From positions 1,047,503 to 1,097,591 of the forward strand of contig CP070805.1 of NCBI GenBank assembly GCA_020343655.1: a stretch of DNA of 50,089 bases. Direction: 5' to 3'. The stretch's first letter is position 1, and each line of letters starts with the position of its first letter. Below the pieces are notes generated by a model. The model did not search any database. It was not told the origin of the DNA and was given only the letters and a program-made list of their open reading frames with translations. Below are positions 1 through 50,089 of the stretch, in pieces. Origin of the DNA: Promethearchaeota archaeon (GTDB taxonomy: Archaea; Asgardarchaeota; Lokiarchaeia; Sigyniarchaeales; SOKP01). The position numbers were made by a program, and so were the translations under genes.

Positions 1-230
1 ATCTTACGAGCTTCTCGTTCTACTTCCCTCAGAATAACAATATCATCCATTTTTATAGGACCCTTAACATTCCGGGTTAAAATTCGATTTCTATCCGGTC
101 CTTCAAGAATGCGTACTTTTATCTGAGTTATTTCTCCCGTGAGTCCAGTTCGGCCAATAATTTGAATCACTTGGGCGGGAATAGATTGATCCTGGACTGT
201 AATCCCTTTTGATTTATCTAATTTAACCAA
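1..230 (-). CDS. rps28e: 30S ribosomal protein S28e (3' end runs off the window; not in the ORF track)
   Basis: Manual translation from TTG at 230: [76 protein letters not shown]. Has the GRTG and RNVKGP signatures; GGTGA SD at 237-241; follows rpl7ae. Confidence 0.97.
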
Positions 231-249
231 AAATTTTCACCAATTTATC

Positions 250-627
250 TTATTTTTTTATTTCTTCTAGGTTCTTTATTATATCATCTAAGATATTATC
301 ATTCCCAGTTCCAACATTTTCTATCGCTATAGCACTTGAAGATACGTTGATTCTCACTGTGTTTCCTAGCTCTTTTTTAGTTGATATATATCCATAAGGA
401 ATGCCCTTTTCTTCACAGAGTAAAGGGATATGAAATAAAATCTCAGGTGGAGAAACATCTTCAGCCATAACAACAAATTTTGCCTGAACTCTTTCAATCG
501 ATTTCGTAACTTCATTCATTCCTTTTCTTATTTTAGAATCTCTCGTTTCTGCAATTGTTCCCAAGGCATTTTTAATCTGGGTTTTAAGCTTATCCGGAAC
601 CTTAATTTTTACATATGAAATTTTCAA
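250..627 (-). CDS. rpl7ae: 50S ribosomal protein L7Ae
   Basis: KIRKGMNEVTKSIER, AEDVSPPEI, LCEEKGIPY, KKELG motifs; TTG start with GGAGA SD. Confidence 0.97.
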   Translation of the reverse strand: MKISYVKIKVPDKLKTQIKNALGTIAETRDSKIRKGMNEVTKSIERVQAKFVVMAEDVSPPEILFHIPLLCEEKGIPYGYISTKKELGNTVRINVSSSAIAIENVGTGNDNILDDIIKNLEEIKK

Positions 628-774
628 TCATCTCCTTCAAATATATTTAATTTTAGATATATTTTCATAAATCATCGAGTAATTATGAAAAAAATAATTA
701 TAGAGATTAAATAAAATTTTTCATTTAGAGAAGAAAACCTAAAAATTTTTTTAAAATGGTTCATTTTTTAGAAT

Positions 775-975
775 ATGATTATACCTATCCGCTGTTTTTC
801 ATGTGGGAAGCTCATCGCTCACATATACAAACCTTATCTTGAAATGTTAGAAAAGGGAGAACCTTCGGAGAAAGCCTTTAAAGAGCTAGGAATAGAAAGG
901 TTCTGTTGTAAACGTATGATTGTGAGCCATGTGGATTTAATTGATGAATTACTTAAATTTCCACGCTTACAATAA
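775..975 (+). CDS. rpoN: DNA-directed RNA polymerase subunit N (Rpo10)
   Basis: MIIPIRCFSCGK and RFCCKRM zinc-binding signatures. Confidence 0.97.
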   Translation: MIIPIRCFSCGKLIAHIYKPYLEMLEKGEPSEKAFKELGIERFCCKRMIVSHVDLIDELLKFPRLQ

Positions 976-1024
976 TTAAACAATTTTTTAAAATATCAAA
1001 AGGAATAAGTATAAACTAATAATA

Positions 1025-1207
1025 TTATTGCTTCCCATAGTGGGCAGTCCATCTTGTTCTTCTTGCTTTCTTCTTATATAGAAGCATAGCTTTTCTACAT
1101 TTATTAGTACAAAAATTTAAGACTGTGCCGTTTTTCATGACATACATTATTCCCCTTCCTATAGGGATATCATAACCACAGAAGCTACATTTTTTTACTT
1201 TGACCAT
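1025..1207 (-). CDS. rpl24e: 50S ribosomal protein L24e
   Basis: CSFCG..I..G.G.MYV...G....FC..KC and the terminal WT motif. Confidence 0.96.
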   Translation of the reverse strand: MVKVKKCSFCGYDIPIGRGIMYVMKNGTVLNFCTNKCRKAMLLYKKKARRTRWTAHYGKQ

Positions 1208-1235
1208 ATCTTATCATCTTAGAATTTAGTAAATT

Positions 1236-1634
1236 TTATTCCTTTTTAAACAGTTCAGCTTCCCCGTATTTTACAACCTTTAAATTAATTAAAGTCATAT
1301 CATGAGTTATTTCGTTGCCTCGAACCATTTTCCTCCGTTTTTCGCCTTTTCTTTGGGGCTTGTAACCTATGCCCTTTTTTGATACAAGAATTCTCTTTTT
1401 AACTGGTCCGTGTACACCTTTTTTCATTGGAAATCCGCTAGAATCACTTCCCCCAGTAATTTCAAACTCATAGTTAGCAAAACCTATAAGCCCACCCTTA
1501 ATGATATCACCAATTTTCATTCCATCAAACCGAAATTTCTTTTCATCTATCTCAATTAGTTTAGATAATCCTTTTCCGGGGCCCTTGTCCCCACCACTAA
1601 TGTTTAATTTGTATACTATTTTTTCAGAGGACAC
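1236..1634 (-). CDS. rps6e: 30S ribosomal protein S6e
   Basis: ITGGSDSSGFPM and GEKRRKMVRGN motifs. Confidence 0.96.
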   Translation of the reverse strand: MSSEKIVYKLNISGGDKGPGKGLSKLIEIDEKKFRFDGMKIGDIIKGGLIGFANYEFEITGGSDSSGFPMKKGVHGPVKKRILVSKKGIGYKPQRKGEKRRKMVRGNEITHDMTLINLKVVKYGEAELFKKE

Positions 1635-1807
1635 AATGCATCAATATCGTACTTAAAAAAGCAAGATTAACTTCTAAAATGCATATTTTCATAAAAATTT
1701 TTTGGAAATGATATGTTTAGAATTACTTTCCTACTAAAATATATAATGAAATTTATTTTAATGAATTACCTATTAAAATTATATAAGAAATAAATGGATA
1801 TTCCTGT

Positions 1808-2665
1808 ATGCAAATATTTGAATTAGCTGAGCTAAGTGAATTTCCTTACATGGAAACAAGAGAAGTGGTTCAAGGACAATTTGTAGGTGATATTCTTAAT
1901 GAGAATAGTCTTGAAAAAGTTTTCATACTTATTGATCATGATACTAATAGAATTTGGACATACAACGGTCCAAAATGCCCTCTTAAAACACAAGCATTTG
2001 GTGCAATTTTAGCAAATAAATTTCGGCAACAGTTGCGATTGTTTTATAGAATTTATCCATTAAATAGATATTTAAAAGAAGATAAAGAATTTCAGGAATT
2101 ATTGGAAAAACAAATTGGTGGAGGCAAAGCTAAACCAATTGAAAAAAAAGATTTTCCAGAACCTAAACCTGACAAATATGGTGAAAATATTTCTGTTTCA
2201 ACTCCAAGAATAAATAAAGCATTAGAATACGTAAATGAGCTTCCCAAACCGCAAATTGATAATCTTATCAGAAGATTTTTGATAGTTGGAGCGGATATAT
2301 ATACAGATGAAGAAATTACTGAAACTTTTCTTAAAGACGAAAAAAATATCATTAAGTCAATAAAATTGGGAAGGTTAAACAATGGTTTTACTTTCTTTCA
2401 AGATCATAATTACTCGACTCGATTAATCATAAAAGAGCGAGAAATTCAAGGAATTGAATTATTCATACATGAAGATGATAAATCTCCTTCTTTAAAAATT
2501 GAAATACCTATTATTCAGGAGGAAAAATTTAGTAAAGCTGGTTCTATAAACTCATTAATCAAAGCATTTCAAATTCCAAAGAAATTACAAGAAGAAGAAA
2601 AGGAAGAAGAAGGAAAAGAAGAAGAAGAGAACCAAACTGATATTCAAGATGATTCTACTAATTAA
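1808..2665 (+). CDS. Gelsolin-like domain protein with an additional C-terminal domain and acidic tail (Asgard 1DGelX-like)
   Basis: N-terminal LNENSLEKVFILIDHDTNRIWTYNGPKCPLKTQAFGAILANKF...EDKEFQELL follows the gelsolin-repeat pattern (vfilD..iwvw.G...A...A...E...F), recognised by eye; Glu-rich tail. Confidence 0.6.
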   Translation: MQIFELAELSEFPYMETREVVQGQFVGDILNENSLEKVFILIDHDTNRIWTYNGPKCPLKTQAFGAILANKFRQQLRLFYRIYPLNRYLKEDKEFQELLEKQIGGGKAKPIEKKDFPEPKPDKYGENISVSTPRINKALEYVNELPKPQIDNLIRRFLIVGADIYTDEEITETFLKDEKNIIKSIKLGRLNNGFTFFQDHNYSTRLIIKEREIQGIELFIHEDDKSPSLKIEIPIIQEEKFSKAGSINSLIKAFQIPKKLQEEEKEEEGKEEEENQTDIQDDSTN

Positions 2666-3995
2666 TCCTAGAACTTCTAAACCTTCAGAAGTCCGTTCAG
2701 AGTTTTTTAGAGAACCTAATTTAGGATTATTATATTTAGCAGCAATCTTAGAATTAAATGCCATTCCAGTTGAAATTTTAGATCTTGAGCAATTTGTAGA
2801 TTTAAAAAAATCCGAGTTAGAAAATATAATAAAAGACAGAATAATTGATTATAGGATTTTTGGGATAACATCACTTACTAATACGTTCCATCTAGCTCTT
2901 AAAATCGCGAGAATTATAAAAACTCAAGTAAAGGACAGTCTTATTATTTTAGGTGGACCTCATGTTTCTTTTATGTATAAAGAGATCCTAGAACATGACA
3001 AAAAAACAGAAAATCTAATCGATTTCATCTGTATTGGAGAAGCTGAATATAGCTTTTTGAAGTTAGTTAAGATTTTAACATCTCAGATATCTACAGGAAA
3101 AAAAAGAGAAGAATTTGAGCCTCTTCTCAATGATATTAAAAGTCTTGCTTACTTTAAATCAGACGGAAAAATTCATGTTAACGATACTTATGAAGAAATT
3201 GATTTAGAAAATTTACCTTTGCCAGCTCGCCATAAACTATCCCAAGAAAATTACTATTACTCCGTAGCAAATGTTATAGTTAATAGAGGTTGCCCTAATC
3301 AATGCTCATTTTGTTCAAGACAAAACTTATTCAAAAATACTAGAATTAGGAGTATTGAATCAATATTGAAAGAAATTAGGGATATTCAATCTCTACAAAC
3401 TTATAATCACATTAACTTTTATGATAATATCAATATTAATAGAAAATTTTTCAGGGATTTTTGTGAAATGTTTATTGAAAATAATATTGATATGCCATGG
3501 GGTTGTGAACTTCGTGTAGATACTATAAGTTATGAAGAAGCAAGCTTATTGAAAAGTGCAGGTTGTCAATTAATCGCAACTGGAATTGAATCTGCGAATG
3601 AGCTAGTTCTTAGAACAAATTTCAAATATCAAGATCCAGAGCAAGTTCGGACTGGAATTATTAACCTAAAAAAAAATGAAATTGCAATTCAGGCATACTT
3701 TGTATTAGGTTTGCCAGGTGAAACTGAACATAGTTTTTCTGAATCAATTGAATATATAAAATCTTTACCATTAGATGATAATGATAATTTAAACTACTTT
3801 GTAGCAACACCATATCCTGGATCTCGCTTATGGGAAGAAAGAGAATATTTTGGAATCAAAGTATTTGAAAATGATTTTACTAAATACGATTGTAATCATA
3901 TCATATTCGAAACAAAAGAATTAAGTAAAGAGATATTAGAACAGTTATATATTAAAGCAAAACAAATTGAAAAAGAATACCATAGAAGCTTTTAA
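2649..3995 (+). CDS. B12-binding radical SAM protein (class B methyltransferase-like)
   Basis: LGLLYLAA, ILGGPH, GEAE cobalamin-binding domain; RGCPNQCSFC CxxxCxxC; GIES, GLPGET, PYPGS. Confidence 0.92.
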   Translation: MILLINPRTSKPSEVRSEFFREPNLGLLYLAAILELNAIPVEILDLEQFVDLKKSELENIIKDRIIDYRIFGITSLTNTFHLALKIARIIKTQVKDSLIILGGPHVSFMYKEILEHDKKTENLIDFICIGEAEYSFLKLVKILTSQISTGKKREEFEPLLNDIKSLAYFKSDGKIHVNDTYEEIDLENLPLPARHKLSQENYYYSVANVIVNRGCPNQCSFCSRQNLFKNTRIRSIESILKEIRDIQSLQTYNHINFYDNININRKFFRDFCEMFIENNIDMPWGCELRVDTISYEEASLLKSAGCQLIATGIESANELVLRTNFKYQDPEQVRTGIINLKKNEIAIQAYFVLGLPGETEHSFSESIEYIKSLPLDDNDNLNYFVATPYPGSRLWEEREYFGIKVFENDFTKYDCNHIIFETKELSKEILEQLYIKAKQIEKEYHRSF

Positions 3996-4027
3996 TTGTT
4001 TTTAATAATCAAAAATGGTGAAACCTA

Positions 4028-4354
4028 ATTCCTAGTGATTTTACAGAAAAAATTATCCATATTATTAAGAATATTCCAAAAGGAAACGTTTTAACTTATG
4101 GATTTATTGCTAAATTGGCAGGAAATCCAAAAGCTGCTAGACAGGTTTCATGGATTTTACATTCTTCGACTAAAAAGTACAATCTTCCATGGCATCGCGT
4201 TATCAGTTCAAAAGGGATAATTTCATTAAAATCACTCGAAGATCGTGAATATCAAAAAAATCTTCTAGAACAAGAAGGAATAATGGTTACTGATGGATTT
4301 AAAGTTAATCTTAAAAAATACCTTTGGAAAATCGATTCTATAGAAAAGATTTGA
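4028..4354 (+). CDS. Alkyltransferase-like (ATL/YbaZ-type MGMT family) DNA damage-binding protein
   Basis: The frame extends upstream of the listed ORF: IPSDFTEKIIHIIKNIPKGNVLTYGFIAKLAGNPKAARQV...LPWHRV. Trp replaces the catalytic Cys. The start is probably ATT at 4028 after a GGTGA SD. Confidence 0.88.
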   Translation: MPSDFTEKIIHIIKNIPKGNVLTYGFIAKLAGNPKAARQVSWILHSSTKKYNLPWHRVISSKGIISLKSLEDREYQKNLLEQEGIMVTDGFKVNLKKYLWKIDSIEKI

Positions 4355-4370
4355 AAAAAGATTTTTTATT

Positions 4371-4673
4371 CTAAATATTCCTCGACCTATGTGGTAAACA
4401 GCTTGGAAATGTCCTAAAAAATAAGGAAAATGCAAAATCTTCTTTACCCGCATGAATCAGTTTTCGTACACTTTCTAAATTTTTTTTCTGATTAACTAAC
4501 ACATTATTTCGGGTATCTAATTGAGTAAATCTTTCAATTTCTTCGTTAAAATTTTCAATTAAACTGTTTCCATCATCTTTTTTAAAATTTCTAAAATCTT
4601 TATAACAAGCTTCTAAAACATTGCCATAACCAGGTTTTTTAGGAAATTTTCCCTCGGCAATGGTGTATACCAT
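4371..4673 (-). CDS. Hypothetical protein
   Basis: 100-aa ORF with ATG and an upstream GGGTGA SD; no recognisable motif. Confidence 0.55.
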   Translation of the reverse strand: MVYTIAEGKFPKKPGYGNVLEACYKDFRNFKKDDGNSLIENFNEEIERFTQLDTRNNVLVNQKKNLESVRKLIHAGKEDFAFSLFFRTFPSCLPHRSRNI

Positions 4674-4835
4674 TTATCTATCACCCTTTAGAACTTAAGT
4701 TACTATTTTTTTATTTTGATATAAATGTCAATTTTGATATAAATAATTTGCTAGGTATAAATGTTTTGTAAATATCTTATTTAATAATAAATCCCTAAAA
4801 AATCAAGAATTTCAGTGTATTATAGCTTAAAGTAA

Positions 4836-7800
4836 ATGACTGAAAACAGTAAATTATCTGAATTATTAAAGAGAGCTCAAACTGAAGAAAATTTATATAA
4901 TTGGGCTGAAGCAGCAAGATTATACGAACAAGCGGGTAAATCATATTTAAACAAGAAAAAAGTGAAAGAAGCTGCTATTGCTTATAAATGCTTAGGTCGC
5001 GTTTATTTTTTAGCATTTGAAACAGTCGATACTAAGGCTGAATATGTAGAAAGTTTAAAACTAGCAATCGAAGCTTATAATAAAGCTAAAAATCTCTTTA
5101 AGCAAGATAAAAATAAAGCAGAAGAGTTAGAATGTGAAGCAGAAGCTTTATTTGCTAATGGATTTATTTCAAGCTCTACAAGTGATGCAAAGAAATCATA
5201 TAGTAATTCAAGCGACCTTTTTGTTGAAGCTAGTAATATTTTCTCAAAAAGCGATGATCAAGAGAGTAAGGCTAGGTCACTAACAAGAGCAGCATTTTCT
5301 TTTATATTTCTTCAACCTTTTTCAGAAAATAAACTAGAGGCTGATCAACTTTTTCAAAAAGGGATAAGTTTAGCATCTGAAGCTTTGAAAATATCATCAA
5401 ATGTTGATAATCTTCGTATTTTTTCCGAAATTATTTTTTCTGAACTAATAATAAACTTGACTAAAGTTTTTTTAAAAGATTTTAAGAAGGAACCATCATT
5501 TAAAGAATATCTTAAAAATAATATGTTGAAATTTGATGAGTATATAAAACTTTTTTATAATTCTGATGATAATAGAGCCCTAGCAATGATATATTCTATG
5601 GCAGGTTTTCTTTATTGTCTTTATGCAACACATTATATAAAAGATGAAAAAGAATTTTATGAGTATACAGATAAGGGTTTAAAATTACTGGAAGAAACAT
5701 TAGCTTTTGCTCGAAAGGCTAATAATAAATTCCTAATTATTTTTAATTTATATTATATAGATTGGTTCGCTCTTTTTGCTCGTAGATTCAAATATATCCA
5801 AAATAGAATCTTTAAAGATGTTAAAGAAATAGAAGATTTAAGAGAGATTTATTCTCATTCATATAATCCTTACCGATTTTATGCAGATTTTTTTCCTGTT
5901 TTCTATTATGCTAATATGGCTCTAAGAAGTTTTTTCACTATTCGCCAAAGAAAAACTTATGCTAAAAAAGGAATTGAATTTGCTAAATATACTCTGAAAG
6001 GGTCATCACCTTTGTTTTATAGATATCTGCCATATCAAATGTTAACATATTCTTATTCACAATTAACATCTCTTGCGACATCGAAGGAAGAAAGAGATGA
6101 ATACGTTGAAAAAATGTTTAAATATGCTCAAAAAGCCCATGATTTGGGAGAAAAATATGAGGGAGGTATGATACGAGCAGCTGGTTTTTCATCCCTCTAT
6201 AGAGCTTATAAAACTCGTGCAGAACTGTCCGAAGACAAAGAACGTAAAATTGAAATGTTATCTGCTGCAGCAGATGCCTCTAAAAAATATTTAGAGCATA
6301 CACCTGAACAATGGAGGGGAATTTTGTTTGGTCAAATACGTTTAGCACTCTTATACGAAGAAATTGGTATTATAACCGGAGAAAATGATACATTATTGCA
6401 AGCAGAGGAGGTTTACAAGAATATAATTAAAGATGCTCTGGATAGTGGATATTATTTTTATGCTGCGGCGGCATATGAATATCTTGCACGTATAGAAGAT
6501 CGATTGGGTAATTATATGATCTCAGCAGAGCAATATGGACAAGTCCAAGAATGCTATTCAAAGTCTGTTATAGGAGTAGAATACAAATTATTAAAAGAAA
6601 GAATTAAAGAAAAAATATCGTACGCAAATGCTTGGAACCTAATTGAGTTAGCTAAATTACATAATAAACAAGAAAACCATTTGCAAGCTAAGGAAAATTA
6701 TACAAAAGCGTGTCAAATACTAAAAGAATTGCCTAGTAATAATTATGAAGCTTCATATTATTTCGCGTGGACATTTTTGGAAGAAGCGGAACATCTTAGT
6801 AAGCAAGAAAGGCATGATGATGCAACAGAGCAATTTGAATTTAGTAGCAGGCATTTTAATGAGGCTTCAAATGTTTTACAAGAAGTTTTAAAACAATCTA
6901 AGGATAAATTAGAAAATGAAAGAATTAATAACCTTAAAAATGTAGCTAAAGTAAGAATTAATTACTGTAATGCTAGAATGAATGTTGAGAATGCAAGAAT
7001 TCTAGGAAAGAAGGGAGAACACTTTCTAGCCGCTAAGGAATTTTCTTCTGCCGCATCTCAATTTAAAGCTATTTGTAATAATTTTAAACTCGAACGAGAG
7101 CGAAGAGAATTAGAAGCGATTTATCATCTTTGTAAAGCATGGGAAAGCATGGAATTTGCTGAAAATTATAAAGATTCTAATAAATTTGCAGAAGCAGCTC
7201 ATTTATTCGAAAAAGCAAGTAGTTTTTTTAGTAATAATAAGTTAAAGATATTATCTTCAAGTAATTCTGCATTTTGCGAAGCCCTAGAGCTTGGTTGTAG
7301 ATTTGATGAATCAACAGAAACTTCGATAAAATCCGAGTTATATCCGAAAATTAAAGTAATACTTAGAAAAGCCGCATCTTCTTATAAGAAAGGAGGCTTT
7401 ATTAATGAAGCCGATTGGGCTTTAGCAACCTCAACTTATTTTGATGCAGCTTGGCATCTAATACAGGCAGATGAAGAAATGAATCTGAAAAAAAAAAAAG
7501 ATCTTCTTAAAATCGGCTCAGAAATTCTTCATTCTGCAGCAAACCTTTTTGGAAAGGCTGGTTATAAAAATAAAGAAAATGAAATATTAGAACAATTAGA
7601 ATTGGTAGCAAAAGAAGAAAGAATAATTGTATCTGCTTTAAACACTATTAGTGAGCCTTCCATAACAAAAAGCACTGTAGGTATTATTGCTCCCGCATGT
7701 CCCCTTGAATCTAGCCAATCACCAAGAATTAGTGAAGTACGTGAATTTAGTGATGAAATATTGGAAGCAGAAATTATTGAAGGACCCAGAGAGAAATACA

Positions 7801-8663
7801 AATTAATCTATAAAGATTTACTAAAAGATCATCCTGAAAGGCAACAAAAAGAATTCAGAGTTGGTATTGCTCAAATAGGAATATCAACTGAAGGTGATTT
7901 ATTAGGTGAATTTTACACAGAAGATAATGGTCTATTAAATCTACGAAAAGATAAAGTTGACATTATTAGTAGAAAAGTTATAGATATGATAAAAAATGCC
8001 CATAATAATAGAGTAAATATTCTTATCTTTCCAGAAATGGCGATTGATTTAAATTATAGCACACTACTCAAAGATATTTCAAATCTCGCAAAGGAATATA
8101 ACATCTATATTATTCCAGGTTCCTATCACGACCCAGCAACGAGAAGAAATCTTAGTTTGGTTATAAGTCCTGAAGGAATATTATGGGAACAGGAGAAGAA
8201 TATTCCAGCGATGATTAGTTTCAAAGGCACAAGATTCAAAGAAGGTATAGAATCTGGGAGAATGCCAAGAAAAGTTAAAATTTGCAACACAGAATATGGA
8301 AGGATTGCGATTGCTATATGCCGAGATTTTCTCGATATGGATTTAAGAGTAGAATTAAAGAATTTTGAACCACCAGTGGACATTATTTTTAATCCTGCAT
8401 TCACTCCTGTTACTGCAGATTTCAAAGCAGCTCATTTCGACGCTCGTAGATCGATTTATGCTTACTGCTTCTTTGCCAATATTGGAGAATATGGCAATTC
8501 ACTAATCTATACTCCGGAAAAAGAAAGAACTGAAAGAGCCATACCACCTAAGGAAGAAGGCTTAATCTATAAAGATATTGATCTCTTTAAATTGCGTTCA
8601 GAACGTAAAAAGTGGCAGAAAATCAATGAAAAAGAAAAACAGTTTATCCAAAGCACGAGATAA
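4836..8663 (+). CDS. Large TPR/alpha-solenoid protein with C-terminal carbon-nitrogen hydrolase (nitrilase) domain
   Basis: ~950 aa of A..Y..A helical repeats, then RVGIAQI, ILIFPEM (Glu), IIPGSYH, QEKNIP (Lys), IAICRDF (Cys), FANIG. Confidence 0.85.
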   Translation: MTENSKLSELLKRAQTEENLYNWAEAARLYEQAGKSYLNKKKVKEAAIAYKCLGRVYFLAFETVDTKAEYVESLKLAIEAYNKAKNLFKQDKNKAEELECEAEALFANGFISSSTSDAKKSYSNSSDLFVEASNIFSKSDDQESKARSLTRAAFSFIFLQPFSENKLEADQLFQKGISLASEALKISSNVDNLRIFSEIIFSELIINLTKVFLKDFKKEPSFKEYLKNNMLKFDEYIKLFYNSDDNRALAMIYSMAGFLYCLYATHYIKDEKEFYEYTDKGLKLLEETLAFARKANNKFLIIFNLYYIDWFALFARRFKYIQNRIFKDVKEIEDLREIYSHSYNPYRFYADFFPVFYYANMALRSFFTIRQRKTYAKKGIEFAKYTLKGSSPLFYRYLPYQMLTYSYSQLTSLATSKEERDEYVEKMFKYAQKAHDLGEKYEGGMIRAAGFSSLYRAYKTRAELSEDKERKIEMLSAAADASKKYLEHTPEQWRGILFGQIRLALLYEEIGIITGENDTLLQAEEVYKNIIKDALDSGYYFYAAAAYEYLARIEDRLGNYMISAEQYGQVQECYSKSVIGVEYKLLKERIKEKISYANAWNLIELAKLHNKQENHLQAKENYTKACQILKELPSNNYEASYYFAWTFLEEAEHLSKQERHDDATEQFEFSSRHFNEASNVLQEVLKQSKDKLENERINNLKNVAKVRINYCNARMNVENARILGKKGEHFLAAKEFSSAASQFKAICNNFKLERERRELEAIYHLCKAWESMEFAENYKDSNKFAEAAHLFEKASSFFSNNKLKILSSSNSAFCEALELGCRFDESTETSIKSELYPKIKVILRKAASSYKKGGFINEADWALATSTYFDAAWHLIQADEEMNLKKKKDLLKIGSEILHSAANLFGKAGYKNKENEILEQLELVAKEERIIVSALNTISEPSITKSTVGIIAPACPLESSQSPRISEVREFSDEILEAEIIEGPREKYKLIYKDLLKDHPERQQKEFRVGIAQIGISTEGDLLGEFYTEDNGLLNLRKDKVDIISRKVIDMIKNAHNNRVNILIFPEMAIDLNYSTLLKDISNLAKEYNIYIIPGSYHDPATRRNLSLVISPEGILWEQEKNIPAMISFKGTRFKEGIESGRMPRKVKICNTEYGRIAIAICRDFLDMDLRVELKNFEPPVDIIFNPAFTPVTADFKAAHFDARRSIYAYCFFANIGEYGNSLIYTPEKERTERAIPPKEEGLIYKDIDLFKLRSERKKWQKINEKEKQFIQSTR

Positions 8664-8715
8664 TTTTATTAAATAGTATTAATAAAAAAGACCGTAATAT
8701 TGCTAAATTCTAAAT

Positions 8716-10164
8716 TTATATCGTATAATTATAGAAATTATAATTTGGATGATAAAAAACAGTAAAATTGTATTCCGAAAAAGTTGGCAGTATTAGATCT
8801 AATTCATATTGGAGTTCTATATATACCTTTAGACTGTTAACTTCTGTTTTATTTGTTATCTTTATGTTAATTGAACCATTTCCATATCCCATGGCTTTCC
8901 AATAAGTTAGATCCCAATTTAAATAGATAATATTTTTACTTGTGTTTGAGAGTAATTGAAAGTTTATATCTAAATGTCTCATTTCATTCAAAAATATATA
9001 CTCCAAATTATACAATTCTACTGTAGTGACATTATGATCTTCTCTTGGAATTACATAATCTCCTGACGTTTCAACTTCATATGGGTCAACATCAGTTTGC
9101 CAATTACAGTCTCGTTTCCACTTAAAACAATTCACTATACGTACATGAGCCTCGCTATAACTAGTTAATGCTTTAATTGTTATAAAATCTAAATCTGTAT
9201 TATTAAAATTAATCGATTGATAATGATTCGATTCTATTTCTTCAAAAAGGGCATGTTCTCTTATAAAACGTGTTGTTCCATTAATAGAACTATATAGAAA
9301 TACATCATATTTTATAATTTCTATAGGAGACCAAAGTTTTATGAAGACTTTATCCTTGGAATTTAAAAAAATTTTAACTTCTTGAGATTTTTTGAAATGA
9401 TTTGCCCAATATAAGTAAATTCGACCCGATGACGAGAAAGCAAACAAATTTGCTTTTGAAAGAAACCAAATATTCCAAAAATCAAAATATTGATGTCCTG
9501 ACTCTGTTATACATGTAAAATCTTTAGAGAAACTAATATGATCCAGTTTTAAATTAATTTCTCCAGAATTTGTTGTTATTTTAAAATCATTATATATTGA
9601 ACTCATATTTATTATAACATCAACATTTCCAGAATTAGTTTCGATTTCAAATATACTAAAATTTATGTTATATATGGTGAATTTTATATCTGAATTCCCA
9701 CTATAACTTTTGATGCCGTAGATATAATTAGGGTTTAAGAATACGCCGATACTTGCATCCACTATAATATTATTTGATATTGGTTCATTTATACGGCTAT
9801 AAATAGAAACCTTCAAAATAGATTGATTTTTTTCATAATTAATGACAAAAAATTCTTCCGGATTATAAGTACTTTTATGAATTATAATCCATTCTACTTC
9901 CAAAATATTACTTGAATTTTTTGTTGATTGAATGAAATTAATATCCGCCACTTGAATTTGATTGTCGATTTCAATTTCTGATATATATTCCTCGTTACTA
10001 GAAATTTCACAATATCCTGAAAATTCTTTGGGAATTTCATAAATGGATAGAATTGCTATTGATCCCAATAGCGATGAACTAATAATGATAAGCGCTGAAA
10101 ATATTGTTTTAATAATTTTTTTTTCGATAATTTTCCTAAATTTAAATCTATTTTTACCCAACAT
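8716..10164 (-). CDS. Membrane-anchored extracellular protein with beta-strand (DUF4097/adhesin-like) repeats
   Basis: N-terminal TM helix; repeats SYSGNSDI, TNSGNVDV, TNSGEINL, TESGHQYF, SSSGRIYL; many N-x-S/T sequons. Confidence 0.7.
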   Translation of the reverse strand: MLGKNRFKFRKIIEKKIIKTIFSALIIISSSLLGSIAILSIYEIPKEFSGYCEISSNEEYISEIEIDNQIQVADINFIQSTKNSSNILEVEWIIIHKSTYNPEEFFVINYEKNQSILKVSIYSRINEPISNNIIVDASIGVFLNPNYIYGIKSYSGNSDIKFTIYNINFSIFEIETNSGNVDVIINMSSIYNDFKITTNSGEINLKLDHISFSKDFTCITESGHQYFDFWNIWFLSKANLFAFSSSGRIYLYWANHFKKSQEVKIFLNSKDKVFIKLWSPIEIIKYDVFLYSSINGTTRFIREHALFEEIESNHYQSINFNNTDLDFITIKALTSYSEAHVRIVNCFKWKRDCNWQTDVDPYEVETSGDYVIPREDHNVTTVELYNLEYIFLNEMRHLDINFQLLSNTSKNIIYLNWDLTYWKAMGYGNGSINIKITNKTEVNSLKVYIELQYELDLILPTFSEYNFTVFYHPNYNFYNYTI

Positions 10165-10565
10165 TTTTTATCGTAAAATATTTAGAATATTAATTCAACT
10201 TATAAATTTTCCTAGCTATTCAAAATCATGTTAAGATCTCAAATAAAATCTGCTAGAGTCTTAAAAAATTTATGATGTAACAAATTCTTCTTCTATTTTA
10301 TAATTAAAAGAAATTCTTTGATGTGGATACCATAAAGAAATTAGGGCTAATCTTAATAAAAAATCAAATCTAATTGTTTTAAGAGCATTTACTAAATTAG
10401 ATAATTAAATTTGAATAGGATAATTTTATTAATAAAAGATTAACTCTAGAATAATGTAGATACGCAATTTTTTTATGTTATCTAAAAAACACACTATTAT
10501 AAATAGAAAAACTCTACAAATTATACAAAAATTTGAGTTTTAAGTAAAAATTTGTTGTGAAATTT

Positions 10566-11855
10566 ATGCCAAAAACAGTAGAGTATTATGTTGGAGAGGC
10601 ATTAGTTGGGGAAGGGGATGATTTAGCACACATAGATTTAATAATTGGTTCTAAGAATGGACCTGTAGGTGTTTCATTTGCAAACGCACTCAGTACGCCT
10701 TCTAAGGGTCACGGCGGATTGCTCGCAGGCATCAGACCTAATCTTTTAGCAAAACCAGTTTCTCTTATAGTTCCTAAAGTGACTCTTGCTAAAATGGATG
10801 ATGCAAGCAAAATTTTTGGACCTGCTCAAGCTGCAGTCGCTAAAGGAATCGCAGATGCTGTTGAAGAGGGTATTATTCCAATGAATAAAATAGATGATTG
10901 GTTAATTATTGCGAGTGTATATATACATCCAAGCGCTAATGATTATCGAAAAATCTATCAATATAATTATGGTGCAACAAAATTAGCAATTCAGAGAGCA
11001 TTAAGAGGATATCCTCCTATAGAAAAGATTTTTTACGATAAAGACCGAGCTAAACACCCAGTTGCGGGAATAAGAGTTCCTAGACTGTGGCGACCTCCCT
11101 ATATACAGGTAGCATTAGACCATCCTGCCTTGGAAAAGCAAATGAAAGTTGTTAAAGAACTACCTAAAAGTGATCGGATCTTACTTGAAGTTGGCACGCC
11201 ATTTCTTAAGAAATATGGTGTTGAATCGATTAAAAAAATTCGAGAACTAGCAAAAGATAAATTTATTGTAGCCGATTTAAAAACCTTAGACGTTGGAAAA
11301 TTAGAGGTTGATTTTGCATTTGATGCTACTGCCGATGGGGTTGTAGCAAGTGGTTTAGCTTCTTCAGCTTCGCTTGACAAATTTATTCTAGAAGCACAGA
11401 GACTTGGCATTCATGCATTTGTTGATACAATGGAAGTTCAAGATCCGCTTGAAAAATTGAGTTCACTAAGACAAACACCCGATGTTGTGATCATTCATAG
11501 AGCTATTGACGTTGAGCAATCCACAACTGGAGATCGATCTCCTGACGCAGCTCAAAAAGCCCGATGGGGATTAGTACCAAAAATTAAAGAATTGTATGGG
11601 GGTCAAAAGAAAGCTTCAGGAAGGGATAGAGTTTTAGTCGCTGTTGCTGGTGGTATTGAACCTAGTACTGCCGCATATGCATTAGATCAAGGGGCAGATA
11701 TCCTCATCGTAGGCAGATTTATAGCCAGCGCGAAAGATGTTGAGTTTGCTATGAGAAGGATGTTAGGCGTTCTCCCTGGATATCAAGATATCAATCTTAA
11801 GAGAATTCACAGCGAAGACGATGACGAATCCGTAAAAAGAGCTACATGGGATTAA
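10566..11855 (+). CDS. fae-hps: Bifunctional formaldehyde-activating enzyme / 3-hexulose-6-phosphate synthase
   Basis: VGEALVGEG..AHIDLIIG and FGPAQAAVAK (Fae); QVALD, EVGTP, VADLKTLDVG, VAGGI, IVGR (Hps). ATG 10566 is in frame with the GTG at 10557. Confidence 0.93.
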   Translation: MPKTVEYYVGEALVGEGDDLAHIDLIIGSKNGPVGVSFANALSTPSKGHGGLLAGIRPNLLAKPVSLIVPKVTLAKMDDASKIFGPAQAAVAKGIADAVEEGIIPMNKIDDWLIIASVYIHPSANDYRKIYQYNYGATKLAIQRALRGYPPIEKIFYDKDRAKHPVAGIRVPRLWRPPYIQVALDHPALEKQMKVVKELPKSDRILLEVGTPFLKKYGVESIKKIRELAKDKFIVADLKTLDVGKLEVDFAFDATADGVVASGLASSASLDKFILEAQRLGIHAFVDTMEVQDPLEKLSSLRQTPDVVIIHRAIDVEQSTTGDRSPDAAQKARWGLVPKIKELYGGQKKASGRDRVLVAVAGGIEPSTAAYALDQGADILIVGRFIASAKDVEFAMRRMLGVLPGYQDINLKRIHSEDDDESVKRATWD

Positions 11856-11941
11856 AAAATTAGAAATAATTTTTTTTAGATCTCTCTTTGGTCAAAACTC
11901 TTGTACTTAATGTTTATAATCGAATTTTATAGATTATACTA

Positions 11942-13186
11942 TTATTTTAATTTGAAAATTTTATCATTTTTCTTAACAGGTTTATCAACAACAATCCCAA
12001 CTGTTAATCGCTCTTTTTTTGACGAAACTATGGGAGTTTCAGTAAGATTTTTTTTTTGCTTAATTTGAATCGATTTAACTTCTTGCCTTAAAAATGTATC
12101 AGTATGCGTCCCAATAATAAATATCTCATCTTTTAGTTTTAATTTACCTGATGTTAAAAGGATCTTAGCTGCCATTTTTTCAGGAAAGTAGTTCAAAACC
12201 TTGCCAATCTCAACCTTCTTATATTTCGAGATGTTTCCATCAAAATCTCTTTGTATTTCTGTACCTCTCGGTATCCCAAAATAAAATCCTGTAGAGAAAC
12301 CTCGATTGTATATTTTATGTAAACGTTTAAGCCAATCTTTAACTTTTTCTTGCGTAAAAGTGTTCCCATAATATGCATCAATCGCTTCTCTATAACAAGA
12401 TGCTGTTTCTTCAATGTAAATTGGATCTCTCATCCGGCCTTCAATCTTAAAAGCATCAATTTTTGCTTCAATTAATTTAGGAATATATTCGATCATGCAC
12501 AGATCTTTAGCATTAATGAAAAAAACTCCATCATATAACAATTCATTATTCTGATCATCATAAACTCTCCATTTTCTTCTACAAGGCTGTATGCATTTTC
12601 CCCTGTTTGCTGAGTAATCCTGAGATTGACAAATTTCAGCAGAAAAGTAGCACCGCCCTGATATCGAGGTACATTGAGCACCATGAACGAATGTTTCAAT
12701 TTCAGTTTTAGTTAATTTACTTTTAATTTCTTTGATTTGTTCTAGTGATAGCTCTCTTGCTAGAATTAATCTTTGAGCTCCTATTGATTCATAAAATTTT
12801 GCTGTTTGAGAATTAGAAATATTAGCTTGAGTAGAGATGTGGAAGTTTAAGCCTTTTTCTTTTGCTAAATTAATAGCTCCAATATCATGAATAATTACAG
12901 CATCAATTTCTGCCTCTGCAGCTTTTTCTAATATATGATCTAAAAAAGTGAACTCATTTTCATATATTACTACATTTGTAGTGAGATAAGCATGAGTATT
13001 ATTACTGTGGCAAGTTTTTACGATATTATTTAGCTCTTCTAGTTTAAAATTATCACTATACATTCGCATGTTAAAAGATTCAACACCAAAATATACGGCA
13101 TCAGTTTTACTTAATACAGCATTTAAAGATTTGTAGTTTTTTAAAGGAGCCATCAATTCGACTCTTTTTTCAGTAATATTCTTCAT
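11942..13186 (-). CDS. U32 peptidase-family protein (TrhP/RlhA-like Fe-S-dependent hydroxylation family)
   Basis: ELMAP, DAVYFG, HISTQAN, LARELSL, HGAQC.SISGRC, NRGKCIQPCR, KIEGRMR. Confidence 0.92.
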   Translation of the reverse strand: MKNITEKRVELMAPLKNYKSLNAVLSKTDAVYFGVESFNMRMYSDNFKLEELNNIVKTCHSNNTHAYLTTNVVIYENEFTFLDHILEKAAEAEIDAVIIHDIGAINLAKEKGLNFHISTQANISNSQTAKFYESIGAQRLILARELSLEQIKEIKSKLTKTEIETFVHGAQCTSISGRCYFSAEICQSQDYSANRGKCIQPCRRKWRVYDDQNNELLYDGVFFINAKDLCMIEYIPKLIEAKIDAFKIEGRMRDPIYIEETASCYREAIDAYYGNTFTQEKVKDWLKRLHKIYNRGFSTGFYFGIPRGTEIQRDFDGNISKYKKVEIGKVLNYFPEKMAAKILLTSGKLKLKDEIFIIGTHTDTFLRQEVKSIQIKQKKNLTETPIVSSKKERLTVGIVVDKPVKKNDKIFKLK

Positions 13187-13278
13187 CGAATTTTTCTCAA
13201 GTAGGCATTTAATTCAAGTTTTATCTAAATTAAAATAGTCTAACATTGGCTAAATAATTATTATTTTCTTCAAGTTGA

Positions 13279-13431
13279 TTAATCAATTTTTTCTAATGGA
13301 TCATTTTTACTTGCCACAATTTCCTTTATTACATCAAGGGAGCGAATGTTGGTATAAAGATAAAAAAGATTTATTGTGATAATGCTTAAAATAGCGCTAA
13401 AGAGAAATAAATTTGCCGTTTTTGTGTATTT
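13279..13431 (-). pseudogene. Possible remnant of the C-terminal TM helix of a membrane transporter
   Basis: Start-less frame KYTKTANLFLFSAILSIITINLFYLYTNIRSLDVIKEIVASKNDPLEKID*, bounded upstream by an in-frame stop. Confidence 0.3.
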
Positions 13432-13569
13432 TTAGGAATTAAAAATGCCCATAAAAAGAGATCTATTCATTAGGTTAAGAAAGAAAAAAGTTTAATAAAA
13501 ATATATTATTTGCTTATTTTAAGAATGTCTTTACCACTTTTGGCATTTGGTTAATTTATTCTGCCAGAA

Positions 13570-15825
13570 TTATCTTATGGGACGGCTATTAGCTTGGAAT
13601 ATTGGTCCAATGAATTGACTGTATAAACGACTATAACCTTCTTGATTGGATACAACCGCGATCATTTCTGCTTCTCTTTCTGTAGCTGGTGCTAGAATTA
13701 CCTCTTCGGCATCCCGTGTGACAGCGAAAAATTCACCTGCAGTTTGTAATTGGCGGAATTGGATGTTTCCGAGCTGTTTCATTTTATTTATTATCCCGCT
13801 GTACTGCTGTAAGTCCCAATGGCTAGTTAACATAAACCGTACTGCTTTTTTCTGAAAAGCATATTCAGATACGACCTGTAAGATATCAGGAACTACATAT
13901 GGAGTAACAATAATAATTGAAGATTTTACACGATAAATCGCATCTTTTATAGCAGCAATCATCGCATCCTTTCCAACAACGGGCCAAGTTGTAACCTTAG
14001 CTATTTCCGGGATTGCACTGGAGGCAGTATGAATATCGGTTAACTTATCTTCATTATTCTCTGCTAATTCTGTAGCATCATCAATAGAATTCATAAATTG
14101 TAGAGTAAAATCTGCAATAGCATCTTTAACATTTTGAATAGTATCTCTTGTGGTATTTGATAAACTATTTTGGAGTGTTTTTGCGTTTTGTTCATATTTG
14201 GATTTATGATCTGCGAGCATATCGGTTAAATTAGTATTCATATCTTTAGCTTCAGCATTCCATAATCTAATTTCACTATCAATTTTATCTGAACAATCTC
14301 TTTTACCCTCTTCGAAATTAGTGTTAACATCTCTGGTCCAATCAGCACTTATTCTTTTAACTTCAATATCAAAATCAGTATACTGTTTTAATGAAATTTC
14401 TTTATGATTATTTATTGCATCATCATATTGTCTATGGTGTTGTTTAAGTGAACTTTCTAGAGAGTCTTTTAACTTTATTCTCGTATCAGAACAATCTTTT
14501 ACACCACTTTGTAAAGTATCATCAACCTCTCCAGCCAAATCAGTTGCTAGGTTTTCTAGTTGTGCATCTATAGTTTCTTGCGCCCTATAATCTAGATCAT
14601 TGGTTTCTGTTGCCAAACCATCGTTTTCCTTTACCATAATATCAGTTACATCTGTTTTAATCTGCTCAGTAGTGCCTCGTGTGTTTGTTATATAATCATC
14701 ACATGTTTTAATAAAATCCGGTTTCATTGGTTCTGAATATTTCAAAACGTTTTCTATAGTTGTTTTATGTCTAGCTTTATATTTTTTCTTTTTTCCCATC
14801 CAGAAAAATCCTTTTTTTGCCATATCTTCAGTAAAATCAGTAAACCTATTAGCATGTTCGAGTAAATTATCGATCAAGGTTAATGTCATATTTTTAAAAT
14901 CATTAGTTTGATCTGTTAATATTCTATGTCTCTCATCTACAGTTGCCTTTAAGTTTGTTTGGAGAGTGTCTGTAATATTCTTCACATGATTCGTGTGTTC
15001 TTTTAGCAAATTCGAAATTTTTGCTTTTAAATCAGTAACTACCTTATCCATACGTTCTAAGTATTTCTCTAGAATTTGCTCCATTTTAGGTTTAAGCTGG
15101 TTTGCAATATTTTTATGTCTTTCAACATGTTCATCCAAGTCCATCTTCAATTCTTTGTCTAAATTTGCTACTCTGGTTGAAAAATCATCCAACAGCTTTG
15201 AAATTAAAGTAGTAAGATTATCTTTTGTTTTATTAATTTCAGCTTCATTTTTGCTTACACTTGTTTCTGAAATATCTTTTAAATTTGAATTTAGCTTATC
15301 TATTATTGTATGAAGTTTCCTTTCTAATGTCTTGTTTGTCTCAATAAAACGATTAGTAGCACTATCTATACGGTTCTTTTTCTTATTATTTTTGGAATCA
15401 GAATCTTCGAAAAAGGCTTTGATTTGGGAATCAACTGCTTTTTCTACTTCGCCAATACTTTTATCTTGAATTGCTTCAAGTTTCTCAAAGCGATCTGATT
15501 GGTCAGCTAAAATAGTGTCCTTAATTTTGCCAATTTCATTTCTAAAATTCTCTGATTCACTTGTAAATAATTCAAAATATGGTTGAAGTGGAATATATCT
15601 ATCAACTATCCCTTCAATCCTCTTAAGAAAACCTTTCTCAACTAACCAATTGGTAACTTCTAATACAGTTTCATATTGTAGTCCTTCATGTTCTTCCACT
15701 AAAGTCATGTATACTTCAGAAGGAGTTGCGCGAGGAACTCTTAAATAGACTAAATAAATATTGATATGGTCTTCTGTAAATCCATATCGAGTAAATACTT
15801 CCTTAGTGAAATCTTTTAACGACAT
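13570..15825 (-). CDS. TrmB-family wHTH protein with ~520-aa helical/coiled-coil insert and C-terminal TrmB effector (PLD-like) domain
   Basis: N-terminal YGFTEDHINIYL...TPSEV...LVEKGFL..RYIPLQP; C-terminal TWPVVGKDAMIAAIKDAIYRVKSSIIIVTP; long amphipathic helical region between; GAGGAG SD. Confidence 0.8.
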   Translation of the reverse strand: MSLKDFTKEVFTRYGFTEDHINIYLVYLRVPRATPSEVYMTLVEEHEGLQYETVLEVTNWLVEKGFLKRIEGIVDRYIPLQPYFELFTSESENFRNEIGKIKDTILADQSDRFEKLEAIQDKSIGEVEKAVDSQIKAFFEDSDSKNNKKKNRIDSATNRFIETNKTLERKLHTIIDKLNSNLKDISETSVSKNEAEINKTKDNLTTLISKLLDDFSTRVANLDKELKMDLDEHVERHKNIANQLKPKMEQILEKYLERMDKVVTDLKAKISNLLKEHTNHVKNITDTLQTNLKATVDERHRILTDQTNDFKNMTLTLIDNLLEHANRFTDFTEDMAKKGFFWMGKKKKYKARHKTTIENVLKYSEPMKPDFIKTCDDYITNTRGTTEQIKTDVTDIMVKENDGLATETNDLDYRAQETIDAQLENLATDLAGEVDDTLQSGVKDCSDTRIKLKDSLESSLKQHHRQYDDAINNHKEISLKQYTDFDIEVKRISADWTRDVNTNFEEGKRDCSDKIDSEIRLWNAEAKDMNTNLTDMLADHKSKYEQNAKTLQNSLSNTTRDTIQNVKDAIADFTLQFMNSIDDATELAENNEDKLTDIHTASSAIPEIAKVTTWPVVGKDAMIAAIKDAIYRVKSSIIIVTPYVVPDILQVVSEYAFQKKAVRFMLTSHWDLQQYSGIINKMKQLGNIQFRQLQTAGEFFAVTRDAEEVILAPATEREAEMIAVVSNQEGYSRLYSQFIGPIFQANSRPIR

Positions 15826-16147
15826 AAATTTATCTCCTCAAATAACATAAAATTCGATATTCAATCTTAAATTAATTTTAAGATGAATTTCATATAAATA
15901 TTTTAATTTGAAAATGTTTAATAATATTTTCAAAATTATAATATTAAAACTTAAGCTTCAAGGGAATTTATTAAACTCAATTCATTTGAAACCTTAGATA
16001 AGTTCCTAATTTAACTATACTAAAATGTCTGTAAAATTCATTAAATTCAATCAAGTAGATCTAAATTAATTGGGGAAAATTATTCCTCAATCCTTTTTAT
16101 AACATTCACGTTAATTTAATTAGACCGATTTAGGTGTTAAAAGTAGA

Positions 16148-16825
16148 ATGAAAAAAGTTAGTAAAATAATACTTGGAATATTTACTTTCTCAATTTTATT
16201 TTCAATATTCAACGTTAATTCAGTATTGGGCGCAGGAGAAACGAATATTAATGTTAATGGAGATACTATTCAAACACAAATACAAGCTAATAACAGAATT
16301 ATGTTTACTTTTAGGCAAAGAACTCGACTTACATGGAATTCTAACGTTGATATCGATGTAAATATTGAATGCGATTCATTGCAAATTGGTGTAAAATATG
16401 TTGAAATAGAGATTTTAGCAGAGAGAAATTTAACAATGAACATGATATGTACAGAAGAGCAAATTCAACTTGGTTTAATTAAAGGGTATACTTATAGGAT
16501 AAGAGAACGAGAACGTTTCCAATATCAAGAAGGTTTCTGTGCTTACATACAATGTAATGATTCTTGTCAAGCAAAACTTAAAATACAAGCAACTAATCAA
16601 AATCGCAACGGAAATTGGGCTTATTATGATGAAACTGCTGAAGAGTGGGTCGCTGTGCCTACGACTATAGAAAATGGGTATTTAGTTGCCGAAACTGACC
16701 ACTTTTCTTATTGGACAATACTTATACCAGAAGCGGATAATACCTTGTTGATTGCCATTAGTATCGGAGTAATAATAGGAGTTATTGCGATAGTTACTAT
16801 CCTATATTTCAAGAAAAGAAAGTAA
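16148..16825 (+). CDS. Secreted, C-terminally anchored membrane protein with juxtamembrane HFS motif
   Basis: Signal peptide MKKVSKIILGIFTFSILF; WAYYDE...W; ETDHFSYWTILIP; TM helix followed by KKRK. Confidence 0.8.
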   Translation: MKKVSKIILGIFTFSILFSIFNVNSVLGAGETNINVNGDTIQTQIQANNRIMFTFRQRTRLTWNSNVDIDVNIECDSLQIGVKYVEIEILAERNLTMNMICTEEQIQLGLIKGYTYRIRERERFQYQEGFCAYIQCNDSCQAKLKIQATNQNRNGNWAYYDETAEEWVAVPTTIENGYLVAETDHFSYWTILIPEADNTLLIAISIGVIIGVIAIVTILYFKKRK

Positions 16826-16889
16826 ATGTATTCATAAATTTTTTTTTTAAATTTTTATTTATTAATTAAAGAACTCGGAATGAATTTAG

Positions 16890-18155
16890 TTGGTTATTAT
16901 CGATTTATTTAAAAGGAAAAACTGGAAGCTTGCTAAAATCCTACTTCTATTTATGGCTTTTCTTGTTTTTAATCTTTTATTAGTAAATATTAATGCTCGA
17001 AAAGAAAATATCCCTGGTTTTTCAACTCAAGATACAGTTTACCCAAACGAAACGGTTTCTTATAATTTTTGGAATAACATCACTTTTGAAATTTCTACAG
17101 ATACCTTAATCAATCTTTCTATTGATTATGAAAGTAATATAGCAAATCGCCAGACTTTTTTTATAATTAATAATAGTGATCCAATTTCATTGAATATATC
17201 AACTAAAACAAGCTTACAGAATTTTGGTGTAACAAAATCACCACAACAACCACAAAAAGGCAATTCTAAGTACCAATTTAGATACAACTGTATTTTTAAA
17301 ATAAGATCGAATACATCAATTGAAAATCTGACTATTAGGTATAGAAAAATTCAATATTACGGTATAAATCCAGATATTTCATATTCTTTAGCTATTTTTG
17401 AAACAAGTCAAGAATCTTGGGAAATCATTGAAACAGTAGAGAAAGTAAATGAAACTACCTCTGAAAAATATTTAGATAGTTCAATCATAAATATCCAGCC
17501 AAATACTGAATATTACATTACTATTTTTGAAGAGGGACCAATTCCGTATGATTGGACGTGGTTAATAATTACAGGCACAATAATAGCAATTGCAATCATA
17601 GCTTTAGTAGTATTAATTTCAAAAAAAGATTATTTCCAATATCTAAAAACAAGAACGATACCAATTGAGAAAGGAGCTCACCGTTTATCTTTAGATGAGG
17701 TTTTGGAAAATGAAAACCGAAATAAAATAATTGATTTAATCCTTAATGAGCCTGGAATTCATTTTAATGAATTGTTACGCAGAACTGGGTTAGCCGCAGG
17801 AAATCTTGTTTGGCATCTAGACATTTTACTTACATATAAAGTTATTGGGAAAAAAAGAATAGGAAACTTTATTTCTTATTTCCCCTATTACCAAAAAAAT
17901 CCAATCTCTAATGTGGATTTAAAATTGCAAAAGAGTAAATTAACTCTAGAGATTTTAGAGATGATTGAAAAAAAACCTGGGATATGGAATAATCTAATTA
18001 CAAAAAATTTCAAGGTAGATCATAAGACAATTCAATATCACATTAAAAAGTTAATAGATCTTAACTTAATAAACATAAAGAAAGAAGGTAGGAAAAATAA
18101 GTTATATCCTAATCTTGAATCTGATTATTTTAATGATAAAAATAATTATAACTAA
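16890..18155 (+). CDS. Transmembrane one-component transcriptional regulator (ectodomain, TM, two winged HTH)
   Basis: Signal/TM at the N-terminus, N-glycosylation-rich ectodomain, TM helix, then NENRNKIIDLILNEPGIHFNELLR...LVWHLDIL and a second wHTH (KPGIWNNLI...IQYHIKKL). Confidence 0.85.
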   Translation: MVIIDLFKRKNWKLAKILLLFMAFLVFNLLLVNINARKENIPGFSTQDTVYPNETVSYNFWNNITFEISTDTLINLSIDYESNIANRQTFFIINNSDPISLNISTKTSLQNFGVTKSPQQPQKGNSKYQFRYNCIFKIRSNTSIENLTIRYRKIQYYGINPDISYSLAIFETSQESWEIIETVEKVNETTSEKYLDSSIINIQPNTEYYITIFEEGPIPYDWTWLIITGTIIAIAIIALVVLISKKDYFQYLKTRTIPIEKGAHRLSLDEVLENENRNKIIDLILNEPGIHFNELLRRTGLAAGNLVWHLDILLTYKVIGKKRIGNFISYFPYYQKNPISNVDLKLQKSKLTLEILEMIEKKPGIWNNLITKNFKVDHKTIQYHIKKLIDLNLINIKKEGRKNKLYPNLESDYFNDKNNYN

Positions 18156-18296
18156 GTTTAAAGTATATTCCATTTCCTGTTTTTTTCTTATATATCAAAT
18201 AAGGTTAGAGAATAAAAATCTATTTTTGTTTTAATATATTAATTTTTCATAAACATAGGTTTAGATAAAAATAGATGTAAATTGAGGTATATATAA

Positions 18297-18800
18297 TTGA
18301 TCGATCCAGCAGAATTTTTAAAATTTCTTAAAGAAAGACGTAGTATAAGATCATTTCAAGATAAATCAATTCCAGATAAAGAAATTGAAATGATCTTAGA
18401 AGCAGGAAGGTGGACGCCTAGCGCCTCACACCTACAACCATGGGAGTTTATAGTTATAAAAAACAAAGAAATTTTAAAAAAAATATCAAAAAATGCGTAT
18501 TATGGTGAGTTTATTAAAGAAGCTCCTGTTGCGATTGCTATAGTTGGTAAAATTAGAACGAGTCCTAAGTGGTATATAATTGATACATCATTAGTTTCGA
18601 TGAACATGACGTTGATGGCTTGGTCTTTAGGAATCGGGACCTGCTGGATTGGAGCATTGAATAGAGGGAAAGTAAAAACTTTATTAGGTTTGGGTGGAAA
18701 TGATTATCTTCTAACTATTTTACCTTTTGGATATATTAAAGGAGCTATTCCAGAACCTAAGCCCCGGAAATCTCTAAATAAAATAATAAGAAAAATGTAA
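18297..18800 (+). CDS. Nitroreductase family protein
   Basis: RRSIRSF, PSASHLQPWEF, GIGTCWIG motifs. Confidence 0.93.
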   Translation: MIDPAEFLKFLKERRSIRSFQDKSIPDKEIEMILEAGRWTPSASHLQPWEFIVIKNKEILKKISKNAYYGEFIKEAPVAIAIVGKIRTSPKWYIIDTSLVSMNMTLMAWSLGIGTCWIGALNRGKVKTLLGLGGNDYLLTILPFGYIKGAIPEPKPRKSLNKIIRKM

Positions 18801-18825
18801 ATTTTAACAAATTTATTCTTATACT

Positions 18826-20421
18826 ATGTCTCTTGGATATTTTGGTTTAGTTTTGCATGGGCATATTCCATGGTGCAAGAAGTCGGGAACCTGGCCAGCA
18901 GGGGAAGAATGGCTCATGGAAGCTATGAATGAGACATATATTCCAATGTTAAATATTTTAAGGGAATTAAAGGATAAAGGAATCAAATCAGCTATTACTA
19001 TAAACATCACACCAATACTAGCTGAACAATTGGCAGATTCATATATGAAACAACGATTTACGGAATATATGGAGAATTTAATCTCACGTGCTAAAAATGA
19101 CATCAAAAGGTTTGAAGGTCATAATGAGAGAAAGAAAATTGCAGAATTTCATTTAAAAAATTTTAAATTTGTATTAGATGCTTTTTACCATAATTATTAT
19201 AGAGATATCCTTGGTAGTTTTAAGTGGCTTCAAGATGAGGGGATAATAGAGTTAATTACTTGCGCAGCAACTCATGGATTTTTACCCCTTCTTGAGAGCG
19301 ATTCAGGAATTTTTTCTCAAATTCAGATAGCTGTAGATACTTATAAAAAATATTTCCAAAGAGAACCAAAAGGCATCTGGCTTCCAGAGTGTGCTTATAG
19401 ACCTCAAGAGTATAAAAATGGTAAATTACGACAAAGTATTGATTATTGGTTAAATAATTCGGGGATAGAATACTTTTTTGTAGATTCTCATGGAATTTTA
19501 AATGCTGAGCTTCTGGAGCAGAAGAATAATATTGGTTTAAATACAAATTTTGGATATACTCTAGAATCAGGACTTTCTGTATTTGGCAGAAATAAAAAGA
19601 CAAGTAGGCAAATCTGGGATGCAAAAATAGGATATCCTGGAAATGAATATTATAGAGAATTTCATAAAAAAGATAATGAATCAGGCTTACATTATTGGAG
19701 AATTACTAGCAAAGAATTAGGAAAAGATGAGAAACAATTATATGATATTGCAAAAGCGGAAGAAATTGTTGATTCTCATGCTAATCACTTTGTTACGTTA
19801 GTTTCTGAAGAATTAAGACTATTTTCAAAAAATTTTAAGACTAAAGGGATTATTGTTTCTCCATACGATTTTGAGCTTTATGGTCATTGGTGGATGGAGG
19901 GGATATTGTGGTCAAAAAAAGTCTTCGAATTGATCCATAACCATAAAAATATTGAAATGACAACTATTTCTGACTATATATCCAAATTTAAGGATAATTT
20001 CTCTGTAATCAAAATGGGAGAGAGTAGTTGGGGGGAAGGAGGTCATTTTCAAGTTTGGAAGAATCCAGAACATGGTTGGATTTGGCCTTATATTAATGCA
20101 TCAGTAAAAGAGTTTGAAAATGTTTTAAAAGATATACCCAATCCAAATGATTGGGAAAATAAAATCTTTAAGCAAATCGCTCGTGAACTTATAATAATGG
20201 AAGGTAGTGATTGGCCCTTTCTTCTTTACACTAAACAAGCAAAAGAATATGCAAATCAAAGATTTCATCATCATCACCAACGATTTAATAAATTGATATG
20301 GGCTGTAAAGGATTCAAATGAAAAAAATCGTATTTCTATCAGAGAATTAGAAGAAATTGAATCAATAGATTCTTGTTTTAAAGATATTAATATAAATTAT
20401 TTTAGAAAAATTAAAGGATAA
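18826..20421 (+). CDS. GH57 1,4-alpha-glucan branching enzyme (DUF1957)
   Basis: LHGHIP, ETYIP, THGFLP, WLPECAY (nucleophile Glu), PYDFELYGHWW (acid/base Asp), SDWPF. Confidence 0.92.
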   Translation: MSLGYFGLVLHGHIPWCKKSGTWPAGEEWLMEAMNETYIPMLNILRELKDKGIKSAITINITPILAEQLADSYMKQRFTEYMENLISRAKNDIKRFEGHNERKKIAEFHLKNFKFVLDAFYHNYYRDILGSFKWLQDEGIIELITCAATHGFLPLLESDSGIFSQIQIAVDTYKKYFQREPKGIWLPECAYRPQEYKNGKLRQSIDYWLNNSGIEYFFVDSHGILNAELLEQKNNIGLNTNFGYTLESGLSVFGRNKKTSRQIWDAKIGYPGNEYYREFHKKDNESGLHYWRITSKELGKDEKQLYDIAKAEEIVDSHANHFVTLVSEELRLFSKNFKTKGIIVSPYDFELYGHWWMEGILWSKKVFELIHNHKNIEMTTISDYISKFKDNFSVIKMGESSWGEGGHFQVWKNPEHGWIWPYINASVKEFENVLKDIPNPNDWENKIFKQIARELIIMEGSDWPFLLYTKQAKEYANQRFHHHHQRFNKLIWAVKDSNEKNRISIRELEEIESIDSCFKDININYFRKIKG

Positions 20422-20959
20422 AAATCGCCGCAGCAACTACAGCTGCCCATTCGTTTTCTTCTCTTACTGTAGCATCAGCTGTAATATTTTTAGTCTCAAC
20501 TATTTTTCCTCCCATTTTAAATACTTCTCTTTTTTCATCATAATTTGCATCTGGATCAAAAGGAATACCGAGAGTTGTTGCTAACATTTCTGCTGCTAAA
20601 TCTTCAGCAATATCCCCTACTTTATCCGGTTTAACACCAAAAGAATGATGTTCACTTAAATATCCATATTGCCCCTTATCAGCAGGTTTCGCAACACCAA
20701 TAGAAGCACAGATCAATCGATTATATTCATTTGACTCTCTTCTAGCTAACACAGCAAAAACGATTTGACCTGAACGGAGCTGTTTTAGCCCATCTTCTTT
20801 AGTTATTTCAATACAATATGGAGGTAAAATAGAAGAAACATTCACGATATTATATTTTTCAATTCCAGCATCTCTGAGAGCTTCTTCGAAAGCAGCTAGC
20901 TTAGATTTGTGAAATCCCTTACCCTTAACAAAGAATACCTTTTTTGGGACTAAAGACAT
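20411..20959 (-). CDS. pdaD: Pyruvoyl-dependent arginine decarboxylase
   Basis: FEEALRDAGIEKYNIVNVSSILPP (Ser-Ser cleavage site), YGYLSEHH, AEMLATTLG. Confidence 0.93.
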   Translation of the reverse strand: MSLVPKKVFFVKGKGFHKSKLAAFEEALRDAGIEKYNIVNVSSILPPYCIEITKEDGLKQLRSGQIVFAVLARRESNEYNRLICASIGVAKPADKGQYGYLSEHHSFGVKPDKVGDIAEDLAAEMLATTLGIPFDPDANYDEKREVFKMGGKIVETKNITADATVREENEWAAVVAAAIFIL

Positions 20960-21292
20960 TATTTTATCATTCTTTCTTTATAATTTTCGATTAAGATTTT
21001 AATATTAAAAGTAATATTTAAACTTATTTTAAGCTCAAATAATATATTAAAATTTATGGCACTTAAATTGGATATATTATGCCTAATCCATCATAAGAAT
21101 AGAAAAATTTTGCTTAATAATAAAATTGGATATTATAAAGGATTAAAATCATGAGGGAAAAAATCCCATTAAATTTTGTCATAATTAAATACAAATCAGA
21201 GCGGAGTTTCAAATAAAGTGATATAATTTCAAGACTTTTTAAAAAAATACAAATAGATCATTTTAAAATCATTAACACATTTAATTTTATTT

Positions 21293-22282
21293 ATGAAAAC
21301 CCATCAAAAAGAAGATTATTTGATAAAAAAAGTTAAACCTTTCAATCCAAAAATAGTAACAAATGTAAATGATCTTATTACTGCTTTAAAAGATTGTGGT
21401 TTCCAAGGAAGAAATCTTGGTTTAGCTCTTGATATCTTAGAAAAAATGGTTTCTGATAAAAATTGCCTTACTGTGTTAACTCTAAGCGGTGCGATGGTTC
21501 CTGCGGGGATGGGAGAACTAATTTCGGTATTAATGGAATATAAGTTAATTGATGTATTAATTAGTACCGGTGCTAATATAATACACGATTTAGTAGATGC
21601 TGCAAGTAATATAGGACACTACCTAGGAAGTCCCAATGTAAATGATGATGAATTATTCAAACATCGGATTAATAGGATTTATGATATCTTCCTTCCTGAA
21701 GAAAACTATGATAAAGCAGACTTAAAATTATTAGAAATAATTCAATCTTCATTCAAAATGAAAAACATTCAAATAAAACCCTCAGAGTTTCTAAAAAAGA
21801 TTGGTAGTAAACTATCAGGAAATAGCATCCTTTCAATGGCAGCTAAAAATAATCTCCCAATATTTATCCCGGCCTTTTCAGACTCAGAATTAGCTTTGAA
21901 ACTTATTAAGTACGATCTATATGAGGGATATGATTTTCAGTTCGATATCTTAGGGGATGTGAAGAAATTTGGAGAAATTGTTAAAAATTATGAAGAATAT
22001 GGAACTATTATCATAGGAGGTGGTGTTCCACGGAATTGGGCTCAACAAATCTTTCCTATGCTAGATCAATTCGATAGGATAGAGAAAATGGGTTATACTT
22101 ACTCAGTTCGCATTCACACAGCTATGGAGTATGATGGAGGACTTTCAGGAAGTACATTTTCAGAAGCTAAATCATGGGGTAAATATTCTTTGGAGTCAAA
22201 ACATGTAAGTGTTTGGTGTGATGCTACAATCGCTTTACCTATTTTAATTACAGGTTTATTGCAACGCTTAAAAATTATTTAG
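21293..22282 (+). CDS. dys: Deoxyhypusine synthase family protein
   Basis: GFQG, SGAMVPAG, STGAN..HD, INRIYD, GGGVPRN, GGLSG..FSEAKSWGK (catalytic Lys), CDATI. Confidence 0.9.
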   Translation: MKTHQKEDYLIKKVKPFNPKIVTNVNDLITALKDCGFQGRNLGLALDILEKMVSDKNCLTVLTLSGAMVPAGMGELISVLMEYKLIDVLISTGANIIHDLVDAASNIGHYLGSPNVNDDELFKHRINRIYDIFLPEENYDKADLKLLEIIQSSFKMKNIQIKPSEFLKKIGSKLSGNSILSMAAKNNLPIFIPAFSDSELALKLIKYDLYEGYDFQFDILGDVKKFGEIVKNYEEYGTIIIGGGVPRNWAQQIFPMLDQFDRIEKMGYTYSVRIHTAMEYDGGLSGSTFSEAKSWGKYSLESKHVSVWCDATIALPILITGLLQRLKII

Positions 22283-22413
22283 TTTACTTTAGTTATTTAG
22301 ACTATCAAGAAATATTTTTCTGTAGCTTTCTCTAATATTTTAATTATAGTGTTTTCAAATCCATTCTCTTTTAAATTATCTTTGTCCTTAATCTAGCTAT
22401 TTTTGATAAAACC

Positions 22414-22617
22414 CTAAAAAATAACTATTATGGCTTCAAGTTCTATAAATAAAACAAAATTAAATATAGTAAGACCCTTCATTTTACCAGTTAAAGTACC
22501 TACTTCAAAACAATACAATAAAGAAATAGTTATAAAATCGAATTTCTTTGATGAATAACTAATTAAAATAACGATAAATGTAATAAATATTACAATTAGG
22601 AGCCAAAAATCCTCCAA
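22414..22617 (-). pseudogene. Truncated N-terminus of a membrane transporter (SLC13/ArsB-like) or small membrane protein
   Basis: Hydrophobic 67 aa ending FIELEAIIVIF*, resembling the IxWExI motif near the start of ion-transporter-superfamily permeases; downstream frames are stop-rich. Confidence 0.4.
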
Positions 22618-22804
22618 AATATTTGGGGCTTTACATATTTAATTGTAAAATAAACTTTATAAAAGTGAAAATAAAATTTAAACTTGATTGAATTTAAATT
22701 AAATTAATTATCTTATCTCATTGTAAAAAGTAAAAGTTCTTAATAAAATAAAAAATTTCTATCATAGATTAATCTCTACATTTTCTAATAAGGTTATTTC
22801 CCTA

Positions 22805-23914
22805 TTGAATGGTGAAGTAGTTTTCTTTCGATTAACGGATGTAGGACGAAGTATTGATTTGAAAAAAATAAATAGAATTATTCCTGCAATTCAAGATAAA
22901 AAAATTATCAAAACTAAAGACACTCCTTCATATGTAGATTTTCCAGATCCTTTACTTTTGGAGGTTACTCAAGAAATATCCTCTGAATTAAAGAATGTTG
23001 AAGATTTAAATCTACATATTAAATTATATTCTGATGGCGTGATTTCTTTAATCGCTAGACTTGTTTTTCGAGATTTCTCATTTAAAGAATTGCACACCTT
23101 AAGGAGAATTAAATTTAAGACTTCTGATGGTGAATTTCAGATAAACAATTTTTTGAAATATCATCATAATAAAATATTTAATCAAATAAGAGAGTGTATT
23201 GGTGAGGAAGGTTTTATATTTGGTGAATCTGAGCATGAAAAATATACATTATATTGTTTAACTGATGAATTTGAAGACCCTAAAAAATTTATAGAAAATG
23301 AGAGAGGTTATATATCAGCTCTACTTATGGGAGAAAATCCTGAACTAAATCTTAGCAAAGATCAGATTAATAAAACACTTAGAAATCCTTTTTCATTTTT
23401 AAAAAATGATTTGATAATATTTGATTTTGAAAGAGGATTAATTATCGATCCTAATTATGATTATGAAGATATTTTACTAGTTGTTGAGATCGCTAATTTC
23501 CAATTGCTCGAATTACGTACTTTAGACAAATTATTGGATAGAAGGTTAACAATAGCAGAAGAAGATATACGTAAAATTTATTTTAGAAGTCGAAGTTTAT
23601 TTAGAAGATTCAAGAGAAGGGTTGGGCGAATAATTCGATTAAGGTATGATCTGTTATTTTTGTTAGAAAATATTGAAAATGTTTCAAAACTAATTGGAGA
23701 CTATTTTTTGGCTGAAATATATACACACTTGGCGGAGTTATTTCAATTAAAAGAATGGAGCAATAGTATAAGACATCGGCTTGAAACATTAGAAGATATT
23801 TATAATGTCACACAAACTAATATTAATGAAAAGTTTCTACTTTATGTTGAAATTCTACTTAGCTTTATTTTTATAATGGAATTTATCCTCCTTTTAATTG
23901 ATTTCTTCTTTTAA
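22805..23914 (+). CDS. RMD1/DUF155-like protein with C-terminal TM helix
   Basis: QLLELRTLDKLLD, ENVSKLIGDYFLAEIY, W..SI..RL..LEDIY, hydrophobic C-terminus. Confidence 0.65.
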   Translation: MNGEVVFFRLTDVGRSIDLKKINRIIPAIQDKKIIKTKDTPSYVDFPDPLLLEVTQEISSELKNVEDLNLHIKLYSDGVISLIARLVFRDFSFKELHTLRRIKFKTSDGEFQINNFLKYHHNKIFNQIRECIGEEGFIFGESEHEKYTLYCLTDEFEDPKKFIENERGYISALLMGENPELNLSKDQINKTLRNPFSFLKNDLIIFDFERGLIIDPNYDYEDILLVVEIANFQLLELRTLDKLLDRRLTIAEEDIRKIYFRSRSLFRRFKRRVGRIIRLRYDLLFLLENIENVSKLIGDYFLAEIYTHLAELFQLKEWSNSIRHRLETLEDIYNVTQTNINEKFLLYVEILLSFIFIMEFILLLIDFFF

Positions 23915-23945
23915 ATAGCTATATCTTCTTTATTTGTGACTCAAC

Positions 23946-25166
23946 TCACAAGAAAATATCGGATATAGGAAAATCATCTTTTTTTTTAGACATAATTTTA
24001 TCTATAGCCTTAATAAAATCTTCATGGGAAATAATTTCAGAATTTTTTCTAATAGCATACATACCTGCTTCTGTGCAAATTCCTTTAATATCTGAACCCG
24101 TTGCACTTTTAGTAAGAGCTATTAATTTTTTTATCTCAAGGTTCTCTTCAAAATGGAGCGTTCTCATATGGACTTTGAAGATTGCTTCTCTTGCTTTTTC
24201 ATTAGGAATAGGGAATTCTACTAATCGATCAAATCGACCTGGTCTTAATAAAGCGGGATCCAAAATATCTGCTCTATTTGTTGCACCAATAAATTTTATG
24301 TCACCTCTTTGATCAAACCCATCTAATTCACTTAATAATTGCATTAATGTTCTATTTACTTCTCTATCACCTGAGGTATCATCTTGCATTCTTATGGCTC
24401 CAATTGCATCTAACTCATCGATAAAAAGAATAGTAGGGGCTTTTTGTCTTGCTAAGCTAAATATTTCTCTAACATATTGAGAACCTTCACCTATGAATTT
24501 TTGAACTAATTCTGTTGCAACAACTTTAATAAATGTTGCATTTGCTTCATGAGCAACAGCTTTAGCTAATAAAGTTTTCCCAGTTCCAGGTAAACCATAA
24601 AAAAGTACGCCTTTAGGAGGTTCTATCCCTATCTTTTTGAATAATTCTGGTTTTTTTAATGGTAATTCTATTATTTCTTTAACTTCTTGAATTTGATTTT
24701 CTAAACCTCCTATATCATTATATGAAATATCAATAGGGCAATCGATTATTTCCATACCCCTCACAAATGGGTTAAAATTGGAGGGTAGTATTTCCATTAC
24801 AGCATAATTTCGTTGATTTAAGGCCACATGTAATCCGGGGACTATCTTTTCTTCTTTCAATCTATTACTAATTCTAACTACAAAACTAGAGTTAGGTGGA
24901 CTTTCTATAATTGCCCGGTCATTAATATCATCTAAAATATCAATGATATATCCTGATAATAAGGGAAGTTCACTTAATCGCTCAATTTCTGAACGCAAAC
25001 TTTTTACTTCAAATTCCACCTTTGTTATGCTATTTCTTAATAAATTTACATCGATTTCATATTCCTTTATTTTTTTCTCAAGATGACGTATATATGAAGT
25101 TACTTTCTCTACATTCTCCGGATCTTTTTTACCATTTTCACTTTCTATAGCGGTCATTTTTATCAT
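23946..25166 (-). CDS. pan: Proteasome-activating nucleotidase (AAA+)
   Basis: N-terminal coiled coil and OB fold; YNDIGGLENQIQE; Walker A GLPGTGKT; pore loop KFIGEG; Walker B FIDE; LRPGRFDR. Confidence 0.93.
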   Translation of the reverse strand: MIKMTAIESENGKKDPENVEKVTSYIRHLEKKIKEYEIDVNLLRNSITKVEFEVKSLRSEIERLSELPLLSGYIIDILDDINDRAIIESPPNSSFVVRISNRLKEEKIVPGLHVALNQRNYAVMEILPSNFNPFVRGMEIIDCPIDISYNDIGGLENQIQEVKEIIELPLKKPELFKKIGIEPPKGVLFYGLPGTGKTLLAKAVAHEANATFIKVVATELVQKFIGEGSQYVREIFSLARQKAPTILFIDELDAIGAIRMQDDTSGDREVNRTLMQLLSELDGFDQRGDIKFIGATNRADILDPALLRPGRFDRLVEFPIPNEKAREAIFKVHMRTLHFEENLEIKKLIALTKSATGSDIKGICTEAGMYAIRKNSEIISHEDFIKAIDKIMSKKKDDFPISDIFL

Positions 25167-25190
25167 AAGGATTTAATATTGGAACAATAA

Positions 25191-27125
25191 TTATTTTAAT
25201 CCAATTCTTTTTATTGCTACTTCTAAAATTTTATTTAACATATCCTTATAAGGAATATTAGCAAAATTACACATTTTTGCTAGATGACCATCCCAACACC
25301 AACCAGGATTAGGATTTACTTCTAAAAGCTTGGGATTTCCTTTAGAATCTAAACGCCAATCAAATCGAGCATAATCTTGACATTCTAATCGTTCGAATAA
25401 TTTGAGAGAACAATTTTCAATAACTTCAATTGTATTTTGTGGAAGATTTGCTAAAGTAGATTTAATATTCCAATAAGGAGAATCTGGTAACCATTTTGCT
25501 TCATAACCACAAATTTGTGGTAATTCCGGAGGTAAACTTGAATAATCTTCTTCAATTATTGGAAGTATAATAAAATTATCTGGTGGATTTCCGATTATTC
25601 CAACAGTGAGATCCTTACCAGTAAGAAATTGTTCAACTAAAACTGGCTTATCATAGCCAAATTTTTCACGAATCTCTGAAATTGCAAGTAATAATTCCTC
25701 TCCATTTTTAACTACACTTCTCTGAGTAATCCCAAAACTAGAGTCCCCAAAATTTGGTTTTACAATCGCTGGGAAATATAGAGGTAAATCTATTACTTTT
25801 TCTTCTGGTTTAATGAAAATTGCTTCTGGAACTGGAATCTCTAATTCTTTTGCAATACCTCTTACTAATGATTTATCATAACAAAAGGCTAAACATTGAG
25901 GTCCAGATCCTGTATATGGTATTTCAAGAATATCAAGTAGAGCGGGTATGTGCAATTCCTTCCTAGCATCGTTGTAATAACCTTCATCGCATAAATTAAA
26001 AACAAAATCAATTTTACTATTTAAATTTTGTAAATCTTGAATAAGAGTGTTGTGATTATCTAAATATGAAAAATTATATTCATTAAACTCCTTTAGTGCT
26101 GCTTTTAATTGATTTATTGTAAAGAAATCATCATCATCAAACTTTTGTAAGGGTTTAAGTACATCGGGTTTATTAGGGTCTCCCAAAATAACAATGGTAT
26201 TTCTTTTAACTCGTTTTTCTTTCTCTTTAATCTGTGTCCATTCTTTTTTAACAAAAGCGCTGACAATAATCCTTTTTTCCATCATTCCTAAATCTTGGTT
26301 TCGTTGAGATTCAGGAGTAATCGAACCATGGAAAATAACATCACTAAAACCTACTTTTTCTAATAACTCTGAAATCCCTATTTTTGAGTATAATCTTTCT
26401 GCGTAAAACTGATCCACTAATACTCCTTTATTAACATGGGTTATTACTTCCCTTGATATCAATTTTTGTTTGTCTAAAGATAAAGTTCTTTCTCGACAAA
26501 CGAAAAAATTCTTATCAATCCACTCCCATGAACGGGATTGGAAATTTTCTCTAAGAAATTCTCCATCAGTCATATCTATTAATATTTTTCCCCACGGTTT
26601 TAAAACACGGAAAACTTCTTTTAGTACTAGAAGATCATCATTTATTGATTCAAAATATCCAAAACTATTACCTAAAATCATTACAATGTCAAATGTGTCT
26701 GGATTATATGGTAATTTTCTCGCATCTCCTTCACGAAATTTACATAAAACTCCACACTTTTTTGCATTACTTTTAGCTTTTTGAATTAAATATCTTGAGC
26801 GATCTAATCCAAAGACATTTTTAAAACCTCTATTGGCTAATTCAATAGAATGTCTTCCTTGACCACAACAAAGATCAAGAATCTGATGATCCCGATTAAA
26901 TTGCATAACTTTTGAAAAAAAGTCAATTTCAAATTCTGTGATTCTTTGATCTTCAACTACATCACCATCTGTTTTTAAATAATAAGCATTAAATATCCTT
27001 TTCCACCAATCCTGTTTGACATATTCTTCTAAGTCAAGAACAGGTCCCAAACATATGGATGTAGCTTTTTCTTTATTCTCAAAAATTCTTTTTCTATTAT
27101 TTGAATTGTTTATTTGAGATAACAT
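25191..27125 (-). CDS. Class I SAM methyltransferase fused to D-Ala-D-Ala-ligase-type ATP-grasp domain
   Basis: ILDLCCGQGRH, GDAR, NSFGYF; then FNLCDEG, IPYTGS, DKS, VKP..GDSSFGI, ARFDWR, LEVNPNPG. Confidence 0.9.
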   Translation of the reverse strand: MLSQINNSNNRKRIFENKEKATSICLGPVLDLEEYVKQDWWKRIFNAYYLKTDGDVVEDQRITEFEIDFFSKVMQFNRDHQILDLCCGQGRHSIELANRGFKNVFGLDRSRYLIQKAKSNAKKCGVLCKFREGDARKLPYNPDTFDIVMILGNSFGYFESINDDLLVLKEVFRVLKPWGKILIDMTDGEFLRENFQSRSWEWIDKNFFVCRERTLSLDKQKLISREVITHVNKGVLVDQFYAERLYSKIGISELLEKVGFSDVIFHGSITPESQRNQDLGMMEKRIIVSAFVKKEWTQIKEKEKRVKRNTIVILGDPNKPDVLKPLQKFDDDDFFTINQLKAALKEFNEYNFSYLDNHNTLIQDLQNLNSKIDFVFNLCDEGYYNDARKELHIPALLDILEIPYTGSGPQCLAFCYDKSLVRGIAKELEIPVPEAIFIKPEEKVIDLPLYFPAIVKPNFGDSSFGITQRSVVKNGEELLLAISEIREKFGYDKPVLVEQFLTGKDLTVGIIGNPPDNFIILPIIEEDYSSLPPELPQICGYEAKWLPDSPYWNIKSTLANLPQNTIEVIENCSLKLFERLECQDYARFDWRLDSKGNPKLLEVNPNPGWCWDGHLAKMCNFANIPYKDMLNKILEVAIKRIGLK

Positions 27126-27955
27126 TTTGAATTGATATAAAAAATTTTGATTTTGATAAATAATGAAAAAAATAAAGGCTTTTTAATTCAGATAAAGTTA
27201 TTAATATTTTTGCATACATATTTAAAAGGGATACACGGAGATTAATCTTTCTTAATATTTCAATAGGAATATTAAATCTCATCAATCTTTTAATCTGTTA
27301 CCCTTAATATGTTATTTAGAATTAACTTTACTTCATTCTATTAAAAATTTATATTTGAAATTAATAATAAATAAAATCATTTAAAAACTTTTTCATTATA
27401 TTTCTACTCTCTAAAACAAATCTCAATATGCTGAGATACCTTAAAAATTATACTATATATCTTCAATCTTAGAAGTAGGATAAAATAATGTTTTAAACAG
27501 ATAAATGTTAATTTACTTTAACACTTCCTCTTCTTTTTATAAGTAAATTTGATGATCAAGTTATTATTAATAATAATTTTATCTTTCCTTTTAAAGGTAA
27601 ATATACGGCACCAGAAAAAGTCTCTAAATTAGAATTTATATTAGAAATTAAACATTTCCTTTAATTAATTAATGTTTCTAAAATTAATTTAAATCATAAA
27701 GAATTTTTTAAGAATTAAATATTTCTTTAATAATGGTAAAGAACAAAATTTTACATTTAAAAAAAAAAAACTCTTAGAAATAACTTAAGTGTTCAGAGGT
27801 ATTTTGAAATTTTAAATGCACTGAGCTAATTTACTTTATCTGAATTATTTTTATTTTAAATAAAAAAGTTTTTATATAAAAACTGTTTTTATTCGTACTT
27901 GAAATTCTATTATTAATTCATAATATTAAAAATAATAAAAAAAGAGGTTGGTAAA

Positions 27956-28093
27956 TTGAGTCCTAAACAAAAGAAGGGGAAGCAAAGGTTCGAAGAAGAA
28001 GATGATTGGGATGAGGACGTAGAATATGATGATGATGAAGACTGGGATGAAGATTGGGATGATTATGAAGACTTGAAAGAAGATTTTTTCTAA
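27956..28093 (+). CDS. 45-aa acidic Trp-rich microprotein (not in the ORF track)
   Basis: TTG start with GAGGT SD at 27944-27948: MSPKQKKGKQRFEEEDDWDEDVEYDDDEDWDEDWDDYEDLKEDFF*. A purine-rich coding island in an AT-rich spacer; tandem stop TAA TAG. Confidence 0.8.
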   Translation: MSPKQKKGKQRFEEEDDWDEDVEYDDDEDWDEDWDDYEDLKEDFF

Positions 28094-28195
28094 TAGACCT
28101 CAGAATATCATTAAACCTAATTATATTCATCCAAGTTTTAGAAAATCTTAATCATACTTTTTTATGAATTTTAAATGGAAATTTTTTAGTTAAAA

Positions 28196-29494
28196 TTAAG
28201 CATCTTCTAATTTTATTATGTTCCCTAATTCTTCTAAAGCTTTCCTTTGCTTTTTTTCATCAAGCTTACAATCTGTTATTTTCCAAAATCTGTACTCATG
28301 ATTTAAATATGCAGGACATTTTTTTTTTATATCTTCAGGGCAATTTGTGATTTGCCAGCATTGAAATTTATATTCCTCGTAGAATTTATGAAATTTTTTT
28401 GGCAATTTTTTATATTGAAAATCAGTTTCCTTAAGATATTTATCCAAATCATTTGAATTATAGGTGTTCCAAAATAAAATATTTTTATTTCTGTTTTCCT
28501 TCTTCTTTAGGAAGTCAAACATAGCAGCCATTGCTTTTCCTGTATATGTTGTTTCTAAGTTAAATCCTTTTGTTTTCCCTTCTAAATCAAAAATAGTATC
28601 TACTGCATTTTGACCTTTTATTGTTTTAACACCATACCCAGAACCTAAATATCCTTCTATTAATTCAAAGTCATCTAAAGTAACTCTAATTTTTGGAATA
28701 GTTTTATCTCTTTTATGCAAATATTTGAGAGCCTTATTTGCATTTCGAGCTAAATTAGAAGCATTGGCAAGAAAATCGTTATACACAGCTACAGCAAAGA
28801 CTTTAGATTTTAATCCTAGTAATTTACATCCTGCTACTAACCCCGCCGCTGTTCCTGTAGTACCATTTGCTAAAAATATTAAATCAGGTTCGGGAATTTG
28901 CCCGCTTTTAAGTTGTTCATTTAACTCCAAAGTGGCTTCTATAAATCCGACCACCCCTAAAGGAGTTCCTCTGCCAAATAAAATACTACCTCCAGGAAGT
29001 ATGAATTCGTATTTACGATGGAAAATCCAAAAGAATAAGGCTTTAACAAATGTAGTTATATCAGTTTTCCCAAGATGCAATTTTGCTTTAAAATAATCAA
29101 ATAATAATAATGAACGTTGGACATGCCAATTAAGAGGCTGATTATAAAGAAACAAATCACATTTTAGAGGAGGATTTAATTTATTACAAAGTACTGCGGA
29201 AGCTAAACCATTATGTGTCCCTATACCTCCATAAGTTACGATAGCCTTTTTCTTTTTCTTTAAAATAGCGTTTCCAAAGATAAATTCAAACTTTCTTAGC
29301 TTATTTCCTCCGTAAATATGATGATTTATATCATCTCTTTTAATAAATATTTGACCTTTTTCGAAATTAAGATATTTTTCTAATTCGTATAATCTTTCTA
29401 CAGGCGTAGGTACATTTGTAAGTAAAGGTATCCATGGTACCTTTTCCTTCAAAGCTGGATACTCCTTGAATAAGAGTGGCCCTGTTCGCTCCAT
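28196..29494 (-). CDS. PLP-dependent D-cysteine desulfhydrase/ACC deaminase-family enzyme with C-terminal Cys/Trp mini-domain
   Basis: PTPVE, IKRDD...GGNKLRKFE (PLP Lys), GTTGTAAG, LETTYTGKA; tail CWQITNCP...CPAY. Confidence 0.88.
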   Translation of the reverse strand: MERTGPLLFKEYPALKEKVPWIPLLTNVPTPVERLYELEKYLNFEKGQIFIKRDDINHHIYGGNKLRKFEFIFGNAILKKKKKAIVTYGGIGTHNGLASAVLCNKLNPPLKCDLFLYNQPLNWHVQRSLLLFDYFKAKLHLGKTDITTFVKALFFWIFHRKYEFILPGGSILFGRGTPLGVVGFIEATLELNEQLKSGQIPEPDLIFLANGTTGTAAGLVAGCKLLGLKSKVFAVAVYNDFLANASNLARNANKALKYLHKRDKTIPKIRVTLDDFELIEGYLGSGYGVKTIKGQNAVDTIFDLEGKTKGFNLETTYTGKAMAAMFDFLKKKENRNKNILFWNTYNSNDLDKYLKETDFQYKKLPKKFHKFYEEYKFQCWQITNCPEDIKKKCPAYLNHEYRFWKITDCKLDEKKQRKALEELGNIIKLEDA

Positions 29495-29580
29495 ATTAAT
29501 TAGAATACTGAATTAGTAAAAAATATTTATATTAGGAAATAAAATGAAAATTTTATAGAAAAGAAAGATTTAAAAAACTT

Positions 29581-30351
29581 CTAATGCTTATCTTTCACGA
29601 ACTTTTCAAGTTTTTTCTTAAGTTCTTCAGATTGTCCCATTAAAATCATAATCCGTAATTCTTTGGCTAACACTGATTCAATAGAATCATCTTGATTCTC
29701 ATTTATCATTTTTTTTGCCCATTTAAGAGCTACATGATCTTTTTGTATTATTGAGTTAGCATTACGTCTAAGAATTCTTCTTAATCCTTCAGGTTTGCAG
29801 ATTTGATTCACTAAACCTATATTGAGGGCTTCTTCAGCACTAATCTCTGTACCTAAATACATTAATTGTTTTGCTCTTCCCTCACCAATAATTCTTGGTA
29901 ATAATTTTGTAGAAGCATTTGAGAAAAAAAGACCTACTCCTAATTCGGGAAGCATTATCCGAGTATCATTAGCAGCAATTCTCAAGTCGCAATATAATAA
30001 TTGTTCAAATCCTCCTCCAATAACCCAACCATGGAGCCCTGCAATAATGATGCCTGGATGGGACATCATAGCTCTTGTTAAGTTTTGAAAAGATTCTAAA
30101 AATTCAATAGCTTCAGCCATTCGACTATTATCAGTAAGAAGTTCAAATCCATATTTCAAATCAGCACCGACAGTAAAATGCTTCCCATTAGCGCTATAAA
30201 TCACACAAATATCCCCATTATCAGCACTTGTTTTAAATACCTCTATTAATCTTTTTAGAGTTTCTAGATCTAATGTATTTCTTTGTTCTGGTTTATTTAA
30301 AGTAATTTTACCAATATCACCTTCTTTTTCATATAATACAATATCCTGCAT
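29581..30351 (-). CDS. Enoyl-CoA hydratase/isomerase family protein
   Basis: ITLNKPEQRN, FTVGADL, GWVIGGGFE, CDLRIA, PELGVG. Confidence 0.92.
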   Translation of the reverse strand: MQDIVLYEKEGDIGKITLNKPEQRNTLDLETLKRLIEVFKTSADNGDICVIYSANGKHFTVGADLKYGFELLTDNSRMAEAIEFLESFQNLTRAMMSHPGIIIAGLHGWVIGGGFEQLLYCDLRIAANDTRIMLPELGVGLFFSNASTKLLPRIIGEGRAKQLMYLGTEISAEEALNIGLVNQICKPEGLRRILRRNANSIIQKDHVALKWAKKMINENQDDSIESVLAKELRIMILMGQSEELKKKLEKFVKDKH

Positions 30352-30433
30352 AATGAATCTCCTCTCTATTATTATTTAAAGAAAATTGAGTACTTCGCTC
30401 ATAAAAATGAATAATAAATATTTTTTTATATAA

Positions 30434-31342
30434 TTAATTCAAAATATATCCGTTACCTTTAGTTATAATTAACTCATTTCTATGAAATTTATCGAAATGT
30501 TTTTCTATCATTAGAACTTCAGCGATAAGTTCAAAATCTTTGAAAGCTGTGTACTTTCTATATATGATATTTTTATTTTTTAAATCCGTTGGTCTAATTG
30601 GGTTTTTTGTTTCCGAAAAATATGTAAGTATTCTTTCCTCTCTTTCCAATAATATTGATTTATATTTTTCGAGTTCTTCTTTAATTCTTTTTTCGCCGTT
30701 AATGACTTCTCTATGCCCTGTAATTGCTGTTTCGATATCTAAATTGTTAAGTCTTTCAATTGATTTTTCAAACTCAGTTAAACTAGCATCAATATTTCCA
30801 TAATATGGATATTTTGTTAAATCAATATCTCCAAAGAATGCTATCTTAGAGTTTTGTTCATAAAAGGCACAATGTCCCGCGGTGTGCCCAGGGGTATGAA
30901 GAATTTTCAATTTTAAATGCTCTCCAATATCTATAGTTTGATTATCTTCTATTGTATAATCAACCTTAATATCTCTCATTAGAAAAGTTTTTAAAAAACT
31001 TTTTAATTCATCTCCAGCTATAGTGTTTTCAACATTATAATAAGGAACCATTTTTTCAATGTCTTCAATAACAGGTTTATCTTGTAAATGACAGTAAAAT
31101 TTTACATCTTTGAATAAACTATTACCAGAAATATGATCCTCATGCCAATGACTTAAAATAATATTTTTAATTGGAAATAATTTTTTTAATCTTATTAACA
31201 GCCTATGTGAAATACCTGTATCAATTAGGTAATCTCCTAATAAAATAGAATGTGAATAAGGATATCTTGCTTTATTTGCGCCTTTTATAAAAAAAATATT
31301 TTTAAACTCCTCGGAAAGGGGCTTAACAAAATCTTCCATCAA
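30434..31342 (-). CDS. MBL-fold metallo-hydrolase
   Basis: LIDTG, SHWHEDH, HTPGHTAGH, FFGD, TGH. Confidence 0.92.
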   Translation of the reverse strand: MMEDFVKPLSEEFKNIFFIKGANKARYPYSHSILLGDYLIDTGISHRLLIRLKKLFPIKNIILSHWHEDHISGNSLFKDVKFYCHLQDKPVIEDIEKMVPYYNVENTIAGDELKSFLKTFLMRDIKVDYTIEDNQTIDIGEHLKLKILHTPGHTAGHCAFYEQNSKIAFFGDIDLTKYPYYGNIDASLTEFEKSIERLNNLDIETAITGHREVINGEKRIKEELEKYKSILLEREERILTYFSETKNPIRPTDLKNKNIIYRKYTAFKDFELIAEVLMIEKHFDKFHRNELIITKGNGYILN

Positions 31343-31544
31343 GAACTCTCATTTTGAATTTTTTAAAATGTAAAGCGTTTTAAATCACTTAAATTTTTTG
31401 ATTCTTAATATCTTAACGTAGAAATAACCTAAATAAGGGGATTATATTTTACATTTGTTTTATTTATAAATTGTAGGACTTTTTAATGATATTTAGAAAC
31501 ATTAAGTTACGATAATAATAAATTGAATCGAAGGGTTGTAGAAA

Positions 31545-31709
31545 ATGTATTATTGTTGTCCCAATTGTGCTTCAATGAAAATGCCTAGAGTTATAAATTA
31601 CTTCCCTCCAAAGACCGTTAAATGTTTAAATTGTGGATATATAAATTGTGAGACTAAATTTATAAAAGAAAGCCAACAAAAAACCACACCACTTCATTAT
31701 ACCCATTGA
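31545..31709 (+). CDS. Small zinc-ribbon protein, 54 aa (not in the ORF track)
   Basis: MYYCCPNCASMKMPRVINYFPPKTVKCLNCGYINCETKFIKESQQKTTPLHYTH*: CPxC and CxxCG knuckles; AAGGGT upstream. Confidence 0.72.
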   Translation: MYYCCPNCASMKMPRVINYFPPKTVKCLNCGYINCETKFIKESQQKTTPLHYTH

Positions 31710-31821
31710 AGCCTTAATATTTTCTTTTTTTCTCAATTTAATTTATGGTTCAAAATCTTTAAAAAATTTAATTCTTCATAAAAAGAGTAGATTTAAAATT
31801 AAGTTAAATGGTTATTATTGG

Positions 31822-31998
31822 TTATTTTAATGCATAATAACAACGTTTAGGTGAAAAAACTTTTCCTTCTTCACGTAATTCTTTAATGATCTTAGATACT
31901 TCCTTAGATTCAATCCCAGTTTGCTCAGCAATTTCACCAGGGCGTAGTGGTTTATCTGTACTTTTAAATACATCCAAAACTTTTTCTTTAGCTGCCAT
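31822..31998 (-). CDS. Small winged-HTH protein, 58 aa (not in the ORF track)
   Basis: MAAKEKVLDVFKSTDKPLRPGEIAEQTGIESKEVSKIIKELREEGKVFSPKRCYYALK*: HTH pattern with SPKRCYY wing. Confidence 0.88.
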   Translation of the reverse strand: MAAKEKVLDVFKSTDKPLRPGEIAEQTGIESKEVSKIIKELREEGKVFSPKRCYYALK

Positions 31999-32097
31999 AT
32001 TATGTCACAGATAAAAATATGAATTTTAAATTAAATTATTTATTTTTATGAAATATAAAAAGGTTCTCATATAAAAAGAGATTTTCATTTTTTTAAT

Positions 32098-33579
32098 TTA
32101 ATAACTCTTAGCGATATATACAGTACATTCAGCAGGTTTCCCGCATATTAAACACGTTGCAAACTCATGTTTTTCTTCATCGACTCGTTTACCACGAACA
32201 AACCCACCAATTTCTTTTTCAACTACTTCAGCACAATGATATGCATCCATGTCAATTGAGCAGAAACCACAACAAACGATTTTTCCATTATTTATTGCTT
32301 CAATCGCAGCATCCTTTTCGTAAATAACCTCGATTTGAGATTCAAAATCGATCAATGATTTTTCTTTAATCTCTTTTGTATAATTTTGAGCAATTTCATC
32401 AATTTTATTTTCCAAATCTGTCTCTTTCACATTATATCTAACACCATCATGCCTTTTTACCACTACGACTTGATGCTTTCCAATGTCTTCCGGTCCAACC
32501 TCTATTCTAATCGGCACACCTTTTAATTCCCAATAATAGAATTTATTTCCAACTGACTCATCTGAATCATCAATTTGGATAACGTACTTGTTCTTGAAGA
32601 GATTGCATATCTCTTTTGCTTTATCTAATACCAGTTTCTCTTTTCCTTTAAAAATTATTGGGATAATGATAATCTGGATTGGTGCTAGGTCAAATGGTAA
32701 AACTAAACCATTATCATCTCCCAAATACGCAATCATGGCACCATAATTTCTACTTTGAGCAGGACCATAACAAGTTTGATAACCATATTTCTCTTCCCCA
32801 TCCTTATCTACAAACTTTACATCAAATGGTTTTGAAAATATTTGACCTAGTAAATGTGTTGATGGTAATTGTAAAACTTTTCCAGATCCCATTAGCGCAT
32901 CGGCAGCATAAGTATGAACAGCTCCTGGAAATTTGTCCCATTCTGGTCTTTGAAAAAAAATTATTGGGATACAGCACTCATCCTGAAGAATTTGATATGT
33001 TGTTTCCATATCTTCTTTAACTTGTTCCATGGCAGCTTCCATTGTAGCAAATACATTATGTGATTCAATCCAATGAAATTCTCGTGCTCTAAAGAATGGT
33101 CTTGTCATTTTTCCTTCATATCTCCAAACTTGGCATGACAAATATCTCTTGAATGGAAGATCCTTATAACTTCTTATCCATAAAGCATACATTTTGTATA
33201 AAGCGGTCTCACTTGTAGGGCGTAGTGCTAATCGTTCTGGTAATTTACCAGAAGTTCCTGCTTCGGTTACCCAAAATACTTCTGGCGAAAATCCTTTAAC
33301 GTGCTCTGCTTCTAATAGTAAATTTGATTCAGGGATAAGAGAAGGCATCGTTAATGGTAAATGCCCTTTTTTCTCGAGCAAATCTTCATATTTTTTATAC
33401 ATCTTCCTTATTGTAATCGTTGCCCATTCTCTATATACAACAAAACCCTTGATGTTATACCTAATATCCGCCAATTCTGCTTTATTGATTAATTCCGTGT
33501 ACCAAGCAGAAAAATCTTCATCTTTTAAAACTGTAATTCCGGTTATTGGAGCTTCTTTTTTCTTTTTTGCCATAGACAC
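32098..33579 (-). CDS. proS: Proline--tRNA ligase (archaeal/eukaryotic type)
   Basis: FSAWY, LRPTSET, RPFFRAREF, GLVLP..LAP.Q, WELKGVPIRIE, C-terminal AKSY. Confidence 0.97.
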   Translation of the reverse strand: MSMAKKKKEAPITGITVLKDEDFSAWYTELINKAELADIRYNIKGFVVYREWATITIRKMYKKYEDLLEKKGHLPLTMPSLIPESNLLLEAEHVKGFSPEVFWVTEAGTSGKLPERLALRPTSETALYKMYALWIRSYKDLPFKRYLSCQVWRYEGKMTRPFFRAREFHWIESHNVFATMEAAMEQVKEDMETTYQILQDECCIPIIFFQRPEWDKFPGAVHTYAADALMGSGKVLQLPSTHLLGQIFSKPFDVKFVDKDGEEKYGYQTCYGPAQSRNYGAMIAYLGDDNGLVLPFDLAPIQIIIIPIIFKGKEKLVLDKAKEICNLFKNKYVIQIDDSDESVGNKFYYWELKGVPIRIEVGPEDIGKHQVVVVKRHDGVRYNVKETDLENKIDEIAQNYTKEIKEKSLIDFESQIEVIYEKDAAIEAINNGKIVCCGFCSIDMDAYHCAEVVEKEIGGFVRGKRVDEEKHEFATCLICGKPAECTVYIAKSY

Positions 33580-33750
33580 TCATCAAAGATAATGGTTCAA
33601 AAATTATATATTTTATGAGATTAAATTGGTGAAAAACATTTTTATAATTCTTATAAAAAAAGAGAATATTAAGATGTATTTTTAAAATGAATCAAAATTT
33701 GCTCAACTTCGAGGTATAATTTAGGATAAAGTTTGGCAAATATGCGTTAA

Positions 33751-34497
33751 TTAATCGTTATCAGGAAGTAATTTTGCATCAGTTATGATTAATCCTGGTT
33801 TGACTACTACTTGATATTTTTTTGATTCTAACAAAGATTTTATCTCATTTCCTATTAGATTTAATTTTTCTTTTTCATTATCATTAGGAATATTAAAGTT
33901 AATAAGCGATACAGCTGATTCTAGTTCAGCTAACGCTGATTTATCTGCTGGAGTTATAAATATATCATTTGCACCCGCTAATTTACCATATTTTTTGATT
34001 TCTTCTTCAAGAGATCCAAAACTAAAGTATTGCTTGCTTCTTTTTTCAAATTTTTCCAATATAATTTTTTCTAAATTTTCACGTGAAGTGGGATCATAAA
34101 AAGCTGTTAATTCTCGGGTACAAATGGTTCTGTATTTTCCGTTAATTAAATTTTCCTTATTATTTATGAATTCAATTAATTTATTATAATATTCAGGATC
34201 AATCTTCTGAAAGTTTTCAATATTTCGTACTAAATCTGTCAATTTGTCTATTAAATCATAATAAAATTTTAAGATTGATTTAATTTCTAATTTATCCTTT
34301 ATTTCTTTTATTTCAGGATAATATTTCTTAAGGATTAGATTAATGTTTTTATTGAATTTGGCACATATAACTGCTACATCATCAATAACTTTAACAGAAT
34401 TTCTATTCAATAATTTAATTAAGCTCTTTTCTAAACTTGGTAAATCTTCAAAGATTTCGTAGATCTTGCGATTATATTTTTTTTCAATATAGCTCAT
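33751..34497 (-). CDS. Hypothetical helical protein
   Basis: Long ORF; the likely start is ATG 34497 (MSYIEKKY) rather than 34569; no recognised motif. Confidence 0.7.
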   Translation of the reverse strand: MSYIEKKYNRKIYEIFEDLPSLEKSLIKLLNRNSVKVIDDVAVICAKFNKNINLILKKYYPEIKEIKDKLEIKSILKFYYDLIDKLTDLVRNIENFQKIDPEYYNKLIEFINNKENLINGKYRTICTRELTAFYDPTSRENLEKIILEKFEKRSKQYFSFGSLEEEIKKYGKLAGANDIFITPADKSALAELESAVSLINFNIPNDNEKEKLNLIGNEIKSLLESKKYQVVVKPGLIITDAKLLPDND

Positions 34498-34745
34498 CTG
34501 TATATAAAAAAGATAATAATACTCATATATAATGTTATTTTTTAAAAAGGTTTTGAGAAATTTAGGCAATATTAAATACTAAATCAAATCTTTGCTACAA
34601 TCATTAAATTTTTTTTTACACTTACAAGCTATTAAAAATTTATTTTATGCAAAAACAATTAAAAGATAATTTTTATTAAAGTGATAACGAATTAAAAAAA
34701 TTTTAATTCAGTTCACAATTATATTTATTTAACAGGTTAGGGGAT

Positions 34746-35378
34746 ATGGATATAATTCATATTAGTCGGCTTCAGAAAACATCAGCTATTTTTGGAATCT
34801 TAGGACCAGTAATTAATACCATTGTATTTACAGTTTTAGGTGTTCTTTATCCTGGGTATAATCCAATTAGTCAATTTATTAGTGAGCTCGCCACTTCAGA
34901 GGCTCCACACAACACAATTATGAATATTTTAGGATTTGTTGTATTTGGCCTTTATCTAATTTTTTTTGGAATTGGACTTTTCCTAAGTGTTAAAAAGCAT
35001 ATATTAACAACAATTTGTATGACTCTCTTTATACTTTCAGGTATCTGCATTTTAACTCTTTCAATATTTCCATGTGATGTGGGTTGTAGAAATATAACTT
35101 TTACAGGGATAGGACATAATGTACTTATACAATTTCCTACATATGCAATGCCTATTGCAATGATTCTTTCAGTGTATCCGGTATGGAGAGATCATAATTG
35201 GCGAAAGTATTGGTGGATCTTTTTTTTACAAATTGGAATTTTTTTGGTAGTCTATTCTCCAATTGCAATATTTATTGATTTATCTTTAGTGAACGGGTTA
35301 ATACAACGACTAGGACTAAGTGTCCCACTTTCTTGGATATTTATAATGTCGATTAAAATATATCGTCTAGCAGATTAG
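34746..35378 (+). CDS. DUF998-family membrane protein
   Basis: PGYNPISQFISEL, FPCD, H, GLIQR; five TM segments. Confidence 0.8.
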   Translation: MDIIHISRLQKTSAIFGILGPVINTIVFTVLGVLYPGYNPISQFISELATSEAPHNTIMNILGFVVFGLYLIFFGIGLFLSVKKHILTTICMTLFILSGICILTLSIFPCDVGCRNITFTGIGHNVLIQFPTYAMPIAMILSVYPVWRDHNWRKYWWIFFLQIGIFLVVYSPIAIFIDLSLVNGLIQRLGLSVPLSWIFIMSIKIYRLAD

Positions 35379-35443
35379 ATAAATCTAGTTATTATCAAAA
35401 TTTAATTATTTATTAAATGGCTTTAATTTTAAAATAAGTGAAA

Positions 35444-36088
35444 TCAAGAATTTAGTTTATTTCTTACTTGATATATATGTTTAAGATTAAAAATCATTAA
35501 TACTAACGTTATATCACCCACTGATCTAACAACCCATTCAGTTAGAACGTGTTGAGGAGATAATATGAATAAAAGAATAATATAAAGTCCCATTAATCCA
35601 AAAATAGAATAAGAGATTTTTTTGATTGAATCTTTTTGTCTTATTAAATAATACGCTATAGAAACCTGAGCTAAAAATCCTAAAATACCTGCAACAATCG
35701 ACCAGAATACATGTTGTGGCTTAAAATCTTCAGATAAAAACCCTGTCAAGACAATTGTAATTGATAACAAGCACCCTACTGTTTGGATTGCAATCAATAA
35801 GATTTTATCTAACTTTATATCAGTATACCAATTATAGAATCCTATAAAAAAAATTAAAAATAAAAATCCAGTCACTATTACTGAGCTGTTATAAATTATT
35901 GCTCCATTAGGATTATATGTAGAATTGCCTAAACTACTCAAATAATTGGTTAAAGGACTAAAAGGGGGCGGAGCTAATAGAACTGAGATAAGGACTGAAC
36001 CCCAGGAAATAATAATAATTAGAATACCAAGGATACAAGATAAAGGCCATTTTGCTAATGCCACTTTATTTTTTTTATTTTTACTCAA
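35444..36088 (-). CDS. DUF998-like membrane protein
   Basis: FSPLTNYLSSLG..YNPNGAIIYN, H, EW; multiple TM segments. Confidence 0.7.
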   Translation of the reverse strand: MSKNKKNKVALAKWPLSCILGILIIIISWGSVLISVLLAPPPFSPLTNYLSSLGNSTYNPNGAIIYNSSVIVTGFLFLIFFIGFYNWYTDIKLDKILLIAIQTVGCLLSITIVLTGFLSEDFKPQHVFWSIVAGILGFLAQVSIAYYLIRQKDSIKKISYSIFGLMGLYIILLFILSPQHVLTEWVVRSVGDITLVLMIFNLKHIYQVRNKLNS

Positions 36089-36285
36089 ATTTTATCTCGA
36101 TTAAGATTTTAATGGTATAATAGATACTAAAGATATGTACCCAATATTTATTCTTACTTATTTATTTATTGTTACAATTCTAATCAAGAAAAATTTAATT
36201 TTACTGGATTAATTTCTTTCTCTCTAAATCTCTTATTAGAGAGGATTTTACTTAATTTGATAAAAGATATAATTAGTTTATATTA

Positions 36286-37509
36286 TTATAAACCAAAAAA
36301 AACTGCTAGAAACATTGCTGCGCTACTTATTATTGGAACCGTGAAATTATCATTCATTCCCAATGGAAAAAATTCAGAAAAAGTTGCTGCAATTCCTCCA
36401 ATTATTAGTACAATTAATGATATATCCATTGCTGTAAATATAATATATCCACATGTAATTACACATCCAATATAGGCAAGAGTTCCTTCTATAGTTTTAT
36501 CAAATAATTTATGACGACCATAAGCTAATCCGAATATTTTACTATACATATCCCCAAATGTGAGGAAAACCAAAGCAGTTATTGCTATCTCTATTTCAAA
36601 TATTAGTATAACTATAAAAGTTGATATTAAAAAGATTGTCATAGATGAAAATTTCTTCTCCTCACCCTTTCTAAAAATCGATTTAACTTTAACTGTCAAT
36701 AACTCTTGAGTTTGTTTTGAAAGAAAACGAGATATGTCAAGAGCAATAAAACATAAGCATACGATACCTGATAATGCCACAGCTACTGCTTGTGAAAAAA
36801 TAAAATAAAATAACAAAAATAAAAGAGCTACAGGTCTTATCGCGACCCTCCACCAGCGTGATAAAAATTCTTCATCAGTAATTACCAATTTCTTTTCTGT
36901 TATTACTTTATACATTCCAATCGTGGCAATATGGAGCAGAACAATACAGAAAAAGATATTGAAAGGACTTTCTGGATAATTTATGAACACTGAATAACCA
37001 AGTAAAGGAAATAAAAGAACTGGCAAAAGTGATCCTGCTTTAGATATGTAGGTAAATATTGCCACAAGGATCATTAAAAATATTAAAACATAAAATATCT
37101 CGGGGCCTGCGTTAATATAATTCACAAGGTAAAAAAGAAGTAATCCTGTTGCAGTTGCATTCCCCTGACCACCGCGAAACTTTAAATAAAAGGGAAAAAC
37201 ATGTCCAACTATGGCAAACAATCCACTAATTTGCATGAAAATAAAAGCTAGTTCAGGGGGGCTACCTGTCATAACATATGAGGCTATTAAAATTGCTAAC
37301 AATCCTTTTAAGGTATCGTATAACGCTGTGGGGATAGCATATGGAAGTCCTAAAACACGAAATGCATTTGCCGTCCCTGCATTCTTAGTACCCTCCTCTC
37401 TAATATCAATTCCTTTTAATTTACCGAAAAGATAAGCAGGTAAAATTGACCCTAAAAGGTAACCAATTATTATACTTAAAATACCCATTAAAATTTCAAT
37501 ACCATTCAT
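36286..37509 (-). CDS. PlsY-like glycerol-3-phosphate acyltransferase fused to CTP-dependent lipid kinase (SEC59/DGK1/VTE5-like) domain
   Basis: GYLLGSI, DIREEGTKNAGTANAFR, DTLKG, GHVFP.YLKFRGGQG; C-terminal TFGD..S..FG..YG, KTIEG, DNFTVP. Confidence 0.85.
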   Translation of the reverse strand: MNGIEILMGILSIIIGYLLGSILPAYLFGKLKGIDIREEGTKNAGTANAFRVLGLPYAIPTALYDTLKGLLAILIASYVMTGSPPELAFIFMQISGLFAIVGHVFPFYLKFRGGQGNATATGLLLFYLVNYINAGPEIFYVLIFLMILVAIFTYISKAGSLLPVLLFPLLGYSVFINYPESPFNIFFCIVLLHIATIGMYKVITEKKLVITDEEFLSRWWRVAIRPVALLFLLFYFIFSQAVAVALSGIVCLCFIALDISRFLSKQTQELLTVKVKSIFRKGEEKKFSSMTIFLISTFIVILIFEIEIAITALVFLTFGDMYSKIFGLAYGRHKLFDKTIEGTLAYIGCVITCGYIIFTAMDISLIVLIIGGIAATFSEFFPLGMNDNFTVPIISSAAMFLAVFFGL

Positions 37510-37722
37510 AAATTCTCACAATCCTTTATATTCATGTATATTTGAAACTATGTTATATAAATACTTTTTTGTAAGTCTTAATGAATTATTTAGCAAAATT
37601 TCTCATAAATGAAATAAGGGAACTAAATCGGATTTAAAAAGGTATTTCAATTATAAATAAAAAATATAAAAAAAAGAAAAAAAAAACAAAATGTAGTTCA
37701 AAAGTAAATTCTGCTATACCCT

Positions 37723-38655
37723 TTATGATAATTTGCTTTTAATTTGCTTTGATCGTGAACGCAACGTCACTTCTGTGACTTTTGCGATTTCTGAGACTTC
37801 GGCTTGAGTTTTCCTATGATTTCCAGCTTTAGCTGCCATATAAATTACACTTGCAGCTAATCCTTTAGGATCTTTACCTGTTCGCAATAATCCATTTTTA
37901 GAGGCTTCTACAAGCATATTAATAGCATTTTTCTGAGTTTCCATTGGTAAACCTAAATCATTGCCAAATCTAAATACTAATTGTTCAGCAGTAATGGGTT
38001 TATACTTTAGATTTAGCTCTGGGAGAACCTCCTTAACAACCATACCCAAAGATCGGTGTACAGTCCTTCTTGGTGTCATCGATGCTTCACAAACTTCTTC
38101 TAATAATCGTGGGAATTCATGTACTCTAATTGCTGCATATAACGAGGCAGCAATGAATCCATCAATCGATCTCCCCATTGTTAACTTCTTCCTTGCCACA
38201 ACTGAGTAGATTTTCCAAGCAGTTTCCTTAATATATTCAGGTATATTCATTTTGCTTGTCAACATCTTCAGTTTAGGCTTTGCTTCCCAGAAATTCCGTT
38301 CTATGGAACTGATTAGAGAATTTTGAATCTTGGATAATCTTGAAAATAATGTTTTACCACGTGCATTAATCAAACGACCCTTTGAGTCTATTTTAGTGTT
38401 CGGAAGCATCGTACGAGGTCCAAACTCCCGCCATCGTGGTTCTGTCCTACGTCTCTTGTTTACTTCTTCGACCGTATACGCGCGTCTTTCGTTTCCTACA
38501 AGATTTCTTTCAATAACCATACCACAATTTAAGCATACATTATCTCCATCGCGAGATTCGATACAAGGGTTATTACAACATTGAGCATTTGAACTACAGC
38601 TAGCTTCCTCTTCTGAACCAGTTTTGGTTGACCGTAGTCTATCTTTATAACTCAT
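37723..38655 (-). CDS. tfb: Transcription initiation factor IIB
   Basis: Zn ribbon VCLNCG, two cyclin repeats, GRS, GKDPKGLAA, TQAEV...VTEVTLR. Confidence 0.95.
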   Translation of the reverse strand: MSYKDRLRSTKTGSEEEASCSSNAQCCNNPCIESRDGDNVCLNCGMVIERNLVGNERRAYTVEEVNKRRRTEPRWREFGPRTMLPNTKIDSKGRLINARGKTLFSRLSKIQNSLISSIERNFWEAKPKLKMLTSKMNIPEYIKETAWKIYSVVARKKLTMGRSIDGFIAASLYAAIRVHEFPRLLEEVCEASMTPRRTVHRSLGMVVKEVLPELNLKYKPITAEQLVFRFGNDLGLPMETQKNAINMLVEASKNGLLRTGKDPKGLAASVIYMAAKAGNHRKTQAEVSEIAKVTEVTLRSRSKQIKSKLS

Positions 38656-38980
38656 AATTATTCACACTTTGACGTATTATTTTTTTCCGGCTACAATAGT
38701 ATTAATCTATTGCGATATTGATCAACGAATTTATTGTTCTGTGATCATTATGATCAATTGTGTAATTAAAATTATTTATTTTAAATTATAATGTTTATAA
38801 TTTTGTAAAATAATTTTTTATTGACTATGTCTATTTAAGTTACATCATTATATAAATATTTAACTATACAAATTTGTTATCTGTTAACAAACGGACGAAT
38901 TATGGGCATATTGTGGGAATTTATAAATTATAAGTTTAAAAAAATTAATTTTTTTTCATGATACAAGATAAAAGAAAGAA

Positions 38981-40711
38981 CTAATGGTAGAGGTACATGA
39001 AGCGTTCCATATAGTATAAAAAGATTTGGTTATAGTAGCCTGTAAAATAAACGTCTGATGCATGACCACCAAAGGGCATCCATAATATAGCACAGTTTTC
39101 ATTACCTTTAGCATAATATGTATCTTGGATATTTCTAGATATACTAAAATAATTTAATATATCATGAGTTCCTTGAAATATTAAACAAGGAGGGCTATCA
39201 TTTTCTATCAGTAATTCAGGATTTTTAAATTCATCCCTTCCAGTAACACCAAAAAATCCCATTTGGCCATTTGCGGGGTAGAAAGGAATTAATCCTTTTA
39301 TTGTTATATTTCCATTGAATATATCACTATAAAGTCCACTTGCTATAGCTAAAGCCACAGCACAAGTAAGATGTCCTCCTGCTGATCCTCCACTTACAAA
39401 CACGGAGTTTAAATTTGCACCATATTTTTCAGTGTTGTTGGCAAGATAATTTGTAAATATACCAATGTGTCGCATCATATCATCTATACTAAAATCCCCT
39501 TTCTTATAATTAGGTGTTAAGGGATCTAATGAAAACAAGGGATTTTCAGCAATACCATATTGAATATCAAAAACGATATATCCCTGAGCAGCAAAATATT
39601 TATTCATTTGCATCATATTCATCATACCTTTATCGCCAGAAACCCAACCACCTCCGTGAATACGAATGATGGTCGAATTTTCTCCTGGGAGGCCTTCAGC
39701 TTTATTTAAAGGCATATACGCATCATAATATAATTGAATTCCTTCATCATTATAAAATAAAGTGTTGCTCTCAACTATGCAATCTTTAGGTGGGATACCC
39801 AAAAAATAACTTGATAATGAAAAAGGAGTCTGTAAAAAATAGTTATTAACATCAGGAGGTATTTTATCTCGCCAATTTGGACCGAAAGTACTTGAAAAAC
39901 TTCTTTCAATATCATTAATAGTGTATTGTGTTAAAAATAAAGGTCCTAGTAATAATCCAGAAACTAGAATACCCATTATTGTTGTCCTATAGAATTTTTT
40001 AGAATTCCAATTTCGGTGTTTTAGTTTTAAGAGTAAAATTGTATTTGCTAAAAATATTATAGAAAAAAAGATGCCGAATTGACCTGAAACTATTGCTAAT
40101 AATGTAGTTACAACTTCAAAAGATCCAAATATTATAACAATTCCAAATATAATTCCTATGATAAATGTGGTCCTTGAGAAAATTATGGCAATCTTTTTTG
40201 AGATTTTTTTAATTTTTAAAAATCTTCTTGAAGATCTTACCTCGAAATCTTGGATTTGAGACTTTAAGGATGAATTATTATAAATTTTAATTCCATAAAT
40301 AGCATAACTTATTCCAATAGTTAACACTCCAAAATAGAAAACATAAATTAACGTATAGGCTCCTAAATTATCAATTAATTGATTGGAATACGTTACAGAT
40401 ATAAGTAAATTGCCAAGCATCATGCTAACCATAGCAAATATGATAAAAATTAAATAAAAATAACTGAAAAAATTCATTTTAGTTCTGAATATCTTCTTTT
40501 CATTATTCTTAATTGAATTTATAAAAATAAGTACGAGATTCTCAAATAGTGTCATTAATAAAATAGTCCCAAAAATATCCCATAAAATTGAATAAGTAGG
40601 ATTTGATATATATGTAATACCAAGAACAATACAAATTGAATTTAAGATAACAGATGAATAGCTAGCAATTTTTACCGGTGAAATTTTTAACCAATTCCTC
40701 CCGATCCTCAT
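38981..40711 (-). CDS. Membrane-anchored alpha/beta hydrolase (HSL-type esterase/lipase)
   Basis: Multi-TM N-terminus; HGGGW, GGSAGG nucleophile, GTHD, GGH. Confidence 0.88.
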   Translation of the reverse strand: MRIGRNWLKISPVKIASYSSVILNSICIVLGITYISNPTYSILWDIFGTILLMTLFENLVLIFINSIKNNEKKIFRTKMNFFSYFYLIFIIFAMVSMMLGNLLISVTYSNQLIDNLGAYTLIYVFYFGVLTIGISYAIYGIKIYNNSSLKSQIQDFEVRSSRRFLKIKKISKKIAIIFSRTTFIIGIIFGIVIIFGSFEVVTTLLAIVSGQFGIFFSIIFLANTILLLKLKHRNWNSKKFYRTTIMGILVSGLLLGPLFLTQYTINDIERSFSSTFGPNWRDKIPPDVNNYFLQTPFSLSSYFLGIPPKDCIVESNTLFYNDEGIQLYYDAYMPLNKAEGLPGENSTIIRIHGGGWVSGDKGMMNMMQMNKYFAAQGYIVFDIQYGIAENPLFSLDPLTPNYKKGDFSIDDMMRHIGIFTNYLANNTEKYGANLNSVFVSGGSAGGHLTCAVALAIASGLYSDIFNGNITIKGLIPFYPANGQMGFFGVTGRDEFKNPELLIENDSPPCLIFQGTHDILNYFSISRNIQDTYYAKGNENCAILWMPFGGHASDVYFTGYYNQIFLYYMERFMYLYH

Positions 40712-41028
40712 TTTCCTCTTACTTTAAAAAAAACCCTATTACGAACTATATATATTGGAGCCAAATGTATCGTCAAGGATACTTGACAATATTTTATATT
40801 CTTATACCTCACGATTCACAGATGAATCAAGGTTTAAACCTATAATATTAATCAAAATTTTCATATAAAAATGTAAACATAAAAAAAAATATTTAAGTCG
40901 AAAGCTGAAAATATGAGGTAATAATATCTAAACCAATATTACGAACTTATTCTTTTCTGTATCTCATTTTTGTTTGTGATATTAACACGTGCTTAATTAT
41001 CAAGAATATTAGAATAAACATAAAATTT

Positions 41029-42774
41029 TCAGTGGTCTTTTAAATTTCTGTGAATTATTTCTCTAGCTTTTTCAAAAATTACAGTTGTGTTAACACCAGC
41101 AGGACAAACTGTTTGACAGTGTCCACATAAAGTGCAAGTATGTAATACTTCGATTACTAGATCGTTCAATTCTAATTCACCATAGACTAAACCATTTAAA
41201 AGACTTAAACGTCCTCTGGGACTATATGTCTCCAAAATATAATTAATTCTAGATGGGCATGAAATACAAAATCCACATCTCATACATTTTAATTCTAAAA
41301 TCTTATCAGATTTTTTTTCTAAGATACGCTTATGATTTTTAATATTTAAAGATCGAGTATCCCCTTTACCAATTCCAGGATTTAAGATCATGTTCGGATC
41401 AAAGAATTTTTTAATTTGTACCATTAGATCAACTACATCAGATTCATGCTCTAATTCAAGAAATGATGTTTTAATTTTTCCAATTCCATGCTCACCAGTA
41501 ATAGATCCCCCGGCTGGAATTATTATTTCTCTATATAAATAATCTATTGCTTTTTTAAAATCTTTTATATCTTGTTCATCATTTTCATTAAATAGAAATG
41601 TTGGATGCAAATTTCCCTCCATATGACAAATTATTGCTACTAATAAATTTTTGGCATTAATTTTTTTAGGAATTTCCTCAACTTTTTTAATAACATCAGC
41701 GAATTTTGAAATCTGTATCGTACAATCTTCAACACAAGTATTTGGCCTAATTCTCGAAAGAGCTGGGAGATTAGCTTTCCTGGCAAGGATCAATCTTTCC
41801 CGGTCCTCTTCATTAATAGCAATTTTATGGAATATTGGATTTTTTTGAATTATAATATCTAGCATAATAGCAAATGCGTCATCAACCTCTTGTTTAGAAT
41901 TTCCATCCACTTCTGCTAATAATACATATCCATTTGGAAAATCTAAGAATTCACCCCCTAAATATTCAGTAACAGCTTTCAATATAACTTTATCCATGAA
42001 TTCTAATAAATTTGGCACAACCCCACTACGCCTTAATTCTAAAACCGCATCTTTCAAATCATCAACTTTTTCAAAAATGAACATTCCTAATTTTCTGGTT
42101 TTTGGCAATGGTCTAATTCTTAAACCGATTTTTGTAATAATTCCTAAAGTGCCTTCAGAACCGATAAATAGATCCTTTATATTATAAGAAGATACTGACT
42201 TTAATACTTTTGAACCCAAGTTCAATACTTTTCCATCTGGTAATACCACTTCTAAATATATGACATAATTTTTTGTAACACCATATTTAAATGCTTGAAT
42301 GCCTCCAGCATTATTCGCAACCATTCCTCCTATTGTGGCTACGGAACTTGAGCCGGGATCTGGAGGAAAAAAATATCCATACGGTTTCAAAGTTTCATTC
42401 AACTCATCACATATAACTCCAGGCTCAACTTCTACAAAATTATTTTCAATATCTACAATAATAATACTATTCATCTGACTTAAATCTAAAATTATTCCTC
42501 TATAGGGACTTAATGAGCCAGAAGATAAACTAGTTCCACTGCCTCGAGGAGTTATTGGAATTCTATTCTCATTAGCTAATTTTAAAATTTCAGAAACTTG
42601 CTTGGTATTTTGTGGGATTAAAATTAAATCTGGTACCCATTCTTTATTAAAAATAGAACATCCAAAGGCATAAGTCCATCTTATTTCATAATCATTAAAA
42701 TAAAACTCTTCCCCGACAATTTCCTTGAAATTATTTGACAACTGTTTAGAGATTTTATTATATTGCGGTTCCAT
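41029..42774 (-). CDS. FAD-linked oxidase (GlcD/D-lactate dehydrogenase-like) with C-terminal 2x[4Fe-4S] module
   Basis: PRGSGTS, FPPDPGS, GSEGTLG, GNLHP, GEHGIG, DP..ILNPG; CMRCGFC..CP and CTLCGHC...CP. Confidence 0.9.
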   Translation of the reverse strand: MEPQYNKISKQLSNNFKEIVGEEFYFNDYEIRWTYAFGCSIFNKEWVPDLILIPQNTKQVSEILKLANENRIPITPRGSGTSLSSGSLSPYRGIILDLSQMNSIIIVDIENNFVEVEPGVICDELNETLKPYGYFFPPDPGSSSVATIGGMVANNAGGIQAFKYGVTKNYVIYLEVVLPDGKVLNLGSKVLKSVSSYNIKDLFIGSEGTLGIITKIGLRIRPLPKTRKLGMFIFEKVDDLKDAVLELRRSGVVPNLLEFMDKVILKAVTEYLGGEFLDFPNGYVLLAEVDGNSKQEVDDAFAIMLDIIIQKNPIFHKIAINEEDRERLILARKANLPALSRIRPNTCVEDCTIQISKFADVIKKVEEIPKKINAKNLLVAIICHMEGNLHPTFLFNENDEQDIKDFKKAIDYLYREIIIPAGGSITGEHGIGKIKTSFLELEHESDVVDLMVQIKKFFDPNMILNPGIGKGDTRSLNIKNHKRILEKKSDKILELKCMRCGFCISCPSRINYILETYSPRGRLSLLNGLVYGELELNDLVIEVLHTCTLCGHCQTVCPAGVNTTVIFEKAREIIHRNLKDH

Positions 42775-42933
42775 ATTTGCATTTTTTACATAGATACTTA
42801 ATTATATTTTGTTAATCGGCTTTAGAAATATTTTATTCTTTAGAAAATAAATATTACTCTTATCATATTATAATTTTAATATTGAAAATATCATATGTTA
42901 TTATAAGAAATTTATTTTATTGTTGAAAGTCCC

Positions 42934-43323
42934 TTGGGAAAAATTATAAGAGATCTCTGGATATTAAATGAAAGCGGGTTAACTCTTTTTAGTAGGGTAG
43001 TTGATCCAATAGTAAATCCTCAACTTTTTGGAGGCCTTATGAGTGCTTTGAACATATTTGCAGAAAAACTTGTCGAGGGGGGAATGACAAATTTTGAGTT
43101 GAGTAATATTCGTTTTACAATTGTGAAGAAGGATCAATTTCTTTTTGTAGCAAATTCTTCCAATGAAATTAAAGTTAAAAAGGTTATTAATGAACTAAAA
43201 AACATTTCGAAAAAATTCTTTAAAGTTTATCCCGAAGAGGTTTTAAAAAGTTGGCATGCTAATGTAAAAGTTTTTGCTGATTTTGAGAAGCATATAGTTG
43301 AATCATTAGAAGAAGCTAGCTAA
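42934..43323 (+). CDS. Longin-like domain protein (Asgard type)
   Basis: LWILNESGLTLFSR, QLFGGLMSALNIFAE, beta-hairpin, ISKKFFKVY, W...VF..FE: the beta-beta-alpha-beta-beta-beta-alpha-alpha longin pattern. Confidence 0.72.
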   Translation: MGKIIRDLWILNESGLTLFSRVVDPIVNPQLFGGLMSALNIFAEKLVEGGMTNFELSNIRFTIVKKDQFLFVANSSNEIKVKKVINELKNISKKFFKVYPEEVLKSWHANVKVFADFEKHIVESLEEAS

Positions 43324-43468
43324 ATATTTCAAAAATCTTCTATGTAAAACTTCATCTGAAATTGCTCCAAATCTTATCATTTTATTTATATAATCGAAAA
43401 AAATTTAAGAACAATTTGATTTTTTAATAATGAAAATGAAAATTTGTTAATAATAAAAGGAAAAAATT

Positions 43469-43792
43469 ATGAAACAAACTGACGATAAAGAATCTCCTGA
43501 TAGCTCAGAATTTAAAGAACTTCCACCTATTTATAAAGGAAACCTACTCCATTCGAATAATTTAAACAATATTATTAAAAGCTTATCAAATCCAAGATTT
43601 TTAGGGTCGATTCATCTGAAAAAAGGAGCATATACTAATTCTAACTCAGTTAGTAATTTAATAGAAGATGAACTGAAAGGAAAAATAACAAAATCATTAA
43701 AGAACACGTTATTTAATCCAATAACAAAGATTTTAATAATATTATGGGTTATTTTTAATCTTATCTGGTTTACCTTAATTTATATTTTTTAG
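43469..43792 (+). CDS. Small tail-anchored membrane protein
   Basis: Soluble N-terminus and a single hydrophobic helix at the extreme C-terminus. Confidence 0.65.
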   Translation: MKQTDDKESPDSSEFKELPPIYKGNLLHSNNLNNIIKSLSNPRFLGSIHLKKGAYTNSNSVSNLIEDELKGKITKSLKNTLFNPITKILIILWVIFNLIWFTLIYIF

Positions 43793-43970
43793 AACAATAA
43801 CATTATGTTAATAGAAATATCTAAGAAATGATAAAAAAAATTTCAAATTTGTTGAATATACTTATTTTCTCTTTATAAAATTTAAAAAATATTTATATTT
43901 TTTAAGATTAAAATTTAATATTTATTACAGATATTTAAACAAGAAAAGTAGATAAAAGGTTAGTCAAATA

Positions 43971-45440
43971 TTGATTTACGATGTAATAATCATAGGAGGC
44001 GGTGTTACTGGATGTTGTATTGCTCGTACACTTTCAAAATATGACTTAAAGATTTGCTTATTGGAAAAGGAGGCGGAGATTGCCTCTGGAACTACTAAGG
44101 CCAATTCTGGAGTTATTCACGCTGGTTATGCTTCTCCTAGAGAATATGTTAAGCGACATCTATGCATAAAAGGAAATAAATTATATACCCAAGCAGCAGA
44201 GGAATTGAATTTCCCCTTTGAACGAATTGGGTCATTTGTAGTAGCATTAGAAGATAATCAGATTAAACAGTTGGAGGATGATAGAAAAAAAGGTATAGAG
44301 GATGGCATTCCAGGATTGGAGGTTATATTAGATAAAAATCAAATAAAACAAATGGAACCAAATTTAACTGATGAAGTTGTTGGTGTTTTACACGCACCTT
44401 CCGCAGGGCTCGCTAGTCCATATGAATTAACTTTTGCCTTAGCGGAAAATGCTGTTATGAATGGTGTAAAGTTTTTCAGGAACCATGAAGTTGTGAAGAT
44501 CAAACATCAAGATTATACATTTACAGTGAGAACATATCAAGGTGAATTTCAAGGAAGAAATCTTATTAATGCTGCCGGACTCTACGCTGCGAGAATTTCT
44601 AACATGTTAGGTTTAGATTATTTCAGTATTATGCCAAGAAAGGGTGAGTATATACTTTTTGATCGAAATGCCATTCAATTAAATAAGATTTTATTCCCTA
44701 TCCCCACTAAAGTTTCAAAAGGAATATTAGTCTGTCCTACGTTGCATGGTAATACTTTTATTGGTCCTAATGCCCAAAATATAACTGATCGTGAAGATAT
44801 ATCAACAACAACTGCGGGATTAAAAGAAATCTTAGAAGGTGGAATGAAATTAGTTCCAAATATTCCCGCAAGAAGCTCAATTAGAAATTTTGCTGGACTA
44901 AGAGCTGTTCCTGACACTTATGATTTTATAATTGATAATACGGACGTATATGGTTTTATCAATGTTGCGGGGATTTTATCCCCTGGTTTAACAGCAACAT
45001 TTGCAATTGCTGAAAAAGTAATTGAATTTCTTGAATTATTGGGCTTAGAATTAAAAGTAAAGGAGGATTATAACCCAGTACGCCCCAAACCAGAAAGATT
45101 TAAAGATTTCACTAAAGAAGAACTTGACAAAAAAATACAAGAAGATCCTGCATGGGCTAGAATTATTTGTCGTTGTGAAACCATTCCTGAAAAAGAAATA
45201 ATTAACGCGATACATGCTTCTGTAGGTGCTAATACAATAGATGGAATTAAATTCCGTTGTCGTCCAGGAATGGGCAGATGCCAGGGTGGGTTCTGCCGTC
45301 CTCGCGTTATTGAGATCCTTTCAAGGGAACTGAATAAACCTTACGAAGAAATTACGAAGAGAGGAGAAGATACAAATGTTTTAGTTGTAAAAACAAAAGA
45401 TCTCATTTTAAAAGATGTTCTGAGAGGTGCTAGTGAATGA
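43971..45440 (+). CDS. FAD-dependent oxidoreductase with BFD-like [2Fe-2S] domain (GlpA-like glycerol-3-phosphate dehydrogenase)
   Basis: IIGGGVTG, TTKANSGVIHAG, SPGLT, ICRCE, GMGRCQGGFC. Confidence 0.88.
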   Translation: MIYDVIIIGGGVTGCCIARTLSKYDLKICLLEKEAEIASGTTKANSGVIHAGYASPREYVKRHLCIKGNKLYTQAAEELNFPFERIGSFVVALEDNQIKQLEDDRKKGIEDGIPGLEVILDKNQIKQMEPNLTDEVVGVLHAPSAGLASPYELTFALAENAVMNGVKFFRNHEVVKIKHQDYTFTVRTYQGEFQGRNLINAAGLYAARISNMLGLDYFSIMPRKGEYILFDRNAIQLNKILFPIPTKVSKGILVCPTLHGNTFIGPNAQNITDREDISTTTAGLKEILEGGMKLVPNIPARSSIRNFAGLRAVPDTYDFIIDNTDVYGFINVAGILSPGLTATFAIAEKVIEFLELLGLELKVKEDYNPVRPKPERFKDFTKEELDKKIQEDPAWARIICRCETIPEKEIINAIHASVGANTIDGIKFRCRPGMGRCQGGFCRPRVIEILSRELNKPYEEITKRGEDTNVLVVKTKDLILKDVLRGASE

Positions 45441-46735
45441 AGAAATATGAAGTTGATGTTGCAGTAATAGGTGGAGGATCTGCGGGTTTAGCTGCGGCTA
45501 TTATTGTCAAAAAAGCGGAATTAAATGTCTTAATAATAGAAAGGGATAAAGAATTGGGAGGAATTACACTCCAATGCATTCATAATGGATTTGGACTTCA
45601 TGAGTTTAAAGAAGAACTAACTGGTCCTGAATATGTTCAGAGATTTATTAATCAAGCTAAAGAATTGAATATCCCTTATAAATTAGACACCATGGTATTC
45701 GAATTTACACCCGAAAAAAAGATATATGCTGTAAATAAAAAAGAAGGTCTAATTGAGATTAAAGCTAAAGCAATAATTCTTGCGATGGGGTGTCGAGAAA
45801 AAACTCGAGGAGCGATTAATATTCCTGGTTTTCGACCTGCTGGAATATATACTGCTGGGCAAGCTCAAAGATTTGTCAATATTGAAGGATACTTACCTGG
45901 TAGAACTTACGTTATTTTAGGAAGTGGAGATATTGGCATGATTATGGCACGACGTTTAACTTGGGAAGGTTGTCAAGTTAAAGCTGTTGTTGAAATTCAA
46001 CCTTATGTAAGTGGATTATTAAGAAATGAAGTACAATGTTTAGAAGATTACGGAATTCCATTAATAACCAGTTATACTGTAACAAAGATCCATGGAAAGG
46101 ACAGAGTTAAGGGAGTAACAATTTCAAAGGTGGATAGAAATTTTGATAGAGTTATAGGGTCTGACAAGTTTATTGAATGTGATACACTTCTATTATCTGT
46201 TGGTTTAATTCCTGAAAATGAATTAACAAGGGAAGCAGGAGCTGAAATCTCACAAATGGGAGGACCTGTCATTGATAATAATTTAGAAACTACTATAGAG
46301 GGAGTATTTGCCTGTGGAAATGTTTTACAAGTCCATGATTTAGTAGATCTGGTTACAGCAGAAGCTAAACGTGCTGGTTTAAATGCAATTGAATATCTTA
46401 AAGAAAGATATAACCAAAAGATTGAAAGAAAAGAACAGATCAAATGTATTGCAGGAGAAAATGTTAATTATGTAAAACCTGATATAATAAATAAATCTGA
46501 TTTGTCTAAAGATTTGATTTTCACTTTTCGAGTAAAAAGACCGGATAGAAGAATTCTAATTCAATTTAAAGATGATAAAAATAGGATAGTTTTCAAAAGA
46601 AAGAGGAGATATGTTATACCCAGTGAAATGATTGAATTGAAATTAAATTCAAGCGAACAACAGATAGATCCTGAATGTAAAAGTTTGGAGGTTGAAGTAG
46701 TTCCTCGTCCTGAAGTATTAATAGAGGAGGATTAA
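45437..46735 (+). CDS. NAD(P)/FAD-dependent pyridine nucleotide-disulphide oxidoreductase
   Basis: IGGGSAG, QCIHNGFG, GSGDIG, GNVLQVHDLVD; ATGA overlap with the upstream gene. Confidence 0.9.
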   Translation: MKKYEVDVAVIGGGSAGLAAAIIVKKAELNVLIIERDKELGGITLQCIHNGFGLHEFKEELTGPEYVQRFINQAKELNIPYKLDTMVFEFTPEKKIYAVNKKEGLIEIKAKAIILAMGCREKTRGAINIPGFRPAGIYTAGQAQRFVNIEGYLPGRTYVILGSGDIGMIMARRLTWEGCQVKAVVEIQPYVSGLLRNEVQCLEDYGIPLITSYTVTKIHGKDRVKGVTISKVDRNFDRVIGSDKFIECDTLLLSVGLIPENELTREAGAEISQMGGPVIDNNLETTIEGVFACGNVLQVHDLVDLVTAEAKRAGLNAIEYLKERYNQKIERKEQIKCIAGENVNYVKPDIINKSDLSKDLIFTFRVKRPDRRILIQFKDDKNRIVFKRKRRYVIPSEMIELKLNSSEQQIDPECKSLEVEVVPRPEVLIEED

Positions 46736-46757
46736 CTATGCAAGGAGGATATGAGAA

Positions 46758-47162
46758 TTGTCAGTAAAAACAAATGGAAATGAACAAGAATTCCCAGAAG
46801 GATATAAGGATATAAGATGTATCGTATGTCCTACTGGATGTTTGGTACATGTTGAAAATTTAAATGGCGAGCTGATCATCGAAGGGCATTCTTGTAAAAG
46901 AGGAGAGGAATATGCAAAAGAAGAATTTATTGCCCCAAAAAGAATTCTTACTACAACAATTCGAATAGAAAATGGATTTTTACCTTTGATACCTGTTAGA
47001 TCAGATAAACCTATTCCAAAAGATAAATTAGAAGAAACATTAAAAGAAATTGCACATAAACAAATTGAAGCTCCTATTAAAATGGGAGATATTTTGATTG
47101 AAAATGTGTTAGGACTTGATATCAATATTATAGCAAGTAGAGATTTAATCGAGAAGCAATAG
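46758..47162 (+). CDS. DUF1667 CxxC protein (small subunit of the GlpA-like cluster)
   Basis: CIVCPTGC, G.SCKRG..YA..E, P.RILTTT. Confidence 0.88.
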   Translation: MSVKTNGNEQEFPEGYKDIRCIVCPTGCLVHVENLNGELIIEGHSCKRGEEYAKEEFIAPKRILTTTIRIENGFLPLIPVRSDKPIPKDKLEETLKEIAHKQIEAPIKMGDILIENVLGLDINIIASRDLIEKQ

Positions 47163-47278
47163 GCGAATATTAAAGTTAAATCCTAATTTTTAGATATTAT
47201 CTTTCACTTTTTTAAATAAGTTTAATTAGAAATATTTGCTATATTTTTAATTCTATAAGGTAGATTTTAATTTCTGAA

Positions 47279-47728
47279 TTGGATCAAATATACAGAGTTC
47301 ATAAGAACTTATATATTGGAGCTTATTGGCCAAGATTAAATTTTAAAATGCTTAACAAAATTGGTATTAAAGCTATAGTTAATTTAATGGAAGAAAATCT
47401 TTATAACCCGAAACATTTAGGTTTTGCTTATTTACATAAGGGATTTCCAGATGATTTTTACGTCCCACATGATTATCTAGATGAAATCTTGAAATTTATT
47501 GATACCTACCTTAATAATAATGAAAAAGTATTAGTACATTGCTCAATGGGGATTTCCCGAAGCGGGGGAATAATTGTAGCATGGTTATTAAAAGAAAATA
47601 CAGCATGGAGCTGGAGGGATGCGATTGCTTATATAAGTAAAATAAAATATATTTCTCCAGCAGTTGAGATAAGACAATCTGTACTGGATTATCTTGAAAA
47701 GAAAGAAAAACGTAGAAGAACTTATTGA
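47279..47728 (+). CDS. Dual-specificity phosphatase
   Basis: LYIG, VLVHCSMGISRS (CX5R P-loop). Confidence 0.92.
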   Translation: MDQIYRVHKNLYIGAYWPRLNFKMLNKIGIKAIVNLMEENLYNPKHLGFAYLHKGFPDDFYVPHDYLDEILKFIDTYLNNNEKVLVHCSMGISRSGGIIVAWLLKENTAWSWRDAIAYISKIKYISPAVEIRQSVLDYLEKKEKRRRTY

Positions 47729-47845
47729 AAAATTATAAAGGTAAATTTTTATGCCTTTAAGAGATTTCAACAAAAAAAAAAAGAAATTTATAGATATTAA
47801 ATATTTTTACTTTATAAAAGTTAAATTAAATACGAACTGATAAAA

Positions 47846-49363
47846 ATGTTTGTTGCTGCATTAGATTTAGGAACAACAGGTTGTCGTACATTTATTTTTG
47901 ATTTAACGGGAACCGTTCTAGCAAGTGATTACCAAGAATGGAGTAGTTATTATCCTTCACCCTCTTATGTCGAACAAGACGCGAAGATTTGGTGGGAATC
48001 AATAAAAAAAACAATTGAGAGGACAATTAAAAAAAGTGGAATTGATAAAACTGAAATTGTTAGTCTTTCTGTTACAAACCAACGAGAAACAATTGTACCT
48101 GTAGATAATCAAGGTAATCCCCTTTATAACGCATTAGTCTGGCAAGATAGAAGAACTATAAAACAAGTTGATTTTATCACTAAAAAGATTGGTGTTGATA
48201 AAATATACAATATTACAGGTTTGACAATTGATCCTTATTTTTCTGCAACAAAGATACTATGGTTTAAAGATAAAAAGCCAAAGATCTACCAGAATGCTCA
48301 CAAGTTTTTGCTAGTATCTGATTACATTATATATAAGTTAACAGGAAAATATGTTAGCGATTTTAGTAATTTAAGTAGAACAATGCTTTTTGATATTAAA
48401 AAATTGAAATATTCTGAAAATATTGCTTCTGAATTAGAAATTGATTTAGATAAAATGCCAGAACCATTAGAGAGTGGTATCGATATTGGAGAAGTTGCAA
48501 CAGACGAAACTCTATTTGACAAAAAAACATTAGTTATAACTGGTGCTGGGGATCAGCAATCAGCAGCTTTAGGTGTTGGAGTTGTATCTCCTGGGGAAAT
48601 AAAATGCACTACGGGAACAGGAAGTTTTATTCTTGCTTATTTATCGCAGCCAAAATTTGATCCTGAGAAACGAGTTTTATGTAGTTGTCATGCAGTTCCA
48701 GGTGCATGGGTTCAAGAAGCAAGTATTTTTACAACTGGAGCTGTACTAAGGTGGTTCAGGGATCAAATAGGGTATGCAGAATGCGCAGCGACTCAAGAAG
48801 GTCAGGATCCTTATGATTTAATTGTCGCTGAAGCAGATAAATCTTCCATTGGAGCAAATGGATTGCTTCTCATTCCCCATTTCGTTGGTGCTGGAGCTCC
48901 TCATTGGAATCCACATGCTAAAGGCATAATTTTTGGATTATCTTTAGGCCATGAACGTAAAGATCTTTATAGGGCTGTGTTTGAGGGTGTGGCCTACGAA
49001 ATACGAAAAAATATAGAAATTTTTAGAGAGATTGGGATAGAACCTAAAGAATTGAAGTTAACAGGTGGTGGCTCTCGTTCTGATTTTTGGAATCAGATTT
49101 ATGCAGATGTATTAGGAATATCGTGTATAAGGAATGTCGTTGAAGAATCAACATCATTAGGAGCTGCGATATTAGCAGCTTCAGGGGCAGGAATATTTCA
49201 AGACATTTCAAAAGCTGCTGAGAATTTATGTAAGGTGGATAAAAAATGGATACCTAACGCTCAACATCATGAAAAGTATAATAAATTCTATAATTTATCT
49301 TATGAATTGTATGATTATTTAAAAAGCAAAAATTATTATAAAAGTTTTAGCGATTTGACCTAA
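47846..49363 (+). CDS. FGGY carbohydrate kinase (glycerol kinase/xylulokinase-like)
   Basis: DLGTTG, TNQRET, WQDRR, YFSATKI.W, SRTMLF, GDQQSA, TGTG, EGVA. The GlpK-like motifs and neighbourhood favour glycerol kinase. Confidence 0.88.
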   Translation: MFVAALDLGTTGCRTFIFDLTGTVLASDYQEWSSYYPSPSYVEQDAKIWWESIKKTIERTIKKSGIDKTEIVSLSVTNQRETIVPVDNQGNPLYNALVWQDRRTIKQVDFITKKIGVDKIYNITGLTIDPYFSATKILWFKDKKPKIYQNAHKFLLVSDYIIYKLTGKYVSDFSNLSRTMLFDIKKLKYSENIASELEIDLDKMPEPLESGIDIGEVATDETLFDKKTLVITGAGDQQSAALGVGVVSPGEIKCTTGTGSFILAYLSQPKFDPEKRVLCSCHAVPGAWVQEASIFTTGAVLRWFRDQIGYAECAATQEGQDPYDLIVAEADKSSIGANGLLLIPHFVGAGAPHWNPHAKGIIFGLSLGHERKDLYRAVFEGVAYEIRKNIEIFREIGIEPKELKLTGGGSRSDFWNQIYADVLGISCIRNVVEESTSLGAAILAASGAGIFQDISKAAENLCKVDKKWIPNAQHHEKYNKFYNLSYELYDYLKSKNYYKSFSDLT

Positions 49364-49478
49364 ATTTAGGATTTTTATCTGCTTTAATACATTTTCATTT
49401 TACTAAAGTATATAAAATTAAATTTTGATTATTTAATAAAATTTAAATTAGTTCTAAATATTTTTGAGGAGAATTTTT

Positions 49479-49864
49479 TTGTCAGAATTTGAACAAAAGG
49501 TATTGAAGTTACTAGAAGATATTAATAGTAAACTTGACAAATTGTTAACAGCTGAGCCTGTTAAAGCTACTCCAGCAAATTATACCCCAAAACCTTCAGT
49601 TGCACCCTCTCCGGCAGTATCAACAGTTAAACCTTCAGCAGTTGTTGATAAACAGGAAATGGAAGAAAAAATGAAGGAAAAACCCCCTATAGAGGGTAGG
49701 AGGGTCTGTTCTGAATGCGGAGGGACTGCTTTTAACACTGTTGAGGATAAAACACAAGTATTACATCAAATGGGCGGCGTAAAGATATATGCTAAATGTA
49801 ATATATTATAAATATATTGCAGGCAAAAAAGTATATTTGTAGAAATTGCGGCGCCGAAATGTAA
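49479..49864 (+). CDS. Coiled-coil/linker/Zn-ribbon protein, predicted join(49479..49795,49828..49864), 117 aa
   Basis: GAGGAG SD at 49466-49471 before TTG 49479. Exon 1 has RRVCSECG...GGVKIYA; the downstream frame gives KKYICRNCGAEM*; a T-tract follows. Confidence 0.8.
49796..49827 (+). other. Putative 32-nt bulge-helix-bulge-type mRNA intron
   Basis: 4-bp helix UGCU(49790-93)/GGCA(49822-25), AAA bulge 49794-96, 11-bp stem 49797-49807/49811-49821; removal restores the reading frame. Confidence 0.72.
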
Positions 49865-49880
49865 TCCTTCAATAAAAATC

Positions 49881-49902
49881 TTTTTTTTTTTAATTTTTTT
49901 TT
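49881..49902 (+). terminator. Oligo(T) archaeal terminator candidate
   Basis: T11-AA-T9 tract starting 17 nt after the restored stop at 49864. Confidence 0.55.
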
Positions 49903-50089
49903 CAAAGTTATTTTTATTTTTGGGTCTCATTAAAATCTTATTAAATGTAATATACAACCTTCTAAAAGCGCGATATTATTTTTAAGAAATTTCTTTATAA
50001 TTCCTTTTAGTTAGGTTTTTAATTTCACTATACTTTAAATTCTTAATTAGAAATTTAACAAGGTAATTGCGGTGTAGATTTAAATTCCT

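Follow-up and report, generated by a model that had tools for sequence, protein, structure and literature searches.

In eukaryotes and actinobacteria, the function of the proteasome is organised by small, disordered and acidic cofactors such as Sem1/DSS1, CSNAP and Pup. To our knowledge, no small disordered acidic proteasome cofactor is known in archaea. Sem1/DSS1 is a subunit of the 26S lid, of TREX-2 and of BRCA2 complexes, and Pup carries a C-terminal Gly-Gly-Gln/Glu. The carriers LysW and ArgW are Cys4 zinc-ribbon proteins with a C-terminal Glu and have LysX or ArgX as partner. An excerpt of PMC8442969 ascribes to DSS1 two conserved regions of aromatic and acidic residues together with a transient C-terminal helix, and the LysW/ArgW amino-group carrier pathway is named in an excerpt of PMC12998189.

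We analysed a stretch of Asgard archaeal DNA of 50,089 nucleotides (the window) in which an earlier note had pointed out an acidic microprotein gene as a candidate precursor or analogue of Sem1. What is new here is the gene context: the only conserved neighbours of this microgene are an uncharacterised ligase and a PAN with an altered docking motif. The relevant features are as follows.

23946–25166, minus strand: PAN paralogue of 406 amino acids (Pfam AAA, Prot_ATP_ID_OB_C and AAA_lid_3)
25191–27125, minus strand: methyltransferase/ATP-grasp fusion of 644 amino acids (Pfam, PDB), divergent from the microgene; the ligase of the following text
27286–27405, no strand assigned: conserved block in the spacer of 830 nt that separates ligase gene and microgene
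27905–27943, plus strand: A/T-rich, TATA-box-like block (TTATAAATAATAA... in relatives), conserved ahead of the orthologues
27944–27948, plus strand: Shine-Dalgarno-like GAGGT
27956–28093, plus strand: microprotein gene with TTG start, 45 codons and TAA stop
28028–28085, plus strand: internal codon repeats (12-nt unit GATGAAGACTGG, 2.4 copies; 30-nt unit, 1.9 copies)

Re-reading the open reading frame (ORF) bore out the earlier description of 45 residues, 23 of them acidic (14 Asp and 9 Glu), with a basic N-terminus and spaced aromatics (3 Trp, 3 Phe and 2 Tyr); the motifs quoted at the time are also present. A Lys-rich head (five Lys/Arg within residues 1–11) is followed by a polyanionic body containing Trp18, Trp30 and Trp34 and by an aromatic C-terminus (Phe44-Phe45, in ...EDFF). 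The microprotein has a net charge of about −17.5, a pI of 4.05 and no Cys among its 45 residues. Its AF2 model (mean pLDDT 63.2, pTM 0.15) contains one short low-confidence helix at residues 35–41, and the chain is predicted to be intrinsically disordered. The good Shine-Dalgarno signal reported before is the GAGGT 7 nt ahead of the TTG codon, and orthologues carry GAGGT or GGAG at an equal distance. The preceding A/T-rich block is, judging from its sequence, likely the promoter of the microgene. Among orthologue upstream regions, the last 30 alignment columns ahead of the start have a mean pairwise identity of 0.86, and the G+C content is 0.31 across the ORF compared with 0.17–0.21 upstream.

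The microgene is a genuine gene under purifying selection. Lack of conservation had been named as an outcome that would speak against the earlier proposal; instead, the frame is conserved. Across 78 pairs among 13 orthologues the median dN/dS is 0.24 in frame, as opposed to 1.17 and 0.85 in the shifted frames, and the same 13 orthologues show 1087 third-position differences versus 589 and 573. The best explanation of this pattern is that the microgene encodes a translated product. We also screened 37,819 stop-to-stop frames of at least 25 amino acids in the 2.27-Mb host genome for segments of 25 residues that contain 14 or more Asp/Glu together with 2 or more Trp. Since only the microgene ORF and one paralogue reach this composition, the ORF is more than a product of chance. 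No substitution of Trp18 or Trp34 occurs in 22 close sequences, Lys9 and Lys10 vary little or not at all, and Phe12, Val-Glu-Tyr at 22–24 and the C-terminal aromatic pair are also kept; relatives end in FF, FY, DY or EY, and a C-terminal aromatic residue is retained in 19 of the 22. Around these positions the number of Trp residues varies from 1 to 5 and their spacing varies too. One relative contains 5.8 copies of a 24-nt repeat unit in its microgene, and therefore the family changes through repeat expansion. At NCBI, a homologue with 69% identity to the microprotein (P0003) is listed as a hypothetical protein. Neither the ORF nor the spacer matched Rfam at gathering scores. As a non-coding candidate, only a chance C/D-box match in the ORF appeared at E ≤ 1 (18.9 bits, cut-off 44), and it was rejected.

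The microprotein family is fast-evolving, repeat-expanding and so far seen within one Asgard taxonomic family, the genera of which we denote by g-numbers (g1 is the host genus). Profile A1 matches 24 of 54 g1 genomes. The family profile finds matches in 28 of 400 Asgard genomes, 25 of them in g1 and 2 in g22; the remaining match lies inside a 352-aa ORF of another family and probably arose by chance. This count is a lower bound because short biased sequences are hard to trace. Broadening profile A2 to A3 brought no gain in sensitivity.

With Sem1/DSS1 the microprotein shares small size, very high acidity, disorder (predicted for the microprotein), retained Trp and other aromatic residues with acidic flanks, and, at low confidence in the model, a weak C-terminal helical tendency; the DSS1 features are those given in the excerpt of PMC8442969. 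The order of its motifs (Phe-acidic...Asp-Trp, then WxxxW-acidic, then acidic Phe) also resembles that of DSS1, and all three occur in this order in 0.13% of 200,000 shuffles of residues 12–45, a figure to be read with the caveat that the choice of motifs was made with the sequence already in view. These resemblances, together with the nearby PAN gene, speak for a true Sem1/DSS1 homologue or precursor that works with the proteasome. We nevertheless regard this reading as extremely unlikely, and comparison with databases gave the precursor claim no support. The DSS1_SEM1 profile PF05160 matched none of the 22 family members and nothing in the six-frame translation of the host genome at E ≤ 10, where HMMER filters may drop very weak matches. 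Scanning the microprotein against Pfam (hmmscan, E ≤ 10) returned no family, and neither its sequence nor the family profile matched a PDB chain at E ≤ 10. The ESM Atlas (all clusters and named clusters) contained no match to the microprotein, and searches of 5.8 billion and 1.84 billion proteins found nothing beyond the family itself; in the latter set of representatives, the profile (HMMER) gave 11 matches, all of them family members.

The differences in detail point in the same direction. Only 9 of the 22 close members and 3 of the 23 wider ones have the DSS1-like WxxxW, and the Lys-rich head is unmentioned for DSS1 in the excerpt of PMC8442969. The conserved neighbour is an ATP-grasp ligase gene, and we found no PCI partner of the lid type: matches to the PCI model in the host genome are only the winged-helix repeats of a UFL1/DDRGK-like protein, and the same model also matches all 14 control genomes. 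Finally, acidic-Trp micro-ORFs of similar type occur in a WOR-3 bacterium, and therefore convergence, which the earlier note had raised as a caveat, is the better reading and is preferred over descent from Sem1. Given its predicted disorder and its invariant Trp in acidic surroundings, it is plausible that the microprotein would act as a Sem1 analogue or acidic mimic. Literature searches that linked Sem1/DSS1 with Asgard archaea, or asked for acidic tryptophan microproteins in these organisms, found nothing of the kind among the papers listed, which is no proof of absence from print.

The neighbourhood of the microgene is more informative, and its hub is the ligase. The microgene lies directly upstream of the ligase gene in five genera (g1, g15, g16, g21 and g22). 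We examined ligase-upstream stretches genus by genus and found an acidic-Trp micro-ORF within 1.6 kb of the ligase gene in 6/6 stretches from g15, 3/3 from g16, 1/2 from g21 and 10/23 from g22. In g1, the first 10 orthologue loci contain such an ORF in 8 cases, and 9 of 12 other loci that are ligase-positive and profile-negative have a diverged acidic-Trp micro-ORF at the equivalent spot. The g16 form retains the signature DW...EDVEYDD...F.Y. A micro-ORF was absent from the other 13 of the 23 g22 stretches and from all stretches examined in g23, g12, g17 and g18, and one genome (G003) contains the microgene and lacks the ligase gene. The ligase gene itself occurs in 79 of 135 genomes and 9 of 13 genera of the taxonomic family. 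These genomes are not independent because all positive context comes from this one family.

The block at 27286–27405 has a mean pairwise identity of 0.85 among 10 members of the host genus, compared with 0.66–0.74 in its flanks. It showed no consensus RNA structure (z about +0.3 to +0.6) and no Rfam match. This block is probably shared regulatory DNA, and its conservation fits common regulation of microgene and ligase gene. The relative orientation of the two genes varies: g15, g16 and g21 have them co-directional, g1 and g22 divergent. The co-directional loci, where 90–530 nt separate the micro-ORF from the ligase gene that follows it, would suit a cis-acting leader or sensor in which translation matters rather than the product. 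Excerpts of three sources (PMC9718836, PMC12673854 and 10.1101/2021.02.02.429294) describe how nascent acidic runs can destabilise ribosomes ("intrinsic ribosome destabilization"). Such a role is very improbable as the explanation of the microgene. In the window, g1 and g22 the ligase gene is divergent and the downstream neighbour convergent, and therefore there is nothing to regulate in cis. Purifying selection on specific aromatic positions and the independent paralogue elsewhere in the genome also argue against a leader.

The proximity of a pan gene, given as 2.8 kb by the earlier note, was measured as 2,790 nt, and Pfam identifies the gene as PAN-type. This proximity has some meaning, though an indirect one: the microgene is conserved with the ligase gene, which in turn pairs with the PAN paralogue. 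The latter follows the ligase gene in the same orientation after a gap of 24 nt, so that the two form an operon-like pair. Its C-terminus (...DIFL) presents Hb-Phe-X where HbYX is expected; the C-termini of 11 ligase-linked orthologues were compared. The other PAN of the host (C1:714907-716103), which is 61% identical to the ligase-linked paralogue, ends in ...RLYS. According to coordinates compared by hand, 24 of the 38 g1 genomes with a ligase gene have the PAN paralogue as its direct downstream neighbour, 3 others have it at a distance of up to 3 kb, and 11 have no PAN near the ligase gene. The direct arrangement was also found in 3/3 g16 genomes and at least 4/24 g22 genomes; in six micro-positive g22 genomes, the 1.6 kb that follow the ligase gene contain no PAN.

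The explanation that we tentatively place first, with less than full conviction, is that the microprotein is a disordered acidic-aromatic docking peptide tied to the ligase/PAN module. It would act as a linear-motif peptide, of which the Trp, Phe and Tyr side chains may dock into pockets of a partner, either the ligase or the PAN paralogue, while its Asp/Glu runs would contact a basic surface on the same protein. As such it could be a cofactor, an adaptor or a substrate of the ligase/PAN pair, and would resemble Sem1 or Pup in manner and not by descent. Binding as such, the identity of the partner and a connection with proteolysis are points that we infer. Against this explanation count the ligase loci that lack a micro-ORF or a PAN, the microgene without ligase gene in G003, the location of the paralogue among redox genes and the origin of all positive context in one taxonomic family. 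The Asgard forms of the ligase are themselves net acidic (median charge −7), which also speaks against it, and the charges of ligases from microgene-linked and other lineages overlap, which makes this comparison not decisive.

The 644-aa ligase combines a class I SAM methyltransferase (approximately residues 40–260) with an ATP-grasp domain of the D-Ala-D-Ala-ligase type (approximately residues 340–640). The best matches of the latter are D-Ala-D-Ala ligase models and structures, including Dala_Dala_lig_C; all NCBIfam matches fell below their cut-offs. The resulting set of genes invites comparison with the Pup-PafA-Mpa system of Actinobacteria, which likewise combines a proteasomal AAA ATPase and an ATP-dependent carboxylate-amine ligase with a small protein that is acidic and disordered. 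Co-location with the ATPase, as in pupylation, is found here, with the PAN gene just past the ligase gene. However, the microprotein differs from Pup in that neither the protein nor the 22 family members have a Pfam match at E ≤ 10, and EDFF stands in place of a terminal Gly-Gly-Gln/Glu. The host genome (81.7% complete) contains no PafA/Dop-type ligase (PF03136) at E ≤ 0.01, a search in which the Corynebacterium control was matched. Unlike PafA, the ligase at this locus is an ATP-grasp enzyme, is fused to a methyltransferase and is partnerless in many bacteria.

The LysW/ArgW system provides a second parallel in that a small acidic Trp-containing protein is found beside an ATP-grasp ligase. 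Because it has no cysteines, the microprotein cannot form a zinc ribbon of the LysW type, and its C-terminus is aromatic (Phe-Phe) instead of Glu. The ligase matches D-Ala-D-Ala ligase models instead of LysX or RimK, and no lysine or arginine pathway genes were found among the neighbours of the microgene. In graspetide-type RiPP systems, a precursor would be expected wherever the enzyme occurs. About 60 bacterial and other archaeal homologues of the ligase, with 63–73% identity, have neither an acidic-Trp micro-ORF nor a PAN gene within 3 kb, and no conserved neighbour of any kind emerged from these loci. We conclude that the enzyme works without the microprotein.

These comparisons also bear on the idea that the microprotein is a covalent tag or carrier, the activated carboxylate of which (from the C-terminus or a side chain) would be joined to an amine by the ATP-grasp domain, as in PafA-Pup, RimK-S6 or LysX-LysW, with PAN recognising the product. 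The three-gene neighbourhood of microprotein, carboxylate-amine ligase and PAN paralogue in g1 and g16 and the retained C-terminal aromatic residue are consistent with this idea. Against it stand the partnerless bacterial ligases, which argue for a self-contained, probably small-molecule function, the kinship of the ATP-grasp domain with D-Ala-D-Ala ligases, and the missing terminal and zinc-ribbon hallmarks of Pup and LysW. A search for fused or longer forms of the microprotein found only a 114-aa read-through, which is weak evidence. On balance we judge a covalent tag to be improbable. We assign similarly poor prospects to the broader proposal that microprotein, ligase and Hb-Phe-X PAN paralogue make up an undescribed archaeal protein-tagging or adaptor system. 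The ligase would then either modify the disordered acidic peptide or couple it to client proteins, and these would be unfolded by the PAN paralogue upon recognition of the peptide. It would be a long shot to see in this arrangement a convergent Asgard counterpart of pupylation or a logical forerunner of disordered proteasome cofactors.

The docking-peptide explanation and the tagging proposal refer to the same three genes, and this set offers a means of probing a possible small-protein layer on top of PAN in Asgard archaea. The PAN duplication with divergent C-termini (Hb-Phe-X and HbYX) bears on the origin of the six-paralogue Rpt ring of eukaryotes. Should the link between the genes consist only of shared regulation, the locus would still be a clean case of a missed, rapidly repeat-evolving microgene family.

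The microprotein might also be a general polyanionic decoy or chaperone that mimics single-stranded nucleic acid and is unrelated to its neighbours. It would shield abundant basic proteins that bind nucleic acids (for example histones, RPA-type OB folds or ribosomal proteins) or compete for them. Its composition and predicted disorder are consistent with this role, and the host genome encodes four histones and a four-OB RPA. Excerpts of 10.64898/2026.07.02.735847 report that histones account for 3.8 to over 20% of the protein of Asgard archaea in culture, an abundance in keeping with a decoy, and regard histone chaperones as having been added later. We consider the decoy, including its proposed targets, unlikely but a serious competitor. 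It leaves unexplained why, in five genera and despite an inversion, the microgene has kept its place next to the ligase gene, and the kept Phe12, Val-Glu-Tyr 22–24 and C-terminal aromatics suggest one defined surface and not bulk charge.

Wider occurrence of the composition agrees with the decoy. The acidic-Trp paralogue in the host genome lies away from the ligase gene in surroundings of redox genes (DUF255 thioredoxin-like, nitroreductase and peroxiredoxin), which have no common theme. The acidic-Trp pattern occurs in 86 of 400 Asgard genomes and 31 of 85 genera, while the reversed pattern gave 0 matches. Of thirty such loci that were read, small ORFs in varied contexts account for 22, one is a small ORF with a zinc ribbon, and six form the tail of a PCNA-like frame of about 300 aa (two of these six were checked against Pfam). 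The PCNA of the host genome likewise carries an acidic tail that ends in Phe.

The microgene encodes a strongly acidic peptide and shares the window with two neighboring genes of the opposite strand:

27956–28093, plus strand: microgene, 45 codons, TTG start, TAA stop
25191–27125, minus strand, divergent from the microgene: ligase gene; by Pfam, its 644-aa product carries a class I SAM methyltransferase domain and, C-terminal to it, an ATP-grasp domain resembling that of D-Ala-D-Ala ligases
23946–25166, minus strand: PAN-type AAA ATPase gene, 2,790 nt from the microgene

All features that the earlier note had read from this stretch are present: 45 residues with 23 Asp/Glu (14 Asp, 9 Glu), spaced aromatics (3 Trp, 3 Phe, 2 Tyr), a basic head with five Lys/Arg among residues 1–11, a Shine–Dalgarno sequence (GAGGT, 7 nt 5′ of the TTG), and a distance of 2.8 kb to pan. 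The computed net charge is about −17.5, and the G+C content is 0.31 in the microgene compared with 0.17–0.21 upstream. Among 37,819 frames of at least 25 aa in the 2.27-Mb genome, only two reach ≥14 Asp/Glu together with ≥2 Trp in 25 consecutive residues, namely the microgene and one paralogue. This paralogue (frame at C1:357053–357202; 45-aa ORF at C1:357068–357202, plus strand, or L180:6069–6203) also comprises 45 residues with a Lys-rich head, and is found next to genes for a thioredoxin-like protein (DUF255), a nitroreductase and a peroxiredoxin. A microprotein type ending in WDNDGYFEEE recurs in other genomes.

So far as can be judged from sequence, the microgene is a genuine gene. In a first search of 41 relatives, other members of the genus (g1) proved to hold intact small frames of 44–51 aa. 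Conservation, on which the earlier note had made its proposal depend, was found: a profile built from nine sequences (A1) matches in 24 of 54 genus genomes, and the median dN/dS over 78 pairs of 13 orthologues is 0.24 in frame and, with the reading frame shifted, 1.17 and 0.85. The same pairs differ 1087 times at third codon positions vs 589 and 573 times at first and second positions. In the larger alignment (A2, 22 sequences) Trp18 and Trp34 are invariant, Lys9, Lys10, Asp19, Asp25, Asp31 and Glu32 are almost invariant, and a TATA-like block with a GAGG/GGAG box is kept upstream among orthologues. We rate the chance that the microgene is a spurious frame as very low. The family is real and was previously without a name; one homologue carries only the title "hypothetical protein".

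AlphaFold2 with the family alignment returned a mean pLDDT of 63, a pTM of 0.15 and a lone short helix (residues 35–41), and by this model the microprotein is a disordered chain. Since the microgene contains 12-nt and 30-nt codon repeats, and the gene of a relative carries a 24-nt unit repeated 5.8 times, the family evolves through repeat expansion. The Lys-rich head may, as we read it, merely render the acidic run translatable; passages of PMC9718836 and PMC12673854 describe ribosomes as destabilized by acidic runs close to the N-terminus.

The resemblance to Sem1/DSS1, which had led the earlier note to propose a Sem1 precursor or analogue, gained no support from these searches as a sign of descent. 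As set out in a portion of PMC8442969, the defining features of DSS1 are a pair of conserved aromatic/acidic regions, a transient helix at the C-terminus and an ability to bind RPN3 and RPN7, both PCI subunits. At E ≤ 10, hmmscan assigned the microprotein to no Pfam family. None of the 22 family members matched PF05160, and six unrelated Pfam families were each matched by one member (E 0.4–10). PF05160 found nothing at E ≤ 10 in the six-frame translated genome; the control for this model gave a chance match in 1 of 14 genomes. Against all PDB chains, a set which we take to contain DSS1/Sem1, neither the microprotein (phmmer) nor the family profile had a match at E ≤ 10. The profile retrieved 11 matches at E ≤ 0.01 from 5.8 billion clustered proteins and 11 at E ≤ 0.001 from 1.84 billion representatives (exhaustive HMMER), all of them small acidic-Trp proteins like the family's own members, none with a Pfam domain. 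In the ESM Atlas the top score was 0.77, to unnamed clusters, and named clusters were absent. Across 400 Asgard genomes the A2 profile is positive in 28, of which 25 belong to g1 and two to the sister genus g22; the remaining match sits within a 352-aa frame and looks like chance.

Recast as three regular expressions, the motifs quoted in the earlier note, which had been picked after seeing the sequence, all occur in order in 0.13% of 200,000 shuffles of residues 12–45, so the microprotein differs from the usual shuffle of equal composition. Of the close relatives 9 of 22 contain WxxxW, of the wider ones 3 of 23, and the Trp count among relatives varies from one to five, which assigns the DSS1-like details to one subclade and not to the whole family. 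Descent from Sem1/DSS1 is therefore without support from Pfam, PF05160, the PDB, the large protein sets, the ESM Atlas or a family-wide WxxxW, and we consider a true Sem1 relationship highly improbable; as a Sem1 analogue the microprotein is a plausible candidate.

Convergence in low-complexity sequence, a caveat which the earlier note itself had raised, is a real explanation of the likeness, since acidic-Trp frames are widespread. Two acidic-flanked Trp, written as a degenerate DNA pattern, are matched in 86 of 400 Asgard genomes and in 31 of 85 genera; read in reverse, the pattern had no match. The 30 loci read include 22 frames of 37–91 aa, many with a basic head and one (L203) bearing a zinc ribbon. 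Another six are tails at the C-terminus of frames of about 300 aa (L192–L195, L198 and L200, from another Asgard family, g49); the two that were checked both match PCNA_N. The last two are tails on unassigned proteins. The PCNA of the source genome (C1:1671088–1671888) has an acidic tail with Phe as its last residue. The class is not limited to Asgard archaea: of five genomes tested from outside the group, one, that of a WOR-3 bacterium, encodes such a frame of about 62 aa. This frame (L219; genome G400, C1:137 kb) is built of Glu/Asp-Trp repeats, and a ligase homologue lies in the same genome at a nonadjacent position.

These acidic-aromatic tails on PCNA would also suit a microprotein acting as a general nucleic-acid mimic or as a chaperone for basic proteins. 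The source genome encodes four histones and a four-OB RPA, and a section of 10.64898/2026.07.02.735847 reports histones as very abundant in cultured Asgard archaea. We rate this rival role as rather unlikely.

The strongest functional clue obtained is, at the level of gene order, the adjacency of microgene and ligase gene, which outlasts inversion and large sequence change. The microgene faces the ligase gene in 8 of the first 10 orthologue loci. The ligase gene is present in 38 of 54 genus genomes, including 24 of the 25 profile-positive ones (the exception is G003), and 9 of 12 ligase-positive, profile-negative loci hold at the same spot an acidic-Trp frame that is more repetitive and has diverged strongly. 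Within the taxonomic family, 79 of 135 genomes, spread over 9 of 13 genera, carry the ligase gene, and micro-ORFs were surveyed within 1.6 kb upstream of it outside g1.

Micro-ORF upstream of the ligase gene, and PAN after it, in other genera of the family
g15: micro-ORF 6/6, co-directional, ~100 nt; PAN 0/3
g16: micro-ORF 3/3, co-directional, 430–530 nt; PAN 3/3, ending Ile-Tyr-X
g21: micro-ORF 1/2, co-directional; PAN 0/2
g22: micro-ORF 10/23, divergent; PAN at least 4/24 (lower bound, among matches listed)
g23: micro-ORF 0/3; PAN 0/2
g17: micro-ORF 0/1; PAN 0/1
g12: micro-ORF 0/1; PAN 0/1
g18: micro-ORF 0/1; PAN 0/1

The g16 micro-ORF shows DW...EDVEYDD...F.Y and is thus a true relative of the microprotein. 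A cis-acting leader is contradicted by the divergent orientation in the window and is very unlikely. The 830-nt spacer between the two genes is unusually conserved: mean pairwise identity among 10 genus members is 0.85 at 27286–27405 vs 0.66–0.74 alongside and 0.81 in the ORF. This block, for which neither a consensus RNA fold nor an Rfam match was found, is probably shared regulatory DNA.

The ligase is a widespread, uncharacterized enzyme that has probably moved horizontally. Its NCBIfam matches are all far under cut-offs, and in the PDB it best matches D-Ala-D-Ala ligases and a putative methyltransferase. Among the best 80 of 564 relatives, about 60 come from bacteria (WOR-3, Atribacterota, Aminicenantes, Planctomycetota and others) or other archaea, with 63–73% identity; these have neither an acidic micro-ORF within 3 kb nor a conserved neighbor, which argues against strict dependence of the ligase on the microprotein. 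The ligase is itself net acidic (median charge −7 in Asgard forms, −12.6 in others). For the microprotein to be a tag or carrier attached covalently in the manner of Pup or LysW is improbable. No PafA/Dop-type ligase was found in the genome, which is 81.7% complete.

The window PAN shares the strand of the ligase gene, lies 24 nt downstream of it and is 61% identical to a second PAN (C1:714907–716103, plus strand). The second PAN ends in RLYS, resembling the hydrophobic-Tyr-X (HbYX) motif, and the window PAN in DIFL. Ten of 11 ligase-linked PAN orthologues end in IFL, FFS or FFT (Hb-Phe-X) and one in FYV. The two differing C-termini may represent a step toward mixed ATPase rings. By comparison of coordinates, 24 of the 38 ligase-positive g1 genomes have a PAN immediately after the ligase gene; in three more it is found up to 3 kb upstream (adjoining the microgene in two), and in 11 it is not nearby. 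It is absent after the ligase gene in six micro-positive g22 genomes and from the bacterial ligase loci examined. This makes the ligase the hub, with microgene and PAN paralogue each attached to it in overlapping sets of lineages. Within g1 the sequence-specific microprotein form is mostly found where a PAN adjoins, and the purely repetitive form where none does; as these genomes are close kin, the correlation counts as an observation, not as a test.

The microprotein is a selected, predicted-disordered polyanionic peptide with a few fixed aromatic positions, genomically tied to the ligase/PAN pair. We tentatively infer that it could serve as an acidic-aromatic linear-motif ligand of a partner in this module, its aromatic anchors entering pockets and its Asp/Glu residues lying on a basic surface of the partner, as a cofactor, adaptor or substrate. 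The microgene keeps conserved company, a methyltransferase/ATP-grasp ligase and a PAN paralogue whose C-terminal motif is altered, and the three genes lend themselves to a concrete experiment.

Two further small frames were noted in the window: one of 54 aa (31545–31709, plus strand), which has the pattern CxxC...CxxC and weakly matches TackOD1, and a small ORF for a 58-aa winged-helix protein (31822–31998, minus strand). Elsewhere in the genome (C1:1937857–1939800; L055:382–2325), a 648-aa protein built from winged-helix repeats in tandem is matched by the Pfam models PCI, E3_UFM1_ligase and DDRGK and may be akin to UFMylation-type scaffolds.

What the first reader, a model, noticed from the sequence alone, without database searches (positions are those of the whole stretch)
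49783..49838. Candidate bulge-helix-bulge intron in an Asgard protein-coding mRNA
Seen: the ORF stops at 49811 with only half a Zn ribbon (CSEC), while KKYICRNCGAEM* lies just downstream in another frame. The intervening RNA folds as a 4-bp central helix UGCU(49790-93):GGCA(49822-25), a 3-nt bulge AAA(49794-96), and an 11-bp stem UGUAAUAUAUU:AAUAUAUUGCA (one G-U) closed by an AUA loop. On the other side an unpaired AAAAAG (49826-31) precedes an exon-exon stem 49783-89:49832-38, so the motif is a relaxed BHB/BHL form. Established: the archaeal splicing endonuclease cuts 2 nt 3' of the central helix on each strand and RtcB ligates; mRNA introns of this kind are known mainly from crenarchaeal cbf5. 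Applying that rule cuts at 49795/96 and 49827/28 and excises exactly 32 nt, the length needed to restore ...IYAKKYICRNCGAEM*. Structure and reading frame agree independently. Inference: tRNA-type mRNA splicing in an Asgard archaeon, conceptually akin to HAC1/XBP1 non-spliceosomal splicing.
Basis: partly seen in the sequence, partly recalled or inferred. Interest (0 to 1): 0.95.

Follow-up and report, generated by a model that had tools for sequence, protein, structure and literature searches.

The report
tRNA-type mini-intron in Asgard gene
A 32-base hairpin that interrupts a small zinc-ribbon gene of an Asgard archaeon looks like a tRNA-style intron cut out of the messenger RNA, and related species carry similar inserts whose downstream coding piece is still kept intact by selection.

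Summary
The ORF stops at 49809-49811 with half a zinc ribbon. Removing 49796-49827 (32 nt) rejoins the frame to a second CxxC, as in intact orthologues. The stated helices are all present.

Alone, the window case is not above chance: a genome-wide scan showed no excess over shifted-frame controls. The support is comparative.
- The gene occurs in 48 of 54 genomes of the genus; 10 carry a 29-32 nt hairpin insert.
- Inserts sit at two sites, GCN-AA|A and TGY-AA|A: 9 distinct sequences in 12 loci.
- None was found in 40 orthologues from other genera.
- Each allele has one frame-restoring deletion with relaxed bulge-helix-bulge (HBh') geometry.
- In three independent pairs of insert-bearing alleles, 12 of 13 exon-2 differences are synonymous in the spliced frame, while 3'UTRs have diverged far more (38-60% identity).

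The genome encodes a catalytic plus a His-less EndA subunit, and RtcB.

Best reading, about 0.78: an EndA/RtcB-spliced mRNA mini-intron, so far reported only for crenarchaeal cbf5 and a Haloferax 5'UTR. No RNA data exist. One allele group needs a shifted helix register.

The parts
49479..49795 (+). Exon 1 of the small zinc-ribbon gene: N-terminal helix, Pro/Ser/Thr-rich linker, first CxxC knuckle and beta-hairpin. It ends after the second base of a Lys codon.
   Evidence: The frame is open from 49464. The TTG at 49479 is my choice of start, by homology to orthologues that begin M/L-SEFEQKV. It is 71-82% identical to intact orthologues. The exon end follows from the BHB rule and the only restoring deletion length.
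49796..49827 (+). Proposed 32-nt mini-intron. The cut pair can slide by up to 3 nt within the A runs and give the same product.
   Evidence: 32 nt is the only deletion length that restores an orthologue-like C-terminus. Of 7 possible positions, one (exon 1 ending at 49795) has 4/4 central pairs and an abutting 11-bp stem.
49809..49811 (+). TAA that ends the unspliced reading frame, inside the intron hairpin.
49790..49793 (+). Central helix H, 5' strand (UGCU; exon 1, Tyr/Ala codons).
   Evidence: Pairs with 49822-49825. The fourth pair varies among homologous alleles: U.G, U-A, A-U.
49794..49796 (+). 3-nt bulge AAA holding the proposed 5' splice site (49795/49796).
   Evidence: The bulge is AAA or AAU in all 12 insert-bearing loci.
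49797..49821 (+). Intron helix h': 11-bp stem with an AUA loop.
   Evidence: present in every fold. It was the longest inner stem among the 34 scan hits.
49822..49825 (+). Central helix H, 3' strand (GGCA; intron).
49826..49831 (+). 6-nt unpaired stretch holding the proposed 3' splice site (49827/49828). It is not a canonical 3-nt bulge.
   Evidence: the canonical outer helix scores 0.
49783..49789 (+). Exon-exon outer helix, 5' strand.
   Evidence: Complementary to 49832-49838. It forms in the 56-nt fold but not in longer contexts.
49832..49838 (+). Exon-exon outer helix, 3' strand.
   Evidence: As for 49783-49789.
49828..49864 (+). Exon 2: completes the Lys codon and encodes the second CxxC knuckle. 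Stop TAA at 49862-49864.
   Evidence: The same codons are seen in intronless orthologues. In homologous insert-bearing alleles this stretch shows 12 synonymous to 1 non-synonymous differences.
49881..49902 (+). Two oligo-T runs (11 and 9 T) after the exon-2 stop, likely an archaeal terminator.
   Evidence: They lie after exon 2, not after the premature stop, as in intronless orthologues. That oligo-T acts as an archaeal terminator is recalled knowledge.

Best explanation
The 32 nt at 49796-49827 are a mini-intron of the archaeal bulge-helix-bulge class, in relaxed HBh' form.

The structure has three parts:
- a 4-bp helix between the end of exon 1 and the 3' end of the intron;
- a 3-nt bulge carrying the 5' splice site;
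- an intron hairpin. The 3' splice site lies in an unpaired stretch next to the 4-bp helix.

Inferred steps:
1. The heteromeric (alpha-beta)2 splicing endonuclease EndA cuts the pre-mRNA 2 nt 3' of the helix on each strand.
2. RtcB joins the exons.
3. The ribosome then reads through to the second CxxC of a 4-Cys zinc ribbon.

Unspliced mRNA would give a protein lacking half the zinc site.

Shown here: the geometry; its recurrence in 9 distinct inserts at 2 sites of the same gene; selection on exon 2 in the spliced frame; and the presence of the enzymes. Inferred: that EndA and RtcB do the cutting and joining, and the exact cut positions.
For: 1. Intact orthologues define the product. 101 of the best 120 homologous protein clusters end ...IYAKKY[IV]C..CG....

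2. Recurrence.
- 10 of the 48 genus genomes that have the gene carry a 29-32 nt hairpin insert: G000; G177, G279 and G319; G201 and G315; G192, G246, G308 and G207.
- 2 of 32 classifiable metagenome loci carry one.
- 0 of 40 orthologues in other genera of the family do.
- 19 of the 120 protein clusters are truncated at exactly these two sites.

3. Geometry. In each allele exactly one frame-restoring deletion has HBh' geometry.
- 4/4 central pairs, a 3-nt AA[AU] bulge and an abutting stem of 5-11 bp: window, G201, G315, G308, G207.
- In G201 it is the only restoring deletion.
- Insert lengths of 29, 30 and 32 nt are each predicted correctly.

4. Selection. In three independent pairs sharing an insert type (G177-G319, G201-G315, G192-G308), 12 of 13 exon-2 differences are synonymous in the spliced frame.
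- The random expectation is 16% synonymous (binomial P = 2.7e-9).
- The other two frames give 1:11 and 6:7.
- In the same pairs the 3'UTRs are 38-60% identical and the introns 83-90%.

5. Structure kept through change.
- One inner-stem pair is U-A in G177 and A-U in G319.
- An A.A mismatch in G192 is U-A in G308.
- The fourth central pair varies among U.G, U-A and A-U.

6. Single copy.
- Each insert-bearing genome has only this copy of the gene at high score.
- The insert is unique in G000.
- The G177-type insert occurs once per genome in 3 of 54 genomes, always at this locus.

7. Enzymes.
- A 198-aa EndA aligns to the Aeropyrum pernix endonuclease chain 3p1z_B at E = 2.5e-34; I read Tyr/His/Lys as retained.
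- A 209-aa paralogue has the His position replaced.
- RtcB scores 570 bits.
- Passages of PMC5829648 state that Asgard archaea have (alpha-beta)2 EndA with the L1 loop, which is associated with broad substrate range.

8. The oligo-T runs follow exon 2, not the premature stop.
Against: - There is no RNA evidence.
- The 3' site is not in a canonical 3-nt bulge. The canonical outer helix scores 0-3 bp.
- For the G177/G279/L066/G319 alleles, the thermodynamically preferred register, which is also the register shared with the window (UGCA:UGCA), predicts a 28-nt excision that would break the frame.
  - The productive 30 nt needs a register shifted by one (AUGC:GCAG, 3 pairs plus an A.G mismatch).
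  - This shifted helix is fully paired only in L081.
  - I chose the register knowing the answer.
- With longer flanks the window's central helix has a pairing probability of only 0.09-0.16.
- G192 and G246 have a mismatch in the inner stem.
- The genome scan gave no excess of such introns over shifted-join controls, so this is not a general feature of the genome.
- The 32-nt window allele itself was seen in no other assembly.
- The three pairs for the selection test were chosen after seeing the data. Other pairs are less clear-cut: G319-L081 5:5, G192-G246 1:1, G177-G279 0:1, G308-G207 4:2, G177-G201 4:0.
Confidence: 0.78

Rival explanations
1. The inserts are dead weight. A hairpin-forming sequence was inserted at a mutational hot spot, or spread as a small mobile palindrome, and truncates the protein. 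Exon 2 looks intact only because the insertions are recent or were transferred into previously intact alleles.
For: - Presence is patchy. On a weakly resolved tree, G201 is sister to intronless G327 (support 99/87), G308 to intronless G150 (100/87), and G000 groups with intronless G225 and G318.
- The window allele is a singleton.
- Introns are 83-90% identical where 3'UTRs are 38-60%, which recent transfer could also explain.
Against: - The 12:1 synonymous bias in exon 2 is measured between alleles that share the same insert type.
- There are no indels or stops in exon 2 in any of the 12 loci.
- Compensatory changes keep the stem.
- The insert is single-copy in each genome, so it is not a repeat family.
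- The insert-bearing copy is the only good copy of a gene found in 60 of 68 family genomes.
- The exon-intron 4-bp helix with a 3-nt offset is not what a simple palindromic duplication gives.
Confidence: 0.1
2. Translational bypass. The ribosome takes off at the Lys (or Ala) codon before the hairpin and lands on a matching codon after it, as in phage T4 gene 60, without any RNA cutting.
For: - In the window, AAA at 49794-96 and AAA at 49826-28 flank a stable hairpin. Landing there gives the same protein.
- The same holds for the G177-type, L081, G315 and G207 alleles.
- In G315 a UGA follows the take-off codon.
Against: - G192, G246 and G308 have no codon after the insert that matches the codon before it in the needed frame. 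Their inserts hold 4-5 in-frame stops.
- In G201 a hop would change the sequence (Ala-Arg-Lys instead of Ala-Lys-Lys).
- Bypass does not explain the conserved 4-bp exon-intron helix.
- Bypassing has not been described in archaea, to my recollection; I made no search on this.
Confidence: 0.06
3. The RNA is processed by machinery other than EndA/RtcB, or the insert is excised from the DNA.
For: - The 3' site is non-canonical.
- One allele group does not fit the simplest register.
Against: - No other archaeal system that removes about 30 nt precisely and religates is known to me (recalled).
- 29-32 nt is far too small for a group I or group II intron.
- Rfam finds nothing in 49300-50089.
- The inserts are stably present in assembled DNA of several genomes.
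Confidence: 0.05
4. Assembly or sequencing artefact in the window.
For: I could not check reads for the window allele.
Against: - An identical 30-nt insert occurs in three separately assembled records (G177, G279, metagenome locus L066), and another in G192 and G246.
- A perfect 11-bp hairpin with a matching exon helix is not a typical assembly error.
Confidence: 0.01

Closest known systems
cbf5 pre-mRNA intron of Crenarchaeota (Desulfurococcales, Sulfolobales). PMC2738675: abstract and Background read. Also cited in passages of PMC7714728.
   Same: - A short intron inside a protein-coding sequence with a BHB-like structure, cleaved by EndA.
- Lineage-specific presence and loss.
- It causes gene-prediction errors.
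   Different: - Different gene (a small zinc-ribbon protein of unknown function) and a different phylum (Asgard).
- Two insertion sites 15 nt apart, with 9 distinct intron sequences within one genus.
- Splicing is not yet shown experimentally.
- This genome's own cbf5 is one uninterrupted 365-aa frame.
BHB intron in the 5'UTR of Haloferax volcanii HVO_1309 (PMC7714728: abstract and passages read).
   Same: An mRNA substrate of the tRNA splicing endonuclease, outside tRNA and rRNA.
   Different: - That intron is 46 nt, lies in the untranslated leader and does not interrupt the reading frame.
- It was shown by circRNA-seq and in vitro cleavage.
Non-canonical archaeal pre-tRNA introns with relaxed HBh' or hBH motifs, cut by (alpha-beta)2 or epsilon2 EndA (PMC5829648: passages read).
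   Same: - One good bulge plus the 4-bp helix and the intron helix.
- Small size.
- A host enzyme type that accepts relaxed motifs. The paper states that Asgard EndA is (alpha-beta)2 with the L1 loop.
   Different: The substrate here is an mRNA coding region, and correct frame rather than tRNA fold is the constraint.
HAC1/XBP1 unconventional mRNA splicing in eukaryotes (recalled; RtcB's role in XBP1 splicing is mentioned in the abstract of PMC8718801 as listed).
   Same: - Non-spliceosomal.
- A small intron is removed by an endonuclease and a tRNA ligase.
- Removal changes the C-terminus of the protein.
   Different: - The endonuclease there is IRE1, acting on twin stem-loops.
- It is stress-regulated.
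- There is no evidence here for regulation or for an IRE1-like enzyme (not searched).
Phage T4 gene 60 translational bypass (recalled).
   Same: A hairpin-containing gap of tens of nucleotides between matched codons in several alleles.
   Different: - It does not fit the G192, G246 and G308 alleles.
- It does not explain the conserved exon-intron helix.

Membership tests
Archaeal BHB-class intron (EndA substrate) | A 4-bp central helix between the exon side and the intron side | tested here: met
   - Window: 49790-93 pairs with 49822-25, 4/4 pairs including one U.G.
- 4/4 in 8 of 12 loci, 3/4 in the other 4, in the frame-restoring register.
Archaeal BHB-class intron (EndA substrate) | A 3-nt bulge 3' of the helix on the 5' strand, followed directly by an intron helix (B-h') | tested here: met
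   - AAA at 49794-96 followed by an 11-bp stem.
- The bulge is AA[AU] in all 12 loci.
- The stem abuts directly in 9 of 12. L081 starts with a mismatch. G192 and G246 have 2 bp, a mismatch, then 6 bp.
Archaeal BHB-class intron (EndA substrate) | A second 3-nt bulge on the other strand closed by an exon-exon helix (canonical hBHBh') | tested here: not met
   - The window has 6 unpaired nt, then a 7-bp helix.
- The canonical outer helix scores 0-3 bp across alleles.
- The motif is therefore the relaxed HBh' form, not canonical BHB.
Archaeal BHB-class intron (EndA substrate) | Cuts 2 nt 3' of the helix on both strands give the functional junction | tested here: inconclusive
   - Met exactly for the window (32 nt), G201 and G315 (29 nt), and G192, G246, G308 and G207 (30 nt).
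- For G177, G279, L066 and G319 it is met only in a shifted register with an A.G mismatch. The better-paired register predicts 28 nt.
Archaeal BHB-class intron (EndA substrate) | The host encodes a splicing endonuclease able to accept relaxed motifs, and an RtcB ligase | tested here: met
   - Two tRNA_int_endo genes: 101.6 and 71.6 bits against a cut-off of 27.
- One aligns to 3p1z_B with the catalytic residues kept; the other lacks the His.
- RtcB scores 570 bits.
- The broad specificity of Asgard EndA is taken from PMC5829648, not tested here.
Archaeal BHB-class intron (EndA substrate) | Spliced RNA and/or a circular intron observed, or cleavage by EndA in vitro | not testable with these tools
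Functional intron, as opposed to a decaying insertion | The downstream exon is under purifying selection in the spliced frame | tested here: met
   12 synonymous to 1 non-synonymous difference in three independent pairs, P = 2.7e-9. The other frames give 1:11 and 6:7.
cbf5 intron family | The intron lies in the cbf5 (TruB-family pseudouridine synthase) gene | tested here: not met
   - The host gene is a zinc-ribbon protein with no Pfam family above cut-off.
- cbf5 of this genome is uninterrupted.
Translational bypass element (T4 gene 60 type) | Matching take-off and landing codons flanking the gap in every functional allele | tested here: not met
   Present in the window and in the G177, L081, G315 and G207 alleles, but absent in G192, G246 and G308.
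Repeated mobile palindromic element (MITE-like) | Multiple copies in the genome | tested here: not met
   - Only the locus itself matches in G000.
- The G177-type insert occurs once per genome in 3 of 54 genomes, always at this gene.

The most novel reading that the evidence does not exclude
These are evolutionarily mobile mini-introns. They move between UGY-(N)-AAA sites of an mRNA-coding gene by reverse splicing or a related route. In the archaeal lineage nearest to eukaryotes, they make synthesis of a full zinc-ribbon protein depend on the tRNA-splicing enzymes. That would be an archaeal counterpart of HAC1/XBP1-type C-terminus switching, and splicing efficiency could tune the ratio of truncated to full-length protein.

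Three observations suggest this, none of them tested:
- two sites sharing the same short context;
- patchy distribution next to intronless sister alleles;
- introns much better conserved than the neighbouring 3'UTRs.
Probability: 0.15. Interest if true: 0.92.

Novelty: new member of a known kind. Interest (0 to 1): 0.8.

Why it matters
- According to PMC7714728 (passages read), cbf5 of Crenarchaeota was the only reported BHB intron in an archaeal mRNA, apart from the 5'UTR case that paper itself adds.
- My four full-text searches found no report for Asgard archaea.
- A second coding-sequence case in the archaeal group closest to eukaryotes would show that EndA/RtcB-type mRNA splicing is not a crenarchaeal oddity.
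- With two sites and nine alleles within one genus, it offers a natural system for studying gain, loss and possible movement of such introns.
- It has a practical side. 19 of the 120 best protein clusters of this family are deposited as truncated proteins, so gene callers systematically mis-annotate these loci.
- It is directly testable with a 56-nt RNA and two recombinant proteins.

Tried and rejected
1. Genome-wide search for more such introns in G000.
- Pattern used: a 4-bp helix, a 3-nt bulge and a stem of 5 bp or more, with helix spans of 20-90 nt. This gave about 30,000 candidates per strand.
- The count of joins from an interrupted upstream frame of 60 or more codons to a downstream frame did not exceed deliberately wrong joins. 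For example, at 40 or more downstream codons: 449 against 398-438.
- Strong hairpins gave 34 against 34-37.
- A filter modelled on the alleles (at least 2 G/C in the helix, an AA bulge, an A[AG] tail) gave 26 against 20-27.
- The test is crude. It cannot see short terminal exons above noise and it used no homology. I therefore report only that no further cases were detected.

2. RNA evidence.
- No RNA holder was listed among the 21 runs.
There is therefore no read-level check of the insert and no junction search.

3. MAFFT alignment of 11 alleles. It mixed registers and was not used for pair counting. Pair tables were made by position instead, so I obtained no formal covariation statistic.

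4. Function of the protein.
- Pfam gave only sub-threshold zinc-ribbon hits.
- The AlphaFold model (mean pLDDT 69.7) shows an N-terminal helix, a disordered linker and a confident C-terminal ribbon.
- Foldseek against the PDB gave no match at E <= 0.001. The best alignments were 43-residue ribbons of RNA polymerase subunit 9, at E > 0.3.
- The function stays unknown.

5. 'Stops inside' flags in G065, G125, G234, G225 and G302. These are stops just upstream of the start codon, not further introns.

6. Rfam: nothing in 49300-50089.

7. Tree of the protein.
- 53 rows, 101 columns, 22 of 50 forks unresolved.
- Used only to show patchiness, not to count gains or losses.
- Rows were the genus orthologues plus 4 outgroups I picked. 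Metagenome loci were left out.

8. Closed or unavailable resources.
- Supplementary files of papers were not consulted. The supplements of PMC5829648 (EndA tree and loop alignments) could bear on the L1-loop statement.
Full report
**What is in the window**

- A frame open from 49464 runs to a TAA at 49809-49811. Its likely start is the TTG at 49479, because orthologues begin M/L-SEFEQKV.
- The frame encodes an N-terminal helix, a Pro/Ser/Thr-rich linker and one CxxC.
- A second CxxC lies 17 codons' worth of sequence downstream in another frame and ends at 49862-49864. Two oligo-T runs follow it (49881-49902).
- Between them lies an 11-bp hairpin (49797-49821).
- The four bases before its 3-nt AAA bulge (49790-93) pair with the four bases after it (49822-25).
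- Seven bases further out on each side are also complementary.
- Removing 49796-49827 is the only deletion length that gives an orthologue-like C-terminus.
- The element folds as drawn when taken alone. In longer contexts only the hairpin is stable.

**Is it more than chance?**

Taken alone, no. The genome is 29% G+C and full of hairpins. A scan for the same geometry found about 30,000 candidates per strand. Joins that extend an interrupted frame were no more common than with deliberately wrong joins. The case rests on comparison with relatives.

**The gene and its relatives**
- The exon-1 protein has 256 homologues. All those that carry a name are labelled as Asgard archaea.
- The gene is confined to one family: 60 of 68 family genomes searched have it, and there are no good matches in 29 other families.
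- Intact forms are about 113-119 aa and end with a second CxxC.
- They match no Pfam family above cut-off.
- A model shows a confident C-terminal zinc ribbon, with no significant structural neighbour.
- G000 has one copy.

**Recurrent inserts**

I read the DNA of every orthologue found.
- 61 genomes from the phylum-wide sample.
- All 54 genomes of the genus.
- 33 metagenome loci.

Results:
- In the genus, 48 of 54 genomes have the gene and 10 of these carry an insert.
- None of the 40 orthologues from other genera does.
- 2 of 32 classifiable metagenome loci do.
- There are two sites, 15 nt apart, each after the second base of a Lys codon: after Ala (GCN-AA|A) and after the first Cys of the second knuckle (TGY-AA|A).
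- Twelve loci give nine distinct insert sequences, of 29, 30 or 32 nt.
- Among the 120 best protein clusters, 19 are truncated at exactly these places.
- Identical inserts in separately assembled records (G177, G279, L066; and G192, G246) rule out an assembly artefact as a general explanation.

**Shared architecture**
- For every allele I listed all deletions that restore the conserved C-terminus (1 to 8 per allele). I then asked which had a 4-bp helix ending 2 nt before each cut and a stem starting right after a 3-nt bulge.
- Exactly one per allele stands out.
  - It is clean in the window, G201, G315, G308 and G207. In G201 it is the only restoring deletion.
  - There is a stem mismatch in G192, G246 and L081.
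  - The helix has 3 of 4 pairs in G177, G279, L066 and G319.
- The bulge is always AAA or AAU, and the bases before the 3' cut are AA or AG.
- The canonical exon-exon helix next to a 3-nt 3' bulge is absent. The motif is therefore the relaxed HBh' type, not a full BHB.

**An unresolved point**
- The site-1 inserts are clearly homologous. In their common register (UGCN:NGCA) the fourth pair varies among U.G, U-A and A-U.
- In that register the G177-type alleles would lose 28 nt and break the frame. RNAfold prefers that register.
- The productive 30 nt needs the bulge to migrate by one base along a run of four A's. The total number of pairs stays the same. Only in L081 is this shifted helix fully paired.
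- I chose the register knowing the required answer. Only cleavage mapping can settle it.

**Selection**
- I used three independent pairs of alleles that share an insert type but have diverged: G177-G319, G201-G315 and G192-G308.
- In exon 2 they differ at 13 positions. Twelve are synonymous in the frame reached by removing the insert. The remaining one is Val to Ile.
- Random changes would be 16% synonymous (P = 2.7e-9).
- In the other two frames the ratios are 1:11 and 6:7.
- The 3'UTRs of the same pairs are 38-60% identical, the introns 83-90% and exon 2 82-92%.
- Stem pairs change compensatorily.
- Exon 2 is therefore translated in phase with exon 1, and the hairpin is itself constrained.
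- The pairs were picked after seeing the data. Results for the other pairs are given in the Against line.

**How the insert could be skipped**
- Stop-codon read-through fails: the 29-nt and 32-nt inserts shift the frame, and the G192 type has five in-frame stops.
- Ribosome hopping fits alleles flanked by matching AAA codons, but not G192, G246 or G308.
- The insert is far too small for a group I or group II intron, and Rfam finds nothing.
- It is not a repeat family.
- Excision from the RNA by the BHB pathway fits all alleles, with the register caveat above.

**The machinery**
- G000 encodes two splicing-endonuclease paralogues.
  - One, of 198 aa, aligns end to end with the Aeropyrum pernix catalytic chain 3p1z_B. 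It keeps the Tyr/His/Lys positions and the N-terminal loop region without a gap.
  - The other, of 209 aa, has the His position replaced.
  - This is what an (alpha-beta)2 enzyme looks like.
- Which residues are catalytic, and which make up the loop, is recalled knowledge.
- RtcB is present.
- Passages of PMC5829648 state that Asgard archaea have (alpha-beta)2 EndA with the L1 insert linked to relaxed-motif cleavage.
- Aragorn finds only 24 tRNA genes, 14 of them with predicted introns. This fits an intron-rich tRNA set but was not analysed further.

**Comparison with what is known**
- PMC2738675 (abstract and Background read) describes the cbf5 pre-mRNA intron of Crenarchaeota, its EndA dependence and its lineage-specific loss.
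- PMC7714728 (abstract and passages read) adds a 46-nt intron in a Haloferax 5'UTR. It states that cbf5 was until then the only mRNA case.
- Four full-text searches found no report of such an intron in an Asgard protein-coding gene. Subscription-only papers are not covered.
- G000's own cbf5 is uninterrupted.
- I therefore file the element as a new member of a known kind. It works like the cbf5 intron, but in a new gene and phylum, with two sites and many alleles within one genus.

**Verdict**
- Confidence that this is an EndA/RtcB-spliced mRNA intron is 0.78. The main gap is the lack of any RNA data.
- Interest is 0.8.

Noticed in passing
G000:C1:622216-622812 (locus L032 1453-2049, minus strand) and G000:C1:2000841-2001470 (locus L033 1411-2040, minus strand): There are two splicing-endonuclease paralogues. 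One has the catalytic Tyr/His/Lys positions. The other has the His replaced, which suggests an (alpha-beta)2 enzyme.
   Followed up: partly
whole genome G000 (aragorn): Only 24 tRNA genes were detected in a 2.27-Mb genome of 82% estimated completeness. 14 of them have predicted introns, including a tRNA-Lys call with a 695-nt 'intron' at 1608888-1609677. Many tRNA genes are probably disrupted in ways aragorn does not model.
   Followed up: no
both insertion sites, e.g. window 49790-49796; loci L016, L018, L106: The two intron sites share the context U-G-Y-(N)-A-A-A, and the introns at both begin with U/A-UGU or UUG. This could reflect a target preference or movement of an intron between the sites.
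   Followed up: no
loci L004, L008, L066, L099: In the G177-type alleles the best-paired helix register predicts a 28-nt, frame-breaking excision, and the productive 30-nt register needs a one-base bulge migration. These alleles may be spliced ambiguously.
   Followed up: partly
window 47846-49363 (+): The upstream neighbour is an FGGY-family carbohydrate kinase (FGGY_N 240.9 bits, FGGY_C 129.5 bits). It has no obvious link to the zinc-ribbon gene.
   Followed up: partly
whole genome G000: The 'single contig' holds 13,800 N, so it is a gapped scaffold rather than a closed genome. G+C is 29.4%.
   Followed up: no
protein clusters P0094 and P0116: Two truncated homologues end in tails (…AKYFAKV and …AKKYVCKTN) that match none of the nine insert sequences I read as DNA. 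Further insert alleles probably exist in metagenomes.
   Followed up: no
G040, G129, G147, G180 (genus g3): These genomes have 2-4 matches each, including longer proteins (256-301-aa open frames) that share only the C-terminal ribbon. The ribbon domain therefore also occurs fused to other sequence.
   Followed up: no
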